From: Leptothoe kymatousa TAU-MAC 1615
GTDB taxonomy: Bacteria; Cyanobacteriota; Cyanobacteriia; Phormidesmidales; Phormidesmidaceae
DNA: 64,000 bases
Direction of reading: 5' to 3'
NCBI RefSeq assembly: GCF_018739865.1
Contig: NZ_JADOER010000004.1
Span: 501,067 to 565,066 of the forward strand
Shown: positions 1 through 64,000 of the stretch, piece after piece
Position numbering within the stretch: the first letter of the stretch is position 1
Layout of the letters: each line of letters opens with the position of its first letter
The notes under the pieces: model-generated
Databases searched by the model: none
What the model was told of the DNA's origin: nothing
Seen by the model: only the letters and a program-made list of their open reading frames with translations
Translations under genes and position numbers: made by a program

Positions 1-1278
1 CGCGAAGGGTTCGTCGAGGAGTAGCATGGCTGGCTGGTTGGCTAGGGCGCGGGCTAAGGCGATGCGCTGCTGTTGGCCCCCCGACAGTTGATGGGGGTAA
101 TGGTTGGCCAGGGTTGCTAGATGCATAGCCTTGAGCTGCTGCATGACGCTAGCTGTGGTTTCCCTTGGGGTTAAATGGTTTGGTAGGCCAAAGGCAATGT
201 TTTGGGCAATGGTGAGGTGGGGAAACAGGGCATAGTTTTGAAAGAGAATGCCAATGTTGCGATCGCAAATCGGCACATCAATGCCCTGGGCGGCATCAAA
301 CAATACCCGACCGTTCAGCACAATGCGCCCGGTGTCCGGGGTTTCCAGTCCGGCTAAACAGCGTAACAATAAGCTTTTCCCCGCCCCCGATGCCCCCAGC
401 AGCCCCAGCGGTTGCTGGGTCGTAGAAAACTCAACATTTAGCGTAAAGTGAGGCAACTGTTTGGTAAGCGCCACCTCTAGGACAGGCTGGTGTGGGCGCT
501 TGTCATTAATCCCTGGAGGCTGACGCTCACGGTGCCGAACGCTAACGTCTCCTAAAGGTTGACCATCCAGGGGGGCTGGAAGTGACCAGATGAATGGTCC
601 CGCAGACTGTTTTCTGGGTCTTCTATTTTGTTGTGTTGACCATCGGTTAACAGCGACTATTCCCCCTAACGCCACCGTCAAAATTACCGCACTCCATAGG
701 GCCGCCTCCCGTACATCGCCCCGTTCCACTGCAAAATAAATTGCCATGGGCAACGTTTGAGTCCGCCCCGGAATATTGCCAGCCAGCATTAGGGTGGCCC
801 CAAATTCCCCCAGGGCCCTAGCAAACGATAGTGTCATCCCGGCTACCAATCCAGGCAGGGCTAAAGGCAATGTAATGCGAAAAAATACACTGGTTTCATT
901 TGCCCCCAAGGTACGAGCTACCTGCAACAGCGATCTGTCGATTTGCTCAAAGGCGCCCAGGGTTGTTTTGTACATCAGCGGCAGGGCCACCACCGTGGCT
1001 GTGATCACCGCCGCATACCAGGTAAACACAACGCCTAGATTGACTGAGTGCAAAAGCTGCCCTAGGGGGCCCTGTTTGCCCAACACCATCAAAAGGAAAA
1101 AACCCAGCACCGTGGGGGGCAAAACCATGGGGGCCAGCAAAATACTATCTAAGCAAGAACGCCACCGGCCCCGATAGTGATACATAAAATAGGCGACAGC
1201 CACCCCCAAAAATGAGGTGAAAATGGTGGCGATGGCGGCAATGCGTAACGAGATCCAAAGCGGTGAAAAATCTAGCAT
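1..1278 (-). CDS. modBC: Molybdate ABC transporter, fused permease (ModB) and ATP-binding (ModC) protein; the C-terminus runs off the window edge
   Basis: Minus-strand translation from the ATG at 1278 is a continuous ORF that the track does not list because it is truncated at the edge. The N-terminal half is an ABC permease (…[42 protein letters not shown]…). The C-terminal half carries a Walker A motif (GASGAGKS) and the ABC signature [15 protein letters not shown]. ModA lies immediately upstream in the same orientation. Confidence 0.8.
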
Positions 1279-1317
1279 TCGATAGAGGCAAGGTAACGAG
1301 GGACCCGTTCTCTATGA

Positions 1318-2133
1318 TTAGATAGCACCAAATCCAAAGTCTTGGAATATGGATTGGGCAATGTCGGTGGTGAGAAAATCAATAAAGGCCTGGGCCGCCT
1401 CGGGCTGACCACTGCCCTGCACCAGCGCAATGGGATAAATAATCGGACGATGTAAATTAGCGGGTACCGTCATCAATACTTTGGTCTGTTGGGAGATGGC
1501 CGCATCGGTAGCATAGACAATGCCTAAATCCACATGGCCACTTTCTACCGCAGCTAAAACGCTACGAACATTGTTACCAAAGACAAATTTGCTATGGAAC
1601 GCCTTTAGAAGATTGAGGTTTTCAAAAACCTGTTGTGTATATTGCCCTGCGGGAACGCTACGAAACTCCCCCACGGCCAAGCGACTGACACGCATAGCGT
1701 CAAGCTGGGAGACATCGCCAATCGCCAAGGGTGAATCTAGGGGGGCCACCACCGCCAAGCGATTGCGAAGAATATTTTGGCGAGAGTGTGGCTCAATTAA
1801 GTCTTGTTGTTCCAACTCATCCATCGGCTGTGTTGCGGCCGCAAAAAAAATATCCACAGGGGCCCCTTGCTCAATTTGCCGTTGGAGTGCCCCCGAAGCA
1901 CCAAAATTGTAATCTATAGCAATTGTAGGATGAGCGTTGATAAACTGATGGGCAATCTCATCCAACACATCTTGCAAACTTGTTGCTGCTGATACGGTCA
2001 GCCTGCTTTTTGTTTCTGTGCTCACATCAGTGGCTAGACGGGGGGCGCCACAGCCCATGGCCATCAGCCAAGTAAAAAGGCTTGCCCAAACCAGTTTGAG
2101 CATTTTAGAACGTTGCATAACAAACACAGACAC
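1318..2133 (-). CDS. modA: Molybdate ABC transporter substrate-binding protein ModA. The true start is probably an internal Met at 2118 or 2103, which gives a lipoprotein-like signal peptide
   Basis: 271-aa ORF with a signal peptide (MLKLVWASLFTWLMAMGCG) and ModA-like regions (SAATSLQDVLDEIAHQF, GAPVDIFFAAA). It is in an operon with modBC. Confidence 0.8.
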   Translation of the reverse strand: MSVFVMQRSKMLKLVWASLFTWLMAMGCGAPRLATDVSTETKSRLTVSAATSLQDVLDEIAHQFINAHPTIAIDYNFGASGALQRQIEQGAPVDIFFAAATQPMDELEQQDLIEPHSRQNILRNRLAVVAPLDSPLAIGDVSQLDAMRVSRLAVGEFRSVPAGQYTQQVFENLNLLKAFHSKFVFGNNVRSVLAAVESGHVDLGIVYATDAAISQQTKVLMTVPANLHRPIIYPIALVQGSGQPEAAQAFIDFLTTDIAQSIFQDFGFGAI

Positions 2134-2237
2134 CCGTGATTGGCCAAGTTTTTATGGTGTTGCCGGGGCTGATGTAAGGGATGAAGCAACTTCGGCCATG
2201 GGTCAGGAGCCCTGGATATAGCGACTCAAGGTCATCC

Positions 2238-2861
2238 TCAAGAGCGGCAACGCCTGATTTTTTTTACGTAATTTTGCCACTGATAGTAGGTCCATTTCAA
2301 GCTTCGTTGGGTAATCCACAAATATGCGATAGCCAATAGTCCTAGTGCCAGCATAATGCCCCAACGCTGGGATGTGGCGGCTGCAATGGTCCATCCGCTT
2401 AAGCCGAAGGCTGCGCCGTAGGCACATAGACTGCCAATTAGGGCCATGACGACACGCTCAAAGCCAGCGCGACGGGTGGTCCAAATGCCTAAACCACCGC
2501 CCACAAGTATCCCCAACGGAACACCCAATACGGCGGCTTTTTGCCCTGCTAGTTGACCCGTGAGGTAGGCAAAAACCAACGCCATGGAGGATGCGCCGCT
2601 AATTAGGGCGGGCAGCCACCCAGATTTTGTTGGCGAAGACTGTAGAGATTGAATACCAACCGTTGCTCCAGCCACCATAAACAAGATGGCCAGGACCAAC
2701 GCCACTGTCCATTGAGGGCTGCTAGGAGCCAATACTAATGCTGTGAATACCAGGCTGCTAAGGCCATGGAATGTGAAAAGTGCGATCGCAACTAGTCCCA
2801 ATGCATATATACCATCAGGGCGATTCCAAGAACGACGTAGGACCATAAATTCAGGTTTCAA
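2238..2861 (-). CDS. Hypothetical polytopic membrane protein (about 6 TM), the first gene of the modA-modBC gene string
   Basis: 207-aa ORF with multiple hydrophobic helices (LGLVAIALFTFHG…, VALVLAILFMVAGATV…). No recognisable catalytic motif. Confidence 0.5.
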   Translation of the reverse strand: MKPEFMVLRRSWNRPDGIYALGLVAIALFTFHGLSSLVFTALVLAPSSPQWTVALVLAILFMVAGATVGIQSLQSSPTKSGWLPALISGASSMALVFAYLTGQLAGQKAAVLGVPLGILVGGGLGIWTTRRAGFERVVMALIGSLCAYGAAFGLSGWTIAAATSQRWGIMLALGLLAIAYLWITQRSLKWTYYQWQNYVKKIRRCRS

Positions 2862-3049
2862 ACGGATCGATTCTGAGCGTAGCTACAGACTTATAGAACC
2901 CCATAGCCCCCGCCAAATACTTCATCATCTCCTTAAAGCCATTACAAATTTATGCATGCATTCGTAAATCCTAAGGAAATGAATGGCTACTTTAACCAGT
3001 GAGCATCGTCATAGCCCGATAACCCACCTTTTATTTTCAGCAGATAACC

Positions 3050-3991
3050 ATGTTTTTCCGGCGTAAAGCAAATAAAGGCTTACTGTGGCTCGGCATATTA
3101 CTGCCGATTGTGCTGTATAGCTGTACCGTTTGGCGTCGGCCACAGCCCACAGCCATTGATCGCCAGCCCTTATTTCAAGGAATTACCTACAGTCGGCAGG
3201 TAATGGAGACTCCCCGGCCTTACATTGTGCACATTGTCGATATCGATCTGACAACGCCAGGGTTGCGGCCATTTGTGACGCCCAAATATGCCGGCATAGA
3301 AGTCACTAAGCGGGGTATTTCCAAAAGTCATAAAGCTCGGGCTCAGCGCACATCTGACTTTTTAGAAACCCATCAATTACAGCTAGCGGTCAACGCCAAC
3401 TTTTTTCTGCCGTTTAAGGAAGTCACCCCATGGCACTACGAACCCCGCCCTGGACAACAAATGAACTTGCTGGGGGTGGCCATCTCTGACGGAGAAGTCG
3501 TCGAGCAGGTTAATCCCATTAATCTGCCACCGCCACCGTCTATCTGTTTCACCGATCAACGAGCCCTGATTAACCCCATTGGCACCTGTGCAGAGGGCAC
3601 TGACTATGCAGTGGCCGGTAATCTGCCACTGTTAGAACACGGTCAACCTACGGATCGGTTAAAAAAGGTAATTGAGCAGGAGGGGCTCAAACCCTATTCA
3701 TTTACGGTGGCGGCCTTAGACGAAACCGGCACTCGCCTGTGGCTAGTATTGGTGGATGGAAAACAACCGTTCTACAGCGAAGGTATAACCTTAGGAGAGG
3801 TTACTGATCTGGTCATGGAGTTGGGCGCTGATGCCGCCGTACGCTTAGATGGTGGGGGCTCCACCACACTGGCCATGGAATCCTCTAGGGGGCCAAAGTT
3901 GTTGAATACCCCGATCCATGCCAAAGTGCCAGGGAAAGAACGACCCGTGGGGAACCATCTTGGCTTTTTTGCCCAACCCATCGCACCGTAG
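3050..3991 (+). CDS. Phosphodiester glycosidase family protein (NAGPA-like, DUF2233), N-terminally membrane-anchored
   Basis: 313 aa with an N-terminal TM or signal segment. Family-typical motifs are AVNANFF and VRLDGGGSTTL. Confidence 0.65.
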   Translation: MFFRRKANKGLLWLGILLPIVLYSCTVWRRPQPTAIDRQPLFQGITYSRQVMETPRPYIVHIVDIDLTTPGLRPFVTPKYAGIEVTKRGISKSHKARAQRTSDFLETHQLQLAVNANFFLPFKEVTPWHYEPRPGQQMNLLGVAISDGEVVEQVNPINLPPPPSICFTDQRALINPIGTCAEGTDYAVAGNLPLLEHGQPTDRLKKVIEQEGLKPYSFTVAALDETGTRLWLVLVDGKQPFYSEGITLGEVTDLVMELGADAAVRLDGGGSTTLAMESSRGPKLLNTPIHAKVPGKERPVGNHLGFFAQPIAP

Positions 3992-4065
3992 GCGCTGTTA
4001 CGACACTACGTCACGGTGGTGGCAGCCTACCCTGGCGGCGCTGATGGTACTCCAGGGTAGGCCGG

Positions 4066-6378
4066 TCAGTCCCGGGGCGGCAGGGCTTGAATCGTTAGCA
4101 TCGAATCAACAATGTTCTGCCGTTGCGAATCTTCTAATAGGGAACGGGTCATACAGGTGGAGAATAGCTTGGTCACATTGTAGTAAGCATGGAGTTTGTC
4201 TTTTTGCTTTTGGGTTAACTCTATCGCGCAAGGCATTTGAAGCTTTTGCATAAATGTGATGATCCGTTCTCTCCAATAGCTTTGTTTGGATTGCCACCAT
4301 TCCGCCGGGGTATCGAAGGCTCTTTTTTGCTGAGGTATAAACTTCAACCATCCTCTGATAACTTCAGCATTTTGGTGATCGTCTAGGAATAGTTGCTCCA
4401 ACCGTTGCAGGGAGGCCATGAAACTTTCTGGTGTTTTCATCCCTTTTTCGAAGGCGTAAAAGGTTTTATAAACACACTCATGGATTTCTAGAACCTTGCC
4501 ATCAATCATGCTGGTGGCGAATTCAAAATCTGGTAGATCGAAATATTTGTATATCAGCCCCCGATTGGTGACACTGCCTGTCTCTTTGAGGGCAGAGACA
4601 AAGTACCAGGCACGGGCATATACCTCGAGATGGGGCTGTCTTGAGTCTAAGGATTGAGATGTGCCCATTGCAGTTTCATTGACCATAGCCAGGAACTCTA
4701 CGAGGCTTGTGTCTTCAGCAACCATGGCATCGGCTCTATGTTTAAACTCACGGAAAAAATCCCATAGGGCTCTATCGGAAAGCGATTCTGAGATTAACCC
4801 AATCACAAAATGCCAGCGGTTTTTCTCGAGATGATTGAAGACTTCTGGATACTGCCCTGTGCTTACCAGATTGTCGGCGGTGAAAAACTCCTGGTAGGTT
4901 AAGTGGGAAAACGTACAAAAGTTATCTGCCCAGCGTACTAGTAACCCGTTGGAATTTTCAATGCCTTGTAGGATCTTTCGGGTTGGGACTAAACTCCTAT
5001 TTTCGTTGTAATTTGTTGCGTAATAGTCCTGGATTATTCGCTCTACCTCTAGTGTGGGAAAGATGATCCGACGCTTTAGAAAAAAGTGATTGGCCAGCTT
5101 AGATAGGATATTGCGGACATCGACTTCCCGCAGCATGGCGAAGGTCGTTGTTCCGTGTGCGATCGCAATATTTTTGCGCGTCATCAGGTCAATGCCCCGC
5201 CGGAAGACCTCAAAGCGCCTATTGGGAAGAGCGGCCTGATTCTCAAAGACAACACATAGCAGATCGAGCAAAATAGGCCGCTGGGAAAGCTCTCGTATTC
5301 CCCGGTATGTCTTCGAACGCAATGTTTTAAGCATTTGCGCGGCCAGCTGTCTATCCTTGTCTGGTTGACTAAACCAATTCTCGACAAACTGCTGGATCTG
5401 TCGTTTCTGTAGGGGGGCAATAATAACCTGCTGAAACCCTTCAGAAAAAGGAAACTCACGCCCTAAACGAGAACTAAAAATAAATCGGCACTGGCCGTAG
5501 TGATGCAGCAAGCGTTCAAGCTCGGCTTCAATCCGTTCTCGCTCTCCGGATGCGGTTTCATCAATGCCATCAAAAATAAAAATGGCCTGGCCAGATGCTA
5601 AAATTTCACGCCGCTCCGCATGACTACAGTTCCATTCGCTAAATCGTTGCTCAATCCATCCTTGGAGAGTGTCATGGCCAGAAACAGAAGCAAACCATCG
5701 TGCCCCAATAAAAATCGGAACAAAATCCTGCAAAATCTCTCTCTGGGCACACTTGAGGGTAATCCACTGTAGGCACGTTGTTTTGCCAGAGCCCGGATCC
5801 CCATAGACAAAAACATTGTGATGATCCCCGATGACTTCTTTAATTGCGCGTTTTTTACCCCGCAGCAACTGGACGCCAATGCGGTCAAAGTCCTCGTCCG
5901 TAAGACTTGCGCTATTCACCAGGGCATGGGGATCTGCCACAGGCGGATATTCCGACGGTAACGCCTGGACTTCAATTAAATAAAGCTCAATAAAGTCCCT
6001 AGTGAGTTTTCGACTCAGTTGCTGGGTATTGGCGCGTCTTTGTTTAGCAAAAAACGTTGTAGCTATTTGTTTACGAATCCTGTCAATGCATGGATCGATG
6101 CCCAGGACGTAATCTCCTTGGACACAGGCCTCATGCCACTGGACCTGAAAAAAAACGCAAATAGTCTCTACATTTTCTCGCAGTCCCTTGTAATTATCTA
6201 TGGTTAAGATGCGGCGAATCGTGTCATCACTAATTTTGGCATCATCACTTCTGATTTCATTGATTGCTTCCCATGTCCCCTTAAAGTGCCGTCTTGGAAA
6301 TCTTGATTTTGCCTCCTCTAAAAATTGTTTACGATATTCTGGTTTGAGTGTCAGATAAGCGTAGATGTTTTCGGACAT
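4066..6378 (-). CDS. NACHT-domain STAND NTPase with an unknown ~160-aa N-terminal domain and a ~350-aa helical C-terminal region. No WD40, TPR or pentapeptide repeats
   Basis: 770 aa. Walker A motif VFVYGDPGSGKTTCLQW. NACHT-like Walker B region (IFIFDGIDE). Stand-alone gene with its own upstream region. Confidence 0.75.
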   Translation of the reverse strand: MSENIYAYLTLKPEYRKQFLEEAKSRFPRRHFKGTWEAINEIRSDDAKISDDTIRRILTIDNYKGLRENVETICVFFQVQWHEACVQGDYVLGIDPCIDRIRKQIATTFFAKQRRANTQQLSRKLTRDFIELYLIEVQALPSEYPPVADPHALVNSASLTDEDFDRIGVQLLRGKKRAIKEVIGDHHNVFVYGDPGSGKTTCLQWITLKCAQREILQDFVPIFIGARWFASVSGHDTLQGWIEQRFSEWNCSHAERREILASGQAIFIFDGIDETASGERERIEAELERLLHHYGQCRFIFSSRLGREFPFSEGFQQVIIAPLQKRQIQQFVENWFSQPDKDRQLAAQMLKTLRSKTYRGIRELSQRPILLDLLCVVFENQAALPNRRFEVFRRGIDLMTRKNIAIAHGTTTFAMLREVDVRNILSKLANHFFLKRRIIFPTLEVERIIQDYYATNYNENRSLVPTRKILQGIENSNGLLVRWADNFCTFSHLTYQEFFTADNLVSTGQYPEVFNHLEKNRWHFVIGLISESLSDRALWDFFREFKHRADAMVAEDTSLVEFLAMVNETAMGTSQSLDSRQPHLEVYARAWYFVSALKETGSVTNRGLIYKYFDLPDFEFATSMIDGKVLEIHECVYKTFYAFEKGMKTPESFMASLQRLEQLFLDDHQNAEVIRGWLKFIPQQKRAFDTPAEWWQSKQSYWRERIITFMQKLQMPCAIELTQKQKDKLHAYYNVTKLFSTCMTRSLLEDSQRQNIVDSMLTIQALPPRD

Positions 6379-6931
6379 GCGTTTAACTGGAAACGAAACC
6401 CTAGGGCCCTGATTATTTTTCCTAGGGGTATTTTCACCCCTTAGGACATTCCAATGTGTGAATTGGCATACATTTTTAATATGCAGCTACCTATCCAGCG
6501 GCAACCTCAATAGGGAGTATTGAGCCCAACACCGTCAAGCCACGACGCTACGGCGACCATTGAACGACTATGCAGTTGGTATTGGCTTTTTTAGGAAAAG
6601 ATTAGATTTTTTGGAGCTATCGGGGCCGTTGAATCGTCGTTGTCTGATTTGCCCATATTTTGAGCTTTTTATGCTAATGTCAAAAACGGCACGTATCTCG
6701 GTTGTAGTAAATAGCAGTGGCTACTACCTGAATGTCGCCGGTTAAGGTCTACGGTTAAGGCTCTTCGCAACGGTGCTTCAGCTGTATTTGTGGTTTAAGC
6801 CAAGTAATTAAAGCCTTTGGGGAGCATGCTGCAGGGGTAAAAAATCCAAGCAGTATTAAGGAAATGAAATTTTCATAACCGCAGCCGCCGCATGGACGAC
6901 CGCATGGAAAATTTTAGGTCCTATTCTAAGG

Positions 6932-7222
6932 GTGTCAACGCACAGGTTGTCCTGGCTGCGTTGGCAGCCCTCTTTAATTCCTACTACTCACATGACTAGC
7001 CAAATTCCCTCCCTTAGCTATGGCATGCCTAACTGTCCTTCCTGTAGCAAGCAAGGATTAGTTTTAACCACCAAAGACCGGGTTGCATGCATCTTCTGCG
7101 ACTTTAGGCGAGACCTCGCAACAACCCCTCCCAAAAAGCCTGCTAAAAACCCCACATCCGATGTGTGGTCAGTGTTTTTGCTGCTTTTAATCATCACTTT
7201 TTTGATTGTTGTGCTCACATAA
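6932..7222 (+). CDS. Hypothetical small zinc-ribbon protein with a C-terminal TM anchor. The start is uncertain (internal Met possible)
   Basis: 96-aa ORF in a 1.27-kb intergenic gap. It has CPSC…(17)…CIFC (four Cys in ribbon spacing), then a Pro/Lys-rich linker and a hydrophobic tail (VWSVFLLLLIITFLIVVL). Confidence 0.3.
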   Translation: MSTHRLSWLRWQPSLIPTTHMTSQIPSLSYGMPNCPSCSKQGLVLTTKDRVACIFCDFRRDLATTPPKKPAKNPTSDVWSVFLLLLIITFLIVVLT

Positions 7223-7652
7223 TATAAGTGGTGAGAGACTCTGTTTTGTATACGCTGAAAGTCGTTCGAATAAATTGTTTGGGGTGATCTCTGCGGATTT
7301 CCCCAAACAATTTGCACCCTGTTTGCGCTCCCCCTTCATGCATCGAGTGCTAACCGTTGGGAAAGAGACGCGCACGTCTCGTAAAAAGTATTGAAAGAAC
7401 ATCCAGTGGTCTGTTAATCCTAAATTTTAGGATGGATGAGTGATTGGCTAAAACGCGCCTAAACCCCGATACACCACACAGGGCCTACCGCTTATCCACG
7501 GTTACCCGTAGGTCGAGCTTGTCGAAGCCCGCTTAACCCTGTTTTTTAGCTTTGACGCTGCACTAGGCGTAAATCAGACGCATCGAAGATGTTTCTCAGA
7601 CAGTTTTCAGGATCAGGGCGTTTAATAAATACAGATCCTTTTTCCCGATGTT

Positions 7653-8141
7653 ATGAAACGCTCAATCCTTATTTCATTAGCATTGGCTAGCACCATGTTC
7701 TTGGCTAGCTGCGCCACCTCTAATACCTCCACCGCCCCTGCCCCTGCTGGGCAAGCTGCTGCCACATATGCGGTCTTTGCTGACGATGGTGTGGCGATTC
7801 TTGGTGCGGATCCGGTGGCCTATTTTACCGTGGGGGAATACACCCCCGGTAGCGGCGAGTTCACCTATGAATGGGAAGGTGCCCTATGGCAGTTCGCTTC
7901 AGCGGAAAATCGTGACCTCTTTGCTGCCAACCCCGAGGACTACGCACCCCAGTATGGTGGCTTTTGTGCCTATGCGGTCAGCCAAGGTAACACCGCCCCT
8001 ATTGAGCCTACTGCCTGGAAAATTGTAGATGGCAAACTTTATTTAAACTTTAACGATAAGATCCAGAAACGCTGGGCGAAGGATATTCCTGGCTATATTG
8101 CGCAGGCAGATGAAAATTGGCCCGGAGTGCTAGCCAACTAG
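7653..8141 (+). CDS. Secreted lipoprotein, YHS-like domain protein
   Basis: Signal peptide plus lipobox (MKRSILISLALASTMFLASC). The pattern GADPVAYF…EFTYEWEGALWQFASAENRDLFAANPEDYAPQYGGFCAYAV is typical of YHS-domain periplasmic proteins. Confidence 0.6.
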   Translation: MKRSILISLALASTMFLASCATSNTSTAPAPAGQAAATYAVFADDGVAILGADPVAYFTVGEYTPGSGEFTYEWEGALWQFASAENRDLFAANPEDYAPQYGGFCAYAVSQGNTAPIEPTAWKIVDGKLYLNFNDKIQKRWAKDIPGYIAQADENWPGVLAN

Positions 8142-8248
8142 TTCTAAGCTGCGTGGTAGCTTGCGTAAGACGGCTAAGCTAGCGGGTTGTCGTTATGACT
8201 TAGCGACTATTGGGATGATAAACTGACGCAGTCAAAGGTGCTTAGACT

Positions 8249-9937
8249 TTGACTGCGTCAGTGTTTGGTGTAAATTCTGTGATTTTTCTGAATCAGAAGC
8301 AGTCTACTCTTCAAAGCTGGGTATTACCCATTGCAATCATTACGCTGTTTCTGTGCATCAAGTTTTTATTTATTCGCAATATGGGTGGGGTAAATGAATT
8401 GCACCATTTGCCATTATCTCGCCATTTAATGGATCCAGGCTGGCTCGATAAAGATATTTACTATAGTGAGCCACCTGGATATCGGTTGCTGTTTCAACTG
8501 TTGTTTGGGCCATTGACGGTCAGTTTAGGCTTTCTGGCTACTTCAATTATTGGGCGCATTCTTGGATATTTGGCCATTGCTGTGAGTTTGTGGATACTGG
8601 CCCGTAGTTTGGGAATGCGTTTTTTGACGTTATTTCTGGCCCTTTGTTTGTTTGTGTATGTGAATAAACACCAGGGCATGATGGCGGGAGAATGGTTAGT
8701 GGGGGTGGGGGGCATTGAGCCCAAGATATTTGCCTACAGTGCCATTTTTATTGCCCTGACAGCCTTATTCAAAGAGCACTATCTATGGATGGTGGCTTGG
8801 CTAGGGTTGGCTACCTCTTTCCATGCGTTAGTGGGGGGCTGGACAGCGATTAGCTTGCTGGTTTGGTTGTTTTGGCGACGCAGGAATATATTGTTTGATG
8901 GTCGACGATGGTTGGCGGCAATCCCGATATATGCGGTGACTGGGGTGTTTGCTGTTACGGCTGTTTTGACGCAGCTGTTGAGTCCGGTAGAAGAGAGTGA
9001 TATTTCACCATCTTCAATTTATTCTTTTTTGCGAAACCCCCACCATGTCAATCCCTTAAGTTGGCACTGGGATGTCTGGCTAGGTTTGTTGGCTTATTTG
9101 GTGATCTTGGTGGGCTGTGCTTTTTATCTTCGACAGGCAGATAAACATGAGCAAAAAAACAACCAGCAGATTACTCGCAACCAGCAGATTACTCGCAATC
9201 GTGCAGACTTTCTCTGTTTTGTGCTCTGTACGTTAGTGCCTTTCGGGGCCGGGGTAATCTTGGCTCCCTTCGATACGAATGGTCAATTGTTGCAATACTA
9301 TCCTTTCCGGGTGGGGGATGTGATGGTGCCCTTGGGGGCTGCTTTTTTTCTGGCGATGGCGTTAGATCAATGGCTGTTTCGACATCGTATGGGTGCGATC
9401 GCACTGAGCCTGATTGTCCTCATCACCTTTGGTCTAGAGCTGCCTAACTTCCATCAAAAAGTACTGGCTCTGCAAGACTTTCCTGGTCAAGAACAGGGAG
9501 TCAGCCCCGAGCTAAAGGCTACGGCTAACTGGATTAAACAACATGTCCCCGATGGAGAATTAATTATTTCATCCCCTGTAGATATAGATGTTTTAGCCTG
9601 GATTTCCGAGCATTCCACCATTGCTAAATTTCGGTTTGTGCCCAGTGCCTCTTCGGCCGATGTTTCAGCCTGGTATGAACGCATAACGGATTTGGGGGGT
9701 GGGGTGGATATCCTCAATTATGTCGATCGCCGCGTTGATAATAGTCGCCCTGTGCAACAACGGTTGCGGGAGGCCTACAATGGCCTAAATACGGACCAAA
9801 TGAGTCACCTCATGGACAAGTACCGCAGCCGCTACGTGCTTACCAACGCATCCCAACAGCTAGAACTGCCGGTATTATACGAAAATGGTGGCTATCGACT
9901 CTACGGCCACCCTGGGAATTTGCTCAACGATAGTTAG
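8249..9937 (+). CDS. Polytopic membrane protein with a C-terminal soluble domain (putative GT-C-fold glycosyltransferase-like), paralogue A
   Basis: 562 aa with about 10 predicted TM helices. About 60% identical to the next gene (shared blocks NELHHLPL…DIYYSEPPGYRLLFQLLFGPLTV…FLRNPHHVNP…RADF(L/M)CFVLC…IAKFRFVPSASSADV). It contains a perfect 18-bp tandem duplication (NQQITRNQQITR). Confidence 0.65.
   Translation: MTASVFGVNSVIFLNQKQSTLQSWVLPIAIITLFLCIKFLFIRNMGGVNELHHLPLSRHLMDPGWLDKDIYYSEPPGYRLLFQLLFGPLTVSLGFLATSIIGRILGYLAIAVSLWILARSLGMRFLTLFLALCLFVYVNKHQGMMAGEWLVGVGGIEPKIFAYSAIFIALTALFKEHYLWMVAWLGLATSFHALVGGWTAISLLVWLFWRRRNILFDGRRWLAAIPIYAVTGVFAVTAVLTQLLSPVEESDISPSSIYSFLRNPHHVNPLSWHWDVWLGLLAYLVILVGCAFYLRQADKHEQKNNQQITRNQQITRNRADFLCFVLCTLVPFGAGVILAPFDTNGQLLQYYPFRVGDVMVPLGAAFFLAMALDQWLFRHRMGAIALSLIVLITFGLELPNFHQKVLALQDFPGQEQGVSPELKATANWIKQHVPDGELIISSPVDIDVLAWISEHSTIAKFRFVPSASSADVSAWYERITDLGGGVDILNYVDRRVDNSRPVQQRLREAYNGLNTDQMSHLMDKYRSRYVLTNASQQLELPVLYENGGYRLYGHPGNLLNDS
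9161..9196 (+). repeat. Perfect 18-bp tandem duplication (aaccagcagattactcgc x2) inside the coding sequence of paralogue A
   Basis: Seen directly in the sequence. In-frame, encoding NQQITR-NQQITR. Absent from paralogue B. Confidence 0.9.
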
Positions 9938-10108
9938 GGAGACGATGAAATCCCGTTTCGTTGTTTCTTTTTTTGTCCTAGGTTCTCTCTTTGGAAAAGT
10001 GTTTCCCCTGCCGTTGGTCTTCCACCTCGAGGCGCCCGGTTATATGTATGCCTAGGGTTGTTGCCTGTCAACGCGATTTGTTAGCTATTGCCGTGAGTTA
10101 ATATCCTT

Positions 10109-11722
10109 GTGAGTGTTTTGTCTCAGCCGCAGTCTATCCTGAAAAACTGGGTCTTACCAGTTCTCACAATTACCCTATTCTTTTGTCTGCGGTTTTTGTG
10201 TGACCGCAATATGGGGGCCGTTAATGAGCTCCATCATTTGCCCCTGGCTCGGCATTTTGTAGACCCAAGCTGGTTGGCCCAGGACATTTACTACAGTGAA
10301 CCACCAGGGTATCGCCTACTGTTTCAATTATTGTTTGGTCCTTTAACGGTCACCATTGGTTTCCTCGCCACCTCCATCCTGGGGCGCATCCTGGGGTATT
10401 TAGCCATTGCCGTGGGGCTCTGGACATTGGCCCGTAGCTTAGGCCTACGCTTACTCACCCTCTTGGTGGCCATTGGTTTATTTTTTTATGTGCGTGGTCC
10501 CCAGGGGGTGATGGCCGGGGAGTGGCTGATTGGTGGCATAGAACCCAAAATCTTTGCCTATGGTGCTATTTTTATGGCGCTCCATGCCATGTTGTTTGGG
10601 CGATATCTTTGGCTGACGGCATGGTTGGGGCTTGCTGCCTCGTTCCATGCCTTGGTGGGGGGGTGGACCTCCATTGCCGTGCTGGTTTGGTTGGGTTGGC
10701 GACGGTTCGATGTTTTGAGCGATGGTCGTCGGTGGTTAGCGGCCATCCCCATCTATGGGCTGACCAGTATCTTTGCCCTCATTGCCGTGCTTACCCAGCT
10801 GCTGAGCCCAGTGGAGGACAGTACTATTTCCCCCGCCTATATCTATTCATTTTTGCGCAACCCTCACCATGTGAATCCGATGGCTTGGCCAGCCGAAGAG
10901 TGGCACTATCTATTGGCCACCCTTGTTATCTTTGGTGGCAGCGCCTTCTATGTCCTGCGATCCGCCGTGCAAAAAACGCCCCAGGGGTTGCCCATCGCAA
11001 CCCGCCGTGCCGATTTTATGTGTTTTGTTCTGTGTATGCTAGTGCCATTTGGTGCTGGTATTTTGGCGGCTCCGTTTGATCAAAATGGGCAATTTTTGCA
11101 ATATTATCCCTTTCGCGTAGGGGACATTATGTTGCCCTTAGGCACAGCTTTTTTCTTGGCCTTGGCCCTAGAAAAGCTCGTGTTTCGCCATCGAAAGGGT
11201 GCGATCGCAATCGTACTCATAATCTTATTTGGCTTTGGCTTAGAAGCTACCCGTTGTTACCGAGGGGCCATTGCCCTGCAACAATTTCCCAGCCAAGAAC
11301 AGGGGGTCAATCCGCCGCTACAGGCTGCCGCCACCTGGCTAAAACAGCATGTGCCCGAGGGCCAACCGGTGGTGTCACCCCCTGTGGATCTAACCGCGTT
11401 GCCCTGGCTGTCAGATCATCCTTCCATCGCCAAGTTTCGGTTTGTGCCCAGTGCCTCCTCCGCAGATGTCCAAGCCTGGTTTGAACGTATCACCGATCTG
11501 GGGGGCGGCATCGACCTCCTGAGCTATACAGATCGCCGTACCGATGCCCGCCGTAAAATTCGTAGCGCCCTGACCGATGCCTACAACGCATTAGATACAG
11601 AGCAAATGAGCCGTTTAATGCAGAAATACCAAAGTGATTACGCCGTTACCAATGTAGAGCAGACGCTAGAGTTGCCCCTGCTCTATGAAAATGCGCGCTA
11701 TCGCATTTATGGTGTAGGTTAA
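10109..11722 (+). CDS. Polytopic membrane protein, paralogue B of the preceding gene
   Basis: 537 aa, collinear and highly similar to the 8249..9937 product. Same orientation, 170-nt spacer. Confidence 0.65.
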   Translation: MSVLSQPQSILKNWVLPVLTITLFFCLRFLCDRNMGAVNELHHLPLARHFVDPSWLAQDIYYSEPPGYRLLFQLLFGPLTVTIGFLATSILGRILGYLAIAVGLWTLARSLGLRLLTLLVAIGLFFYVRGPQGVMAGEWLIGGIEPKIFAYGAIFMALHAMLFGRYLWLTAWLGLAASFHALVGGWTSIAVLVWLGWRRFDVLSDGRRWLAAIPIYGLTSIFALIAVLTQLLSPVEDSTISPAYIYSFLRNPHHVNPMAWPAEEWHYLLATLVIFGGSAFYVLRSAVQKTPQGLPIATRRADFMCFVLCMLVPFGAGILAAPFDQNGQFLQYYPFRVGDIMLPLGTAFFLALALEKLVFRHRKGAIAIVLIILFGFGLEATRCYRGAIALQQFPSQEQGVNPPLQAAATWLKQHVPEGQPVVSPPVDLTALPWLSDHPSIAKFRFVPSASSADVQAWFERITDLGGGIDLLSYTDRRTDARRKIRSALTDAYNALDTEQMSRLMQKYQSDYAVTNVEQTLELPLLYENARYRIYGVG

Positions 11723-11725
11723 ACC

Positions 11726-12526
11726 CTAGAATTCGTACCGGGCGCCTAACTGTATGGAATGGATGAGAACCGTATCCGCATCAAAATCCGCATCAAACGC
11801 TCTAAAATTTTGCCCCGGTAGTCCGTGCAGACGGTAGCCGACAAAAGCACTGGCTTGGTCATTAATTGCATAGGCAACACCGGCTTTGGCCTGAAATACA
11901 AAGCTTGCGCCGGTATCATCTAGGGCTAAATCACCAAGGCCAGGAATGTTGGTTTCTACATCATTCGCAGTTAGGGTGGCAACACCCACACCGCCGCCAA
12001 TATAAGGGCTAAAGCGGCTATTGGTAGGAATGTCATAGTAGCCATTCACCATCACTTGAGCCGATTCAATGCCTCCATCCAGCGGAATTTCCGCTAAGTT
12101 GTTGACGGTGACTCCATTGACATCATTGTTGGTGTAAGCAACCTCTAGCTCTACCCGAGCATCATCAAAGCGGTAGCCTGCGGCACCGTTGATGCCAAAG
12201 CCCGTGTCCGTATCTAGGGAGATATCGATGGGAATATCCGTAACAATTGCAGGTCCTCCTGGAAATAGGGGTGCAGTGGTAATGGGTACCGTGCCATCGG
12301 AGGCAATATCAACAGGATAGCCAAATACCAGGTTAGGGCCTATGGAAACATACCAGCCATTGTCTCGAAATGTATCGGGGGTAGATTGCGCAATAGATTG
12401 CTCAATAGTACGGTCAATATTTGCTGGGATTTCAGATGATGTCTGGGCAAAGGCAGGCAGGGCCATGCCTACCAGGGCAAGGGTACAAATCGACGACTGG
12501 GAGAACAGATGCTTGAGAGAATACAT
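11726..12526 (-). CDS. Outer-membrane beta-barrel protein (OmpA-like or opacity-type barrel). The start is taken at MYSLK…
   Basis: Signal peptide (MYSLKHLFSQSSICTLALVGMALPAFAQT). Alternating amphipathic strands. C-terminal aromatic residue (…LGARYEF). Confidence 0.6.
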   Translation of the reverse strand: MYSLKHLFSQSSICTLALVGMALPAFAQTSSEIPANIDRTIEQSIAQSTPDTFRDNGWYVSIGPNLVFGYPVDIASDGTVPITTAPLFPGGPAIVTDIPIDISLDTDTGFGINGAAGYRFDDARVELEVAYTNNDVNGVTVNNLAEIPLDGGIESAQVMVNGYYDIPTNSRFSPYIGGGVGVATLTANDVETNIPGLGDLALDDTGASFVFQAKAGVAYAINDQASAFVGYRLHGLPGQNFRAFDADFDADTVLIHSIQLGARYEF

Positions 12527-12762
12527 ATCATCAACCTTCTGTCGTTGTGTGGATAGCCAGCAGTATGGCACTACTGTCGTAGAAGACTACAACTCCATCG
12601 GTCAACAATGGGCAAAATTGCTGAGAAACCCTAGGCAAACTTGCGGCAGGGACCACAAATCACCCTAAACACGACAAAAAACACCTAAGATTGTGGGCTT
12701 TGGTAGGCCACAATCTTAGGTGTCACAAAAAGTCTTTCAATAATACAAACTTGCAGTTGAAA

Positions 12763-14967
12763 TTAACCTAATAACAGCGCCTGGCTGCGGGCTGTGATTG
12801 CTTCTGCCGTTAAGCCATTGAAAGCAAACAACTGTCCCGCACTGGCTGTGGTGTCACCCCGTTTCCACGCCAGCACATCGCGACGAAGATTGCTGCGTAA
12901 CATAACGGGTTCTAGCATAGCGCTGGAACCACCAGTCACACCCAATACAACATCGCCGGCAAAGAGCGCATCGAAGTCAGCGTCACTTAAGAAGGTATCA
13001 TCCCCTTTGCGACAGGTTGCCCAAGCCACATCGCTGGACCGATAAAGACGACGTGGGCTCACAATGCCGACGACCTTAGAGCCGATGCCGTCTTTGGCTA
13101 AAGCGGCTGCAGCTTCTAGAACGGGCAATAGCATCATGTCGCCAACCACTGCAAAGACAACGGTTTTCTCTCCGGGCGTTTCTTGTAACACAATGGCCCC
13201 CGTTTCGATGGCGGCACGGGTTTGGGCCAGGGTGGTGCGAATGGGGAGAGGAGATTTACTAGCCGTAATGGTAATTCCTTTATTGCTAGTGTTTACGGCC
13301 CACTCATAACAGGCTTGGATGCTGTTAGCATCCACCGGAAAGAGGGGAAACACATTGCCATTGCGCATCATGGCGGCGAAGTAGTTCTCAATCTCAGGGC
13401 GCTGGTGGGTCCAGCCATTCCGGCCTTGCTCTAGGGCCCCGGCGGTAAAGAGACAAATGGTGGAAGGGGTGTCACGGCGTAATTCTGCCATGGCTTGGGT
13501 GACGGTTTGCCAAATGGGTAGGCCGTTAATGGCAAAGGATTCGTAGGAACACCACAGGCTACGACCACCAAATAGGGCTTGGGCCGCCGCCATCCCCGCA
13601 CAGGCATCTTCACTCAGGGGTTCATATACCTGACCGCCAGGGCCTTGGAAATACAGTTCATCTGGGGTGGGGTGAACGATCTTGAGGGCCTGGTTGATGT
13701 TGTTGATGCCGGAGGCCGCATTGCCATCGGCGTTGGTTACAACAAAGTTGGAGTCCTGTTGGCCCACATACCCCACCAGGGCACCCATGGCTGTGGTGGC
13801 CACCTGTTTGTCGCCCCCGACAGGAAATTCGTTTAGGGGCAGAGTGCCAAGATCGGCCAGGGGGAGTTCGGATTCTGTGACCGCAGTGTTGACGTTGGGG
13901 CCACCGTTGGCCCGCTCAAAATTGCTACGGACTAATTCCCACCCGGCGGTGGGTAGGGCTCGAGTTTTAAGGGCTGCGGCAATATAGTCTTTATCGAGGG
14001 TGTCGCCGGGGTAGAGGTTATGGGACTTGGCCCCACGCTTGTGCACCCCTGCCCCTTTGAGCTGTTTGACGATGAGCACCGTTAAAGTGCCCGAGAGAGC
14101 TTGTTTGGCTGCTTTATCGGTGGCTTCTAACAGGGCCTGGGTAAAGGCCATGCGCTGTTTTAGGGAAAAGGCTGTGCTATCGACGTAGGGGCCTGGCTGA
14201 TTAGCATCGTCGTAATCCTTGGCATCTACCAAAATCACATCTTTAAAGCCGTTGCCCTGCCAATAGGCAACCATGGCTTCGTTAGATTGGGTGGACACCA
14301 TGCTGTGGTGTTCCTGGGAGAATCCGTTCCATACCAAAATGGGGAGGAAATTGGTGGATTGGGGATAGGCCGTGGTGAAGTGGCCTATGCTGCTTATGAT
14401 GTAGGGTTCTCCCAAACCACCATCCCCAATGGTGACTGGGAAGAGGGTGCCGGGGTGCAGCTTGGCACCAGCCATGGCAAAATGTTGTCCCTGGCCTAAG
14501 GGACCGGCGGGATTTAGCAGTCCTGGGATTTGTCCAGACAGGTGACCCAATAGACCGTCGGTTTCGCGGAAGCGATCGCACATCTGACGGACGGTGTTAA
14601 TTCCCATGGCTTCTAGGGAGCGATCCAAAAAGACCGTACTGTAAAAACCAGGGGCATGGTGGCCCACTTCGGTAATCAAATTTTTATAGCCCAACATCAC
14701 CAGCGCGGCGATGCCATCGGCGATACTGGCAAAACCACCGGGGTGGCCGGACTGCTTGCTTGCTGTCATTTGTAGCGTTAAATAACGCAGCGCATCGGCG
14801 GCCAATATTGTTTGGTAAACGGCTTTCGGATCGCTGGGGGATGGGATTGCCTGATCCCCTTCACTAATGGCAGCCGACTCCAAATAGGGCATCACGTCGC
14901 TGGGGGCTTCACTGAAATATTGAATCCCTTCACAGAATGCCGGAGCAGCGTAAGCAGTTGCCGTCAT
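12763..14967 (-). CDS. Transketolase-family thiamine-diphosphate enzyme (divergent)
   Basis: 734 aa. The transketolase-like N-terminal motif SGHPGG is present, and a GDG thiamine-diphosphate loop (TIGDGGLGEPY). Not a canonical TktA by length or sequence. Confidence 0.5.
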   Translation of the reverse strand: MTATAYAAPAFCEGIQYFSEAPSDVMPYLESAAISEGDQAIPSPSDPKAVYQTILAADALRYLTLQMTASKQSGHPGGFASIADGIAALVMLGYKNLITEVGHHAPGFYSTVFLDRSLEAMGINTVRQMCDRFRETDGLLGHLSGQIPGLLNPAGPLGQGQHFAMAGAKLHPGTLFPVTIGDGGLGEPYIISSIGHFTTAYPQSTNFLPILVWNGFSQEHHSMVSTQSNEAMVAYWQGNGFKDVILVDAKDYDDANQPGPYVDSTAFSLKQRMAFTQALLEATDKAAKQALSGTLTVLIVKQLKGAGVHKRGAKSHNLYPGDTLDKDYIAAALKTRALPTAGWELVRSNFERANGGPNVNTAVTESELPLADLGTLPLNEFPVGGDKQVATTAMGALVGYVGQQDSNFVVTNADGNAASGINNINQALKIVHPTPDELYFQGPGGQVYEPLSEDACAGMAAAQALFGGRSLWCSYESFAINGLPIWQTVTQAMAELRRDTPSTICLFTAGALEQGRNGWTHQRPEIENYFAAMMRNGNVFPLFPVDANSIQACYEWAVNTSNKGITITASKSPLPIRTTLAQTRAAIETGAIVLQETPGEKTVVFAVVGDMMLLPVLEAAAALAKDGIGSKVVGIVSPRRLYRSSDVAWATCRKGDDTFLSDADFDALFAGDVVLGVTGGSSAMLEPVMLRSNLRRDVLAWKRGDTTASAGQLFAFNGLTAEAITARSQALLLG

Positions 14968-15155
14968 GGTTCTAAAACCCCTGAATTAAAGACTGGTGAA
15001 CAGTGGATCCGTAAAGCACCCCACATCGAAGTTGAATCATAGCTTATTTTCTATGGTAGTGCTTGCAACCATAGACAAAAGCATCGTTCACTACAGAAAT
15101 CCTAATTCCATGACAAACCAATGGCAGCCCGCTACCATTGAGGCATTCAAATTAT

Positions 15156-16370
15156 TTAATTGGCGATTGGGGTTTTGGGGGTGGATGCTTGCGAAAATCT
15201 TGTCACCTGCATTTTGTCTAGGAGACCATCGGAGTCGTGGGAACTGCGGCAGACCCAGCGGGCAAATCGTTGGGCGATGGGCAACAGCATGGCAAATGGA
15301 CTGGTAAATCCAGCAAATATATGCAGCCCATCCACGCCGGGTAAGGGACCTAGCAGGGGTAACCCATCGCGACTGAAGGTGACTAACGAGTGTCGCCATT
15401 GGCCCGGTGCATGGGCGAGACAAGGGAGCTGCTCCGTGATGGCCTGCCTCATGTCGGCTTCACTTGTGGCGACATCAACCGGGTTGGGGGCAAGGTCGGT
15501 GCGAAAGCGGCTAATTTGCCCAATGTAGGTGGTGCCGTCTAAAAACTGCACCACCCCTGAATCTAAAATCGGTGACGCAATTTCATGGGGCCCCCCTTCC
15601 CATAGATGGTCGGTGTTGGCGCTACTGGCGGTGTGTTCTGCCGTAAACCGCTGGGCCACAGCGGGCATGATTAATGTCTGTAGGTGGGCGTCCACCTTTG
15701 GTAAGGTGACCATCTCTGCATGGGTGTGATAAAGCGGCACCCTCAGGTTGTTACTGCGCAAGAGTTGGCGACTGTAGCCACCGGCGGCGACAACGATATT
15801 GCTGGCGGCATAGGCTTGGGTGGCGGTCAAAATCCCTGTAACTTTATTTTTTATGGTGACTAGGCCTGTAACGGTGGCCATCATTTGTTGTCCACCCAAA
15901 CGTCGAAAAGCTTGATTAAGGGCCGAGAGAGTTTTTATGGGGTTGACATGACCATGTTTGACGGTAAATGCGCCCCCTAGGTTGGCCATGGTCAGCTGGG
16001 GTTCAAGACCTTTGGCCTCTGTTGCGGAAATAAGCTGGGGTGCGATCTCAAATTTATCATATTGTTCCACTAAGCTCGTCCCATCAACCTCCACACCAAA
16101 CGTCAGCAACAAATCGAGTTCTCGAAACTCTGTCGTCGCCCCTAACTCTTCCGACAACTGTCGATGACGCTCAATTCCAAGATCACAGAGTGTTTGGGTG
16201 ATCGGATTTGTCCCAGACCAATAGGCAATTCCCCCGTAGCTACAGCGGGTGGCACTGTCAGGGTTGCCATCATCCACCAGCAATACCGACAGTCCTTGGC
16301 AGACCAGCTCATAGCTTAAAGCCGCCCCCGCTAGACCATTGCCGATTACGATCCAATCAAACGTATCCAT
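15156..16370 (-). CDS. FAD-dependent oxidoreductase (DAO or glycine-oxidase family)
   Basis: N-terminal Rossmann dinucleotide motif DWIVIGNGLAGAALSYEL…VLLVDDG. 404 aa. Confidence 0.7.
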   Translation of the reverse strand: MDTFDWIVIGNGLAGAALSYELVCQGLSVLLVDDGNPDSATRCSYGGIAYWSGTNPITQTLCDLGIERHRQLSEELGATTEFRELDLLLTFGVEVDGTSLVEQYDKFEIAPQLISATEAKGLEPQLTMANLGGAFTVKHGHVNPIKTLSALNQAFRRLGGQQMMATVTGLVTIKNKVTGILTATQAYAASNIVVAAGGYSRQLLRSNNLRVPLYHTHAEMVTLPKVDAHLQTLIMPAVAQRFTAEHTASSANTDHLWEGGPHEIASPILDSGVVQFLDGTTYIGQISRFRTDLAPNPVDVATSEADMRQAITEQLPCLAHAPGQWRHSLVTFSRDGLPLLGPLPGVDGLHIFAGFTSPFAMLLPIAQRFARWVCRSSHDSDGLLDKMQVTRFSQASTPKTPIAN

Positions 16371-16598
16371 CCAACTTCCTACCGCTGTTACCCCAAAGCA
16401 TAGTAACGCTTCTCACCGTAGGAAATAGCTCGTAGAACCGTTCTATATGCTATGGGGCCAAAATTAGCGCGCAGCCCATGGCATCTCCCATGGCATTAGG
16501 CGACCGACTTAACCCTAAAGTGAAGCCCCTGACCTATCCATAGATCAGGGGCTCGCAATATGCCAGATAGTTACGTCACTATCTACAATCGTCTATCC

Positions 16599-16817
16599 CT
16601 AAGCGGCACAACCAAAGAGACTGTCGAGATACAAACTATTCACCTGGGCCTGATTGACGCCATTCTGCATTAGAAACAAAGAAAGTGCAGCCTGCATCAT
16701 CCGTTCTTGACTCCACATTTCATGGGTATCTAAATAATCCTGCATCGATAAGTGGAGGGCTTCGGGAATTTCGACCATGAGGCTAACAGTGGTCTGACCT
16801 GTTGTAACTGGAGGCAT
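16599..16817 (-). CDS. Small hypothetical protein. Possibly a cyanobacterial DUF family. The start is taken at the internal MPPV
   Basis: About 72-aa ORF followed by an 8-bp-stem hairpin at 16528..16556. No identifiable motif. Confidence 0.3.
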   Translation of the reverse strand: MPPVTTGQTTVSLMVEIPEALHLSMQDYLDTHEMWSQERMMQAALSLFLMQNGVNQAQVNSLYLDSLFGCAA

Positions 16818-17659
16818 TGGATCTAAAGCTCCTTCAAAACATAAACACAAGCCGTTGCCAATTGAGAAAATGGAATGTCCGCAGAGCAAGCTGCGTAGCT
16901 ATGTCGTGCAGACAAAATCACACTGGAGTTAGCAACGTCCATAAAAATCTAGTGCCTAATAATTCTCCTGACCGAACATGTCAACAAGCGTGGTAGAGCA
17001 TCCTGAACGCAGTGCAACAAGGGAAAATTACTAGGTCACTTGGGTGAGTGGAGTTTTATTGTGCAAGACCCGATGGGAATTAGCAACGGGCATTAATCTT
17101 TAGATTTTCCTAACAACTTTTTTTGAAGTACGAGACAATCAGGCATGGACAGTTCTTTTCGTTACATCCATTTACGTACCCACCATGATCCCCACTACCT
17201 AAAAGTTTTCCACAGAAGTAAAAAAAATCCCGAGGCTTCGTTAATTTCTGGGGAGAACTTACGTTTACCTGTGGAAAACGTGAGGAAATCTCTGGGGAAA
17301 AACTATCGAAATATGAATAAATGTTTCGTTTGCTGCGATTGCCAGCCTAAACTCCATGTGATCAGGCCTTAGGTCCTACTGAGTAAGGGGTTCAGTCTAT
17401 GGAAATACTGTATGTATCCTGGTCGGCTTTAGCTCTTTTGTTGCGAAATATTGCAATCGACTAATTTTCTTGATCACTCAAGGAGGGGCAGCTGGTGCCG
17501 CAATGCGTAAAAAAATCCCCTGGCAAGCTGCTAGGGGACTAGGGTTGTGCTGTATTAAAAAGCAAGACCTTAATAAAGATGCTTGTTTGCCTAAGTAGGC
17601 GGCTGGTCGAGATCGATTCCTGGCGTTTGAAGGCTGTGTTCGCTTAATACTTAAAATGA

Positions 17660-17851
17660 TTACAATTCTTCCGGCACGCCAAACTTTTCAGCTAGGGCTT
17701 CAATAATCACGTCGGTCATTGTCACCCCATGTAACTTTGAGTGTGCAACCCACCACTGACGCCAACTCAGGGGGACTTTAATGCATAAATTGGCTTGTTT
17801 CTCCTCCATGGTTTCTGAAGAAGATTTTGATTTCTGCATTTGTCTATTCAT
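17660..17851 (-). CDS. Ribbon-helix-helix (CopG, Arc or ParG-like) DNA-binding protein, an orphan
   Basis: 63 aa. The C-terminal VPLSWRQWWVAHSKLHGVTMTDVIIEALAEKFG fits a beta-alpha-alpha ribbon-helix-helix (RHH) fold. No toxin or ParA partner is in the flanks. Confidence 0.45.
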   Translation of the reverse strand: MNRQMQKSKSSSETMEEKQANLCIKVPLSWRQWWVAHSKLHGVTMTDVIIEALAEKFGVPEEL

Positions 17852-18655
17852 GGTGATGGTAGTTAAAAGTGCGTCTGGAAATACTAATCCTTCCTTGAAC
17901 TATCTCGGTTGAGTTCAGAGACTAATTTGGGGAATGACTCAATCTCCAAGATCGATAACCTTGCTGCCTATGGCAGTCAGGTGCCTTCCGAAGCCTTGCC
18001 AAGGCTAGTTTCTGTATCAACATCAAGGAATAAACTTACCCATCGAAAGTTATCAATATTAACGAACGTCAACAGGCTTGATCCTCAACTGACAGTGATA
18101 CCACTGAACCTAGCTCGTGATTCAAAATGCTAATGCGAGTCTGAACAAAGCACAGAACGAGGCATTCAGTCAAAAAACCAGAATTTATATTACCTACCCA
18201 TGGCGCTGTTGAGTCACCGTAAGTTTTCGTATTTACTTCACGTCCTATGCGGTCATCTATTCGTACATTTACGGGATAAAAAGCGTTGCTGACCTACGCA
18301 AGCTATGGTGCACCATGGCCTCTCTTTAGGAACTTTCAGGGCTGTTTTCGTAGTGGTTTGAGTAAAAACCGCAATAAACCAAAAAGCCAGAAAACCAGAA
18401 AACTGTAAATCAACTGATGTCGTTATGGCGAGACATTATTTATCCTAAGTTTAAGTAGAGCGCAAGGCCGATTCAACATGATGGGGTGGTGATAGCCCCC
18501 CATCCGTGTCCTTGCACTACTGGGGGACGTGGGGGAGTTGCTTTAGCAGAACCGCATGCCATGACCATAAAAGGCTGTATTGAACAATTGTGGCAAGCCC
18601 ATACCTGTAATGGTATGTCGCTAAAATCAGCAGCTGATATAGGTTTTGTTTAAAT

Positions 18656-19432
18656 GTGTTTGGCATAGGCAACAGTGTGCATGTGACGGGCAGGAATGTG
18701 GAGGAATCAGCGATCGTGGTTTCGTTAGCTATACATCAAACAACAACAGAATTTAAGGCAATAACGGCTAAGCAATTTTTAATCCTCAAAAAAATTAAAC
18801 GCTATAGTCGTGAACGTCTTCGTCTAGATAGGTTTGTCCGCGCGCTTCCCCATTCGCCACGAGCTCGACAGCAAGACGTTTACCGATTGCAGCGGGAGAT
18901 GCAAGAGCTTCGAAACCACTGTGTAAAACTCCTAGAGGAGAACCAGCGGTTAGCCTATGAAGTAAACCACGATAGTCTTACGGGGCTATATAATCGTCGA
19001 TATTTTGACAACTATTGTCCACAGGCCTGCCAAACCGCTGCGGCCATGGGGCATCAACTATCACTCTTAGTGCTGGATATTGACCATTTTAAGGCGTACA
19101 ACGATACCCATAGCCATCAAGCCGGAGATCAATTGTTGCAGAGGCTCGGTCAGTATTTGTTGGCGCAGGTACAAACAGCTGAAAATTGTGTTGCCAGATA
19201 TGGTGGCGAGGAATTTGTAGTGGTGTTGCCTCGACATGATTTTGCTGCTGCGTATGCCATTGCCCAAACTATTCAGACTATTGTTAGTACATTCAATATT
19301 ACTGTGTCCATTGGAATTGCCTGTTATGGTATTGATGGAGCAACACCTAAGGATTTGTTCTCCTGTGCAGATCGACGTCTCTATGCAGCTAAACAAAATG
19401 GTCGAAATTGCATTGTGGGGTCTATGGAATAG
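18656..19432 (+). CDS. GGDEF-domain diguanylate cyclase with an N-terminal coiled coil
   Basis: LTGLYNRRYFD…LLVLDIDHFKAYND…RYGGEEFVVVLP…ADRRLYAAKQNGRNC. Canonical GGEEF active site. Confidence 0.85.
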   Translation: MFGIGNSVHVTGRNVEESAIVVSLAIHQTTTEFKAITAKQFLILKKIKRYSRERLRLDRFVRALPHSPRARQQDVYRLQREMQELRNHCVKLLEENQRLAYEVNHDSLTGLYNRRYFDNYCPQACQTAAAMGHQLSLLVLDIDHFKAYNDTHSHQAGDQLLQRLGQYLLAQVQTAENCVARYGGEEFVVVLPRHDFAAAYAIAQTIQTIVSTFNITVSIGIACYGIDGATPKDLFSCADRRLYAAKQNGRNCIVGSME

Positions 19433-19543
19433 GCCCACACCTATAAATTGTCGCTGATACTGTGTGATCTGTTGCACAAGCTTGTATGACACAGCTTACA
19501 GCGTATGTGATTTTTGCTGGTATGGCACTCTGTTTTCAATAAG

Positions 19544-19580
19544 AAACCCCTGTGGGCCTATGGCCCACAGGGGTTTCGGT
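19544..19580. terminator. Perfect 15-bp-stem hairpin (AAACCCCTGTGGGCC-TAT-GGCCCACAGGGGTTT) followed by a T-rich tract. A probable intrinsic terminator downstream of the GGDEF gene
   Basis: Inverted repeat read directly from the sequence. Confidence 0.6.
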
Positions 19581-20212
19581 TTAGTTATAGAGGGTTCAGA
19601 ATAAAGGGGTCAGTCTAGATATAGGGTTAGGTATAGGGGGTAATGCAATAAAGGTTTCTGTCTATGAATCTACTATAGGCAACGGGGGTAGAGGTGTCTC
19701 TGTTTGGCAATAATACCTATGGTCTGCTCACACAAGCATCAATTTTTGGGTGATTGTGCTGATGATCACAGCCAGGGATTGTAAATAGTTAGGCGCCACC
19801 GTACATTTACTGCACTTTTGTAGATGCAAAGGTACGTCTTCGGCCAAGTGGCTGAAAAAAAGACAGATTGTGTTGCTGACCTATCTACTCAATTCTGTGT
19901 GTTAATAACAGCTTTAAACTCTTTAGGGAATTAGTCTCGCTGCTAGCACTGAACTTTATCTACAAGCTCCACAATTTCCTAGATGATTTAGCGGAGCGGC
20001 ACTGCTTTAATGGATACAACGCTTTTCAAAGCTCTTTGAGCTAAATCCATTTGCCGCTTGCTGTTAAGAAATGCTGGCTTAATTAGGAGGATATCGTCAT
20101 GGTGTCCTGCTGGTTCGTGGTCGGGTGAGAACATTCATCAAAAGTTTTCTCAATCTTTAGGCTCCAGCGCTTTTTTGGCAACGGCTATTATCCATTCATG
20201 AGGGCATCCAAA

Positions 20213-20353
20213 ATGCAAAATAATCAATCCAATACTCAAGCTCAGAAACCATCTCAGCCGCTTTGGCAAACACTGACGACCGCACAGCAAGAAATCATTA
20301 AAGGCAGTGCAGGTCCTCACTTTAGACAAGGTATCCCCAATCGACGTGGTTAA
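20213..20353 (+). CDS. Small peptide P1 (46 aa), member of a tandem four-gene leader-peptide-like family
   Basis: MQNNQSNTQAQKPSQPLWQTLTTAQQEIIKGSAGPHFRQGIPNRRG. GAGGG lies 9 nt upstream of the ATG. Shares N-terminal and LWQxLTxxQQE motifs with P2-P4. Confidence 0.55.
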   Translation: MQNNQSNTQAQKPSQPLWQTLTTAQQEIIKGSAGPHFRQGIPNRRG

Positions 20354-20423
20354 TTTGAAGTCCTGGCTTGATGTCGTTCCAAATTTGATGGTTCAGCGGT
20401 TCTAATTTACGAGACTCAAAAAA

Positions 20424-20591
20424 ATGAACAATAGTCAATCCTCTGCTCAGATGCAGGGCAAATCTAGTCAGGCCCAAGCCAAACCTGCCAAGTTTTGGCA
20501 GCCATTAACCGTTGCCCAGCAGGAAGCTATGCAAGGTGGATATCGCCATGGACGTCCCATTCGGCGTGGTGAGGTCCCTACTTATTATTAA
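20424..20591 (+). CDS. Small peptide P2 (55 aa), same family
   Basis: MNNSQSSAQMQGKSSQAQAKPAKFWQPLTVAQQEAMQGGYRHGRPIRRGEVPTYY. The conserved leader-like region ends in Gly-Gly. Confidence 0.55.
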   Translation: MNNSQSSAQMQGKSSQAQAKPAKFWQPLTVAQQEAMQGGYRHGRPIRRGEVPTYY

Positions 20592-20662
20592 TGGGTTTAG
20601 GGCGAACAGCTTAAAACTCTTCTAAAGTCTGGTTTCATATTCCCTGTATAAGGTTATTTAAG

Positions 20663-20836
20663 ATGCAAAACGATTCATCTTATGCTCCATTAAAGAGCAT
20701 GTTTTCTAAATCCCAAACCATATCCCAATCTCTTTGGCAACCGCTCACAGTCGAGCAGCAGGAAGTCACGAAAGGTGGATATTCTCGTGGAATTATTATG
20801 CCGCCAAATCGTCGTGGGACTCCTGGGGGCCATTAG
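20663..20836 (+). CDS. Small peptide P3 (57 aa), same family
   Basis: MQNDSSYAPLKSMFSKSQTISQSLWQPLTVEQQEVTKGGYSRGIIMPPNRRGTPGGH. Confidence 0.55.
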   Translation: MQNDSSYAPLKSMFSKSQTISQSLWQPLTVEQQEVTKGGYSRGIIMPPNRRGTPGGH

Positions 20837-21202
20837 AAAAGACTTAAACTGGCTGCTTTGGACTTATTTGTTGAGGGGGGGCATTCCATCGATAGTTCTT
20901 TGAAGTTATGGGATTAATTAAGGGCTTGTTAAAAAATAAAATCATGACCTTGTTCCTTGACATCATGGCTTAACAAGCCTTTTAGAACTAAACCATGAAG
21001 TAGTTTCTTAACAGATCCTAGCATGAACAAATAGCCAGCCCGTTCAACGAACTGCCTCCTCTGGTACTGCGTTCCAAAGGGGGCAGTCAACTATTCAGGG
21101 TGATACATCATCTCAGTGGTCTTGCAAGGGTGCACTTTATCTAGGTCATCTACGTGGATGATTTTGCTTTATTTTTTTGTTTTTTACAACACCTAACTGG
21201 CC

Positions 21203-21349
21203 ATGCGAAACAATCAAGACATGTCTCAAGCTGAAAACGCATCCGATAGCCTTTGGCAGCCGCTCACAGTTTCACAGCAGGAAACTACCAGGGGTGGTTG
21301 CTGTTGGCTCAGATGGTTTTATTCGCAGTTATATATTCGTCGTGGTTAA
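21203..21349 (+). CDS. Small peptide P4 (48 aa), same family. It is in a different frame from the track ORF 21177..21365
   Basis: MRNNQDMSQAENASDSLWQPLTVSQQETTRGGCCWLRWFYSQLYIRRG. The conserved motif supports this frame over the track ORF. Confidence 0.5.
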   Translation: MRNNQDMSQAENASDSLWQPLTVSQQETTRGGCCWLRWFYSQLYIRRG

Positions 21350-21663
21350 TTCTTGCTTAACGTGAGGCCATAAGCCTGGTTTCGTGGGTTCAAATGGCCC
21401 ATTTCTGGTGTTTTTGTGGTTCTCGTGACGTTTTTAGAAACTCTCGTGGCGAATTTGTCATGCTACCTAGTCGATTGTCTTCTTTTCGTCGATTGTGTTT
21501 GTTAGGGGCAATTGCCCTTTGACCCATAGCGCATGAGGAATTGTGATTCGTTATATCAGCGGCTGTATGGAAACATTCCGTGCAACCGCTGTTGTTTGTT
21601 GGCTTGCTTGCCAACAAGGGCACTTTAGGTAGAAATGTCTATCTGACTTTGAGGCTGGAGCCT

Positions 21664-24321
21664 ATGCGACTCTACCAAGCTTATTCTAGATGGCGGGCAT
21701 GTCTAAGTTTTATAGGCGTGTTAATGATAGCTAACCCTGGCTATGCACAAACTCAAGTCTCAGGGGATGGCACCGTTGGCACGTTGGTCAATGGTGCGTT
21801 GTCTTCAGCTTGCAATACGGGTGTGTGCTCCATTACGGGAGGCACTACCGTTGGCAACAGTCTATTCCACAGCTTTGATCAATTTTCTCTTCAGGCTGGT
21901 GATCAAGCTCAGTTTGAGAATATAGGGGTCGATGCTATTTTTAGTCGGGTAACGGGGGGCATCTCTTCGATTGATGGCATTATTAGTACGACTACGACGG
22001 CCCCGACAGATATTTTTCTTCTAAATCCCCAGGGGATTATTTTTGGTGCTAACGCATCTCTCAATATTGGCGGTTCTTTTCTGGCCAGTACGGCAGATAC
22101 TATGGTGTTTGATAATGGTGCTGCATTTAGTGCCAGTAACCCCACACAGCTAGGTGGTCTTTTAAGCATTAGCACCCCTGTGGGTTTGCAGTATGGTACC
22201 AATCCGGGGGGGATCGAGCTACAGGGCCCTGGACATCAAATGAGCCTATCTCCTTTCTTTGAGTTTGTGCGCACGAACCGACCTGATGGTTTACGGGTAA
22301 ATAGTGGAGAAACCCTTGCACTTTTAGGCGGTCCCGTTACGCTCAATGGTGGCAATGTGACGGCCTTTGGTGGCAATGTTGAGCTTGCGAGCGTCGGTGG
22401 CAATAGTGTGATTGGGCTGCAGCAAAACGATTGGCAGTTTGACTATGCCCAAGCGGCTAATGTGCAAGATATTACCCTGGGCAATGCTAGCTCTGTGGAT
22501 GTTAGTGCAGCGGATGGTGGCTCTGTAAATGTCCGTGCTGGCAACCTATCTTTGGTGGATGGCTCAGTCATTGCGGCTAATCTGCAAGGTCCAGGTACAG
22601 GGGGGGGGATCACGATTGAAACCGATAGCATTTTGGTGCGCGATCGCAGTGGCGACATCAAAAGTGGTTTATACAGTGATGTGGAATTTCCCGCCACAGG
22701 TCAGGGGGGGGATCTCACTATTCAAACCCAACAACTTTCTGTGCTAAATGCCGGTGAACTCTCTGCAAATACCTACTGGGACGGCAACACAGGTAACGTC
22801 TACGTACAGGCCGATACAATCACCATGACCGGCGAGAGTTTTATTGTTTCATTTGGTGATTTTGCCGCCTTTGGTAACACCGGGGATGTCACCGTGACAG
22901 CCAACATCATTGACCTGCGAGACGGTGCCCAAATTGCCACGACAAACCTTGGCGCTGGGGCCACAGGTGTGATGCGGGTGAATGCAGATCAACTATTTTT
23001 CCAGGGGTCTAGTGCTGATGGCATTACCCAAAGCGGTTTAGAGTCCATAGGCCGCATTAGCGATGGTGGCACCATCCTTGTTGATGCAGATACTATCCAA
23101 ATGTTAGATGGCGGGTTGATTGCCGCCAGCACCTTTGGCAGTGCCCCAGGGGGAGATATCACCATTAGCGCCAATAGCCTAAATGCCACTGGGGGTACCC
23201 CCAATGGCGGGCCCAGTGGTGTGCTTAGTTCTGTGTTGCCCAATGGCATTGGCGATGGTGGCAACGTCTTGTTAATGGTGGATCAAATTAGCTTAGCCGA
23301 TGGCGCTAATGTGGGGGTGAATACCTTCGGCGATGGCAATGCCGGTAGTCTTACCATCAATGCCCAGACCATTGACCTTGCCGGGGCGGCTGCAGACGGC
23401 CGCACCGCGATATTAGCCAATGCCATTGAGGGGAGTGGTAATGGTGGAAATATTGATATTACTGCCCAGCAAGTGAATATTCGCGATGGTGCAACGATTA
23501 CCGTGGGCAACTTTCAAACCGTGGGTAATGCAACTCCAGGGCAGGGGGCACCGGGCAACATTACCTTGGTGGCCAATGGGTTGTCGCTCAATAACGATGC
23601 AACAATTGAGGCCGATACGATTGCCGCCAATAACAACCTAGGTAATATTGTATTAAATTTAGACACCCTGACCTTACAACAGGGGAGCCGCATTAGCACC
23701 AATGCCCAAGGTAGTTCCACGGGGGGAAATATTACCATTGATGCTACTATCGCCCTGATTGCAAAAGACAACAGCGATATTTCCGCCAATGCGCAGCAGG
23801 GGGCAGGGGGGCGCATTGTGGTTAATGCCAGCCAAATTTGGGGCACCGAATTTCGGCCCCAGCTCACCCCAGACAATGACATTACCGCAAGTTCTGACCT
23901 CGGGCCTAGCTTTGGGGGCACCGTTGAGCTAAATACCTCCTATCTTGAACCTACCCAGGGGGTGGCGACACTGCCCGCCGCAACGGTAGATGCTGACCAG
24001 CAAGTCGCCCGCCAGTGTTCGGTTGATGATGCCAATTCGTTGGTCGTTAGTGGTCGGGGTGGGGTTGCCGATGACCCCACCCAATCCCTCAGAGACAATC
24101 ATGTTTGGGCGGATTTGCGCCTGCCTGCCCCAGGTCTGTCCCAGGTAAGTGCATTGCCGGACTCTGTAACTGTTGCCGCAAACCAGCTTGCTCCCTCGGA
24201 GGGCGATCGCCTGGTGGAGGCCCAAGCACTCGCCATGGAAGATGGACAGATACAGCTAGTGGCATCAACACAGAGGGAAACCAGTTTTTCAAAAGCAGTA
24301 ATCTGTGGTGCCGAGGCTTAA
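21664..24321 (+). CDS. Filamentous-haemagglutinin N-terminal (TPS) domain exoprotein, TpsA-like, with a parallel beta-helix repeat body. The start is taken at MRLYQAY… (signal peptide)
   Basis: A signal peptide (…VLMIANPGYAQTQ), then TPS-domain motifs (NSLFHSFDQFSL…FLLNPQGIIFGANASLNIGGSFLASTAD), then Gly/Asn-rich beta-helix repeats. Confidence 0.75.
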   Translation: MRLYQAYSRWRACLSFIGVLMIANPGYAQTQVSGDGTVGTLVNGALSSACNTGVCSITGGTTVGNSLFHSFDQFSLQAGDQAQFENIGVDAIFSRVTGGISSIDGIISTTTTAPTDIFLLNPQGIIFGANASLNIGGSFLASTADTMVFDNGAAFSASNPTQLGGLLSISTPVGLQYGTNPGGIELQGPGHQMSLSPFFEFVRTNRPDGLRVNSGETLALLGGPVTLNGGNVTAFGGNVELASVGGNSVIGLQQNDWQFDYAQAANVQDITLGNASSVDVSAADGGSVNVRAGNLSLVDGSVIAANLQGPGTGGGITIETDSILVRDRSGDIKSGLYSDVEFPATGQGGDLTIQTQQLSVLNAGELSANTYWDGNTGNVYVQADTITMTGESFIVSFGDFAAFGNTGDVTVTANIIDLRDGAQIATTNLGAGATGVMRVNADQLFFQGSSADGITQSGLESIGRISDGGTILVDADTIQMLDGGLIAASTFGSAPGGDITISANSLNATGGTPNGGPSGVLSSVLPNGIGDGGNVLLMVDQISLADGANVGVNTFGDGNAGSLTINAQTIDLAGAAADGRTAILANAIEGSGNGGNIDITAQQVNIRDGATITVGNFQTVGNATPGQGAPGNITLVANGLSLNNDATIEADTIAANNNLGNIVLNLDTLTLQQGSRISTNAQGSSTGGNITIDATIALIAKDNSDISANAQQGAGGRIVVNASQIWGTEFRPQLTPDNDITASSDLGPSFGGTVELNTSYLEPTQGVATLPAATVDADQQVARQCSVDDANSLVVSGRGGVADDPTQSLRDNHVWADLRLPAPGLSQVSALPDSVTVAANQLAPSEGDRLVEAQALAMEDGQIQLVASTQRETSFSKAVICGAEA

Positions 24322-24578
24322 TACGCTAAGTCGTCCACAAAGATTTCTTCTTCGAGATAAATCACTTCTTCCTTCAGGTAGTCTCCTTCAAAAAAGTCGT
24401 CTTCTTCCAGGATGACTTCTTCATCAAACTCGATCTCTTCTATAAGGAATTCTTCTTCAAGGTAGTCTCCTTCTAGATATTCTTCTTCGAAAAAACCGTC
24501 TTCTGGGTATACGTTTTGAGCGGCAGTAGGCGAAGCGACTAACAGGGCTATAGCCAGTGCAAATATGATGTGTTTCAT
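24318..24578 (-). CDS. Small secreted, highly acidic repeat protein (about 86 aa)
   Basis: Clear signal peptide (MKHIIFALAIALLVASPTAAQ). The mature part is about 55% Glu/Asp with reiterated EE(E)YLEGDYLEEEF-type units. Convergent with the TpsA-like gene, overlapping it by 4 nt. Confidence 0.45.
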   Translation of the reverse strand: MKHIIFALAIALLVASPTAAQNVYPEDGFFEEEYLEGDYLEEEFLIEEIEFDEEVILEEDDFFEGDYLKEEVIYLEEEIFVDDLAY

Positions 24579-24976
24579 AGTTGGTTTCTTAAATGCTGTT
24601 GATCGGTAGATCCGTGCCTGATGTATACCAAATCTAAATTCAACAACTTAGATAAAAACTAGATAAATCTGTAGATTCAGCGCCTTCTAGTTCCTCGCTG
24701 ATGGCTGATAGCATTAACCAGGATTGCCGTTGCTGATTTAGAAGATCAATCGGTCGGTCAACTATTCACTCTTTTGGAATTTATCGGATAATATTATCGA
24801 GAGAATGAGCAACGCCCAGAATTTTATCTAAGGTTATTCATCAGAGTACCCTGAGATATTTGTAGACTAACCTGTAATACAAAAAACAATGGAGATTGTT
24901 GTTCCCCTGTGGGTTTATAATTGTTTACATTGAAATTCTTGGGTTAGGTGTCACCACTACTGACGAGCTGATGACG

Positions 24977-27900
24977 TTAGGCTAAATTTTTTGTAGCAGA
25001 ACGATGCAGCAGCAAATGAGCCGATGGAATAAAGTACAGTGCCAACAGCGTTGCCCCACTTAACCCGCCTGCAATAGAAATCGCCAACGGTGGCCAAAAC
25101 CCAGTCGAGTCCAATAAGAGTGGCGTGAATCCAATAATTGTGGTGACTGTGGTAGCGACCACATGGCGTGTTGCCTTAACGACGACATGGCGTGTTGCGG
25201 CGGGGTCTCCTTTGCGCGCCAGCGGATCATCACGGAGGGCGGCTAAAACAACAATTGAATCATTAATGGCAAGGCCAATTAAGCCTAATGTTCCGAGGAT
25301 AGCCGTAAAGCCAAATAGCGAGTTGAACAGCCACAGGGCCATGGCTGCTAGACCTACTGCCGCTATGGCAACAACTGCGAGCAACCCGGCGAGGGCAAAG
25401 GAGTTAAATGACAACACCAGGGTGGCTGTCATCAGAACCATTAAAACACCCACGGTGGATAACAAACTCCCCACCGCTGAGCCCCGGGCATCCGCTTCAC
25501 CGCCATAGCTCAGGCGATATCCTGCGGGTAGCTCGAAGTTTTGTTGTGCTAGCGCTGTTTGGAAATCAGCTAAAACACTGCTGGGCAGCGAGCCAGCGGT
25601 CAGAAATGCTTGGACCGTATTTACCCGTTGGCCGTCTGTGCGGGCAATCGTACTCAGTTCTGGTTTGAGCTCTACGGCGGCTACGGCAGAAAATGGAATT
25701 GTCGTGCCAGTGGGGCTGAGTAAATCTAAGGACTCAATGCTGGGTAGGTCGCCCCGCTCGGTGGTTGGTAGCTGTACCCGCACAGGAATGTTTTCCGTAT
25801 CTTCGAGAATAGAGCCCCCGAGCTGTCCATCGAGCAGAGTGCTGAGTTGAGCGGCGATGTCACCATTGCTGAGACCCACCCGCTGTGCCGCCACCTCATC
25901 TACGGCTATGGCTAGTTTGGGTGACAATTCTGTCAGCGTTGCCCGTGTGTGGGTAACATTGTTGAGCTGGGATAAGGTTAGCCGTAAATCGTTGCCTAGG
26001 GTTCTTAGGATTTCTAGATCTGGCCCATACAGGCTAACCTCAATGGGGGCATCAAATGGGGGCCCTTGTTCTAGCTGTTTTACTAAGATTTGGGCATCAG
26101 GAAATGCGGCATCCAGCTCGCTCTGTAGGGTGCGGATGGTGCCACGCAGGTCGTCTGTGGAGTTTAGTTGGACAATACCCTGGGCATATTCAGCCGCGTT
26201 GCGACGACTGCCCACGACGTTATAGAAAAATGTTGGGGCACTTTTGCCGAGAAACCAGTGGATATCTTGGACCGCTGGATGTTGTTGAATTAATTCGCGA
26301 ATGGCTAAGGTTTCTTGTCGGGTGGTTGCGATCGCACTTGCAGCCGGACGTTCCACTTCAATCTGAAACTGATCGCGGTTGGTGGGAGGAAAAAACTGTT
26401 GCGGCAGGCTAGCAAATTGGATAAACCCCACAACTGGCAACACCATGGCCACCAATATCCCTAGAACTGGCCGTCGAAAAACGACCCTAAGACTGCCCTC
26501 ATAAAGGCTAGCCAGCTTCGGATTAGACCACCCTCCCATGCTCCAGTGTTGCGATTGGGGCCGTAACGGTTTCCAACGATACACTAAACCTGCCAAGGCC
26601 ACGAGCACGGTTAGCGATAAAGTGAGTGAACTAAGCAGGGCCAAAATAACCGTCGTGCCAATGGTGCCAATAAATTCTCCTGTGCCCCCAGGGGAGGTGG
26701 CAATGGGCACAAAGGCCAACACCGTTGTGAGCGTCGAAGCCAGTAGCGGCACCGCCAAATGCTTCACGGTGGTAGAGACAGCCTCAGCTGGGCGGCTACC
26801 ATTTTGCAGATGTGAGCTGACCTCATCCACCACCACAATGGCATTGTCAATCAGTAGGCCCAACGCAATAATCAGCCCGGTAACTGACATTTGGTGCAAT
26901 GGAATGCCCAACACCTTCATGCTGCCAAATACCATGAGCGTTGACAGCGGTAATGCTAGGCCAACAATCAGGGCAGATCGCCAGCCCAAAACCACGAGCG
27001 ATATGCCTATTACCAACAGCGAACTCAGCAGCAGGTTGCCAATGACGCCATTTAAGCGCTCTTGCACATACCGACTCTGATCCAGCACAATGCTGATCCC
27101 TAACCCGTCGGATAGCTCCGCTTCAAATTCTTTTAGCGCCTTTCTTGCCTGGTGGGCCCATTGGTCTACGCGATAATCAGATTCCACCGTTGTCGCAATC
27201 ACAATGGCTGGTTTGCCCGCCACCAGGGCCAAATCAGACACCGGATTTTGGATTCCCTTTTCTACCCGGGCAATGTCCCCTAGCTGGGCGATTTGGCCCT
27301 CGGTGCCTAGCCGGATAGGAATGGCCCGAATCCGATCTAATGAATCCAGGGCGCTATCGACCTCAAACAAGAGTTCGGTATTGTCCCCTTGCAGTTCTCC
27401 GGTAGACACCTTGGCATCACTGGCCGCAATCTGTTGCGAGAGCTGTTGCGCACTGATGCCCAGCTGGACTAAATCCGCCTGGCTAATTTCCACGCGAATC
27501 TCTTCAGCGGGCTCCCCAAATAGTTCCACACTGTCGGTGCCTGGCAAGTTCCGCAGGCTGGCATCCAGACCCTCTGCCACCCGTCGTAAAATCGTATAGT
27601 TGGCGGGGGTGTCTAGGTCCCACGTCAGACCCACAATCATGGCACTGGCCTTAACCTCTGAATCCTCATAGTCTGGGCGGCTCGCTTCAGCCGGCAAGGC
27701 CGGAATGACATCGTCAATTTGGCTGCGCACCCTGGCCCATACTGGCTCCACATTGGCGATGGTTTCCTTTAGCTCTACGGTGACGACAGATAGGCCCGGA
27801 CTGGACGATGACTGAATTTCTTCAATTGCTTCAATGTCCGCTAGTTCTTCTTCGATTTTGTCTGTGACTAGAGACTCTACCCGCTCGGCACTGGCCCCCG

Positions 27901-28048
27901 GTAAAACAGTGGTTACCGTTGAGACACGCTGCACAATTTCAGGATCCTCTAGTCGGGGTAAGGAGAGAAACGCCGATAGGCCCCAAACAATTACTAAGGT
28001 GAGGGTCAGAAATAATAACTGACGATTTCGGAAGAACAGATTAAACAT
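24977..28048 (-). CDS. Efflux RND transporter permease (AcrB/HAE1-like). The start is taken at MFNLFFRN
   Basis: About 1023 aa with 12 TM helices and two large periplasmic loops. RND N-terminus MFNLFFRNRQLLFLTL. Confidence 0.85.
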   Translation of the reverse strand: MFNLFFRNRQLLFLTLTLVIVWGLSAFLSLPRLEDPEIVQRVSTVTTVLPGASAERVESLVTDKIEEELADIEAIEEIQSSSSPGLSVVTVELKETIANVEPVWARVRSQIDDVIPALPAEASRPDYEDSEVKASAMIVGLTWDLDTPANYTILRRVAEGLDASLRNLPGTDSVELFGEPAEEIRVEISQADLVQLGISAQQLSQQIAASDAKVSTGELQGDNTELLFEVDSALDSLDRIRAIPIRLGTEGQIAQLGDIARVEKGIQNPVSDLALVAGKPAIVIATTVESDYRVDQWAHQARKALKEFEAELSDGLGISIVLDQSRYVQERLNGVIGNLLLSSLLVIGISLVVLGWRSALIVGLALPLSTLMVFGSMKVLGIPLHQMSVTGLIIALGLLIDNAIVVVDEVSSHLQNGSRPAEAVSTTVKHLAVPLLASTLTTVLAFVPIATSPGGTGEFIGTIGTTVILALLSSLTLSLTVLVALAGLVYRWKPLRPQSQHWSMGGWSNPKLASLYEGSLRVVFRRPVLGILVAMVLPVVGFIQFASLPQQFFPPTNRDQFQIEVERPAASAIATTRQETLAIRELIQQHPAVQDIHWFLGKSAPTFFYNVVGSRRNAAEYAQGIVQLNSTDDLRGTIRTLQSELDAAFPDAQILVKQLEQGPPFDAPIEVSLYGPDLEILRTLGNDLRLTLSQLNNVTHTRATLTELSPKLAIAVDEVAAQRVGLSNGDIAAQLSTLLDGQLGGSILEDTENIPVRVQLPTTERGDLPSIESLDLLSPTGTTIPFSAVAAVELKPELSTIARTDGQRVNTVQAFLTAGSLPSSVLADFQTALAQQNFELPAGYRLSYGGEADARGSAVGSLLSTVGVLMVLMTATLVLSFNSFALAGLLAVVAIAAVGLAAMALWLFNSLFGFTAILGTLGLIGLAINDSIVVLAALRDDPLARKGDPAATRHVVVKATRHVVATTVTTIIGFTPLLLDSTGFWPPLAISIAGGLSGATLLALYFIPSAHLLLHRSATKNLA

Positions 28049-28162
28049 AAAAAATCTGGATTTTGTAGAGTTTTTATAGGGCACTAGTTAACCAATCAAA
28101 ACTCGCTTCACTCGCCTGAGTTTGGCCTCCATGCAGGGAGACCTGTTCGCCTACCCCTGGGG

Positions 28163-29458
28163 CTAATTTTGCACTAATTGCCCCGGCACCAAACGATGTG
28201 CCCCTCCGGTAATCACTTCTTCTCCCGTCTTTAGTAGCCCCCTGACAAACGCCCTATCCCCGTCTGTGTAAAGTACCTCCACCTCCCTCCGGCTGACCTG
28301 ATGAAACTCTTCATTGGCCGCTTTAGCGTCACCCAGTACATAGGCCGACCATAGCCCCCGTTCCCCGGCCACCAAGGCACTGGTCGGTAGCCAATATCCC
28401 AGTTCGTTTTGTTTCTCTGGTAGGTTCCACCGTGCTGTTGCCCCCACAATGGGTTGTGCGTCAGCGGACAGCGTCACCACCACCGTTACCGTTTGGCTAG
28501 CGTCATCTATTTCGGGTAATAGTGCCGTGACGTTGCCTGGGTAAGCCTGACCGTTCACTTCAATCACTTGAGCGCTGCCGGTTGTAATGCGACTGGCCAA
28601 TGGGCTGGGGACTCCAATGCGGGCTTCAAGGGCTTGGTTTTCTACCAAACGCAGCACCGTTTGCCCTGGCCCGACCACCGCACCTTCATCCACCATGCGG
28701 GCTGAGACTCGACCATTAAAGGGGGCATAGATCACACTTTTGGCAATGGACACATCCATATTTTTTAGCTGTGCATCAATTTGTTCTACTTGGGCATCCT
28801 GGGCCGTAATTTGTTCTACTCGGGTGCCCGTATTCAGCTCATTTAACTGGCTGGTGGCCTGGCTCAGGCGACTTTCTAGGGCATTGGCACCAAAGACAGC
28901 CTGGTCTCGTTCTTCTAGGGAAATGGCACCTTTGAGGTATAGCTCTTCCCGGCGTTTCTGTTGTAGCCTTGCTAGATCTAGCTGAGCTTGTAAATCTTCC
29001 ACGGCGGCGGCGGCGGCAGAAATGTCTTCCTGGCGAGGCCCCTGTTCTAATTCTTGAAATTGGGCCTGGGCCTGGCGACGTTGGGCTTCTAGCTGTTGTC
29101 GTTGGGCTGCCAGATTACGGGTATCGAGTCGGGCTAGGGGGGTACCTTGGGGGACGGTGTCGCCATCTTCGACGAAAACTTCCATCAGGGTGCCGGTTTG
29201 CTCAAACCCTAAATCGCTGCTGCGTCGGGCAACGATGGTGCCGGTATAGGTGCGTTCTACCTGGTATTGGGTGACTGGTTTGAGTACTTGGGTTTGGACG
29301 GGAAGCGGAGACCCGGTGTCCTCTGCGATCGCAGAGTCAGAGCGAAAGCGTCCTAACCATAGGGCGGGCACGGCCAGCATCGGCAGCAACCACAGCCATT
29401 GTATGGACCGACCGCTTTTGCCCTGATCAGACCTGGAGTCGGATGTTGGGGAAACCAT
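28163..29458 (-). CDS. Efflux RND periplasmic adaptor (membrane fusion protein, HlyD family)
   Basis: N-terminal TM, a coiled-coil hairpin (LEAQRRQAQAQFQELEQ…LDLARLQQKRREEL) and beta-barrel regions. Immediately upstream of the RND permease. Confidence 0.8.
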   Translation of the reverse strand: MVSPTSDSRSDQGKSGRSIQWLWLLPMLAVPALWLGRFRSDSAIAEDTGSPLPVQTQVLKPVTQYQVERTYTGTIVARRSSDLGFEQTGTLMEVFVEDGDTVPQGTPLARLDTRNLAAQRQQLEAQRRQAQAQFQELEQGPRQEDISAAAAAVEDLQAQLDLARLQQKRREELYLKGAISLEERDQAVFGANALESRLSQATSQLNELNTGTRVEQITAQDAQVEQIDAQLKNMDVSIAKSVIYAPFNGRVSARMVDEGAVVGPGQTVLRLVENQALEARIGVPSPLASRITTGSAQVIEVNGQAYPGNVTALLPEIDDASQTVTVVVTLSADAQPIVGATARWNLPEKQNELGYWLPTSALVAGERGLWSAYVLGDAKAANEEFHQVSRREVEVLYTDGDRAFVRGLLKTGEEVITGGAHRLVPGQLVQN

Positions 29459-29475
29459 GGCATCATATCCAAAAG

Positions 29476-29517
29476 GTTGATATTCAAATAGTTGATATTC
29501 AAATAGTTGAATATATG
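29476..29517. promoter_or_regulatory. Tandem 15-bp repeats (gttgatattcaaata x2 plus a partial copy) that form TATTCAA/TTGAATA inverted repeats. Candidate PadR operator in the divergent promoter region
   Basis: Read directly. Lies in the 112-bp gap between the membrane fusion protein/RND operon and the PadR gene. Confidence 0.45.
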
Positions 29518-29570
29518 TCCGTAGCGTATACTCAACAAGTTGGATATGTCAATGTGAACTTGCAACGCCT

Positions 29571-30116
29571 ATGGCCATAGCCCATACCATCCTTGCGCTG
29601 CTTGCCCAGCGACCCAATAGCGGATACGACATCAGCAAACGTTTTGATGAAGGATTAAGCTGCTATTGGCAAGCGTCCCAGCAGCAGATCTATCGAGAAC
29701 TTGGCAAAATGGAAGTCCAGGGCTGGGTGGATTTTGAGAAAGTGCCCCAAGCTGGCAAGCCCGATAAAAAGGTCTACAACATCACCGATGCCGGATGGGT
29801 AGAACTGACTCGTTGGTATGCAGAGCCAACGGAGCCGACTCAAATCCGTGAGGATTTGCTGGTCAAGGTGATGATTGGCTATAAAGTGCCTCGGAAACTG
29901 TTATTGCAGGAGCTACACCACCGTCAGGTGTTACATCAGTCTCAGTTAGACGACTATCGTGCCATCGAAGCGGCCTGTTTAGGAGAGCCCGACCCTTCGG
30001 TGGAAATGCAGTTTAAGTATCTCACCCTCAAGCGCGGCATTGCCTTTGAAGAAAGCTGGTTGCAGTGGTGTGATGATGTGCTTAATTTTTTAAAGCAGCA
30101 CGATGCTAATCCGTAG
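29571..30116 (+). CDS. PadR-family transcriptional regulator
   Basis: The N-terminal winged-helix region ILALLAQRPNSGYDISKRFDEGLSCYWQASQQQIYRELGKMEVQGWV is PadR-like. Divergent from the efflux operon. Confidence 0.8.
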   Translation: MAIAHTILALLAQRPNSGYDISKRFDEGLSCYWQASQQQIYRELGKMEVQGWVDFEKVPQAGKPDKKVYNITDAGWVELTRWYAEPTEPTQIREDLLVKVMIGYKVPRKLLLQELHHRQVLHQSQLDDYRAIEAACLGEPDPSVEMQFKYLTLKRGIAFEESWLQWCDDVLNFLKQHDANP

Positions 30117-30500
30117 GGAAGGAGACCGCAAAGGCGGAATGCGGAAAGAAGCGTATATGCCGCATCTTGAACTGCAAATGCTTGAAACACATCGTGCGTT
30201 GTGTTGATGGATTAGGTGCTGCCTTAGGACTGGCGCGATCGCAAACGCTGCAACGAGACCAAACGATTTTGGCCTGTGGGTTCTCGTTATACTTCTTTAC
30301 GAAAATATGAGGGTTTACACCAACGTTAATCATTTGCTAAAGACTTCCACGCTCAAATACTTTGGAGCCTGAACGGCCTTAGATAGGCCTCTGTTTTCTG
30401 AGAAAAAAGCAACATATTGAAACAAATTGAGTAAATATACTTATCGGTTTGCAGGCTGGGGTCAGTCAATCAAATACAATCTTTTGGACTATAAAGCTCA

Positions 30501-31259
30501 ATGAATTTCAGCTTGTCCATTTATAAAAGTCAATTCAAAATGCAAACTCTTGCCAATAATAATCAGGTTATCCCCGTATCCACCAATGGCTTTATTCGTC
30601 TAGAAAGCGGTGATACTAGCGGCATTAAGACGTTTACGAAAATGGATAAAGTCGACTGCCTCCAGGCGGTCTATCGTCGTCTTTTCAAAGACAATCGCAA
30701 TATTGACTTCCATCACAATGAGTCTCTAGATTCTGCCTACCTCAATGGTGAAATCACCACTCAAGAGTTAGTTCGTGAGCTAATTTGCTCCGATATGTTT
30801 ATTAACTATATTCTGGCTACTAACAGCAACTATCGCTTTGTGCAGCTTTGCTTTGAGCGTGTGTTGGGGCGCCCCGCCATTCAGTCCGAAACGTTCCAGT
30901 GGAGTTCTTTGTTGGCCTCCGAAGGAATTCATTCCTTTGCCGACAAGCTCACGACTTCTGATGAGTACATGGCTGCTTTTGGCGCCTATCAGGTGCCTAG
31001 CCGTCGTTCTATCAAGCTATCTTCTAGCAATCAGGATCTGCCTGCCCTACCCAAAGAGCTCAGCATCAAGCGCTATCAGGGTGAAGGTAATCAAGCGCAG
31101 TTTAGCTTTGTGGGTGCCGTCAATCCCCTATGGGAAGGCAACATGCCCCCTGCCATTATTCGCAAGCTTGGTGCCGTTATCACCGTTGCTGGTGTGATCG
31201 AAGTGACTCGTATTTTGCTAACGGTTGCCGCAGGGGCCGTCACCGCTGGTCACATGTAA
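30501..31259 (+). CDS. Phycobilisome-linker (PBS-linker) domain-containing protein. The start is possibly at 30540
   Basis: LQAVYRRLF…LNGEITTQELVRELICSDMF…NYRFVQLCFERVLGRPAIQSETFQWSSLLASEGIHSFADKLTTSDEYMAAFG matches the PBS-linker fold consensus. No CpcD-type C-terminal domain. Confidence 0.6.
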   Translation: MNFSLSIYKSQFKMQTLANNNQVIPVSTNGFIRLESGDTSGIKTFTKMDKVDCLQAVYRRLFKDNRNIDFHHNESLDSAYLNGEITTQELVRELICSDMFINYILATNSNYRFVQLCFERVLGRPAIQSETFQWSSLLASEGIHSFADKLTTSDEYMAAFGAYQVPSRRSIKLSSSNQDLPALPKELSIKRYQGEGNQAQFSFVGAVNPLWEGNMPPAIIRKLGAVITVAGVIEVTRILLTVAAGAVTAGHM

Positions 31260-31293
31260 AACGCTTGATTGCGGTTTACATCGTTTTCTGAGT

Positions 31294-31326
31294 AAAAAAG
31301 GCCGGTCCATTGACCGGCCTTTTCTT
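31294..31326. terminator. Bidirectional intrinsic terminator (AAAAA-AGGCCGGTC-CATT-GACCGGCCT-TTTC) between convergent genes
   Basis: 9-bp GC-rich stem flanked by an A-run and a T-run. Confidence 0.75.
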
Positions 31327-31378
31327 TGGCTATGGCTGGGTGTGGCCTTTAATGGGCTTGGCCTTTAAGGGCTTTGAA

Positions 31379-32623
31379 TTATTTCCCTTCCGGTAGCTGT
31401 TGGTTGTTGCCAAAGTTGTTGACGGCGCTGGCAAGGTCGAGGCCAGTACTTTGTTTCAACTGTTCCATAATTGCGATCGCTTGCTTTGCGCCACCGCTAG
31501 CACCATCGATCATGGTCACATTCTGCACCTCCACATCCGGCACCGTAGAACTCAACGTCTTCAGCAATACTTCCAACTTTTGCAACAGGAAAATATCCCG
31601 TGCATTCTCTCCCGCAGCCCGCCAGGACTCCGCCAGTTTCTTAGTACCTTCCGCCTGGGCCTTGCCATCCTCAATAATCTGAGCGGCGTCACCCTTGGCT
31701 TCAGCCATGGCCCGCTTGCAATCCGCTTCAGCCGGCGCAATGACGTCTGCCTTAAGCTGCTCGGTCACCTGCTTGATGCGCTCTTGTTGCACCGGAATCT
31801 CAGACTGAAAGCGCACCAGCTCAGAGGCAATCTCCGCTTCCACTTCAGCGACAACGGCCCCTCGCTTGGTTAAAGCATCCTGGATCCGACGTTCCGCTTC
31901 CGCTTCGGCAATGCCCGTATCCCGCGAAATGCGTCGCACAGAGGTTATTTTTTCATTTTCTGCGGTTTGAATGGCAGAGGCTGCCTGCGCTTCCGCTTCG
32001 GCAATGCGGGCATCTCGCTGGAGCTGGGCCTGCTGTTTACGACCGATGGAATCGAGGTAGCGCACATTGTCAGAAATATTTTGGATCTGCAGCGTATCTA
32101 GCACTAGGCCTAGCTTTTCTAGATCCTCTTCGGCTTCATCCAGCAGGCTTTTGGCAAAAGCAATTTTATCTTCGTTGACCTGCTCGGGGGTTAGGCTGGC
32201 AAGGACACCGCGTAGATTTCCTTCTAGGGTCTCCTTGGCAATCTTCTCAATCTCTTTTCGACTCTTGCCCAAGAGTCTTTCGATGGCATTGTGGATGGCG
32301 GGCTCTTCCCCAGCGACTTTGATATTGGCGACGCCATCCACCTGTAATGGGATGCCGCCCTTAGAATAGGCGTTGGCCACCTTTAGCTCAATAATCATAT
32401 TGGTGAGGTCCATGCGTAACGCCCGTTCCACCAACGGTTTACGGATGCTACTGCCGCCTTTGACTAAGCGGTAGCCCACTGTTTTTTGCCCTCGGCGTTG
32501 CTGGCCCCCGGCAAAAATGAGCACTTCATTGGGCTGGCAGATGTAGTAAAGGTTGCGAATGATTAGGGAGATCACACCAGTGCCTCCCCCGGCAATCAGC
32601 AATAAAAGAAAGATAGCTGGCAT
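31379..32623 (-). CDS. Flotillin/SPFH (band-7) family protein, YqiK-like, paralogue 1
   Basis: N-terminal TM (MPAIFLLLLIAGGGTGVISLII), then SPFH regions (VANAYSKGGIPLQVDGVANIKV…TLEGNLRGVLASLTPEQVNEDK) and an EA-rich coiled coil (RDARIAEAEAQAASA…). Confidence 0.8.
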   Translation of the reverse strand: MPAIFLLLLIAGGGTGVISLIIRNLYYICQPNEVLIFAGGQQRRGQKTVGYRLVKGGSSIRKPLVERALRMDLTNMIIELKVANAYSKGGIPLQVDGVANIKVAGEEPAIHNAIERLLGKSRKEIEKIAKETLEGNLRGVLASLTPEQVNEDKIAFAKSLLDEAEEDLEKLGLVLDTLQIQNISDNVRYLDSIGRKQQAQLQRDARIAEAEAQAASAIQTAENEKITSVRRISRDTGIAEAEAERRIQDALTKRGAVVAEVEAEIASELVRFQSEIPVQQERIKQVTEQLKADVIAPAEADCKRAMAEAKGDAAQIIEDGKAQAEGTKKLAESWRAAGENARDIFLLQKLEVLLKTLSSTVPDVEVQNVTMIDGASGGAKQAIAIMEQLKQSTGLDLASAVNNFGNNQQLPEGK

Positions 32624-32715
32624 TAGCGTGTGGTCTCCAAAAGGTTACGAATCATCAGGTAGGTCATGCTAGACCCACCGGCAACAATAATGAGCAGAAA
32701 GATCAACCCTGGCAT
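32623..32715 (-). CDS. 30-aa mini-ORF (MPGLIFLLIIVAGGSSMTYLMIRNLLETTR) that duplicates the N-terminal TM helix of the downstream flotillin. Either a small TM peptide or a duplication remnant
   Basis: Its ATG overlaps the stop of flotillin 2 (TAATG), and its stop overlaps the ATG of flotillin 1 (TAATG). Clear similarity to MPAIFLLLLIAGGGTGVISLIIRNL. Confidence 0.35.
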   Translation of the reverse strand: MPGLIFLLIIVAGGSSMTYLMIRNLLETTR

Positions 32716-34157
32716 TAGTGGTTATCCTTCGGATTGTCTGCAGCCACGGGGTTGAGGCGCTGTTGAAAATCTAAACTTTGGTGCAGAGTGCCGGTGACAT
32801 CGATGCCCAACGTGTTGTCCACTTGTTTTAGAAACTGTCGCACCACATCGGGATAAACATTCACCAGGTTGGCGATAGACTGGCCATCGCCGTTGTCGAT
32901 AACGTTGACATTCTGTAGATGAATGCGAGCGGGGATTTTAGCCGCTTCCCGCAGGACCATGTCAATCTGTTGAATCAAAAAGACTTGGGTGGCGTCGGTG
33001 CCGCTTTCGGCCCACACCTCAGCCAGCATGTCATTGACTAGGGCTGCGGCCTTGGCATTTTCTTCTAGGGCTGCGGCTTGGCCCTTGGCATAGAGTTCTT
33101 GCGCCTGTTTCGCGGCCTGGGCCGGCAGTACTTCATCGGCTTGCAGGCGTAAGCGCTCTAGTTCAGCCCTTACGGTTTGGAGCTTTTGCTCTGCGCGCGC
33201 CCGTGCTTCTTTTGCTGCTGCCGTGGTCCGTTCCTCTTCAGATTTGGCCCGTTCCTCTAGCTCGGCTTTGATTTTACGCAGTTCATTTTGCTTTTGCTGC
33301 ACCACAGTGAGGGCCTGGGTTTTTGCCACTTCTGCCTGCTTTTGGCAGTCGGCTTCAATCCGGTCTGCTTCACCAACGGCTTCGGCTTCGGCGATCTCTG
33401 CATCACGAATGATATTGGCAATTTGGCGACGCCCGATGGAACTGAGGTAGTCCATGTCGTCGGTGACACTTTGGATTTTTAAGGTGTCCAGGTGCAGCCC
33501 CAGCTTGCCCAAGTCCTTGGCCACATCAGCGGCGATGCGTTCGGCAAAGTTTAGCCGATCTTCGTTTACCTGTTCTGGTGTGAGCAGGGCGACCACACCA
33601 CGGAGGTTGCCTTCTAGGGTTTCTCGGACGACGCGTCGGATTTCAGAACGATTGCGCCCCAAAAAGCGCTCAATGGCGTTACCCACAACGCTGGGATTGC
33701 TAGAAATTTTGACATTGGCAATGGCCTGAATATTCAGGGGGGTGCCGCCTTTGGCATAGGCATTGGTGACTTCTACGGGAATGGGCATGGTGGTCATATC
33801 CATGCTCTGTACCCGCTCAATGATGGGGATAACCAGGGTGCGTTCACCAAAAACCACCCGATAGCCAATGGACTGTCCCCGTTTGTTTTTGTACTTGCGC
33901 CCCGAGATAATCAAAATTTGGTTGGGGTTGCAGATACGTAGGCAGGTTTTGAGTAATACAATCAGTGCCCCAACGCCCACTAGGCCCAGCAATAGGGCGC
34001 TTCCCCCAATAAATGCACCCACTTGGGCCGTATTTTGGCTGGCGTGGTTTAGGGGAATGGCCTGGGCTACTTCATAGCTGATAATGTCAGCTTCGGTTGT
34101 TTCTGTTGATGCTGGTAGCGGTTGTCCCAACAGAATGGGAGGAGTATGTTTCATTGG
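32715..34157 (-). CDS. Flotillin/SPFH family protein, paralogue 2 (longer N-terminal extension). The start is taken at MKHTPP. The track start at 34226 would overlap nfeD
   Basis: SPFH blocks parallel to paralogue 1 (TNAYAKGGTPLNIQAIANVKI…TLEGNLRGVVALLTPEQVNEDR). EA/K-rich coiled coil. Confidence 0.75.
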   Translation of the reverse strand, partial: PMKHTPPILLGQPLPASTETTEADIISYEVAQAIPLNHASQNTAQVGAFIGGSALLLGLVGVGALIVLLKTCLRICNPNQILIISGRKYKNKRGQSIGYRVVFGERTLVIPIIERVQSMDMTTMPIPVEVTNAYAKGGTPLNIQAIANVKISSNPSVVGNAIERFLGRNRSEIRRVVRETLEGNLRGVVALLTPEQVNEDRLNFAERIAADVAKDLGKLGLHLDTLKIQSVTDDMDYLSSIGRRQIANIIRDAEIAEAEAVGEADRIEADCQKQAEVAKTQALTVVQQKQNELRKIKAELEERAKSEEERTTAAAKEARARAEQKLQTVRAELERLRLQADEVLPAQAAKQAQELYAKGQAAALEENAKAAALVNDMLAEVWAESGTDATQVFLIQQIDMVLREAAKIPARIHLQNVNVIDNGDGQSIANLVNVYPDVVRQFLKQVDNTLGIDVTGTLHQSLDFQQRLNPVAADNPKDNH

Positions 34158-34189
34158 GTGAGATATAAATTTGTAAACTGTTGTGGAGA

Positions 34190-34885
34190 TTATTGTTGTG
34201 TGGCAGTTTCCTCTGAAACGACCCACAGCCGGTTGTTGTCAACATTGATGATGAGTACTTTGTCCCCCGGTGCAAACTGCTTGTGGTCGTCTGTCAGCGC
34301 GATCATGTGTAGGACACTGCCGCGCAGTTCTAACTGCACTTTTCCTTTACTGTGTTGGTCAAAGGGGAGTTCGACGATGCCTACTCGACCGGCAAAATCT
34401 TCGGTGCGAATTAGGCTATCGGCATGGCGGCGAGCTAGGTGGCGTAGGGCAATGGCCAATGTTCCCCCTAGCAATGTACCCATGGCGAGCGCTGCAATAA
34501 ATACGAGCAGCGGTGGCAGGTTGGACTGGACCCAACCGAGGCTGAGACCTGTGAGGCCAAAGAAAAAGCCGCCGACGGTCCAAAATTTGAAGCTAGTCAG
34601 GATATTGAGGCTAAAGACGTAGACTCCTTTTACTTGGCGTAGGAGCTGGAGGTCCGTGTCAATTTCGGCATCTAAGCTAGCCTCTGGACTGATGCCATCG
34701 GGCATACTGCTGTTAAGATCTGTGTCTAGATCTACGTCAGCATCGAGGTCTGCATCAAAGTCGGCATCGATTTCGGCGTCAAAGTTAGCTCCGGCATCGA
34801 AGTCGGTATCACTAGCGCCGCCTAGGGTGGCGATCGCAACAAAGACGCCACCGATAACAAAACAAAACCAATAAACTGACTGCAC
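34190..34885 (-). CDS. NfeD-family membrane protein (YqiJ-like), partner of the flotillins
   Basis: N-terminal TM, an Asp-rich tract (DFDAGANFDAEIDADFDADLDADVDLDTDL), further TM helices and a C-terminal beta-domain (VLIINVDNNRLWV). First gene of the NfeD-flotillin operon. Confidence 0.7.
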   Translation of the reverse strand: MQSVYWFCFVIGGVFVAIATLGGASDTDFDAGANFDAEIDADFDADLDADVDLDTDLNSSMPDGISPEASLDAEIDTDLQLLRQVKGVYVFSLNILTSFKFWTVGGFFFGLTGLSLGWVQSNLPPLLVFIAALAMGTLLGGTLAIALRHLARRHADSLIRTEDFAGRVGIVELPFDQHSKGKVQLELRGSVLHMIALTDDHKQFAPGDKVLIINVDNNRLWVVSEETATQQ

Positions 34886-34959
34886 AGTATCTCCTTAGGG
34901 CTTATTCCCTAGTGGTAGTTAGATACAGGTTGTGACTTAAAAATTCCCGATATCTTGAA

Positions 34960-34995
34960 CAAAAAAGGCACCCCCTAAGGAGTGCCCGTTGCTTA
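34960..34995 (-). terminator. Intrinsic terminator for nrdJ (AAAAAA-GGCACCCC-ctaa-GGAGTGCC on the plus strand, equivalent to hairpin plus T-run on the minus strand)
   Basis: 8-bp stem with one mismatch, adjacent A-run. Lies 77-112 nt downstream of the nrdJ stop (35072). Confidence 0.5.
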
Positions 34996-35071
34996 TCTTC
35001 TACTGAAGGTGAGTGTGTGTTTCTCCCATTCAGCGGAAGGCTTGATTCACGGAAGAACGGTTGAGGTTTGC

Positions 35072-37249
35072 CTAACCAGGTTTTTTCTCTGGCAGCAAAC
35101 ACTTGTCAGAGTCACATCCAGCCGGCCCTGCCTCGATGAGTTCACCGGCGTCATAGCCTTCCAAGGCGGAGTGGAAGTTATCGGTTTTACGGCGACCCAC
35201 AACTTCACTGCACAGTTCCTCATATCGGGCCTTGTCAATGGGCTCGAACGGCAGACGGGGGAACGTTTGTAGGTCATCAAAACGAGCTAGCAGTGCCGAA
35301 GAAATATAGCCCTCATCGTTTTCGACCGCCTGGTGAATGCGCTGGGCCAAGGGCTCAATTTCGTTTTCACGGAACTCGATGGTGGCGGAGGTGTTGTGGG
35401 CTGTGTAGTTGCTTTGCACCTGCATGTAGAAATCGAACTGGGCCAAGGCCGAGAACTGTTCAATGGCCACGGCATCTGCTCCAGGCAGGTTTGCCCAGGG
35501 CACTTCCACGGGCATTTCCACCAGCCACTCCGTGCAGCGTGGATCAAAGGGATCGTTGAGCAGGTTGCCATTTTCATCCTTATCGGATTGGGATGGCACC
35601 ACCGAATAGCCGTAGTCGATACAGGCTAGGGCTACGGGATCGTCTTTGCGGAATGTGATGCGACGGATAAAGCGCTGGGACTTGGGGGGATGCCAGCCTG
35701 AGGAGGCACCACTGAGCAAGCTCTTTGTGCCAGCGGGCTGGACTGTGGTGCAGCGATTGGGGCGCTTGATGCCGTGGCGATCGCAATAGTCCCAAACCGT
35801 TTCATGGACAATTTTTTTCCAGCGGCTGAGATACTCTTTTTCCTTGGCCTTAAAGTCCAGTCCCTGCATTGTGTCTGGCCGACCCGCTTCCCACCAGTGG
35901 AGCCAGTCTACGCCAAAGGCCCGCACAAAGAAGTCGAATAGCCCGGTGAAGGACACCCCCACGATGGGATCTTCTAAACGGGAGTTTTGATAGCGCTGCT
36001 CAATAAACTGATGGTTTAGCAGGGCAGCCACCGCAATGCCACCGGCCCGAAATGCATCGTCCTGTTCCTGCACATTTTTCGGATCGAGCTGGTTCAAATG
36101 AATTTCCGCCAGGTTGCAGTGGAAGTTTTGACCAATAATTTCACCACAGGGGTTGAGTCCGTAACGGCCTTCCCCTTGGGCGCGGCGCTCAGCTTCCCCA
36201 GCCCACTGGATCGCCCCTTCCCCCGAATAAAACTGCTTGCGCACGGCTTCAGTCATTTCTTCTAGGGACGGCTTGGTGTGGAACACCCGAGTATGGTTGG
36301 CCATGCGCAGGGCGTCCCGTTCTGGGTCGATGCGCCAGTTGCCCTCAGAGTCTTGCTGCCACAAATTGTTCTTGGCATTTGCCGCCAGCTCATCCTGGCT
36401 GTCAAACTGGCGCATCCCGGCGGAGCGGCGGATATTGCCCGCCACCACGCAGGCCGCGGCTTCATCAATCAGTAGGCAGCATTCCACGGAATTTAGCTGG
36501 CGACCGATGGCCTTATTTAAGAGGTTGGCACAGCGGTTATATAGTTCGGGTAGCTTCACCGGGTTGGCCATGCCACCAAAGCCCTTTAGCTTTTCCCCCG
36601 CCGGGCGAACATCGCTGAGGCTTACCGTAATTTCAACATCGCCGGTAAAGCCTGCTTCGCTGGAGAGTTCCAAAATTTTCTGATACGACGCCACCCAACC
36701 GTTGCGGCTATCTCCCACACGGATTGTCACCCGGTTGCCATCGACGGTAACCTCGGTTTCCTCGCGGCGCTGGTCGGCCGGGGTGGTGCCCACATCCCCC
36801 GCCATGGTCACCGTTAAGTGATTGCGAATGGTGGGCAGCTGGTTGATGTACTTGGGCTCAAGGACCGCCCCGGTACCACAGCCCATCATGGCTAGATCCA
36901 TCATCAACCCAAAGGAGCGCCAGTCCACGACGTTTGTGCTGGTGCAGTTATAGGCTCCCGAAAAATTCTTTTGCTGCTTGCTCCAATCGGTGCCGCCTAC
37001 CCAGAGCCAACGACCGGACGGCAGTGCTTTCAATTCCCGATGCATACGCTGCACCAGCGTCTTCTCTGCGTCGGTGAGCTGACCTAACTCGACTAAGCCA
37101 CCCAGGGTGCGATCGCACACGTCGTACCAAGACTCGCGACGACCATCATCTAAACGACGGCTGTAGGTGCGATAAAAAACAGGGTAGGCCGCTGGTGCAG
37201 TTTCAGGAAAAGGCGTTTTTGTCCGTAGCCGTTCTAACTCTTGAACCAT
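35072..37249 (-). CDS. nrdJ: Adenosylcobalamin-dependent (class II) ribonucleotide reductase NrdJ. The start is taken at MVQELERL
   Basis: Active-site motif NPCGEI plus a C-terminal Cys pair (…GCDSDKCLLPEKKPG). Size and N-terminus (PETAPAAYPVFYRTYSRR) are typical of cyanobacterial NrdJ. Confidence 0.8.
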   Translation of the reverse strand: MVQELERLRTKTPFPETAPAAYPVFYRTYSRRLDDGRRESWYDVCDRTLGGLVELGQLTDAEKTLVQRMHRELKALPSGRWLWVGGTDWSKQQKNFSGAYNCTSTNVVDWRSFGLMMDLAMMGCGTGAVLEPKYINQLPTIRNHLTVTMAGDVGTTPADQRREETEVTVDGNRVTIRVGDSRNGWVASYQKILELSSEAGFTGDVEITVSLSDVRPAGEKLKGFGGMANPVKLPELYNRCANLLNKAIGRQLNSVECCLLIDEAAACVVAGNIRRSAGMRQFDSQDELAANAKNNLWQQDSEGNWRIDPERDALRMANHTRVFHTKPSLEEMTEAVRKQFYSGEGAIQWAGEAERRAQGEGRYGLNPCGEIIGQNFHCNLAEIHLNQLDPKNVQEQDDAFRAGGIAVAALLNHQFIEQRYQNSRLEDPIVGVSFTGLFDFFVRAFGVDWLHWWEAGRPDTMQGLDFKAKEKEYLSRWKKIVHETVWDYCDRHGIKRPNRCTTVQPAGTKSLLSGASSGWHPPKSQRFIRRITFRKDDPVALACIDYGYSVVPSQSDKDENGNLLNDPFDPRCTEWLVEMPVEVPWANLPGADAVAIEQFSALAQFDFYMQVQSNYTAHNTSATIEFRENEIEPLAQRIHQAVENDEGYISSALLARFDDLQTFPRLPFEPIDKARYEELCSEVVGRRKTDNFHSALEGYDAGELIEAGPAGCDSDKCLLPEKKPG

Positions 37250-37772
37250 TCGTCCGAGCTTCCTTGCGAATTTAGGGGGTTGAGTGGAGAAAATTAGAAG
37301 ACTAACAACGGCACATATAGCGTTAGTCGCATCCTCAACAATCGTTAACACTCTAAATGTGCTTTGCACATGGAAATAAAGACTAACATCCCTAATCAAA
37401 AAAATCTAGCGTTTTGTATGGAAGGTAAAACACTAGATGTAGTGATTTGTGTATATAGAGAACTTATTCCTAATAAAGTCAGTCGATTCATACAAGCGGA
37501 CAGGGTAACGCTGTGGCTTAATTTGTGTAGATATCTATCATTGTTGTCCAATGTAAAATTGGGTGACTGATGCGCATAGCAGCCGATTACATCGGTAAAT
37601 CCCAGTTGTTAGGGTGTAGTTAGCGAGACATGACCCAAGCAGAATCAATTTGGGTATGGGTGTGGAGCTGTGGCATGGCTATCCTACGTATTTATGCCTA
37701 ATTCTTCACGAGAACTTAACCGCAGTTAGCCCTTAGCTCCTGTAATAATGCTGTGAATCTACCAACTGCCCA

Positions 37773-38780
37773 ATGAGCCACTCAGTCGTGTTGTCCTCTC
37801 CTGCTATAGAGACAGTGCATCGGCCGTGTAATTTCACCATTGCAATTTGCACCTACAACGGTGCGAAGAGGCTTCCCGCCGTTTTTGACCACCTAAGACA
37901 GCAGCTTGGCACCCAAGGCATACATTGGGAAATTTTTGTCATCGACAATAATAGTAGCGATGCCACGGCAGATGTGGTTCGCCAATATCAGCAAGACTGG
38001 CCGTCGGAAGTGCCACTGCGCTACTTCTTTGAGCAGCGCCAGGGAGCGGCCTATGCCCGACAGCTAGCGATGAAGTCGGCCCAAAGTGAATTAGTGGGCT
38101 TTTTAGACGACGATAATCTGCCCAATGAACACTGGGTCGCTGAGGCCTATGGGTTTGGTCAAAAATATCCCCATGTGGGAGCATACGGCAGTCAAATTCA
38201 TGGCCAGTTCGAATGCGACCTGCCTGAGGACTTTGAGCGGATTCGTTCATTTTTTGCCCTCACCCAGCGCGGTGAGGCGGCCCATGTGTACCAGCCACGG
38301 TTGCGGGTGTTGCCCCCCTCGGCAGGGCTGGTCGTGCGTCGTCAAGCCTGGCTCAATAACGTGCCAGAGCAGCTCATCCTGACGGGGCGCCATGACGAGC
38401 AGATGCTCACCGGAGAAGACCTGGAGGCAATTTCCCATATTCGCCGGGGCAACTGGGAAATTTGGCACAACCCAGCCATGAAGGTGCGCCATCAAATTCC
38501 AGCCCATCGGTTACAGCGCAGCTACCTGTTGCCGTTTTTCCGTGGCATTGGCCTCAGCCGCCACGTGACTCGCATGATCAATATGCCGCTGTGGCAGCGA
38601 CCCATTATGTTCTGGGTTTACATCGCCAACGATCTGCGTAAGGCGCTACACCATTTAGTTATCTATCGCAGCCTGCTCAAAACCCATACCGTTTCTGCCT
38701 GCGAACTGCAGCTATACCTCAGTAGTTTGATGAGTCCTTTTTATATCTGGGGCATCCTGATTAAGCGTCGATTTCGCTAA
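37773..38780 (+). CDS. Family-2 glycosyltransferase (HpsE/F-like)
   Basis: IAICTYNGAKRLPAVFDHL…FVIDNNSSDAT…FLDDDN. GT-A fold with a DxD motif. Confidence 0.7.
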   Translation: MSHSVVLSSPAIETVHRPCNFTIAICTYNGAKRLPAVFDHLRQQLGTQGIHWEIFVIDNNSSDATADVVRQYQQDWPSEVPLRYFFEQRQGAAYARQLAMKSAQSELVGFLDDDNLPNEHWVAEAYGFGQKYPHVGAYGSQIHGQFECDLPEDFERIRSFFALTQRGEAAHVYQPRLRVLPPSAGLVVRRQAWLNNVPEQLILTGRHDEQMLTGEDLEAISHIRRGNWEIWHNPAMKVRHQIPAHRLQRSYLLPFFRGIGLSRHVTRMINMPLWQRPIMFWVYIANDLRKALHHLVIYRSLLKTHTVSACELQLYLSSLMSPFYIWGILIKRRFR

Positions 38781-38793
38781 CGGGCCTGGGCTG

Positions 38794-39756
38794 ATGGCAT
38801 CCCATTCAACGGTAACGGTTTCAGTAATACTCCCCACCTATAATGGCGCACAGCGTATTCCCGCTGTGTTGCAGCGGCTGTCTCAGCAGGTTGTGGCTGC
38901 CAACATTAGTTGGAACATTTGGGTTGTTGACAACAACAGCAGTGATGACACCGCTGCTGTGGTGCAGCAATATCAGCGGCAATGGTCTGCCTGTCCCCTG
39001 AACTATGTATTTGAGCCTCGTCAGGGCTTAGCCTATGCCCGTCAGTGTGGCATTGATAGTTCGGACGGTGCCCTGGTCGCCTTTTTGGATGATGACAATT
39101 GGCCCCCGGCTGACTGGGTAAACCAGGTGGCCGAATTTGGGCGGGGCTATCCTCGGGCTGGGGCATTTGGTGGTCGCATTGCGGGGGTGTTTGAAGGGGA
39201 TACGCTCCCCGAGGATGTGGAGCCGCTTTTAGGCTTTTTGGCCATTCGCGATCGCGGCGAAACCCCCCATCCCTATCCCATCGAACAGCTCCAGTTTCCC
39301 CCCGGTGCCGGTCTGGCTGTGCGGCGGGATGCCTGGGAGCAATGTATTCCCCCAGTGCTGGTGCGCAATACCCGCGGGGCCGATGATTCCGAAATCTCCT
39401 GGCGCATGGTGAAGGCGGGGTGGGAAGTTTGGTATAACCCCTACACCACCATTGAGCACTTTATTCCCCAATCCAGGTTGCAACGCGCCTACTTACGCGC
39501 CCTTACCCATTCCTATGGGCTGTGCACCTGCGACCTGTTGATGATTGAAGCCTTGCCCTGGCAGCGCCCCATTTTGTTGCTCAAGTCTGCCCTGGGGAGT
39601 TTAAAGCGAATTTTCAAACACCTGGTGAAATATCGCCATCGATCGGTGGCAACGGTGGAAGCAGACTGTCTGCTGTCCTTTCATGTGGGCAATCTCAAAA
39701 GTCCGTTTTGGTACCTGTCTAAGCAATTTTTTAGCGTATCTAAATCCAACGCCTAG
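38794..39756 (+). CDS. Family-2 glycosyltransferase, paralogue of the preceding gene
   Basis: VSVILPTYNGAQRIPAVLQRL…WVVDNNSSDDT…FLDDDN. 13-nt spacer from the previous gene. Confidence 0.7.
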   Translation: MASHSTVTVSVILPTYNGAQRIPAVLQRLSQQVVAANISWNIWVVDNNSSDDTAAVVQQYQRQWSACPLNYVFEPRQGLAYARQCGIDSSDGALVAFLDDDNWPPADWVNQVAEFGRGYPRAGAFGGRIAGVFEGDTLPEDVEPLLGFLAIRDRGETPHPYPIEQLQFPPGAGLAVRRDAWEQCIPPVLVRNTRGADDSEISWRMVKAGWEVWYNPYTTIEHFIPQSRLQRAYLRALTHSYGLCTCDLLMIEALPWQRPILLLKSALGSLKRIFKHLVKYRHRSVATVEADCLLSFHVGNLKSPFWYLSKQFFSVSKSNA

Positions 39757-39810
39757 CATTGAGTCGCCATCCTGGCCACAACCCACCGCCGCCCTAACTT
39801 TTGAGCCCAT

Positions 39811-40752
39811 ATGCCAACTATTTCCGTTGTTATTCCGCTCTACAACGCCGAGAAAACGATTCAACTCACCCTGGATTCTGTTTTCCAACAGACGTTTGCC
39901 GATTTTGAGCTAATTATTATTGACGACGGATCTACCGATGGATCCCTCGAAATTGTCAAGGCTTGTCAAGATCCAAGACTGCGCCTTTTCTCCTTTGAAA
40001 ATGCGGGGGCTGCCGCTGCGCGCAATCAGGGGATTGCCCGGGCTCAAGGGGACTATGTTGCCCTCCTAGATGCCGATGATGTGTGGACGCCGACAAAGCT
40101 TGCGGATCAGCTCGCTATTTTTCGCGAGCACCCCGAGACGGGCCTGGTCTACAGTTGGTCAGACTACATTGATGAAATGGGGGAGCCCGTGTGCCCAGGG
40201 AAGCGGGTGATTACCTCTAACGACTCTGAAGCCACCTATGGCAAGCTGCTGGTTTCCAACTTTCTTGAAAATGGTTCCACACCGTTGATTCCCCTCAAGG
40301 TATTAAGGGAGGTGGGTGGTTTTGATGAAACCCTAAGTAGTAGTCAGGACCTGGATTTATATTTGAAAATTGCCGCCCACCATAGCTTTGCAGCGGTGCC
40401 CAAGGTGCAGGTTTACTATCGCATTACCCCCGGTTCGATTACGTCTAAAATCGCCCGCAATGAACAAAAAGAGCTGGAATTTATCGATCGATTGTTCGCC
40501 AATGTCCCAGGCAAATTTCAGCACTTAAAGCGGCAAAAGCTCTCGAATCTCTATCGATATCTAATGTTGCGCTCCGTTGAAGATGGCGGCACCCTTGGGG
40601 ATAGTTTCAGAGCCCTCAGGTATTTGGGCTGCCATGTTTTTTATACCCCTTCAATTCTGCTTCAGCAGTGGAAGTTTCTGATGGTGATGGTGAGCAAAAT
40701 GCTCCTGGGTAGCGTGGCAAGGATAGGGGGGAATCCTGTTGCCAATCGCTAA
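39811..40752 (+). CDS. Family-2 glycosyltransferase (classic GT2)
   Basis: ISVVIPLYNAEKTIQLTLDSVFQQTFADFELIIIDDGSTDGS…LLDADD. Confidence 0.8.
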   Translation: MPTISVVIPLYNAEKTIQLTLDSVFQQTFADFELIIIDDGSTDGSLEIVKACQDPRLRLFSFENAGAAAARNQGIARAQGDYVALLDADDVWTPTKLADQLAIFREHPETGLVYSWSDYIDEMGEPVCPGKRVITSNDSEATYGKLLVSNFLENGSTPLIPLKVLREVGGFDETLSSSQDLDLYLKIAAHHSFAAVPKVQVYYRITPGSITSKIARNEQKELEFIDRLFANVPGKFQHLKRQKLSNLYRYLMLRSVEDGGTLGDSFRALRYLGCHVFYTPSILLQQWKFLMVMVSKMLLGSVARIGGNPVANR

Positions 40753-40871
40753 GCCCAGACCGATGCGCCCCTGTGAGTCTGCTCTAGGGACGTTGGCCCA
40801 AAAACTTAGGCTAAAAACTTAGGCTAAAAACTTGGCCCTTATCAATCTTTAATCGCTAACTAGTCGCAGAT

Positions 40872-41747
40872 ATGACCGCCTTAAACACTCCCCCTACCAT
40901 CTCTTCATCGCCGATTTTTGTGGTGGGGTGTGCCCGCTCTGGCACCACGTTGCTGCAAAGCTTGTTGGCCAGCCATCCTGAGATTGCTTCATTTCCGGAG
41001 TCGAAATTTTTTGTTGACCTGGTAAGGATGCCAGAGGAGCGATCGCGACGATATCAATGGGGCATTGTGGCTCCCCAACTGCGGTCTACCCTAGAAGCTT
41101 TTTTGGATGAGGTGGAGCACCCAGAGCTAAAACGTCAGCTGCCACGGTTACCCCTAATCAATTTATATGTGCAAAGCTTCAAGGCGATTTTTGCAAAATT
41201 GACCCAGCTCCAGGGAAAGTCTATCTGGCTAGAAAAAACCCCCGAACACCTACATCGGCTGAAATACATCGAGCACTATTTGCCAGGTGCCAAAATTATT
41301 CACATCGTCAGAAGTGGTACGGATGTGGTGGCGTCTCTCTATGACACCGCCCAGCGCTACCCGGAGCACTGGGGGACCACCTTTAAAACCGTGGATAGCT
41401 GCATTCAGCGGTGGACCGATGATATTGCCATTACCCAACGCCACTTACATAAGCCCAACCACACCCTGGTGTCTTACGAGCAGCTGGTCGACAACCCGAC
41501 CGCTGAGGTCAAACGCCTGTGCCAGTTTGTGGGGGTTTCGTTCGATGCCCATATGGTTGACAACTATCGGAATACGTCTAATCAGCTGGTGCGATCGCGC
41601 GAAGCTTGGAAAGCGACTAATAACCGAGCCATCCAAAACACCAACTCCCAAAAGTTTTTATCCGTCTTTACCCCAGAACAGCAAGCCCACATCCGCCAGG
41701 CCGTAGCCCAGGTAGATGTACCCACACTGCCCGCTCCAGTGGCATAA
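40872..41747 (+). CDS. Sulfotransferase family protein
   Basis: The 5'-PAPS-binding loop IFVVGCARSGTTLL is present, plus a sulfotransferase-like central region (KIIHIVRSGTDVVASL). 291 aa. Confidence 0.65.
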   Translation: MTALNTPPTISSSPIFVVGCARSGTTLLQSLLASHPEIASFPESKFFVDLVRMPEERSRRYQWGIVAPQLRSTLEAFLDEVEHPELKRQLPRLPLINLYVQSFKAIFAKLTQLQGKSIWLEKTPEHLHRLKYIEHYLPGAKIIHIVRSGTDVVASLYDTAQRYPEHWGTTFKTVDSCIQRWTDDIAITQRHLHKPNHTLVSYEQLVDNPTAEVKRLCQFVGVSFDAHMVDNYRNTSNQLVRSREAWKATNNRAIQNTNSQKFLSVFTPEQQAHIRQAVAQVDVPTLPAPVA

Positions 41748-41943
41748 TGAGATCCCGGAGCTCACCCCAGAATGGACATAAGCATCAAACACAGTCGGTA
41801 AACCGAACCTAGAATGGTTGGTTTCTAGTCTTGAAAAAGTGTCGAAAAATCAAAAAAATAGACACTAATATAGCAATCTGCTGACTACACCAGCAGACTG
41901 CGTTCCCATATTTGACAAACTCACACAAGGCAAGGAACTCACT

Positions 41944-43917
41944 ATGGCCACGGTTCTAGAGCAGGGCAACATCAGTATCCATACTGAGAATATTTTTCCC
42001 ATCATTAAAAAATGGCTCTATTCCGACCATGAAATCTTTCTACGGGAGCTCATCTCTAACGGTGTGGATGCCATCAGTAAGCTGAATATGGTGTCCCGCA
42101 GTTCTGAATTTACGGGTGAGGTCGGCGAACCCGAAATTTCCATCGCCATCGACAAAGAGGCCAAAACCCTCAGCATCACCGATAACGGTATCGGCATGAC
42201 CGCTGATGAAGTCAAGAAATACATCAACCAGGTTGCCTTTTCCAGTGCTGAAGAATTCGTTACCAAGTTCAAAGACAGCTCCGACGAAAACATCATTGGT
42301 CACTTTGGTCTAGGCTTCTACTCCTCCTTTATGGTGTCCGACCAGGTGGAAATCGATACCCTGTCCTATCAAGAAGGCGCCACCCCCGTTCACTGGAGCT
42401 GTGACGGCACCACCACATTTGAACTCAGCGATTCTGAGCGCACAGAGCGGGGCACCACCATCACCCTGCACCTGATGGAGGAAGAAGCTGAATATTTAGA
42501 AACAAACCGCATTCAGCAGCTGATCAAAACCTACTGCGACTTCATGCCGGTGCCCATCAAACTAGATGGAGAAGAGGCCAATAGGAAGATCGCCCCTTGG
42601 AAACAGTCCCCCAGTAGCCTCACCGACGAAGATTACCTAGAGCTATATCGCTACCTCTACCCCTTTCAAGAAGATCCCCTGCTGTGGGTTCACCTCAACA
42701 CCGACTATCCCTTTGTCGTTAACGGCATCCTTTACTTCCCCAAACTCAAGCCCGATGTGGATGTCACCAAGGGGCAGATTAAGCTTTTCTGCAATCAAGT
42801 ATTCGTCAGCGACAACTGCGAAGAAATCATTCCCCAGTTCTTGCTGCCGTTGCGCGGTGTTGTAGACAGTAGCGACATTCCCCTCAACGTCTCCCGTAGC
42901 TTTCTCCAGAACGATCGCACCGTTCGTCGCATTGCCGACTATATTGCCAAGAAAGTGGGCGACCGCCTGAAAGAGCTTTACCGTTCCGATAAGGCTAAGT
43001 ACATTGAGTGCTGGCAAGATCTGGGCACCTTCGTCAAATTTGGCTCCCTCAATAACGATAAATTCAAGCAGCAGATTGCCGACTTTATTATTTTCCGCAC
43101 CACCAACCAAGTGAGCGGCGATGAACCCAAAGTAGAAGTGCAAGCTGCAGAAGACGATGCTTGGCAGTCTGCCGAGGGCGAAAATGCGGCGGCAGATGCT
43201 AAAGGCAACCTATACACCACCCTCAAGGAATACCTAGAGCGCAATCAAGAAAAGCACGAAAACCGTGTTTTCTATGCCACCGATGAAGTCTCCCAAGCGA
43301 CGTATATCGACTTGCATAAGCGCCAGGGCCTAGAAGTCCTTTTCCTAGATTCCTTTATCGATACCCATTTTGTCCCCTTCCTAGAACGAGAATATTCCGA
43401 TGTTAAGTTCTCCCGTGTGGATTCCGACCTGGATAACACCCTAATTGACGAGTCCGGGGGGGACATTGTCGACCCTGCCACCAACCAAACCAAGGGGGAG
43501 CGGGTTAAGGAACTGTTTGAAAAGGCGTTAGCCAAGCCTAAGGTCACGATTCGTACCGATGCGCTGAAAGCCGATGATGCCCAAACAGCGCCTCCAGCCA
43601 TTGTGCTATTGCCCGAAGAAATGCGCCGCATGCAGGAAATGATGGCCATGATGCAGCAGCAAACGGCACAGTTTCCTGAAGAACATACGCTGCTGGTAAA
43701 TACGGCCCATCCCTTGATTCAAAACTTGCTAGACATGAGTCAAGGCACCATTGTTCAGGCCGATGGCACCGCGTCCCCCACGACCGCAATGGCTAATATG
43801 ATTTGCCAACATGTCTATGATTTGGCACTCATGGCCCAAAAAGGCTTTGACGCTGATGGAATGAAGTCCTTTGTGGAGCGTTCTAATAGCTTGCTAACGG
43901 GTCTAACTAAGGCCTAG
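41944..43917 (+). CDS. htpG: Molecular chaperone HtpG (Hsp90)
   Basis: N-terminal GHKL ATPase (HTENIFPIIKKWLYSDHEIFLRELISNGVDA…GIGMT). 657 aa. Confidence 0.9.
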   Translation: MATVLEQGNISIHTENIFPIIKKWLYSDHEIFLRELISNGVDAISKLNMVSRSSEFTGEVGEPEISIAIDKEAKTLSITDNGIGMTADEVKKYINQVAFSSAEEFVTKFKDSSDENIIGHFGLGFYSSFMVSDQVEIDTLSYQEGATPVHWSCDGTTTFELSDSERTERGTTITLHLMEEEAEYLETNRIQQLIKTYCDFMPVPIKLDGEEANRKIAPWKQSPSSLTDEDYLELYRYLYPFQEDPLLWVHLNTDYPFVVNGILYFPKLKPDVDVTKGQIKLFCNQVFVSDNCEEIIPQFLLPLRGVVDSSDIPLNVSRSFLQNDRTVRRIADYIAKKVGDRLKELYRSDKAKYIECWQDLGTFVKFGSLNNDKFKQQIADFIIFRTTNQVSGDEPKVEVQAAEDDAWQSAEGENAAADAKGNLYTTLKEYLERNQEKHENRVFYATDEVSQATYIDLHKRQGLEVLFLDSFIDTHFVPFLEREYSDVKFSRVDSDLDNTLIDESGGDIVDPATNQTKGERVKELFEKALAKPKVTIRTDALKADDAQTAPPAIVLLPEEMRRMQEMMAMMQQQTAQFPEEHTLLVNTAHPLIQNLLDMSQGTIVQADGTASPTTAMANMICQHVYDLALMAQKGFDADGMKSFVERSNSLLTGLTKA

Positions 43918-43956
43918 GAGCTGGGTTGGAGGATAGGCCTTCAACCGCTAAAACCA

Positions 43957-44006
43957 ATCCTGCTGGTCAAATGCGAGGTTAGTAGCCTGCCATGGACCAG
44001 CAGGAT
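43957..44006. terminator. Perfect 12-bp inverted repeat (ATCCTGCTGGTC…GACCAGCAGGAT) with a 26-nt loop downstream of htpG. A terminator or regulatory hairpin
   Basis: Read directly. Confidence 0.4.
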
Positions 44007-44181
44007 ATTTACTAGCAGGATAAAGCTGCCGTTGCTTATTCAAGGCCCAAGTCGCTCTGTCGAGTTGGCCCATGGCCTAGATATTGAGAATAAAATCATA
44101 CTGGGGATCGGCAACGCCATAAATTTAAGGGCACACTTTACTCGGATGCGGCTTCAATTCTGTTAGTCAGACCTTAGGGAT

Positions 44182-44895
44182 ATGATTATTTCTCATAAAT
44201 ATAAGTACATTTTTATCAAAACCACGAAGACCGCAGGTACCAGTGTCGAAATTGCCCTGTCCAAATTTTGTGGTGAAGATGATGTGATTACGCCCCTCAT
44301 GGCAAAAGATGAGGTGATGAGGAAAAAACAGGGGGGCATGGGGCCGCAAAACTTTGAACATCGCCGCAAGTTGAGCGAATACTATAAAGGGGATTGGTGG
44401 CGTTTAGTGACCCAGGGCAAGCGGCCAAAACATACCTTGTTTTGGAATCACATTACGGCTAAACAAATCAAAGCAAGAATCTCGCCCGATATTTGGAATA
44501 GCTACTATAAATTCTGTTTTGTGCGTAATCCGTGGGATAGAGCAGTCTCGAGATATTTTTGGAATATAGAACGGGACGGTGTTCAAGAAAATCTAGACGA
44601 CTCATTGCAAAACAACGACCCCAACTCTAACTTTGAGATTTACTCCATAGATGGTCAAGTCGCCGTGGATTTTGTGGGTAAGTACGAGAATCTGCTGGCA
44701 GATTTAACCACCGTCTGTGAGAAATTAGATATTCCTTTTGGTGGAGAATTGCCTAGGGCAAAAGGTACATCCAGGAAAACCAAAAAGCATTATTCCGATA
44801 TTCTCAGCGCTGCCCAGGCAGACTATATTCGTCAAAAATGCTCCCAAGAAGTTGAGCTATTCGATTATCAGTATGCAAAAGCCAGCCAGGTGTAG
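44182..44895 (+). CDS. Putative carbohydrate sulfotransferase (family-2 or Gal-3-O-sulfotransferase-like)
   Basis: 5'-PSB-like loop IFIKTTKTAGTSVE near the N-terminus, plus later conserved-looking Trp/Arg positions (WNHITAKQ, RNPWDRAVSRY). 237 aa. Confidence 0.45.
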   Translation: MIISHKYKYIFIKTTKTAGTSVEIALSKFCGEDDVITPLMAKDEVMRKKQGGMGPQNFEHRRKLSEYYKGDWWRLVTQGKRPKHTLFWNHITAKQIKARISPDIWNSYYKFCFVRNPWDRAVSRYFWNIERDGVQENLDDSLQNNDPNSNFEIYSIDGQVAVDFVGKYENLLADLTTVCEKLDIPFGGELPRAKGTSRKTKKHYSDILSAAQADYIRQKCSQEVELFDYQYAKASQV

Positions 44896-45116
44896 AAAAG
44901 CGCGTATATCTTGCTGGGAAAATTTATCTGTGGGAATAGGCCGTTTTTAGAGCCGAACGGCTCACTGCGCCGTTGCGCTATATACCGAACATTAGTAAAA
45001 TTGTAAGCTGCTCTATTTATTTGCGAGTCCAAGGAATGCTGCCTGTGGGTGAAGCAAAGTCAAAATGAGTGCAAACAATAGTTTCGGTTGCTTCAGTTCT
45101 TTAGGAGTTGGTTTTC

Positions 45117-45353
45117 ATGAGTCGTAAATGTGATTTGACTGGCAAAAAGGCAAACAATGCGTTTGCAGTGTCGCACTCCCATCGACGTACCAAGCGTCTG
45201 CAGGGTGCTAACTTGCAGGATAAGCGAGTGTGGTGGCCCGGTGGCAAGCGTTGGGTAAAGCTGCGTCTATCGACCAAAGCGATCAAGACCCTTGAGAAGA
45301 AAGGTCTTGAGGCGATGGCTCGGGATGCGGGCATTGACTTAAATAAGTATTAA
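45117..45353 (+). CDS. rpmB: 50S ribosomal protein L28
   Basis: [71 protein letters not shown] 8 nt upstream. Confidence 0.9.
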
Positions 45354-45364
45354 GTAGGGTTAGT

Positions 45365-45403
45365 GCTGAAAATAGCTAATTACTTGTGATTTTCAGCTTT
45401 TAA
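45365..45403 (+). terminator. rpmB intrinsic terminator (9-bp stem GCTGAAAAT/ATTTTCAGC, then a T-run)
   Basis: Read directly. Confidence 0.6.
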
Positions 45404-45442
45404 CGTTCGCTTCGTTAATTTGAAAGCAACTCCAAATTTATT

Positions 45443-45482
45443 GTGCGGTCGTTCAATGCAATTGAACGACCGCACAGTTTTT
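45443..45482 (+). terminator. Perfect 16-bp-stem hairpin (TGTGCGGTCGTTCAAT-gca-ATTGAACGACCGCACA) followed by GTTTTTA. A second strong terminator or regulatory hairpin
   Basis: Read directly. Confidence 0.6.
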
Positions 45483-45951
45483 ATGGCCAACAATGGCGTT
45501 ATGGTCGTTCTAAGAAGTAGATGAATATACTGAATTTTTGACGACGTTCTGAAAGTTTTGCTACAACGTTTAAACACCACAAAACCCTGGGAAATATCAG
45601 GAAAATTCATGATAAGTTCATCAGTCCTTAATGTTGGCTGTCGATGCTGGTTAAAGGTCTGAACCTTTAAACCCTCAAGACATTGGCCGTATTTTAGAAT
45701 TTTGAGCTTATTTATGGGTTTGTCGTTGTAAGTCAATTTATCCAATGGCTTTCAGGGCTATGGCTGAATTTTATTTGCAATTAAGATTTGTGGAAGTATT
45801 TATCCCTCGATGGGGTAACCTCTACCTTGCATGCACTGATTAGTCGCAGCTTGGCAGTTCTAGTGTGTTGCATCTCTGTTGATGAAAGTCGCGATCGCAA
45901 AATGCGAGTAGCAATTTAAGTACTTGATCATCCTCCGTTTTTGATTGACTT

Positions 45952-48900
45952 ATGGGCCGTCGAAACTTTAATTGGCAAAGAATCAAGCAGCGTCCGCTCA
46001 ACTATTTCATGTCGAGCGTTCTGCGATGGCTGATGTTGCTGTCAAAAACTGCCAAAACATCAAGTGCAGGTTTTGTATTGCCAACTACGGTGCTACTGCT
46101 ACTAGTGGTTAGCTTGACCATGGGAGCCCTCAGCTTCCGATCTTTTAGTCGAGTTGAACGCACCATCGCGATCCGTGATCAAAAAATTGTTGATAGTTTT
46201 GCCGCACCAGCCATCGATAGGGCCAAAGCGAAACTAGAGTATCTATTTACCCAAGACGATCGGGTTGCTACCAAGCGGCCGCCTTCTAGCGATGACCTTT
46301 TCCAGGCCCTAACTTCCCAGACGGCTTCAGGTTCTGCAGTAGATCCCTACACCCTGCCAGATGAAACTGCTCTTGATATTGATGGAAATCCTGGTGTTGA
46401 TCCGGCATGGTCATTTGAGTTTGAAGGCAACACTGTTGTCTATTCTTTGCTAGTCGCCCATGAAAGACCGGTTCTTGGTGGTGGTACCGGAACGGTTTCT
46501 TTATCCAATGATGATGCTTCAGCCAAAGCAGAGGTCTTAGTTACTCGCAATGCTCCGATCACCACAACAGATGGCGGCTTTGGCTGTGCTATTTCTCGTT
46601 TAGCTGGTGATGGGTGGCAAGAAGGCCCCTCAAATCTTCAAAAGAATTTTCAGGTCAATGTGTTGACCATTAAGGGGGCTGGTGGACCGAACAAAACTGT
46701 TAGCGCAGCTGAATATCAGCAGGTGCGTAGTTCGCCAAAGGGTAATAAATTTGGGGCATATTTCAGATATGACCTAGATATCTCTCCTGGTGATCCGTTC
46801 CGGTGGAATGGTGCAATGCATTCGGAGTCTAATGTTATTGCAGGGCGAAATTTACAGGCCTATCTAGTTAGTTCCCCCGAGTCTTGTATTTTCAGTCCAG
46901 ATAGCTCTGAAATTACCATTAGCGAATCTGATTTTGATGGCGATGGTACGGGCGATTACAGGGGCAACTTAATTGCCGGTGTTGTTCGAGATAATGCTTT
47001 TGATATCGATGATGCCGTCAGATTTCATACGGATGCAGCGCTCGATGCAGCTGGCAATGTGACTGTAACCGAAGTCAACTTTGATGAAACAATAGATTCA
47101 GTTAATGCTAGTAATAATGCTCAGAATCTAGATGATACCTATGCCGATCCGGTTCAAATTTTTACGGAAGACGTGACGAAGCAGTTAGATGGCAGTACTT
47201 GGACTGCTGTGTACCCTATTGGTGATACGACCAAAAAGCTGTTAGACGATCGTGTTCTTAATAAAGATGACACTACCCGTCCGTTCTTGGATGATGGGTA
47301 TAGAGCGGATGATAGATATGGTCCCAAACCCCGCTATAACGCCTCGAAAGACTTGGCTGGTAATCTTATTGGCGCACAGATTCCGCTTTCTGATGTTGAG
47401 TTAACGGGCTTTGATAAGGCGGCTGGGGAATATGGCCTTGATGGCTATTGGGAAAGACGTTCTATTGCTGAAGGTTTGAGGGTTATTGTTGGTCAACGCT
47501 TAGAGCTGGGTAATCAGTTTGGTTGGAAAGGTCAAGAAGCTGATCCGAACGATAACGATCCTCTTTATCCGCCTGCTACGATCACTGAACTAGTCAGGAA
47601 CAATGATGGTAAGCGATTGAAAGGTCCTTCTGAAGCCAGGCAGCAAAAAAGCTTGCGGGATAACCTTTCGGCCGTTCAGGGAATGGTGGCTTATCACTAT
47701 TCCGTCAATGATGGTGAGATTCCATACTTTTGTATGGCGTCGACGGTGCACCCAGGGACTCAACAGTCTCTAATTGACAGCCGAACGTTTAATAATTATC
47801 CATCTCCTGCTGCTCGTAAAGAAATCAATTTCTTTACAGGGCACGGTACTAACGGTTGGGAATTTAATTTTCCCTATACAGCTGGTGACTATGCCAGTGG
47901 TCAACCCTTGGGCGATGCCTTGAGAAACCTTAAAAATTTTGCTGGAGATCCTCAAGGGGGGGCGCCGTCCTTTACTCCCGTCCAAGGAGAACAAGGGCAG
48001 CCAGATGAGTTTGTTCATCCTTATCCCTATTTGGCTATGTGGGGAGACTTTTCAGTTCTGCGACGTATTTTGGATTTGGGTACTCCCTATAGCGATCTAA
48101 GCCCTGCTGATAAATCAACCCTTGATAGCACTGCTTGCACCCTTGGTATGCTGGCAAGAAATGTTGAGGATCTGAAGGAGGAATATACCGCTATTACCTC
48201 AGATGGTGCCGTTTTAGATGATATTGCAACGGCCCTTGGTACGGTTACTCCTGGTGGTCAGGCAAGTGAGTGGTTAGCTCCGTTACCTGACCCAGACGAT
48301 CCGTTGACAACAGCAACTGATGCTCTGTTGACTCGGAGAGCTAGGGTTCTAGCCTTGTATCGACAAATTGTTCGCGACAGAAGGTTTGGTTTCCTAGTCC
48401 CAATTACAAATACATGTGTAGCAGCCACTGATTTTGCTAATGCTTCTGCAGCTAATCAGACTAAGTTGATGGATGCGTTTTGCTCCACTGCTCAACTGCC
48501 AGCGTATCCATCTCTTTACTATGTATTGCCTGAATTTAAGCATGAACAGGCCGGAGATGATGGCACTACAGGTACAGCAGGATATGCAACTTTTGACACC
48601 ACTCAGCCAGCTGGCGAGGAGTACATATCTGAAGGAGGGGCGGCTACCAAGTATGTTTTTGATACTGCCGTAACCACTGATGTGAATAATGCAGTTGTTT
48701 ACGAGGCCATTGATACAAGTCTTCTGGATTTAACTCCTGCTGCATCACCTAATGATTTTCAGCAACCAACTGCTTCTGGCGGTGGTTTAGTTGCCCCCAA
48801 TGACTTTGCTTCTACAACGGCAACAGATGATGAAATTCGTAAGAGTCTTACCCAGAGTGAAATTAAGGATGGGGCAACTGTCTATGAACTTGCATTTTTA

Positions 48901-50481
48901 GACAAGGCAATGATGGATGGTCGTCAGCAAATTAATGTAAGAGTTTTAGATCTGGACATTGGTAAGCTGACCCTGGATAAGCCAGCTGCATTCGGCAAGG
49001 ATTCAAGTGGTCTAGATGTTACTTGGATTCCTGAAGAAGAAGGTCTTTTTTATGCTGCTCGGGAAGATGCTGTGCGAGAGGATAGCGTTGTTCGCCCAAG
49101 ACGAGATACTTGGGCGAACTGTCAGAACTTTGCGAACCTGCAAACTGGCAACTGCACCATGGATATTGAACCAACTCAAGCAAATCAGGTTGGGACCTAC
49201 GACCCTCCTCTCAATTCAACAAACTCCATTAGTCCTAAGCCGGTTGATATGTATCCAGACCCAGACCGACGCCCCCATGGTTTTCGACTGGTGAATGGAT
49301 ATAACTTGAACCGTTCAGGTGATGATAAAGCAGCCGGCATATCTTTTATTACCGATAATCCGGCCTATATCTACGGGGACTTTAACCTGCATCAATCCTA
49401 TGGTACTCCAGTAGATCCAGCGACTGGGACCCCTACGGTGATTGAGGAATTTACCACCACCCTTGATACCACCTTTGCATCTTATGGTACTGGTAATGCT
49501 GATCGAACAGCTGCCAAAAACCTCTTTTACGGTCGAGACACCTTAGACACTAGATTCGCGGATGGTGACGAAGATACTTGGAGAGCGGCTGAAATTTTTG
49601 CAGATTCCATCACTATCCTTTCTAATGAATTTAGGGATGGCTGGATAGAAGATGCCTACATACACGGCATTGGAGCTTCAGTAGGGGTACCAAAAGTTGC
49701 CTCCTCCTATGTCAACTACAACCGCTCCAATAAAACGGCTGATGAGAGTCCAGATCGTTGGCTACGGGAAGATAGCATTGATGCTGCTCAATGTGACACT
49801 GCCACTGGTGGCGATTGTTCTTTACCAATTCGGTTTAATCGAAACGGGGTATCTAAAGGTTGGAAGAATAGTGCTGCAACCGGCCTCCCTGCCATAACCT
49901 GTGCAGCTAGTGCATTTGGGGACTATCCAAACTGTTTTAATAACGACTTTATCGATGTTAATGACACATCAATAAGTAAGACAGCCCCAAATGACATTGC
50001 AAATGCCATTAAAGAAGAGCGTCAAAAAAATCAGGTGACTCCACCAGATAATGTGCGTGTGAATGCTTTGCTGGTTGCTGGTATTGTTCCAATGCGTCAA
50101 AACCAGACCTACGGTGGCATTCAAAACTTTCCAAGACTATTGGAGTATTGGGAAAATAAGAACCTGATTATTTCAGGCGGTTTCTTCCAGTTGAACTTTA
50201 GTACCCAAGCAACAGCTCCCCAGGATCAGGATGCTTGGGAGCCTGGAGCTGTACCCATAGCAGGATTGAACAAAAACCCTTTCTACAACCCAGCTAAACG
50301 TATTTGGGGTTATGACGTGGCTTTCCAATACACCAGTGTGGCGCCCATTGCCCAGAGATTTGTCTCGGTGGGTCGTCCTCGAAGTGAGTTCTATCGTGAG
50401 CTACCTCTAGATGATGCTTACATTCAAAATTTGTGCGCAGCTACAGATGCTGGTGGCAATGCTGTAATTTCCTGCAATTAG
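45952..50481 (+). CDS. Giant (1509-aa) secreted or membrane-anchored protein, an HpsA-like candidate. The N-terminal hydrophobic segment is weakly prepilin-like, and the protein is Gly/Asp/Thr/Asn-rich with no enzymatic motif
   Basis: N-terminus …SSAGFVLPTTVLLLLVVSLTMGALSF. Long low-complexity extracellular-type sequence. Immediately followed by four pseudopilin genes in the same orientation. Confidence 0.6.
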   Translation: MGRRNFNWQRIKQRPLNYFMSSVLRWLMLLSKTAKTSSAGFVLPTTVLLLLVVSLTMGALSFRSFSRVERTIAIRDQKIVDSFAAPAIDRAKAKLEYLFTQDDRVATKRPPSSDDLFQALTSQTASGSAVDPYTLPDETALDIDGNPGVDPAWSFEFEGNTVVYSLLVAHERPVLGGGTGTVSLSNDDASAKAEVLVTRNAPITTTDGGFGCAISRLAGDGWQEGPSNLQKNFQVNVLTIKGAGGPNKTVSAAEYQQVRSSPKGNKFGAYFRYDLDISPGDPFRWNGAMHSESNVIAGRNLQAYLVSSPESCIFSPDSSEITISESDFDGDGTGDYRGNLIAGVVRDNAFDIDDAVRFHTDAALDAAGNVTVTEVNFDETIDSVNASNNAQNLDDTYADPVQIFTEDVTKQLDGSTWTAVYPIGDTTKKLLDDRVLNKDDTTRPFLDDGYRADDRYGPKPRYNASKDLAGNLIGAQIPLSDVELTGFDKAAGEYGLDGYWERRSIAEGLRVIVGQRLELGNQFGWKGQEADPNDNDPLYPPATITELVRNNDGKRLKGPSEARQQKSLRDNLSAVQGMVAYHYSVNDGEIPYFCMASTVHPGTQQSLIDSRTFNNYPSPAARKEINFFTGHGTNGWEFNFPYTAGDYASGQPLGDALRNLKNFAGDPQGGAPSFTPVQGEQGQPDEFVHPYPYLAMWGDFSVLRRILDLGTPYSDLSPADKSTLDSTACTLGMLARNVEDLKEEYTAITSDGAVLDDIATALGTVTPGGQASEWLAPLPDPDDPLTTATDALLTRRARVLALYRQIVRDRRFGFLVPITNTCVAATDFANASAANQTKLMDAFCSTAQLPAYPSLYYVLPEFKHEQAGDDGTTGTAGYATFDTTQPAGEEYISEGGAATKYVFDTAVTTDVNNAVVYEAIDTSLLDLTPAASPNDFQQPTASGGGLVAPNDFASTTATDDEIRKSLTQSEIKDGATVYELAFLDKAMMDGRQQINVRVLDLDIGKLTLDKPAAFGKDSSGLDVTWIPEEEGLFYAAREDAVREDSVVRPRRDTWANCQNFANLQTGNCTMDIEPTQANQVGTYDPPLNSTNSISPKPVDMYPDPDRRPHGFRLVNGYNLNRSGDDKAAGISFITDNPAYIYGDFNLHQSYGTPVDPATGTPTVIEEFTTTLDTTFASYGTGNADRTAAKNLFYGRDTLDTRFADGDEDTWRAAEIFADSITILSNEFRDGWIEDAYIHGIGASVGVPKVASSYVNYNRSNKTADESPDRWLREDSIDAAQCDTATGGDCSLPIRFNRNGVSKGWKNSAATGLPAITCAASAFGDYPNCFNNDFIDVNDTSISKTAPNDIANAIKEERQKNQVTPPDNVRVNALLVAGIVPMRQNQTYGGIQNFPRLLEYWENKNLIISGGFFQLNFSTQATAPQDQDAWEPGAVPIAGLNKNPFYNPAKRIWGYDVAFQYTSVAPIAQRFVSVGRPRSEFYRELPLDDAYIQNLCAATDAGGNAVISCN

Positions 50482-50494
50482 TAGAGGTTGTTCA

Positions 50495-51211
50495 ATGATT
50501 TTGAAAAATTGGCTTCAGTACCGACGAAAGCAACAGATGTTTGATATACCTTCGCATGGTGACGTGCTGGATACTAATAACCAAGGACTTACTTTGATTG
50601 AGTGTTTGGTGGCTATTGCAGTCATAGGTATTTCCATGGCTGTTACGGCTCCTATGATTGTTTTGTCAGTTGCGACACGCACCCAAAGTCAACGGGCCGA
50701 TCAGGCTTTGCAAATTGCCCAAGCCGAGGTGGATCGCATCAGGTTTACCGTTATTAATAACGATACGTATGCTGTTTCGGCTGCAACGGTGGCGGTTAAT
50801 AGTGTGGGTAATTTTGTGGCTGTTGCAGCACCAGAAGATATTAATAACGCTGCTTACTCCACAACATCAGCTGCAGCAAAAGGAATCGATGTCGATGGGG
50901 ATGGTAACCCAGATTATGCAGCTCAGATTTTTAAGACCGTTGGCAGTACTGTTGGTACAACGCCCGTAGCGTTTGACCTTGGCGTTAGAATTTACGATGC
51001 TGATGCGGTTAATACTAAAACGAGTGCTCAGCTAGATGTAGACCAAGCGCGAATTGGTCTGACCAGTGGTGAAGGGCAAAGAGGTACGAAGCCACTATCA
51101 GTTATATATACGAGTGTTATTAAAAGTGACACATCTCGATCCCTCTGCGACTATCACAACTTTATTGATAGTGTGCAGGGCACAACAACTTCGTCCCCAT
51201 CTCAGTGTTAA
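50495..51211 (+). CDS. Prepilin-type N-terminal cleavage/methylation domain protein (pseudopilin). The start may be at 50537
   Basis: Class III signal NNQG|LTLIECLVAIAVIGISMAV. Confidence 0.7.
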   Translation: MILKNWLQYRRKQQMFDIPSHGDVLDTNNQGLTLIECLVAIAVIGISMAVTAPMIVLSVATRTQSQRADQALQIAQAEVDRIRFTVINNDTYAVSAATVAVNSVGNFVAVAAPEDINNAAYSTTSAAAKGIDVDGDGNPDYAAQIFKTVGSTVGTTPVAFDLGVRIYDADAVNTKTSAQLDVDQARIGLTSGEGQRGTKPLSVIYTSVIKSDTSRSLCDYHNFIDSVQGTTTSSPSQC

Positions 51212-51237
51212 GCAACGATTTCATTGAAATTTACATC

Positions 51238-52236
51238 ATGGCAAAGTCTAATTTTCGCATGTTGCTTTACAAGGTCCTATTGCAGACTAAAGGTCGGCAA
51301 ACCTCTTCCAATCTAGGGTTTACTCTGATTGAGTTGTTGGTTTCCATTGTCATCGCAGGGATAGTGGTATCGGGGCTGCTTTTTGTTGTGGTTGAGCTAC
51401 TTCGCGTAGATCAACGCGAAGTAGCTCTAGATCAGGTTCAAAGCGATATGCAACGGGCCATAGACTATATTGCCGATGACCTCAAAGAAGCCATTTATGT
51501 CTATAGCACTCCTGCAACTGTTACTTCTCAGCTGGTTAATTTAGATAATGATATAACCACTAATAATGGAGTTCCTGTCTTAGCCTTTTGGCGCACCGAT
51601 CCCATTGAGGCTGCTGAAATAGCGTCTCTACCATCAGGCTCTGAACCCGATGGCTGTCCTACAGGTGACACGGCCTGTTCTGCAATTAAGGCGCGTAGGG
51701 CAAGTTATACCCTAGTGGCGTATTACCAAACCGAGGAGTATGGGGCTTGGGAAGGAAATCCACTAAAACGTTATGAGTTGGCTCAGTATGATGATTTAGC
51801 CGCAGGATACGACCTAACACCAGGTTTTACAGCACCCTTTAATGCGGCAGGAAGTGCTAACGATTTTGCTGGTTGGACTGCTTCTGGTACGGGGGATGAT
51901 GGTACTCGAAATGTGTTAGTCGATTACGTATCAGCTATTAAAAACACGACTAATGATGCGCCTAATCCAGTGGTAGATTGCCAAGCTTTCACAGATGATT
52001 CGGCCCATGTACTCTCTCCTGCAGATGCCACTGAGAATACGGGATTTTTTGCTTGTGTAAGACCAACGACCGTAACGGGTACGGGAGGATTTAGAACTAA
52101 TCAGGATGTGTTTCTTTTCTTGAGGGGAGATGCAACCCCGGCTAGTAGTTTTTTGCAGCCTGCGAGTGCGGGCAGCCGATTGCCTATCTTACAAACTCAA
52201 ATTAAGTTAGGCGGTGTGATTGATCGAGATGAGTAG
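51238..52236 (+). CDS. Pseudopilin (prepilin-type N-terminal domain protein)
   Basis: SSNLG|FTLIELLVSIVIAGIVVSG. Start taken at the MAKSNF Met to avoid overlap. Confidence 0.7.
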   Translation: MAKSNFRMLLYKVLLQTKGRQTSSNLGFTLIELLVSIVIAGIVVSGLLFVVVELLRVDQREVALDQVQSDMQRAIDYIADDLKEAIYVYSTPATVTSQLVNLDNDITTNNGVPVLAFWRTDPIEAAEIASLPSGSEPDGCPTGDTACSAIKARRASYTLVAYYQTEEYGAWEGNPLKRYELAQYDDLAAGYDLTPGFTAPFNAAGSANDFAGWTASGTGDDGTRNVLVDYVSAIKNTTNDAPNPVVDCQAFTDDSAHVLSPADATENTGFFACVRPTTVTGTGGFRTNQDVFLFLRGDATPASSFLQPASAGSRLPILQTQIKLGGVIDRDE

Positions 52237-52274
52237 TTGGAAGTTTGAGCGGATATACGAGTTAAAAAATAAAA

Positions 52275-52808
52275 ATGGCCTATAAAAAGCTACTTCGATC
52301 TACTTCTAGCACTGCTGGTTTCTCAATCCTTGAGATGTTGGTTATCGTCATTATGGTCGGTATTCTAGCTGCTATAGCTGCTCCGGGATGGTTAGGCTAT
52401 CTCAATCGTCAGCGCATTAGTCGAGCCCGTGGTGAGCTTGCTCAAGCTTTACAACAAGCACAGATAGACGCTAGTCAGCAAAATCAAACTAGGGTGGTTA
52501 AGATCTCCTCTGCTAATCCGCCTCAAATAGAAATTTCTTCAACGCCTACTGCCGCTGGTAGGGTCATTGAGTTAGGTGAGCAAAATTCTGAGTTGAATTT
52601 GACTGGTGGTGGACCTTCAGGTGGTGCGGCTTCAGTGTCCTTTGATTACAAAGGAACTGTTACCAGTGGTAATTTGCCTTTTGTCTTTAGTGTTACCAGT
52701 GATAATGCAAGTGCCAATAATGTGCGCTGTGTCGTTGTTTCCACGTTGCTAGGTAATCTGGTTCAGGCTGAAGGAAATGAGTGTAATGACGTATCAGGGC
52801 TTAACTGA
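52275..52808 (+). CDS. Pseudopilin (prepilin-type N-terminal domain protein)
   Basis: MAYKKLLRSTSSTAG|FSILEMLVIVIMVGILAAIAAP. Confidence 0.75.
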   Translation: MAYKKLLRSTSSTAGFSILEMLVIVIMVGILAAIAAPGWLGYLNRQRISRARGELAQALQQAQIDASQQNQTRVVKISSANPPQIEISSTPTAAGRVIELGEQNSELNLTGGGPSGGAASVSFDYKGTVTSGNLPFVFSVTSDNASANNVRCVVVSTLLGNLVQAEGNECNDVSGLN

Positions 52809-52889
52809 TGGTTAAAATCACTGATTTTTGCTGATCAAGCTAAATTTTGGCGAAAAGTAGTGTGAATTTTCCCTCTTGTATGCCAATCC

Positions 52890-53468
52890 TTGAATTATCC
52901 TCACGGATTATTTCAGGGTATGTCAAAGCATTTTTTCTTATTCAATCAGAGGCGATCTAGGCAATCGGGCTTTACGTTCATAGAGATTTTGGTGGTCGTT
53001 GCCATCGTCGGGATTTTGGCGGGTATGGCGTTGCCTGCATGGAACCAAGCCTTAGGAAAATGGCAGGTGTCTGATGCGCAGCAGCAAGTGGCGTCAGCTA
53101 TTCGCAATACGCAGGTAAAAGCTCAAAGTAGTAGTGCCAATTGGCAATTTAGCATTTACGAAACAACCTCTGGCGAGGTTCAGTGGTCCAGCCATCCCCA
53201 AACCGGTATGCCGACGAATTGGACCAGGGTGGGCAATAGCGCCATAGATATTGATTTAGCCGATACCACCCTCGATAGCAAAAGTGGGGCCTATTATATC
53301 CGGTTTGATTATAAGGGCAACTTAGCGTCTCGAACACGTACGCTGACGTTAACGCACCGTAGCTTTCCGGGCATCAAACGCTGTTTGATTATGTCTACGA
53401 TCTTAGGGAAAATGCGTTTGGCCACCGAGCAAGAGAATCCGAGTTCTGCAGGGCGATATTGCCATTAA
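52890..53468 (+). CDS. Pseudopilin (prepilin-type N-terminal domain protein). The start may be at 52920
   Basis: RRSRQSG|FTFIEILVVVAIVGILAGMALP. Confidence 0.75.
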   Translation: MNYPHGLFQGMSKHFFLFNQRRSRQSGFTFIEILVVVAIVGILAGMALPAWNQALGKWQVSDAQQQVASAIRNTQVKAQSSSANWQFSIYETTSGEVQWSSHPQTGMPTNWTRVGNSAIDIDLADTTLDSKSGAYYIRFDYKGNLASRTRTLTLTHRSFPGIKRCLIMSTILGKMRLATEQENPSSAGRYCH

Positions 53469-53494
53469 ATTGGGAATAGCATGCAGGTGAAACA

Positions 53495-54118
53495 ATGACT
53501 CAGAATTCTGTGCGAGACGAAGGGGCCATTAAATATCAGTGTCATTGGCGGCAGACGGAGCCATTGCCGTTAGACCCTTACCAAGCGTTGCTGAGCTATC
53601 GCGATCGCACCTACATTGCAGGCCTCATCGGCGTTTACCCCGACGGCATTGGCTATGGCAATATTAGCTGCCGTTGTGCTGACAATCCCGACCACTTTGT
53701 TATTTCAGGCACCCAAACGGGGCATATCCCCCAGCTCACCATCGACTACTACGCCAGGGTAACGGCGGTAGATTTGCCCCAAAATACAGTCACCTGCGAA
53801 GGCCCAGTAAAAGCCTCTTCTGAATCCTTAACCCATGGCAGCATCTATCAGCTGATGCCAGCTGTGCAAGGCATTATCCATGTGCACCACAAAGGCCTTT
53901 GGCAAACATTGCTAAACCAGGTACCCACCACATTGCCAACGGTTCCCTACGGCACTCCGGAAATGGCAATGGAAATGGAACGACTGACGCAGGAAAGTAG
54001 TTTGTTAGACGACAAAATTTTTGTGATGGCAGGCCATGAGGATGGTGTTGTTACCTTTGGTGAGTCCCTCGAAGTCGCCGATAAGATTCTCCAAAGGTAC
54101 TATCAACCGTTGCTGTAG
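53495..54118 (+). CDS. Class II aldolase/adducin family protein (possible MtnB-like dehydratase)
   Basis: His cluster GIIHVHH and the ISGTQTGH region are typical of the class II aldolase fold. Convergent neighbour is mtnA. Confidence 0.5.
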   Translation: MTQNSVRDEGAIKYQCHWRQTEPLPLDPYQALLSYRDRTYIAGLIGVYPDGIGYGNISCRCADNPDHFVISGTQTGHIPQLTIDYYARVTAVDLPQNTVTCEGPVKASSESLTHGSIYQLMPAVQGIIHVHHKGLWQTLLNQVPTTLPTVPYGTPEMAMEMERLTQESSLLDDKIFVMAGHEDGVVTFGESLEVADKILQRYYQPLL

Positions 54119-54139
54119 GTAGCTTGGGATGATGCGTTC

Positions 54140-55198
54140 TCAGGCCGCATACAGCTGCTGCAGATTACTCTCAAATGGAGCCTGAACAATGCCCCGCTCT
54201 GTAATGATGCCTGTTACCAAATGGTGAGGGGTGACATCAAAGGCAGGATTACGATACTGAATATTGTCTGGGGCGGTACGGCGCAGGCCAAAGTGGGTGA
54301 CTTCCGTTTCGCCCCGTTCCTCAATCACAATGGAGTCGCCTTTGGCGGTGGCAAAATCAATGGTGGAGTAGGGACACGCTACGTAAAACGGAATATTGAA
54401 ATGGTTGGCCAAAATCGCAACGCCCAGGGTGCCAATTTTGTTGGCCACATCTCCATTGGCGGCCACCCGGTCGGTGCCAACGATCACCAGGTCAATCAAC
54501 CCTTGGGACATAATGTGGGCTGCCATGTTATCGCATAGCAGGGTGACATCTATGCCAGCCTGCTGCAGTTCCCAGCTAGTCAGGCGTGACCCTTGCAGCA
54601 GCGGTCGGGTTTCGTCGGCATACACCTTAAACGAAATACCCCGTTCATGGGCCAGGTACATGGGGGCGGTGGCGGTGCCCAGTTCGGAGGTGGCGAGGGA
54701 ACCGGCATTGCAGTGGGTCAAAATGCCCATATTGGGCTGAATTAGGGGCAGACCCTGCGCCCCGATGCCACGGCATAGTTGGCGGTCTTCCGTATGGATT
54801 TGCATGGCTTCTTGCTCTAGGCGATCGCAAATTTCGGCACTGGGTCGATCGGCTAAGGAGTTGGCCAACTCTACTAATCGGGTCAAGGCCCATTTGAGAT
54901 TGACAGCGGTGGGGCGGGCGCTATCAAGATAGGCGGCATTTTTTTCAATGGTCCGCAGCAAATCTCTGGAATTTAAGTGGGTTTTATCTTTGAGGCTCAG
55001 AACCAACCCATAGGCCCCGGCGACACCGATGGCCGGTGCCCCCCTCACTTTCAGCTGTTTGATCGAATCCCACACCTGTTCAATGTGGTGCTGTTCTTCA
55101 AAAACGGTCTTGATGGGGAGCTGGGTTTGATCCAGCAGGGTTAAGGTGCCGTTATTCCAGGTGATACTTTTTGGCAGATTGAGGTAGTTTGCAGCCAT
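54140..55198 (-). CDS. mtnA: S-methyl-5-thioribose-1-phosphate isomerase (eIF-2B alpha/beta/delta family)
   Basis: MAANYLNLPKSITWNNGTLTLLDQTQLP…VRGAPAIGVAGAYGL, plus a C-terminal TGADRVAANGDVANKIGT motif. Confidence 0.8.
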   Translation of the reverse strand: MAANYLNLPKSITWNNGTLTLLDQTQLPIKTVFEEQHHIEQVWDSIKQLKVRGAPAIGVAGAYGLVLSLKDKTHLNSRDLLRTIEKNAAYLDSARPTAVNLKWALTRLVELANSLADRPSAEICDRLEQEAMQIHTEDRQLCRGIGAQGLPLIQPNMGILTHCNAGSLATSELGTATAPMYLAHERGISFKVYADETRPLLQGSRLTSWELQQAGIDVTLLCDNMAAHIMSQGLIDLVIVGTDRVAANGDVANKIGTLGVAILANHFNIPFYVACPYSTIDFATAKGDSIVIEERGETEVTHFGLRRTAPDNIQYRNPAFDVTPHHLVTGIITERGIVQAPFESNLQQLYAA

Positions 55199-55388
55199 GG
55201 GGATCTAGTCCGTCTAAATAGTGGATTAGGAGTGAATTAGGGCGATTGCCTACGATGGGCTTGGCCGTTGGAAAAATTGATTTGCTGCCAGTAAAAACCG
55301 TTTAGTCTGGATTTCTTGAAGTTTGGGGACAAATTGGCAACGGCAGAAAGTATAGAATACTGATTGGCCCTTTTGTTGTTGCGATCGC

Positions 55389-56201
55389 ATGAGCTATTTA
55401 GATTTTGCCCTATTTGCCTTGTTAGGTATTGGTGCTGGCACCATGGCCGGCATGTTAGGCATTGGTGGGGGCATGATCATCGTACCGGGGCTATTTTACC
55501 TATTTTCATTGATGGACTTGCCCAGCTATGCCTTGATGCACCTAGCCGCAGGCAGCGCCATGTGCATTATGATTTTTACCTCCGCATCGTCCACCTTGTC
55601 ACACCATGCTCAGGGGGATGTGCAATGGGGTATTTTTGGCCGCATTATTGCGGCGATTGGTACGGGGGTGGTGCTCGGTAACCTGCTCTCCAATCATCTA
55701 GATACCCATTGGCTAGAAATTATTTTTGGTGCGTTTCTACTGTTCGTATCCGTCAAAATCTTGTTGGATTGGAAACCCGCGTTTGAAGAGACTACGGTTC
55801 CTCCCCTATGGGTGACAGCGTTGGTGGGCGCCATCATTGGCTTCAAGTCAGGTATTTTGGGCATCGGCGGCGGCGCCATCAGCGTCCCCTTCTTGCTTTA
55901 CTGTGGTTTGCCGATGAGTAAGGCTAGCGGCACATCCGCATCGTTTACCTTGCCCATTGCCATTGTCGGCACCCTGTCATTTTTGTTGTTTTCCCAGGGG
56001 TATACAGATATTGAGTGGGCCACCGGCTACATTTACTGGCCAGCGGTGGCTTTGGTCGCCCCATTTACCATGATTGGCGCACCCATTGGCACCAAGCTAT
56101 CCCATTCGATTTCCCCCCAGCAGCTACGACGTATTTTTGGCTGGCTGTTGGTGGTGATTGGTCTGCGCATGTTTGGTGGTGGTGTGCAGTTTTTTGCCTA
56201 G
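55389..56201 (+). CDS. Sulfite exporter TauE/SafE family membrane protein
   Basis: Two internal repeats with GIGGG motifs (MLGIGGGMIIVP / ILGIGGGAISVP). 270 aa, about 8 TM. Confidence 0.75.
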   Translation: MSYLDFALFALLGIGAGTMAGMLGIGGGMIIVPGLFYLFSLMDLPSYALMHLAAGSAMCIMIFTSASSTLSHHAQGDVQWGIFGRIIAAIGTGVVLGNLLSNHLDTHWLEIIFGAFLLFVSVKILLDWKPAFEETTVPPLWVTALVGAIIGFKSGILGIGGGAISVPFLLYCGLPMSKASGTSASFTLPIAIVGTLSFLLFSQGYTDIEWATGYIYWPAVALVAPFTMIGAPIGTKLSHSISPQQLRRIFGWLLVVIGLRMFGGGVQFFA

Positions 56202-56317
56202 GGGCAAAACCTGCACGAGAAACCCCTGGTAGGGGCGTCCCATGCAACGTCCTACCAGGGGGAAATGGTCACTAGATAATGGTTAGGCGTTTTCTCGCAA
56301 AGACTATACCGGTTGAA

Positions 56318-56385
56318 GGCCCCCCTAGCCCCCCAATCCTGGGGGGACAAGATTCAAAGCCCCCAAAATTGGGGGGTTGGGGGCC
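56318..56385. repeat. Cluster of G/C-homopolymer hairpins (CCCCCCA-atcc-TGGGGGG and CCCCCAA-aa-TTGGGGG, flanked by GGCCCCC…GGGGGCC) between convergent genes
   Basis: Read directly. Plausible bidirectional terminator structure. Confidence 0.5.
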
Positions 56386-56419
56386 TGGGTAACTGGTAGC
56401 TTTTTTGTCAGAAATGGCC

Positions 56420-58450
56420 TTAGCGGCTGTTACTCACCTCAGTGACAATTTTTTTCTTGATTCGCTCAGGGACCGCACTTAGGTGGTCGTACTGCCAGCT
56501 AAAGAAACCGACACCCATGCTTAAGGAGCGTAGCTCCAGGATCAGCGTTTGCATCTCAGCAACAGGTAGCTGGGCCGATACTTCATCCCAACCAGGCCAG
56601 TTGTGCTTATTGTCGTAACCCATTACCTGGCCACGGCGACCGCTAATTAGCGTGAGCACATTGGAGGTAAACCGATTGGGCACTGACACCGATAGCGAAG
56701 CAACCGGTTCTAATAAGGTGGGCTGACATTCCGGTAATCCGGTCTGCATTGCTATCCGCGCTGCCTGTTTAAAGGCTTGGTCGGAACTGTCTACATGGTG
56801 GTACGACCCATTTTTGAGGGTGACGGAAACATCCACGACCGGGAAGCCCAAGGGCCCCTGCTTGAGAAATTCCCTCACACCGGTTTCGACACTGGGGATA
56901 TATTGTCTGGGGACGACACCGCCCACAATTTTCTCGTTGAACTTAAAGCCTTCGCCTCGGGGTAGGGGATTAATGTCGATGTAGATATCGCCAAACTGGC
57001 CGTGGCCCCCGGTCTGGTGCTTATAGCGACCGCGAATGTCGACTTTGGCATGGCGAATGGTTTCTTTGTAGGCGACCTGGGGCACATGGGTGGCCATGGG
57101 TAAGTTGTATTTGCGCCTTAGCAAGTCCATGGCAATTTTCAGGTGCACATCCCCCTGTCCCCACAGGATCACTTCGTGGGTATCGCCGTGCTGTTCCCAA
57201 TGGAGGGCCGGATCTTCGTCTATGAGTTTATTCAGGGCACCGCTGAGTTTGACTTCATCGTTACGGTTTTCTGCGGTGAGGGCTAGGGAATAAACGGCGG
57301 GTAAAATGTCCGCCTTGGGTAGGCTCTGGCTCGTTTCAACGGTGCTGAGGGTGTCGCCGGTTTTGGCATTTTCTAACCGGGCGATCGCAACGACATTACC
57401 CGCTTCTGCGGCACTGAGGGCCTGTTGCTGATTGCCCATCAAGGAATATAAACCGCCCATGCGGTCTCCCCCCAGGCTGGCCCCATCCTTGAGCGTACCC
57501 CGCCACAATCGGGCTAATGACAGCTTGCCACCCTGGGGACTGTAGTAGGTTTTGAGAATTTGCACCAAAGGTTCACTGGCCTTTAGGTCGATGCCTCGCC
57601 GTTCCGCCGTCACTTGAGGTTCGGGGGTTTCGCGCACCAGGGCATCCAACAGTGGACGTACCCCATAGTCATTAGACGCCACACCCACAAATACTGGCAC
57701 CACTAGGTCGGCGCCCAGTTCCATTTTTAGGTCTTGGATAATTTCGTCTTCTGGCGGATCAATTTCTTCGAGCAGTTCTTCTAATAGGTGGTCGTCGAAG
57801 TCAGCCAGGGTTTCTAACATTTCTGTGCGGGCTGCTTTTTCCTCTGCCGCCAGTTCTTCTGGCAGCGGCACCGGGTCAGCGGCAGCACCCGCATGGTAGT
57901 GATATGCCTGTTCGCTAACTAAATCGATAAACCCAACCAGGTCCTGGCTGATGCCAATGGGATATTGATGGGGCACTAAGGGACGACTGGAGACCGATCT
58001 CAGCGCATCCAGCACCTCAGCAAAGGGGGCACTGGCCCGGTCCATTTTGTTGAGGTATACGACGTGGGGAATCTCCCACTTATCTAGAAAATGTAACAGC
58101 GGAGATACGGTGAGGACTCGGCTGGGATCGGGTTCACACACCACAATGGCCGCATCCACTCCCATCAGAACATGTAGCGGTTCCTGAAGTAGTTCGATGG
58201 AGCCAGGGCAATCGAGAAACGTAAAGCGAATGCCGCCGTACTCAGTACAGGCGGCATTTGTTTCGACCGTCATTTGGCGATTGCGAGCTTCGGGCGTATG
58301 GTCACCAACCGTATTGCCCTCCGGGATGGAGCCTTTACGAGAGATGGTACCGGTGACCGAAAGCAGACTCTCAAGCAGGGTGGTTTTTCCACTTGAGTAA
58401 GGACCCACAATCGCCACGTTTCGTGAACGAGATACAGCGGCTTTTGCCAT
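56420..58450 (-). CDS. Elongation factor G paralogue (EF-G-like translational GTPase)
   Basis: G-domain motifs (NVAIVGPYSSGKTTL, DCPG, NKMD), then EF-G domains II-V. 676 aa. Confidence 0.8.
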   Translation of the reverse strand: MAKAAVSRSRNVAIVGPYSSGKTTLLESLLSVTGTISRKGSIPEGNTVGDHTPEARNRQMTVETNAACTEYGGIRFTFLDCPGSIELLQEPLHVLMGVDAAIVVCEPDPSRVLTVSPLLHFLDKWEIPHVVYLNKMDRASAPFAEVLDALRSVSSRPLVPHQYPIGISQDLVGFIDLVSEQAYHYHAGAAADPVPLPEELAAEEKAARTEMLETLADFDDHLLEELLEEIDPPEDEIIQDLKMELGADLVVPVFVGVASNDYGVRPLLDALVRETPEPQVTAERRGIDLKASEPLVQILKTYYSPQGGKLSLARLWRGTLKDGASLGGDRMGGLYSLMGNQQQALSAAEAGNVVAIARLENAKTGDTLSTVETSQSLPKADILPAVYSLALTAENRNDEVKLSGALNKLIDEDPALHWEQHGDTHEVILWGQGDVHLKIAMDLLRRKYNLPMATHVPQVAYKETIRHAKVDIRGRYKHQTGGHGQFGDIYIDINPLPRGEGFKFNEKIVGGVVPRQYIPSVETGVREFLKQGPLGFPVVDVSVTLKNGSYHHVDSSDQAFKQAARIAMQTGLPECQPTLLEPVASLSVSVPNRFTSNVLTLISGRRGQVMGYDNKHNWPGWDEVSAQLPVAEMQTLILELRSLSMGVGFFSWQYDHLSAVPERIKKKIVTEVSNSR

Positions 58451-58773
58451 AGGTTTACCCCTTTTTCTAAAGAGAAGAAGATTGGCTAAGCTCAGATTTG
58501 GATTGTTAGGTTATGGGACGTCTGAACTTATCGATCAGGGGAGATGACCTCTCAACGGATGCTTAAGGGTGAAATCAATGGGTTAAGAATGCTCCGATCC
58601 CCTGGCTTATTAATGTCAGCCTAACGCGGCTAGAACCCTCTAATGTCAAGGGGGTTGAAAAAGTTCACCAGGTTAAGAAGGGTAAGGGGGGATTAAGTTT
58701 TGATTTTTGAATGTTGAGTTTTAATGGGATGCGAATTGCTGCGAAATAAGATAGAAATAGGTCTTGAAAAGCA

Positions 58774-58890
58774 CTATTTCCAGTTGTTATTAACGCCAAT
58801 AAGGTTGCCAAACAGCATAATAAAGCCACTGATCAAAATGATGATGGCCAAAACTACAAAGATGCCATCATATGCTGCTAGGTCTTCCAT
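58774..58890 (-). CDS. Possible 38-aa single-TM peptide (MEDLAAYDGIFVVLAIIILISGFIMLFGNLIGVNNNWK). Speculative
   Basis: Found by manual translation. It lies 29 nt downstream of the YbjN-domain gene in the same orientation. No Shine-Dalgarno sequence. Confidence 0.2.
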   Translation of the reverse strand: MEDLAAYDGIFVVLAIIILISGFIMLFGNLIGVNNNWK

Positions 58891-58918
58891 GGTATAAATA
58901 ATTTTCTACTTCTATAGT

Positions 58919-59395
58919 TTAAGAGGTCGGGGTCGCGTTAGGGCCGCGTTGGCCTCCAAATTTATCAATAATCATGGTGCTATAGCGCGTTGCGATCGCT
59001 CCCACCGACAATAGGCACACTTCCAGCTCTGTGGGGTCCATGTGTTGGCCACCTAAAATTCGATTGGCAAAAAATACGGTGCCCGCTTCATCGGTTTGGA
59101 ACGAGCCAAATCGCATTTTACGATTTTCGTCTAGCAAAAAACGCAGCAGCTCTAGTTCAGGCCCACAGCCGGTGGCCACACAGCTACTGGCCCGCACAAT
59201 GGCCATGGCTTGGTCGGGGTAGGGGTGGGTTTCCCAGGGCAGGATATATAGTTCGATCGGGGTGGTGCCTTGGTAGCTTAGAGCAAAGTAGGGCCGCTGC
59301 TCGCTAGCCTCCATGGTGTCCTTAAATTGGCTGTTGTTGAGGTAATCTTTTACCCGTTCATAGGTCAGTTCCTGGGCGGCGTTTATGAACTGCAT
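58919..59395 (-). CDS. YbjN-domain protein (putative sensory transduction regulator or T3SS-chaperone-like fold)
   Basis: About 158 aa. Start taken at MQFINAAQ, which leaves a 10-nt gap after devA. Pattern typical of YbjN-family proteins. Confidence 0.5.
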   Translation of the reverse strand: MQFINAAQELTYERVKDYLNNSQFKDTMEASEQRPYFALSYQGTTPIELYILPWETHPYPDQAMAIVRASSCVATGCGPELELLRFLLDENRKMRFGSFQTDEAGTVFFANRILGGQHMDPTELEVCLLSVGAIATRYSTMIIDKFGGQRGPNATPTS

Positions 59396-59405
59396 GGGCT
59401 GTCCT

Positions 59406-60194
59406 CTACATGATAAACATATCGGCACTCACATCCGTGGGGTCGCCTTGTTTGCTTTGGATAAAGGCATTGGGGCTACTGTCCGACTCCAGCCGCCCGT
59501 CCACCAGGTTAATAATGCGGTCGGCCACATCTAAGATGCGGTTGTCGTGGGTGACCATGAGCACGGTGCAGCCTTCTTCTCGCGAGAGGGCGTGGAGATA
59601 GTTCACCACATCTCGACCCGACTTTTTGTCGAGGGCCGCTGTGGGTTCATCGGCCAGGATCAGCTTGGGGTGGTTCACCAGGGCGCGGGCAATGGCCACC
59701 CGTTGCTTTTGCCCACCGGACAGCGATTGGGGTTTGTAGTCTACGCGGTCGGCTAGCCCGAGGGCACTGAGCATGGCACCGGCCTGATCCCGCTTAGATG
59801 AAAAATTACCGGTGAGTTCCACGGCCATTTCTACGTTTTGGCTGGCGGTTAATGACTCGAATAGATTGTGGGCCTGGAAGATAAAGCCAATGTTGCGGCG
59901 CACCCCCACCAGGGCGCGATCGCTCAGACCCACCAGCTCTTTCCCTAGGACCCTCAAGCTGCCGTCTTTTAGGCTGCGGAGGGCTCCGGCCAGGGTGAGC
60001 AGGGTGGTTTTGCCAGAACCCGATGGCCCGGTCAAAATCACAATTTGGCCCTTGGGCAGCTCCAGGGAAATGTCGAACAGTACCTGTTTGCTGAGGTCCC
60101 CGGCACCAAAGAAATAGTTTAGGTGCTGGATGTGTACCGCCAGGTCTTCCCTGGCTGGGGCAAATTGTTGTGAGGTTTGTTGCGGCTTAAACAT
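59406..60194 (-). CDS. devA: ABC exporter ATP-binding subunit, DevA family
   Basis: Walker A motif [11 protein letters not shown], signature [15 protein letters not shown], Walker B motif [12 protein letters not shown]. 262 aa. Confidence 0.8.
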
Positions 60195-60279
60195 GGGTTT
60201 ACCCTAGCTCGGTACCTGTGTATAACTGCTCGATAGCTATTGCTAAGTTGATAGTTTTGAAGATGGCCTATTTACCCTG

Positions 60280-61449
60280 CTAAAAAACATCGGCGGGGTC
60301 GGTGGTTTGGACTTTGCGCACTGCGATCGCGCCCGACACCAAGCACATGACAAAGGTGGCCAGCAGCAGGTTAATCACGCGGGCCGCCGTCATCTGAAAA
60401 AATAGCCCCGTGGCGTTGCCTGCGGCCTGGTACAGCAGCTGACTGACCAATACCCCCGGAATAAACCCCAGCACCGACAAAATTACCGCCTCCTGCATCA
60501 CCACCCCCAGCAAATAAATATTTTTGTAGCCCATGGCCTTTAGGGTGGCATATTCCGCCCAGTGATCGGCCACATCCGTATAGAGAATCTGGTACACCAA
60601 AATGATGCCAACAAAAAAACCCATGCTGGTGAGTAACGAGAACACAAATCCAATGTTGGTATTCTCCTGCCAGTATTTGCGCTCACGGATAACAAACCCG
60701 TTTTCGCCATCGCGGGCCAACACCAACACATCGTTAGGAAGATTCTCCTGCAGGGTTTTGACAATGCGTTCCACATTGGCCCCTGGTTCGAGCTTCAGCA
60801 CGCCCACATCCACGGTGGCAAAGCTACGCTCCACTTCTTCTGGTCCGCGGTCGGCAAAGTAGCGCAAAAAGTTTTGATCGCTCATCAACAGGTTGCCGTT
60901 GCCCGACGCGAAATCAGTGCCCATGGTAAAGGTGCCCACCAGTCGAATGTGGCGATCGGCCAGTTCTGTTATCACCCCCGCTTCTATGGGGCCCACTTCG
61001 GCTCGAGATTGGGTATCCATCAGGGCCGTTTCCGGTAGCCTCAGCGCCTGACGGTGGGTGTCTAGTTCTGGAATGTTCAGCACCGGTTCATCGGGGTTGA
61101 TGGCAATCACGCGCACTACGCGAGATTTGCGCGTGTCTGGATTTTTCCAATTTACCTCGCTGATGTAGACCGCATAGGCATTTTGTACCCCGTCAAAGGC
61201 GCGGGCCTGGTATAGCCTGCGCCGAGCAAAGGCCCGCGGCACAAACATGTTGGTGCGCAACCGGTTGACAATAATCACTTCGCCGTTAAATCTGTTGAGC
61301 AGCTGCAGCTGACTGTCGTATAGGGCATTCATAAACCCGTTGAACATAAACATCAGTAGGACGGCAAAGCCCACCCCGGCCAGGGATGTGGCAAAGCGAC
61401 GACGGTCGTGGATAAGATTGAGCCAGGCGAGGGGGATGCGTTTAGCCAT
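60280..61449 (-). CDS. devC: ABC exporter permease, DevC/FtsX family (copy 2)
   Basis: 389 aa. N-terminal TM, a large periplasmic domain, then a C-terminal FtsX-type 3-TM bundle. Confidence 0.75.
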   Translation of the reverse strand: MAKRIPLAWLNLIHDRRRFATSLAGVGFAVLLMFMFNGFMNALYDSQLQLLNRFNGEVIIVNRLRTNMFVPRAFARRRLYQARAFDGVQNAYAVYISEVNWKNPDTRKSRVVRVIAINPDEPVLNIPELDTHRQALRLPETALMDTQSRAEVGPIEAGVITELADRHIRLVGTFTMGTDFASGNGNLLMSDQNFLRYFADRGPEEVERSFATVDVGVLKLEPGANVERIVKTLQENLPNDVLVLARDGENGFVIRERKYWQENTNIGFVFSLLTSMGFFVGIILVYQILYTDVADHWAEYATLKAMGYKNIYLLGVVMQEAVILSVLGFIPGVLVSQLLYQAAGNATGLFFQMTAARVINLLLATFVMCLVSGAIAVRKVQTTDPADVF

Positions 61450-61457
61450 AGTCCCTC

Positions 61458-62603
61458 CTAAAAAATCTCGGCTGGGTCAGCCGTAATTGCTTTGCGTACG
61501 GAAATAAGACCCGACAAACAACACATCAAGAGGGTGAGTCCCAACACAAAAATGACCCGGCCTCCGTTCATGGCGACGGGCAAGGTGCCAGCGGTGGCCT
61601 TGGCGGTGAGGTGATATAGGCCTAGGGCCGCCGCTAACCCTGGCAAGTAGCCCAGCACAGCTAACAAAATGGCTTCTTGTAAAACAATTTTGAACAGATA
61701 CCGAGAGCGGTAGCCCATGGCCTTCATGGTGGCGTACTCTGGCAGATGATCGCGAATGTCGGTGAACAGAATTTGATAAACAATGACGGCTCCGACAACA
61801 AAGGAGACGACAACTCCCATGCTGAAAATAAAGCCGATGGAGGTGGCCTCTAGCCAGTAGGTGGCATCGTGGTCAATCATGCCGGGTTTGGTATACACTG
61901 CCACATCCGCTGGCAATAGGCTGTCCATTGTTTCTGCCACTTTTTCTGGGGAGACTGCGGCATTGACCTGAATCAGCCCCATGTTGATGAGATTCAGGGG
62001 GCGAGGTTTGAGGTAGCGTACAAAGTTTTGGTCGCTCATGATCAGGGTGCCGTCGGCGGCAAAGCCGCCCCCCAGGGTATAGGTGCCGCCAATGGTGGCC
62101 TGACGCCGGTCGGCTTCGGTGGTGGTGCCGATGTCCTGGGGGCCAAACTCTGGGCGGGAGAGCCGGTCAAAGAAAACGGTGTTGGGGCGACTGAGGATGC
62201 GCCGGGCCTCGTCTCCCTGGAGTTCGGGCATGAGAAAAACGGGATCGTTGGGATTAACGCCGTAGGAGAAAATGGCGCGACTCACCCCTGTTTCTGGATT
62301 GCGCCACAGTAAATACTCGCTGTAAAGCGGCATGATGCGCTCTACACCATCGATGCCGGCTACCTGGTAAATGCGCTCCCGTGGAAATGCGGTGGAGGTA
62401 CTAATTTCTAGGGTTTCGGTGGAAATTATAAAAAGATCTGCATTGAACTGTTCGTAAAAGTTGGTGGCGGTGGAGATCAAGGCTCCCATAAAGCCGAGGT
62501 TCATGAAAATGAGAATGACGGCAAAGGCCACCCCTGAGATCGCAACCAATAATCGGGTGCGCTCGTGCAATAAGTTGGACCAAGCCACCGATACCCTAGC
62601 CAT
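61458..62603 (-). CDS. devC: ABC exporter permease, DevC/FtsX family (copy 1). Paralogue of the adjacent gene
   Basis: 381 aa, collinear with the other DevC copy (MSDQNF(L/V)RY, YATLKAMGY…, ADPAE(I/V)F). Confidence 0.75.
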   Translation of the reverse strand: MARVSVAWSNLLHERTRLLVAISGVAFAVILIFMNLGFMGALISTATNFYEQFNADLFIISTETLEISTSTAFPRERIYQVAGIDGVERIMPLYSEYLLWRNPETGVSRAIFSYGVNPNDPVFLMPELQGDEARRILSRPNTVFFDRLSRPEFGPQDIGTTTEADRRQATIGGTYTLGGGFAADGTLIMSDQNFVRYLKPRPLNLINMGLIQVNAAVSPEKVAETMDSLLPADVAVYTKPGMIDHDATYWLEATSIGFIFSMGVVVSFVVGAVIVYQILFTDIRDHLPEYATMKAMGYRSRYLFKIVLQEAILLAVLGYLPGLAAALGLYHLTAKATAGTLPVAMNGGRVIFVLGLTLLMCCLSGLISVRKAITADPAEIF

Positions 62604-62605
62604 GG

Positions 62606-63790
62606 TTAGCTTGCTCCGGCTCCAGACTTAATATCGATCAGCACATCCACCTGGAGATTGGTCAGTGTGGCCACCGCGTCATCTTGATCTACGGCAATGC
62701 GCACTTCCACAATGCGGGCATCGGCATTGGCCGCTGGGTCATCATCTAGCACGTCATTTTTGAAAATTTGCAGGCCAATGGATTCTACGGTGCCGCTCAG
62801 TTCTCCTTCAAAGGCCCCGTTGCGACTGGTAATGGTTGCTGTTTGTCCTGTTTTTACTAACCCCACATCGGTTTCATAGACTTCGGCCACTACGTACATT
62901 TCTTCGGTATTGCCCATGGACAGTAAGCGGTTGTCGTTGACCGCTTCTCCGGGACGCACATAGATATCTAAAATTTGGCCCGTCGAAGGAGCCTTAATAA
63001 CGGCTCGATTGAGGCGGGCATCGGCCAGGGCTAAATTTTGTTGGGCGGTATCCACCCCAGCGGTCACCGCAGAAAGTTCTAGATCGGCTTCTGCCATGGA
63101 AACTTGGGCCGCGGCATTATCTAAGGCGGTTGCCCTGGCTAATTCCAACTGGATTTTGGTGGCATTAGCATTGGCCACTTGGTTTATGAGTTCGTCGACT
63201 TCTGTCTGTTGCCGATCAAATTCTTGCTGGGTGACAGCGCCCTGGCCCAAAAGATCGGCAAAGCGATCGCGGTCGGTTTGCGCGAGTTCTAATCGCGCTT
63301 CTAAACTTTTGATTTCTGCAGTTTGGGCGGCAATGGCTTGCAGCTGGGGCTGATCAATCTGTCCGGCTTGGGTATTGGCCTCGGCGATCCGGGCGGCGCC
63401 TAAGCTGCGCTCAGCCCCTAGCTTGCGTTGGGCTTCTATGACCTGGCTGGCGGCATAATCGCGCTCGGCTTTGCGGACCTCGTACATGTCTAGCTCGGCG
63501 AGCACCTGGCCCGTTTCCACCTGGCTGCCCTCTTGCACCAGCATTCTGGCTAAAATGCCAGATTCTGCAGCGGCAATATCAATCACTTCATCCTTGGGCT
63601 CAATGCGCCCTAGGGCGGCCACATCCACCCGAGCCGGTGGTGGTTTTGCGGCTTCTTCTAGGGCCGCTTGCCTAGACCGTTGCGCCGATCGCAGGGCTAA
63701 CAATGATGCACCGCCCACCAATAAAAGTAGTGCGATTGCGATCCATACACTAGTTTTTTTGAGGGGACTTTGAGCAGACTGGGTCACCAT
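62606..63790 (-). CDS. devB: ABC exporter membrane fusion protein, DevB/HlyD family
   Basis: N-terminal TM, long coiled coils, a C-terminal beta-domain. First gene of the devB-devC-devC-devA operon. Confidence 0.75.
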   Translation of the reverse strand: MVTQSAQSPLKKTSVWIAIALLLLVGGASLLALRSAQRSRQAALEEAAKPPPARVDVAALGRIEPKDEVIDIAAAESGILARMLVQEGSQVETGQVLAELDMYEVRKAERDYAASQVIEAQRKLGAERSLGAARIAEANTQAGQIDQPQLQAIAAQTAEIKSLEARLELAQTDRDRFADLLGQGAVTQQEFDRQQTEVDELINQVANANATKIQLELARATALDNAAAQVSMAEADLELSAVTAGVDTAQQNLALADARLNRAVIKAPSTGQILDIYVRPGEAVNDNRLLSMGNTEEMYVVAEVYETDVGLVKTGQTATITSRNGAFEGELSGTVESIGLQIFKNDVLDDDPAANADARIVEVRIAVDQDDAVATLTNLQVDVLIDIKSGAGAS

Positions 63791-63898
63791 GGGGGGCGTT
63801 TGTTCCTCTGCTGTTGAGATGGGTAAAAATACACAAGCTGATGTAGCTAGTGTAGATCTTCTACCAAAAAATATGGGCTAGTGATCGGTGATTCGGTG

Positions 63899-63990
63899 CA
63901 TGATTATGGGCCTTGGTCCCCCATGATTATGGACCTTAGTCCCCCATGATTATGGGCATTGGTGCCCCATGGTCATGGGCCTTAGTCCCC
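63899..63990. repeat. Four tandem copies of an about 23-bp unit (CCATGATTATGGGCCTTRGTCCC, degenerate) upstream of devB at the window edge
   Basis: Read directly. The array may continue beyond the window. Confidence 0.8.
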
Positions 63991-64000
63991 CATTAAATTC

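What the first reader, a model, noticed from the sequence alone, without database searches (positions are those of the whole stretch)
20213..21349. Tandem array of four paralogous small peptide genes with a conserved leader-like N-terminus, a Gly-Gly junction and hypervariable Arg-rich tails ending in RRG
Four unannotated ORFs of 46-57 aa lie head-to-tail on the plus strand. Three of the four have no counterpart in the ORF track (all are under the 60-aa floor), and the fourth is in a different frame from the track ORF 21177..21365. They are spaced 70, 71 and 366 nt apart. All begin M-(Q/N/R)-N-(N/D/S)-(Q/S)-(S/D). All share a central block (L/F)WQ(P/T)LT(V/T)xQQE followed 3-4 residues later by GG (GSAG in P1). 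Their C-termini then diverge completely (SAGPHFRQGIPNRRG, YRHGRPIRRGEVPTYY, YSRGIIMPPNRRGTPGGH, CCWLRWFYSQLYIRRG), but every one keeps a basic RRG motif. A conserved leader with hypervariable tails in tandem paralogues is the architecture of double-glycine-leader bacteriocin, RiPP or signalling-peptide precursors such as prochlorosin-type cassettes. The spacing L(-12)/T(-11)/hydrophobic(-4) relative to GG loosely fits the class II double-glycine leader consensus. A shared C-terminal RRG bracket is unusual for such families and could mark a second processing or recognition site. No PCAT, LanM or cyclodehydratase partner is in the window. The nearest exporters are the RND pump (24.9-29.5 kb) and the DevBCA operon (59.4-63.8 kb), and the immediate downstream gene is a TpsA-like exoprotein. 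This looks like an undescribed peptide family.
Basis: partly seen in the sequence, partly recalled or inferred. Interest (0 to 1): 0.8.

Follow-up and report, generated by a model that had tools for sequence, protein, structure and literature searches.

The report
Secreted-peptide gene array linked to exoprotein
Four real but mostly unannotated small genes in the cyanobacterium Leptothoe kymatousa encode precursors of short secreted peptides. They belong to a rare peptide family that always sits just upstream of one clade of large surface/secreted (TPS-domain) proteins, and in related genomes also next to a dedicated peptide-cleaving exporter.

Summary
The four ORFs exist exactly as described: P1 20213-20353, P2 20424-20591, P3 20663-20836 and P4 21203-21349, all on the + strand.

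**They are genuine coding genes.** Syntenic arrays in related assemblies keep each paralogue, tail included, with dN/dS of 0.09-0.37.

**The family is very small.** A search of 1.84 billion representative proteins found 8. None of the four hits any Pfam or NCBIfam model.

- In every locus with enough sequence, the peptides lie just upstream, on the same strand, of an orthologous ~870-900 aa TPS-domain exoprotein.
- Where the TPS orthologue is 50-59% identical, homologous peptide arrays are flanked by a divergently transcribed C39-peptidase ABC transporter (PCAT) plus a HlyD-type adaptor.

The double-glycine-leader reading is therefore supported.

The tails are paralogue-specific, not hypervariable. 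P1-P3 share an aromatic-R-x-G…P-x-R-R-G motif. RRG is clade-specific.

**Open point.** The window has no PCAT, and no orthologue from L. kymatousa appeared, so the export route in this genome is inferred. What the mature peptides do (14-18 aa, net charge +3, rich in Arg, Gly and Pro; P2 and P4 also in aromatic residues) is unknown.

I rate it a new variant of a known kind, of moderate interest.

The parts
19836..20020 (+). Conserved non-coding block upstream of P1, a candidate promoter/operator. Its core, ACTTTATCTACAAGCTCCACAATTTCCTAGATGATTTAGCGGAG, lies at 19953-19996.
   Evidence: 84% identical to L001 and about 70% to L004, which is higher than the adjacent coding DNA. The same block precedes both peptide genes in L044. 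Its function is inferred. No sigma-70 consensus was found.
20213..20353 (+). P1, a 46-aa precursor: 32-aa leader ending in KGS, then the predicted core AGPHFRQGIPNRRG.
   Evidence: ORF. Orthologues in L001 and L002 have KGG. dN/dS 0.09-0.28. AlphaFold2 predicts a helix at residues 23-31, just before the junction, at low confidence.
20424..20591 (+). P2, a 55-aa precursor: 39-aa leader ending in QGG, then the core YRHGRPIRRGEVPTYY. It is the only one of the four that carried an NCBI source (hypothetical protein) in the protein search.
   Evidence: P0002, Leptothoe kymatousa. Orthologues. dN/dS 0.24-0.32.
20663..20836 (+). P3, a 57-aa precursor: 39-aa leader ending in KGG, then the core YSRGIIMPPNRRGTPGGH.
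   Evidence: Orthologues P0003 and P0004. dN/dS 0.22-0.37.
20920..20982 (+). 13-bp-stem hairpin inside a roughly 100-nt element (20921-21018), within the window-specific extra DNA of the P3-P4 spacer.
   Evidence: Fold energy -23 kcal/mol, z -2.7. 81% identical, in inverted orientation, to a segment just 3' of the TPS gene in L044. The spacer is only 178 nt in L002. Its role is unknown, and there is no U-tail.
21134..21164 (+). Partial copy of the upstream motif (CTTTATCTA...GATGATTT), ahead of P4.
   Evidence: Weak on its own, because three other loose matches occur on the + strand of the window.
21203..21349 (+). P4, a 48-aa precursor: 32-aa leader ending in RGG, then the core CCWLRWFYSQLYIRRG.
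   Evidence: Orthologues in L002 and in L004/L044, always the last peptide before the TPS gene. dN/dS 0.16-0.31.
21557..21602 (+). Conserved stem-loop (21557-21591) followed by a U-rich tract, lying between P4 and the TPS gene. Candidate terminator or attenuator.
   Evidence: Fold energy -25.3 kcal/mol, z -3.9. Present in L002, L044 and twice in L003. 94% of cells are paired and 3 pairs carry compensatory changes, in only 5 sequences.
21664..24321 (+). TPS-domain (TpsA-like) beta-helix exoprotein of 885 aa counted from ATG 21664, with a Sec-type signal peptide. It is the conserved downstream partner of the peptide array.
   Evidence: Pfam PF05860, E 2.3e-40. 100% identical to a Leptothoe kymatousa protein. 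Orthologues follow the peptide genes in L003, L004/L044, L045, L046 and L047/L048. The start codon was chosen by comparison with the L003 and L004 orthologues.

Best explanation
**What it is.** The four ORFs are translated genes for precursors of small secreted peptides.
- Each precursor has a 30-39 aa leader. A Gln/Ser-rich N-terminal part is followed by the recognition block (L/F)-W-Q-x-L-T-x-x-Q-Q-E-x-x-x-G-G.
- Each has a 14-18 aa core with net charge +3, rich in Arg, Gly and Pro. P2 and P4 are also rich in aromatic residues.

**Proposed mechanism.**
1. The leader is bound by the C39 cysteine-peptidase domain of an ABC exporter (PCAT).
2. It is cut after the Gly-Gly (Gly-Ser in P1).
3. The core is exported through PCAT, a HlyD-type adaptor and an outer-membrane channel.

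**Genomic setting.** The array belongs to a conserved module whose other constant member is the downstream TPS-domain beta-helix exoprotein.
- In one subclade the module also carries its own divergent PCAT and HlyD genes.
- In the subclade that includes this window, the peptides-plus-TPS unit stands alone. Export would then have to use a transporter encoded elsewhere.
- A conserved stem-loop with a U-rich tail between P4 and the TPS gene would let peptide transcripts outnumber TPS transcripts.

**Likely role.** The extracellular peptides most likely act together with the TPS exoprotein at the cell surface, either in matrix or adhesion (like EbfG proteins) or in antagonism.

**Shown here.**
- The ORFs are under purifying selection.
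- The family exists and is homologous across both subclades.
- It is linked to TPS in every informative locus.
- It is linked to PCAT/HlyD in the homologous loci.
- That PCAT carries the catalytic residues.

**Inferred.** Cleavage and export in L. kymatousa, co-transcription, attenuation, and any joint action with the TPS protein.
For: **Real coding genes.**
- Syntenic orthologous arrays occur on L001, L002 and L004/L044.
- dN/dS is 0.09-0.37; pooled, 0.22 for the leader and 0.34 for the core.

**A coherent family.** The profile search recovers only these peptides.

**TPS linkage.**
- Window, L003/L006, L004/L044, L045, L046 and L047/L048. L002 reaches the start of the TPS region.
- All are on the same strand, 150-400 nt upstream.
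- The outer flanking genes differ between loci.
- A TPS homologue at 38% identity (L049) has neither peptides nor a PCAT.

**PCAT linkage.**
- L045, L046, L047 and L048 have a divergent 714-aa C39-ABC transporter and a 440-aa HlyD/AprE adaptor beside 1-4 homologous peptides.
- Three further contigs probably carry both a PCAT and a TPS orthologue, judged from matching contig lengths.
- hhalign of the window clade against the PCAT-linked peptides gives 98.3% probability, E 2.5e-14.
- The PCAT aligns end to end with PCAT1 (4RY2), E 1e-108, and keeps EEDCGAACL and GYHWVV.
- Motif-sharing Nostocales peptides also sit beside PCAT/HlyD genes.

**In-trans export is plausible.** One MAG carries both a PCAT-less locus (L003) and a PCAT-linked locus (L046).

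**Transcript structure.** The stem-loop is conserved, with compensatory changes.
Against: - The 64-kb window has no C39 peptidase and no HlyD orthologue of the module.
- A search with the module's PCAT listed 120 proteins at 60% identity or more. None was labelled L. kymatousa, and none appeared in the clusters inspected.
- The genus paper reports no bacteriocin gene cluster in L. kymatousa TAU-MAC 1615 (PMC8225149).
- The leader departs from the textbook pattern. Position -7 is Gln, and position -4 is Thr in P3 and P4.
- No curated GG-leader model is hit.
- P1 has GS rather than GG.
- There is no expression or peptide data.
- No TpsB partner for the TPS protein is present in the window.
- Any functional coupling between the peptides and TPS rests on gene order alone.
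Confidence: 0.7

Rival explanations
1. The peptides are RiPP precursors. The leader recruits tailoring enzymes that modify the core before export, in the manner of prochlorosins, triceptides or other Tyr/Arg/Cys chemistry.
For: The precursors have a leader-core architecture. The cores are rich in Tyr, Trp, Cys, Arg and Pro, which are common modification targets. P4-type cores start with an invariant CC. One locus (L045) has a radical-SAM/DUF3641 gene downstream of TPS. Another (L003) has an Asp/Arg-hydroxylase-like gene.
Against: No modification enzyme is conserved across the loci; the radical SAM and the hydroxylase each occur once. None of the four peptides hits any Pfam or NCBIfam model, including the curated RiPP-leader models. 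The only constant neighbours are TPS and, in one subclade, PCAT/HlyD.
Confidence: 0.1
2. The array in L. kymatousa is an orphan remnant. The peptides-plus-TPS unit was copied away from its PCAT. In this reduced sponge-associated genome the exporter has been lost, so the peptides are no longer processed or secreted.
For: There is no PCAT in the window and no L. kymatousa orthologue among the best PCAT hits. No bacteriocin cluster is reported for this strain. P1 has GG changed to GS, which its orthologues do not. Extra DNA is inserted between P3 and P4.
Against: Comparisons involving the window show no relaxation of selection relative to L001-L002 comparisons. The leaders are as constrained as the cores. 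All four ORFs are intact. GS and GA are accepted C39 cleavage sites; GA is documented for EbfG4 (PMC4997328), while GS rests on general knowledge. The PCAT list shown was cut at 120 hits, all at 60% identity or more, so a more divergent PCAT could have been missed.
Confidence: 0.12
3. The ORFs are not functional peptides. On this view they are upstream ORFs or non-coding repeats that regulate the TPS gene, or chance ORFs inside a repeat.
For: They lie in the 5' region of the TPS gene, are mostly unannotated, and have weak Shine-Dalgarno sequences. Conserved non-coding blocks and a stem-loop are interleaved with them.
Against: dN/dS is well below 1 in the proposed frame, with many synonymous changes. 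The Gly-Gly junction and the paralogue-specific cores are conserved. Homologues sit next to a dedicated peptidase-exporter. Antisense and alternative-frame ORFs are not conserved in length.
Confidence: 0.03

Closest known systems
EbfG1-4 / PteB of Synechococcus elongatus PCC 7942 (PMC4997328)
   Same: EbfG1-4 are four tandem small genes with double-glycine secretion motifs in a cyanobacterium. Three of the four were originally unannotated. They are co-transcribed and depend on a C39-peptidase ABC transporter (PteB). Their products are extracellular and act at the cell surface or matrix.
   Different: Mature EbfG proteins are 6-7 kDa, whereas the cores here are 1.5-2.2 kDa. No EbfG-like protein was retrieved by the exhaustive profile search. 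The ebfG genes are adjacent to their PCAT, while in this window none is present. No TPS-domain partner is mentioned for ebfG in the sections of that paper I read.
Cyanobacterial double-glycine 'bacteriocin' clusters with a short-type PCAT plus HlyD (group III of Wang, Fewer & Sivonen 2011, PMC3140520)
   Same: The PCAT-linked relatives (L045-L048) have exactly this transporter pair, with small precursor genes nearby. Many such precursors are unannotated and occur in multiple copies.
   Different: That survey describes no TPS/haemagglutinin-type gene as a cluster member. This peptide family matches none of the NHLP, Nif11 or HetP-like groups. In the window clade the precursors are detached from the transporter.
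CTB family bacteriocin (NCBIfam NF038167)
   Same: Nostocales peptides that share the WQxL(S/T)xxQQE...GG leader with this family hit NF038167 weakly through the leader region. CTB genes also occur as tandem arrays (PMC9846622).
   Different: The window peptides and the PCAT-linked Leptothoe-type peptides give no hit, even at E up to 10. The cores are unrelated. The Nostocales hits are below the curated cut-off.
Class II microcins and Gram-positive GG-leader pheromones (ColV/CvaAB, ComC/ComAB)
   Same: These are unmodified peptides with an N-terminal leader cleaved after GG by a PCAT during export. Mature pheromones are of similar length, about 17 aa (general knowledge). The module's PCAT is homologous to PCAT1 and ComA.
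   Different: The leader here is about twice as long and has Gln at -7. No immunity gene, histidine kinase or response regulator is conserved next to the array.

Membership tests
Double-glycine-leader peptides exported by peptidase-containing ABC transporters (PCAT substrates) | Gly-Gly (or Gly-Ala / Gly-Ser) at the leader-core junction | tested here: met
   GG in P2-P4 and GS in P1. GG in 26 of the 27 aligned family members.
Double-glycine-leader peptides exported by peptidase-containing ABC transporters (PCAT substrates) | Conserved leader with hydrophobic residues at -4, -7, -12 and -15 and a polar/acidic face. The published consensus is M(R/K)ELX3E(I/L)X2(I/V)XG(G/A), as quoted in PMC3140520. 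| tested here: inconclusive
   W at -15, L at -12 and S/T at -11 are near-invariant, and E at -6 is conserved. Position -7 is Gln, however, and position -4 is I, M, T, T in P1-P4. The same variant leader occurs beside catalytically competent PCATs.
Double-glycine-leader peptides exported by peptidase-containing ABC transporters (PCAT substrates) | A cognate C39-peptidase ABC transporter, usually with HlyD, encoded nearby or elsewhere in the genome | tested here: inconclusive
   Not met within the window. No L. kymatousa orthologue was seen. Met for homologous arrays in L045, L046, L047 and L048. The whole genome could not be scanned.
Double-glycine-leader peptides exported by peptidase-containing ABC transporters (PCAT substrates) | Cleavage after GG and appearance of the core outside the cell | not testable with these tools
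   Needs peptidomics or an in-vitro C39 assay.
Curated leader/precursor families (CTB family bacteriocin NF038167; also the NHLP, Nif11 and class II bacteriocin leader models, which I expect to be in these libraries) | Sequence match to the family's HMM at its curated cut-off | tested here: not met
   No relevant hit for P1-P4 in NCBIfam or Pfam at E up to 10. None for the PCAT-linked relatives either.
RiPP precursor cassettes (prochlorosin-type and others) | A leader-dependent modification enzyme (LanM, cyclodehydratase, radical SAM/SPASM, P450 and so on) conserved with the precursors | tested here: not met
   No such enzyme is shared by the loci. Single non-conserved candidates occur in L045 and L003.
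EbfG/PteB biofilm-matrix GG proteins | Sequence homology of the mature region to EbfG1-4 | tested here: not met
   The exhaustive profile search returned only 8 proteins, all of this family. The paper states that mature EbfG1-4 have no homologues in other cyanobacteria. EbfG sequences were not compared directly.
Two-partner secretion system (for the downstream gene) | N-terminal TPS domain following a Sec signal peptide | tested here: met
   PF05860, E 2.3e-40, residues 80-316 of the long ORF. A signal-peptide-like N-terminus is conserved in the orthologues (read by eye).
Two-partner secretion system (for the downstream gene) | A TpsB (POTRA/ShlB-type) transporter gene adjacent | tested here: not met
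   No POTRA or ShlB domain in any large ORF of the window that was scanned, nor in the gene lists of L003, L044 and L045-L047.

The most novel reading that the evidence does not exclude
The small Arg/Gly/Pro/aromatic-rich peptides and the TPS beta-helix exoprotein could form a two-component extracellular system. The two components would leave the cell by different routes, PCAT type 1 secretion for the peptides and Sec plus type 5b secretion for the exoprotein. They would then work together outside the cell. Examples would be peptides that decorate, cross-link or activate a surface fibre, or a fibre that delivers peptide toxins. Such coupling between a PCAT peptide module and a TpsA-like protein has not been described. 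It would define a new kind of cyanobacterial surface or competition apparatus.
Probability: 0.25. Interest if true: 0.7.

Novelty: new variant of a known kind. Interest (0 to 1): 0.5.

Why it matters
- **Annotation gap.** The array adds a previously unrecognised family of secreted-peptide genes to a sponge-associated cyanobacterium that was reported to lack bacteriocin-type clusters. Transporter-anchored genome mining misses precursors that have moved away from their exporter.
- **Testable gene-order rule.** GG-leader peptides lie upstream of one clade of TPS-domain exoproteins, with or without PCAT/HlyD. This links two secretion pathways that are normally studied separately.
- **A handle on unknown proteins.** The linkage gives a concrete way into the function of the abundant but uncharacterised cyanobacterial 'filamentous haemagglutinin-like' proteins.
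- **Easy follow-up.** The predicted mature peptides are 14-18 aa and cationic, so they are cheap to synthesise. They could be tested directly for antimicrobial, adhesive or signalling activity in a host-associated marine setting.

Tried and rejected
- **Curated models.** Pfam and NCBIfam scans of the four peptides gave nothing relevant.
- **Word-indexed protein search.** It returned only P1, P2 and two P3 orthologues. The exhaustive profile search was needed to reach further members.
- **JGI metagenome collection.** A profile-derived pattern gave 296 raw matches, none confirmed by tblastn. A stricter hand-made DNA pattern gave 0 matches.
- **Genome-collection DNA pattern.** It returned 37 stretches. 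Most were chance matches inside unrelated large ORFs or in non-cyanobacteria. The window's own genome did not appear, so that collection could not be used to look for a PCAT in L. kymatousa.
- **Rfam.** A scan of 19400-21700 found no riboswitch or known RNA; the hits were far below gathering scores. This included the idea of a c-di-GMP riboswitch suggested by the upstream GGDEF gene.
- **GGDEF neighbour as part of the module.** Rejected, because it is absent from the syntenic L004/L044 loci.
- **RND pump and DevBCA-like operon as dedicated exporters.** They are not conserved next to the peptides in other loci, and neither has a peptidase domain.
- **Consensus promoter and terminator scan.** It found no convincing promoter in the array.
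- **Upstream-motif copy ahead of P4.** The match is weak, since three other loose matches occur in the window.
- **AlphaFold2 model of P1.** Low confidence (pLDDT 67). It shows only a short helix before the junction.
Full report
**1.

The window carries four + strand ORFs: P1 20213-20353 (46 aa), P2 20424-20591 (55 aa), P3 20663-20836 (57 aa) and P4 21203-21349 (48 aa). They are separated by 70, 71 and 366 nt.

Their alignment has 13 invariant columns, including W, L-T, QQE, a Gly before the junction, and RRG. The leader motif occurs nowhere else in any frame of the 64 kb window. In the DNA alignment the conserved block varies mainly at third codon positions. None of the four peptides matches any Pfam or NCBIfam model, even at E up to 10.

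**2. They are real genes**

The window comes from Leptothoe kymatousa. P2 is identical to an NCBI hypothetical protein of that species. The downstream 885-aa protein is 100% identical to an L. kymatousa protein.

Two short assemblies about 75-78% identical in DNA (L001, L002) and a more distant one (L004, the same as L044) carry the same genes in the same order. Each paralogue keeps its own tail:

| Paralogue | Window | Orthologues |
|---|---|---|
| P4 | CCWLRWFYSQLYIRRG | CCWLRWFYEQYYLRRG, CCWQRYWDAMLNYFRRG |
| P3 | YSRGIIMPPNRRGTPGGH | YYRRGIIMPPNRRGTPGGH, YSRGGIIMPPNRRGTPGDH |

Nei-Gojobori dN/dS for all 12 orthologue pairs is 0.09-0.37. Pooled values are 0.22 for leaders and 0.34 for cores. 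The tails are therefore paralogue-specific but constrained, not hypervariable.

P1-P3 also share aromatic-R-x-G…P-x-R-R-G. RRG becomes WRG or VRG in P2 orthologues and is absent in a more distant genome.

**3. The family is very small**

- A profile search of 1.84 billion representative proteins found 8 proteins.
- Two scans of the JGI metagenome collection found none.
- Further members lie in a Leptolyngbyaceae MAG, with three copies, two of them from a recent tandem duplication (L003/L006).
- Others lie in L004/L044 and, more divergent, in L005.

**4. The downstream TPS-domain gene is a constant partner**

In the window, L003, L004/L044 and the start of L002, the last peptide gene is followed on the same strand by an orthologous TPS-domain protein of about 885-900 aa (68-73% identical). 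The outer flanking genes differ between loci. The GGDEF gene upstream in the window is absent from the syntenic L004/L044 loci. It is therefore not part of the unit.

**5. Related loci supply the missing exporter**

I looked up TPS orthologues at 50-59% identity, making no use of peptide sequence. The loci were L045 (Leptothoe sp. PORK10 BA2), L046 (a second locus of the same MAG as L003) and L047/L048. All show the same layout:

HlyD/AprE-type adaptor (440 aa) and C39-ABC transporter (714 aa) on one strand, then, divergently, 1-4 small ORFs, then TPS.

The small ORFs have the same leader, LW(Q/N/T)xL(T/S)xx(Q/E)(Q/E)E..(K/N)GG. Their cores include FGFPGFPGGP…, FYYYYDNRSCCYYY and CYPCYDYRYYSYYYYY.

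- hhalign of the window clade against these peptides gives 98.3% probability, E 2.5e-14.
- The transporter aligns end to end with PCAT1 (4RY2, E 1e-108). It keeps the catalytic Cys (EEDCGAACL) and His (GYHWVV) motifs.
- Matching contig lengths suggest three further contigs carrying both a PCAT and a TPS orthologue.
- A TPS homologue at 38% identity (Leptolyngbya NIES-3755, L049) sits in the classical TPS-CHAT context, with no peptides and no PCAT. This is a single control.

**6. Independent support for the leader**

A DNA pattern for WQxL(S/T)xxQQE…GG, run over one genome per species, picked up small Nostocales ORFs. Those in Anabaenopsis and Tolypothrix lie directly beside PCAT (and HlyD) genes. 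One in an uncultured bacterium lies beside HlyD. The motif was selected for; the adjacency was not. These peptides hit the NCBIfam model 'CTB family bacteriocin' weakly and below its cut-off. The window family does not hit it at all.

**7. Anatomy of the transcription unit (inferred)**

- A strong terminator follows the GGDEF gene at 19543-19577.
- A non-coding block at 19836-20020 is more conserved than the coding DNA. In L044 it precedes both peptide genes. A weak partial copy precedes P4.
- The long P3-P4 spacer contains about 230 nt that L002 lacks. This includes a hairpin element that in L044 lies, inverted, just 3' of the TPS gene.
- Between P4 and the TPS start there is a stable stem-loop with a U-rich tail (21557-21602; -25 kcal/mol, z -3.9). 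It is conserved in four genomes, with three compensated pairs. The sample is small. A terminator or attenuator that favours peptide transcripts is a reasonable reading, but it is not demonstrated.

**8. Predicted products**

Cutting after GG (GS in P1) gives cores of 14-18 aa, 1.56-2.15 kDa, each with net charge +3. Across the family the cores are enriched in Gly (16%), Arg (12.6%), Pro (11.8%), Tyr (9.5%) and Phe (7.1%). The leaders are rich in Gln, Ser, Lys and Thr. AlphaFold2 gives only a short helix just before the junction, at low confidence.

**9. What remains open**

- The window has no C39 peptidase and no orthologue of the module's HlyD.
- No L. kymatousa orthologue was seen among the 120 best PCAT hits or the cluster members inspected.
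- The genus paper found no bacteriocin cluster in this strain (PMC8225149).
- The MAG that carries both locus types shows that a PCAT-less array can coexist with a PCAT elsewhere. The leaders in the PCAT-less clade are still constrained.
- I therefore favour export in trans, but for this genome it is an inference.
- No modification enzyme, immunity gene, sensor kinase or TpsB is conserved with the array. The role of the peptides is therefore undecided between antagonism, signalling and matrix or adhesion (like the EbfG1-4/PteB system, PMC4997328).
- No paper in the searched library contained all three terms 'two-partner secretion', 'double-glycine' and 'cyanobacteria'.

**10. Verdict**

The kind is known: PCAT-type double-glycine precursors are widespread in cyanobacteria (PMC3140520). 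This peptide family is new. Its fixed association with one clade of TPS exoproteins, with the exporter either attached or detached, is a new arrangement.

- Novelty: new variant of a known kind.
- Interest: 0.5.

Noticed in passing
window 18656-19432 and 19543-19577: A GGDEF diguanylate cyclase gene is followed by a perfect 16-bp-stem terminator, directly upstream of the array. The gene is absent from the otherwise syntenic L004/L044 loci (XFP - DAO - DUF2811 - peptides - TPS). It is therefore a lineage-specific insertion or loss, not part of the module.
   Followed up: partly
window 20921-21018; L044 12715-12814: A roughly 100-nt hairpin-containing element lies in the P3-P4 spacer. It is 81% identical, in inverted orientation, to a segment just downstream of the TPS gene in a related genome. 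It could be a small mobile element or a relocated terminator.
   Followed up: partly
L003 9131-9346 and 9959-10165 (Leptolyngbyaceae MAG CBDHHL010000032.1): A recent tandem duplication of about 830 bp copies a peptide gene together with its upstream region and the downstream stem-loop. The leaders are nearly identical, but the cores already differ (YRSRGGLGRIDILGGFPW against YRGHGRRPSPLRPGG).
   Followed up: partly
L046 373-4523 and 12741-19777; L047 1317-5470: The PCAT-linked loci contain a second PCAT (746 aa), a second adaptor and a protein of about 210 aa. L046 also has a second, convergent TPS-domain gene (761 aa) and a 1401-aa RTX/lectin/laminin-G protein. Together these form a larger secretion island.
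   Followed up: no
L005 378-473, 571-753, 876-1094 (Logan ERR4592244): A second, more divergent array has Pro/aromatic-rich cores. It includes a copy whose ORF lacks the N-terminal part of the leader (…QQQEIAKGGFYFPGYLPPRRRGSAPPEP) but carries an RRRG motif. It comes from a sequencing run numbered next to the one holding the exact L. kymatousa P1/P2 contig. No TPS gene lies on this short contig.
   Followed up: partly
window 45952-52236: A 1509-aa ORF with no Pfam match is followed by two genes with prepilin N-terminal methylation motifs. This looks like a minor-pilin cluster with a large unknown component.
   Followed up: no
window 4066-6378 (- strand): A 770-aa NACHT-domain protein with a NACHT C-terminal helical domain, that is, a STAND-type NTPase.
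   Followed up: no
L012 5208-5513 and 5547-7712; L018 4906-7050 and 7853-7999: Nostocales GG-leader peptides have the same WQxLxxxQQE…GG block but unrelated cores (for example …GGALDAFSCIG). They lie directly beside PCAT genes and hit the NCBIfam CTB bacteriocin model only below its cut-off. This suggests a broader leader superfamily that current models cover poorly.
   Followed up: partly
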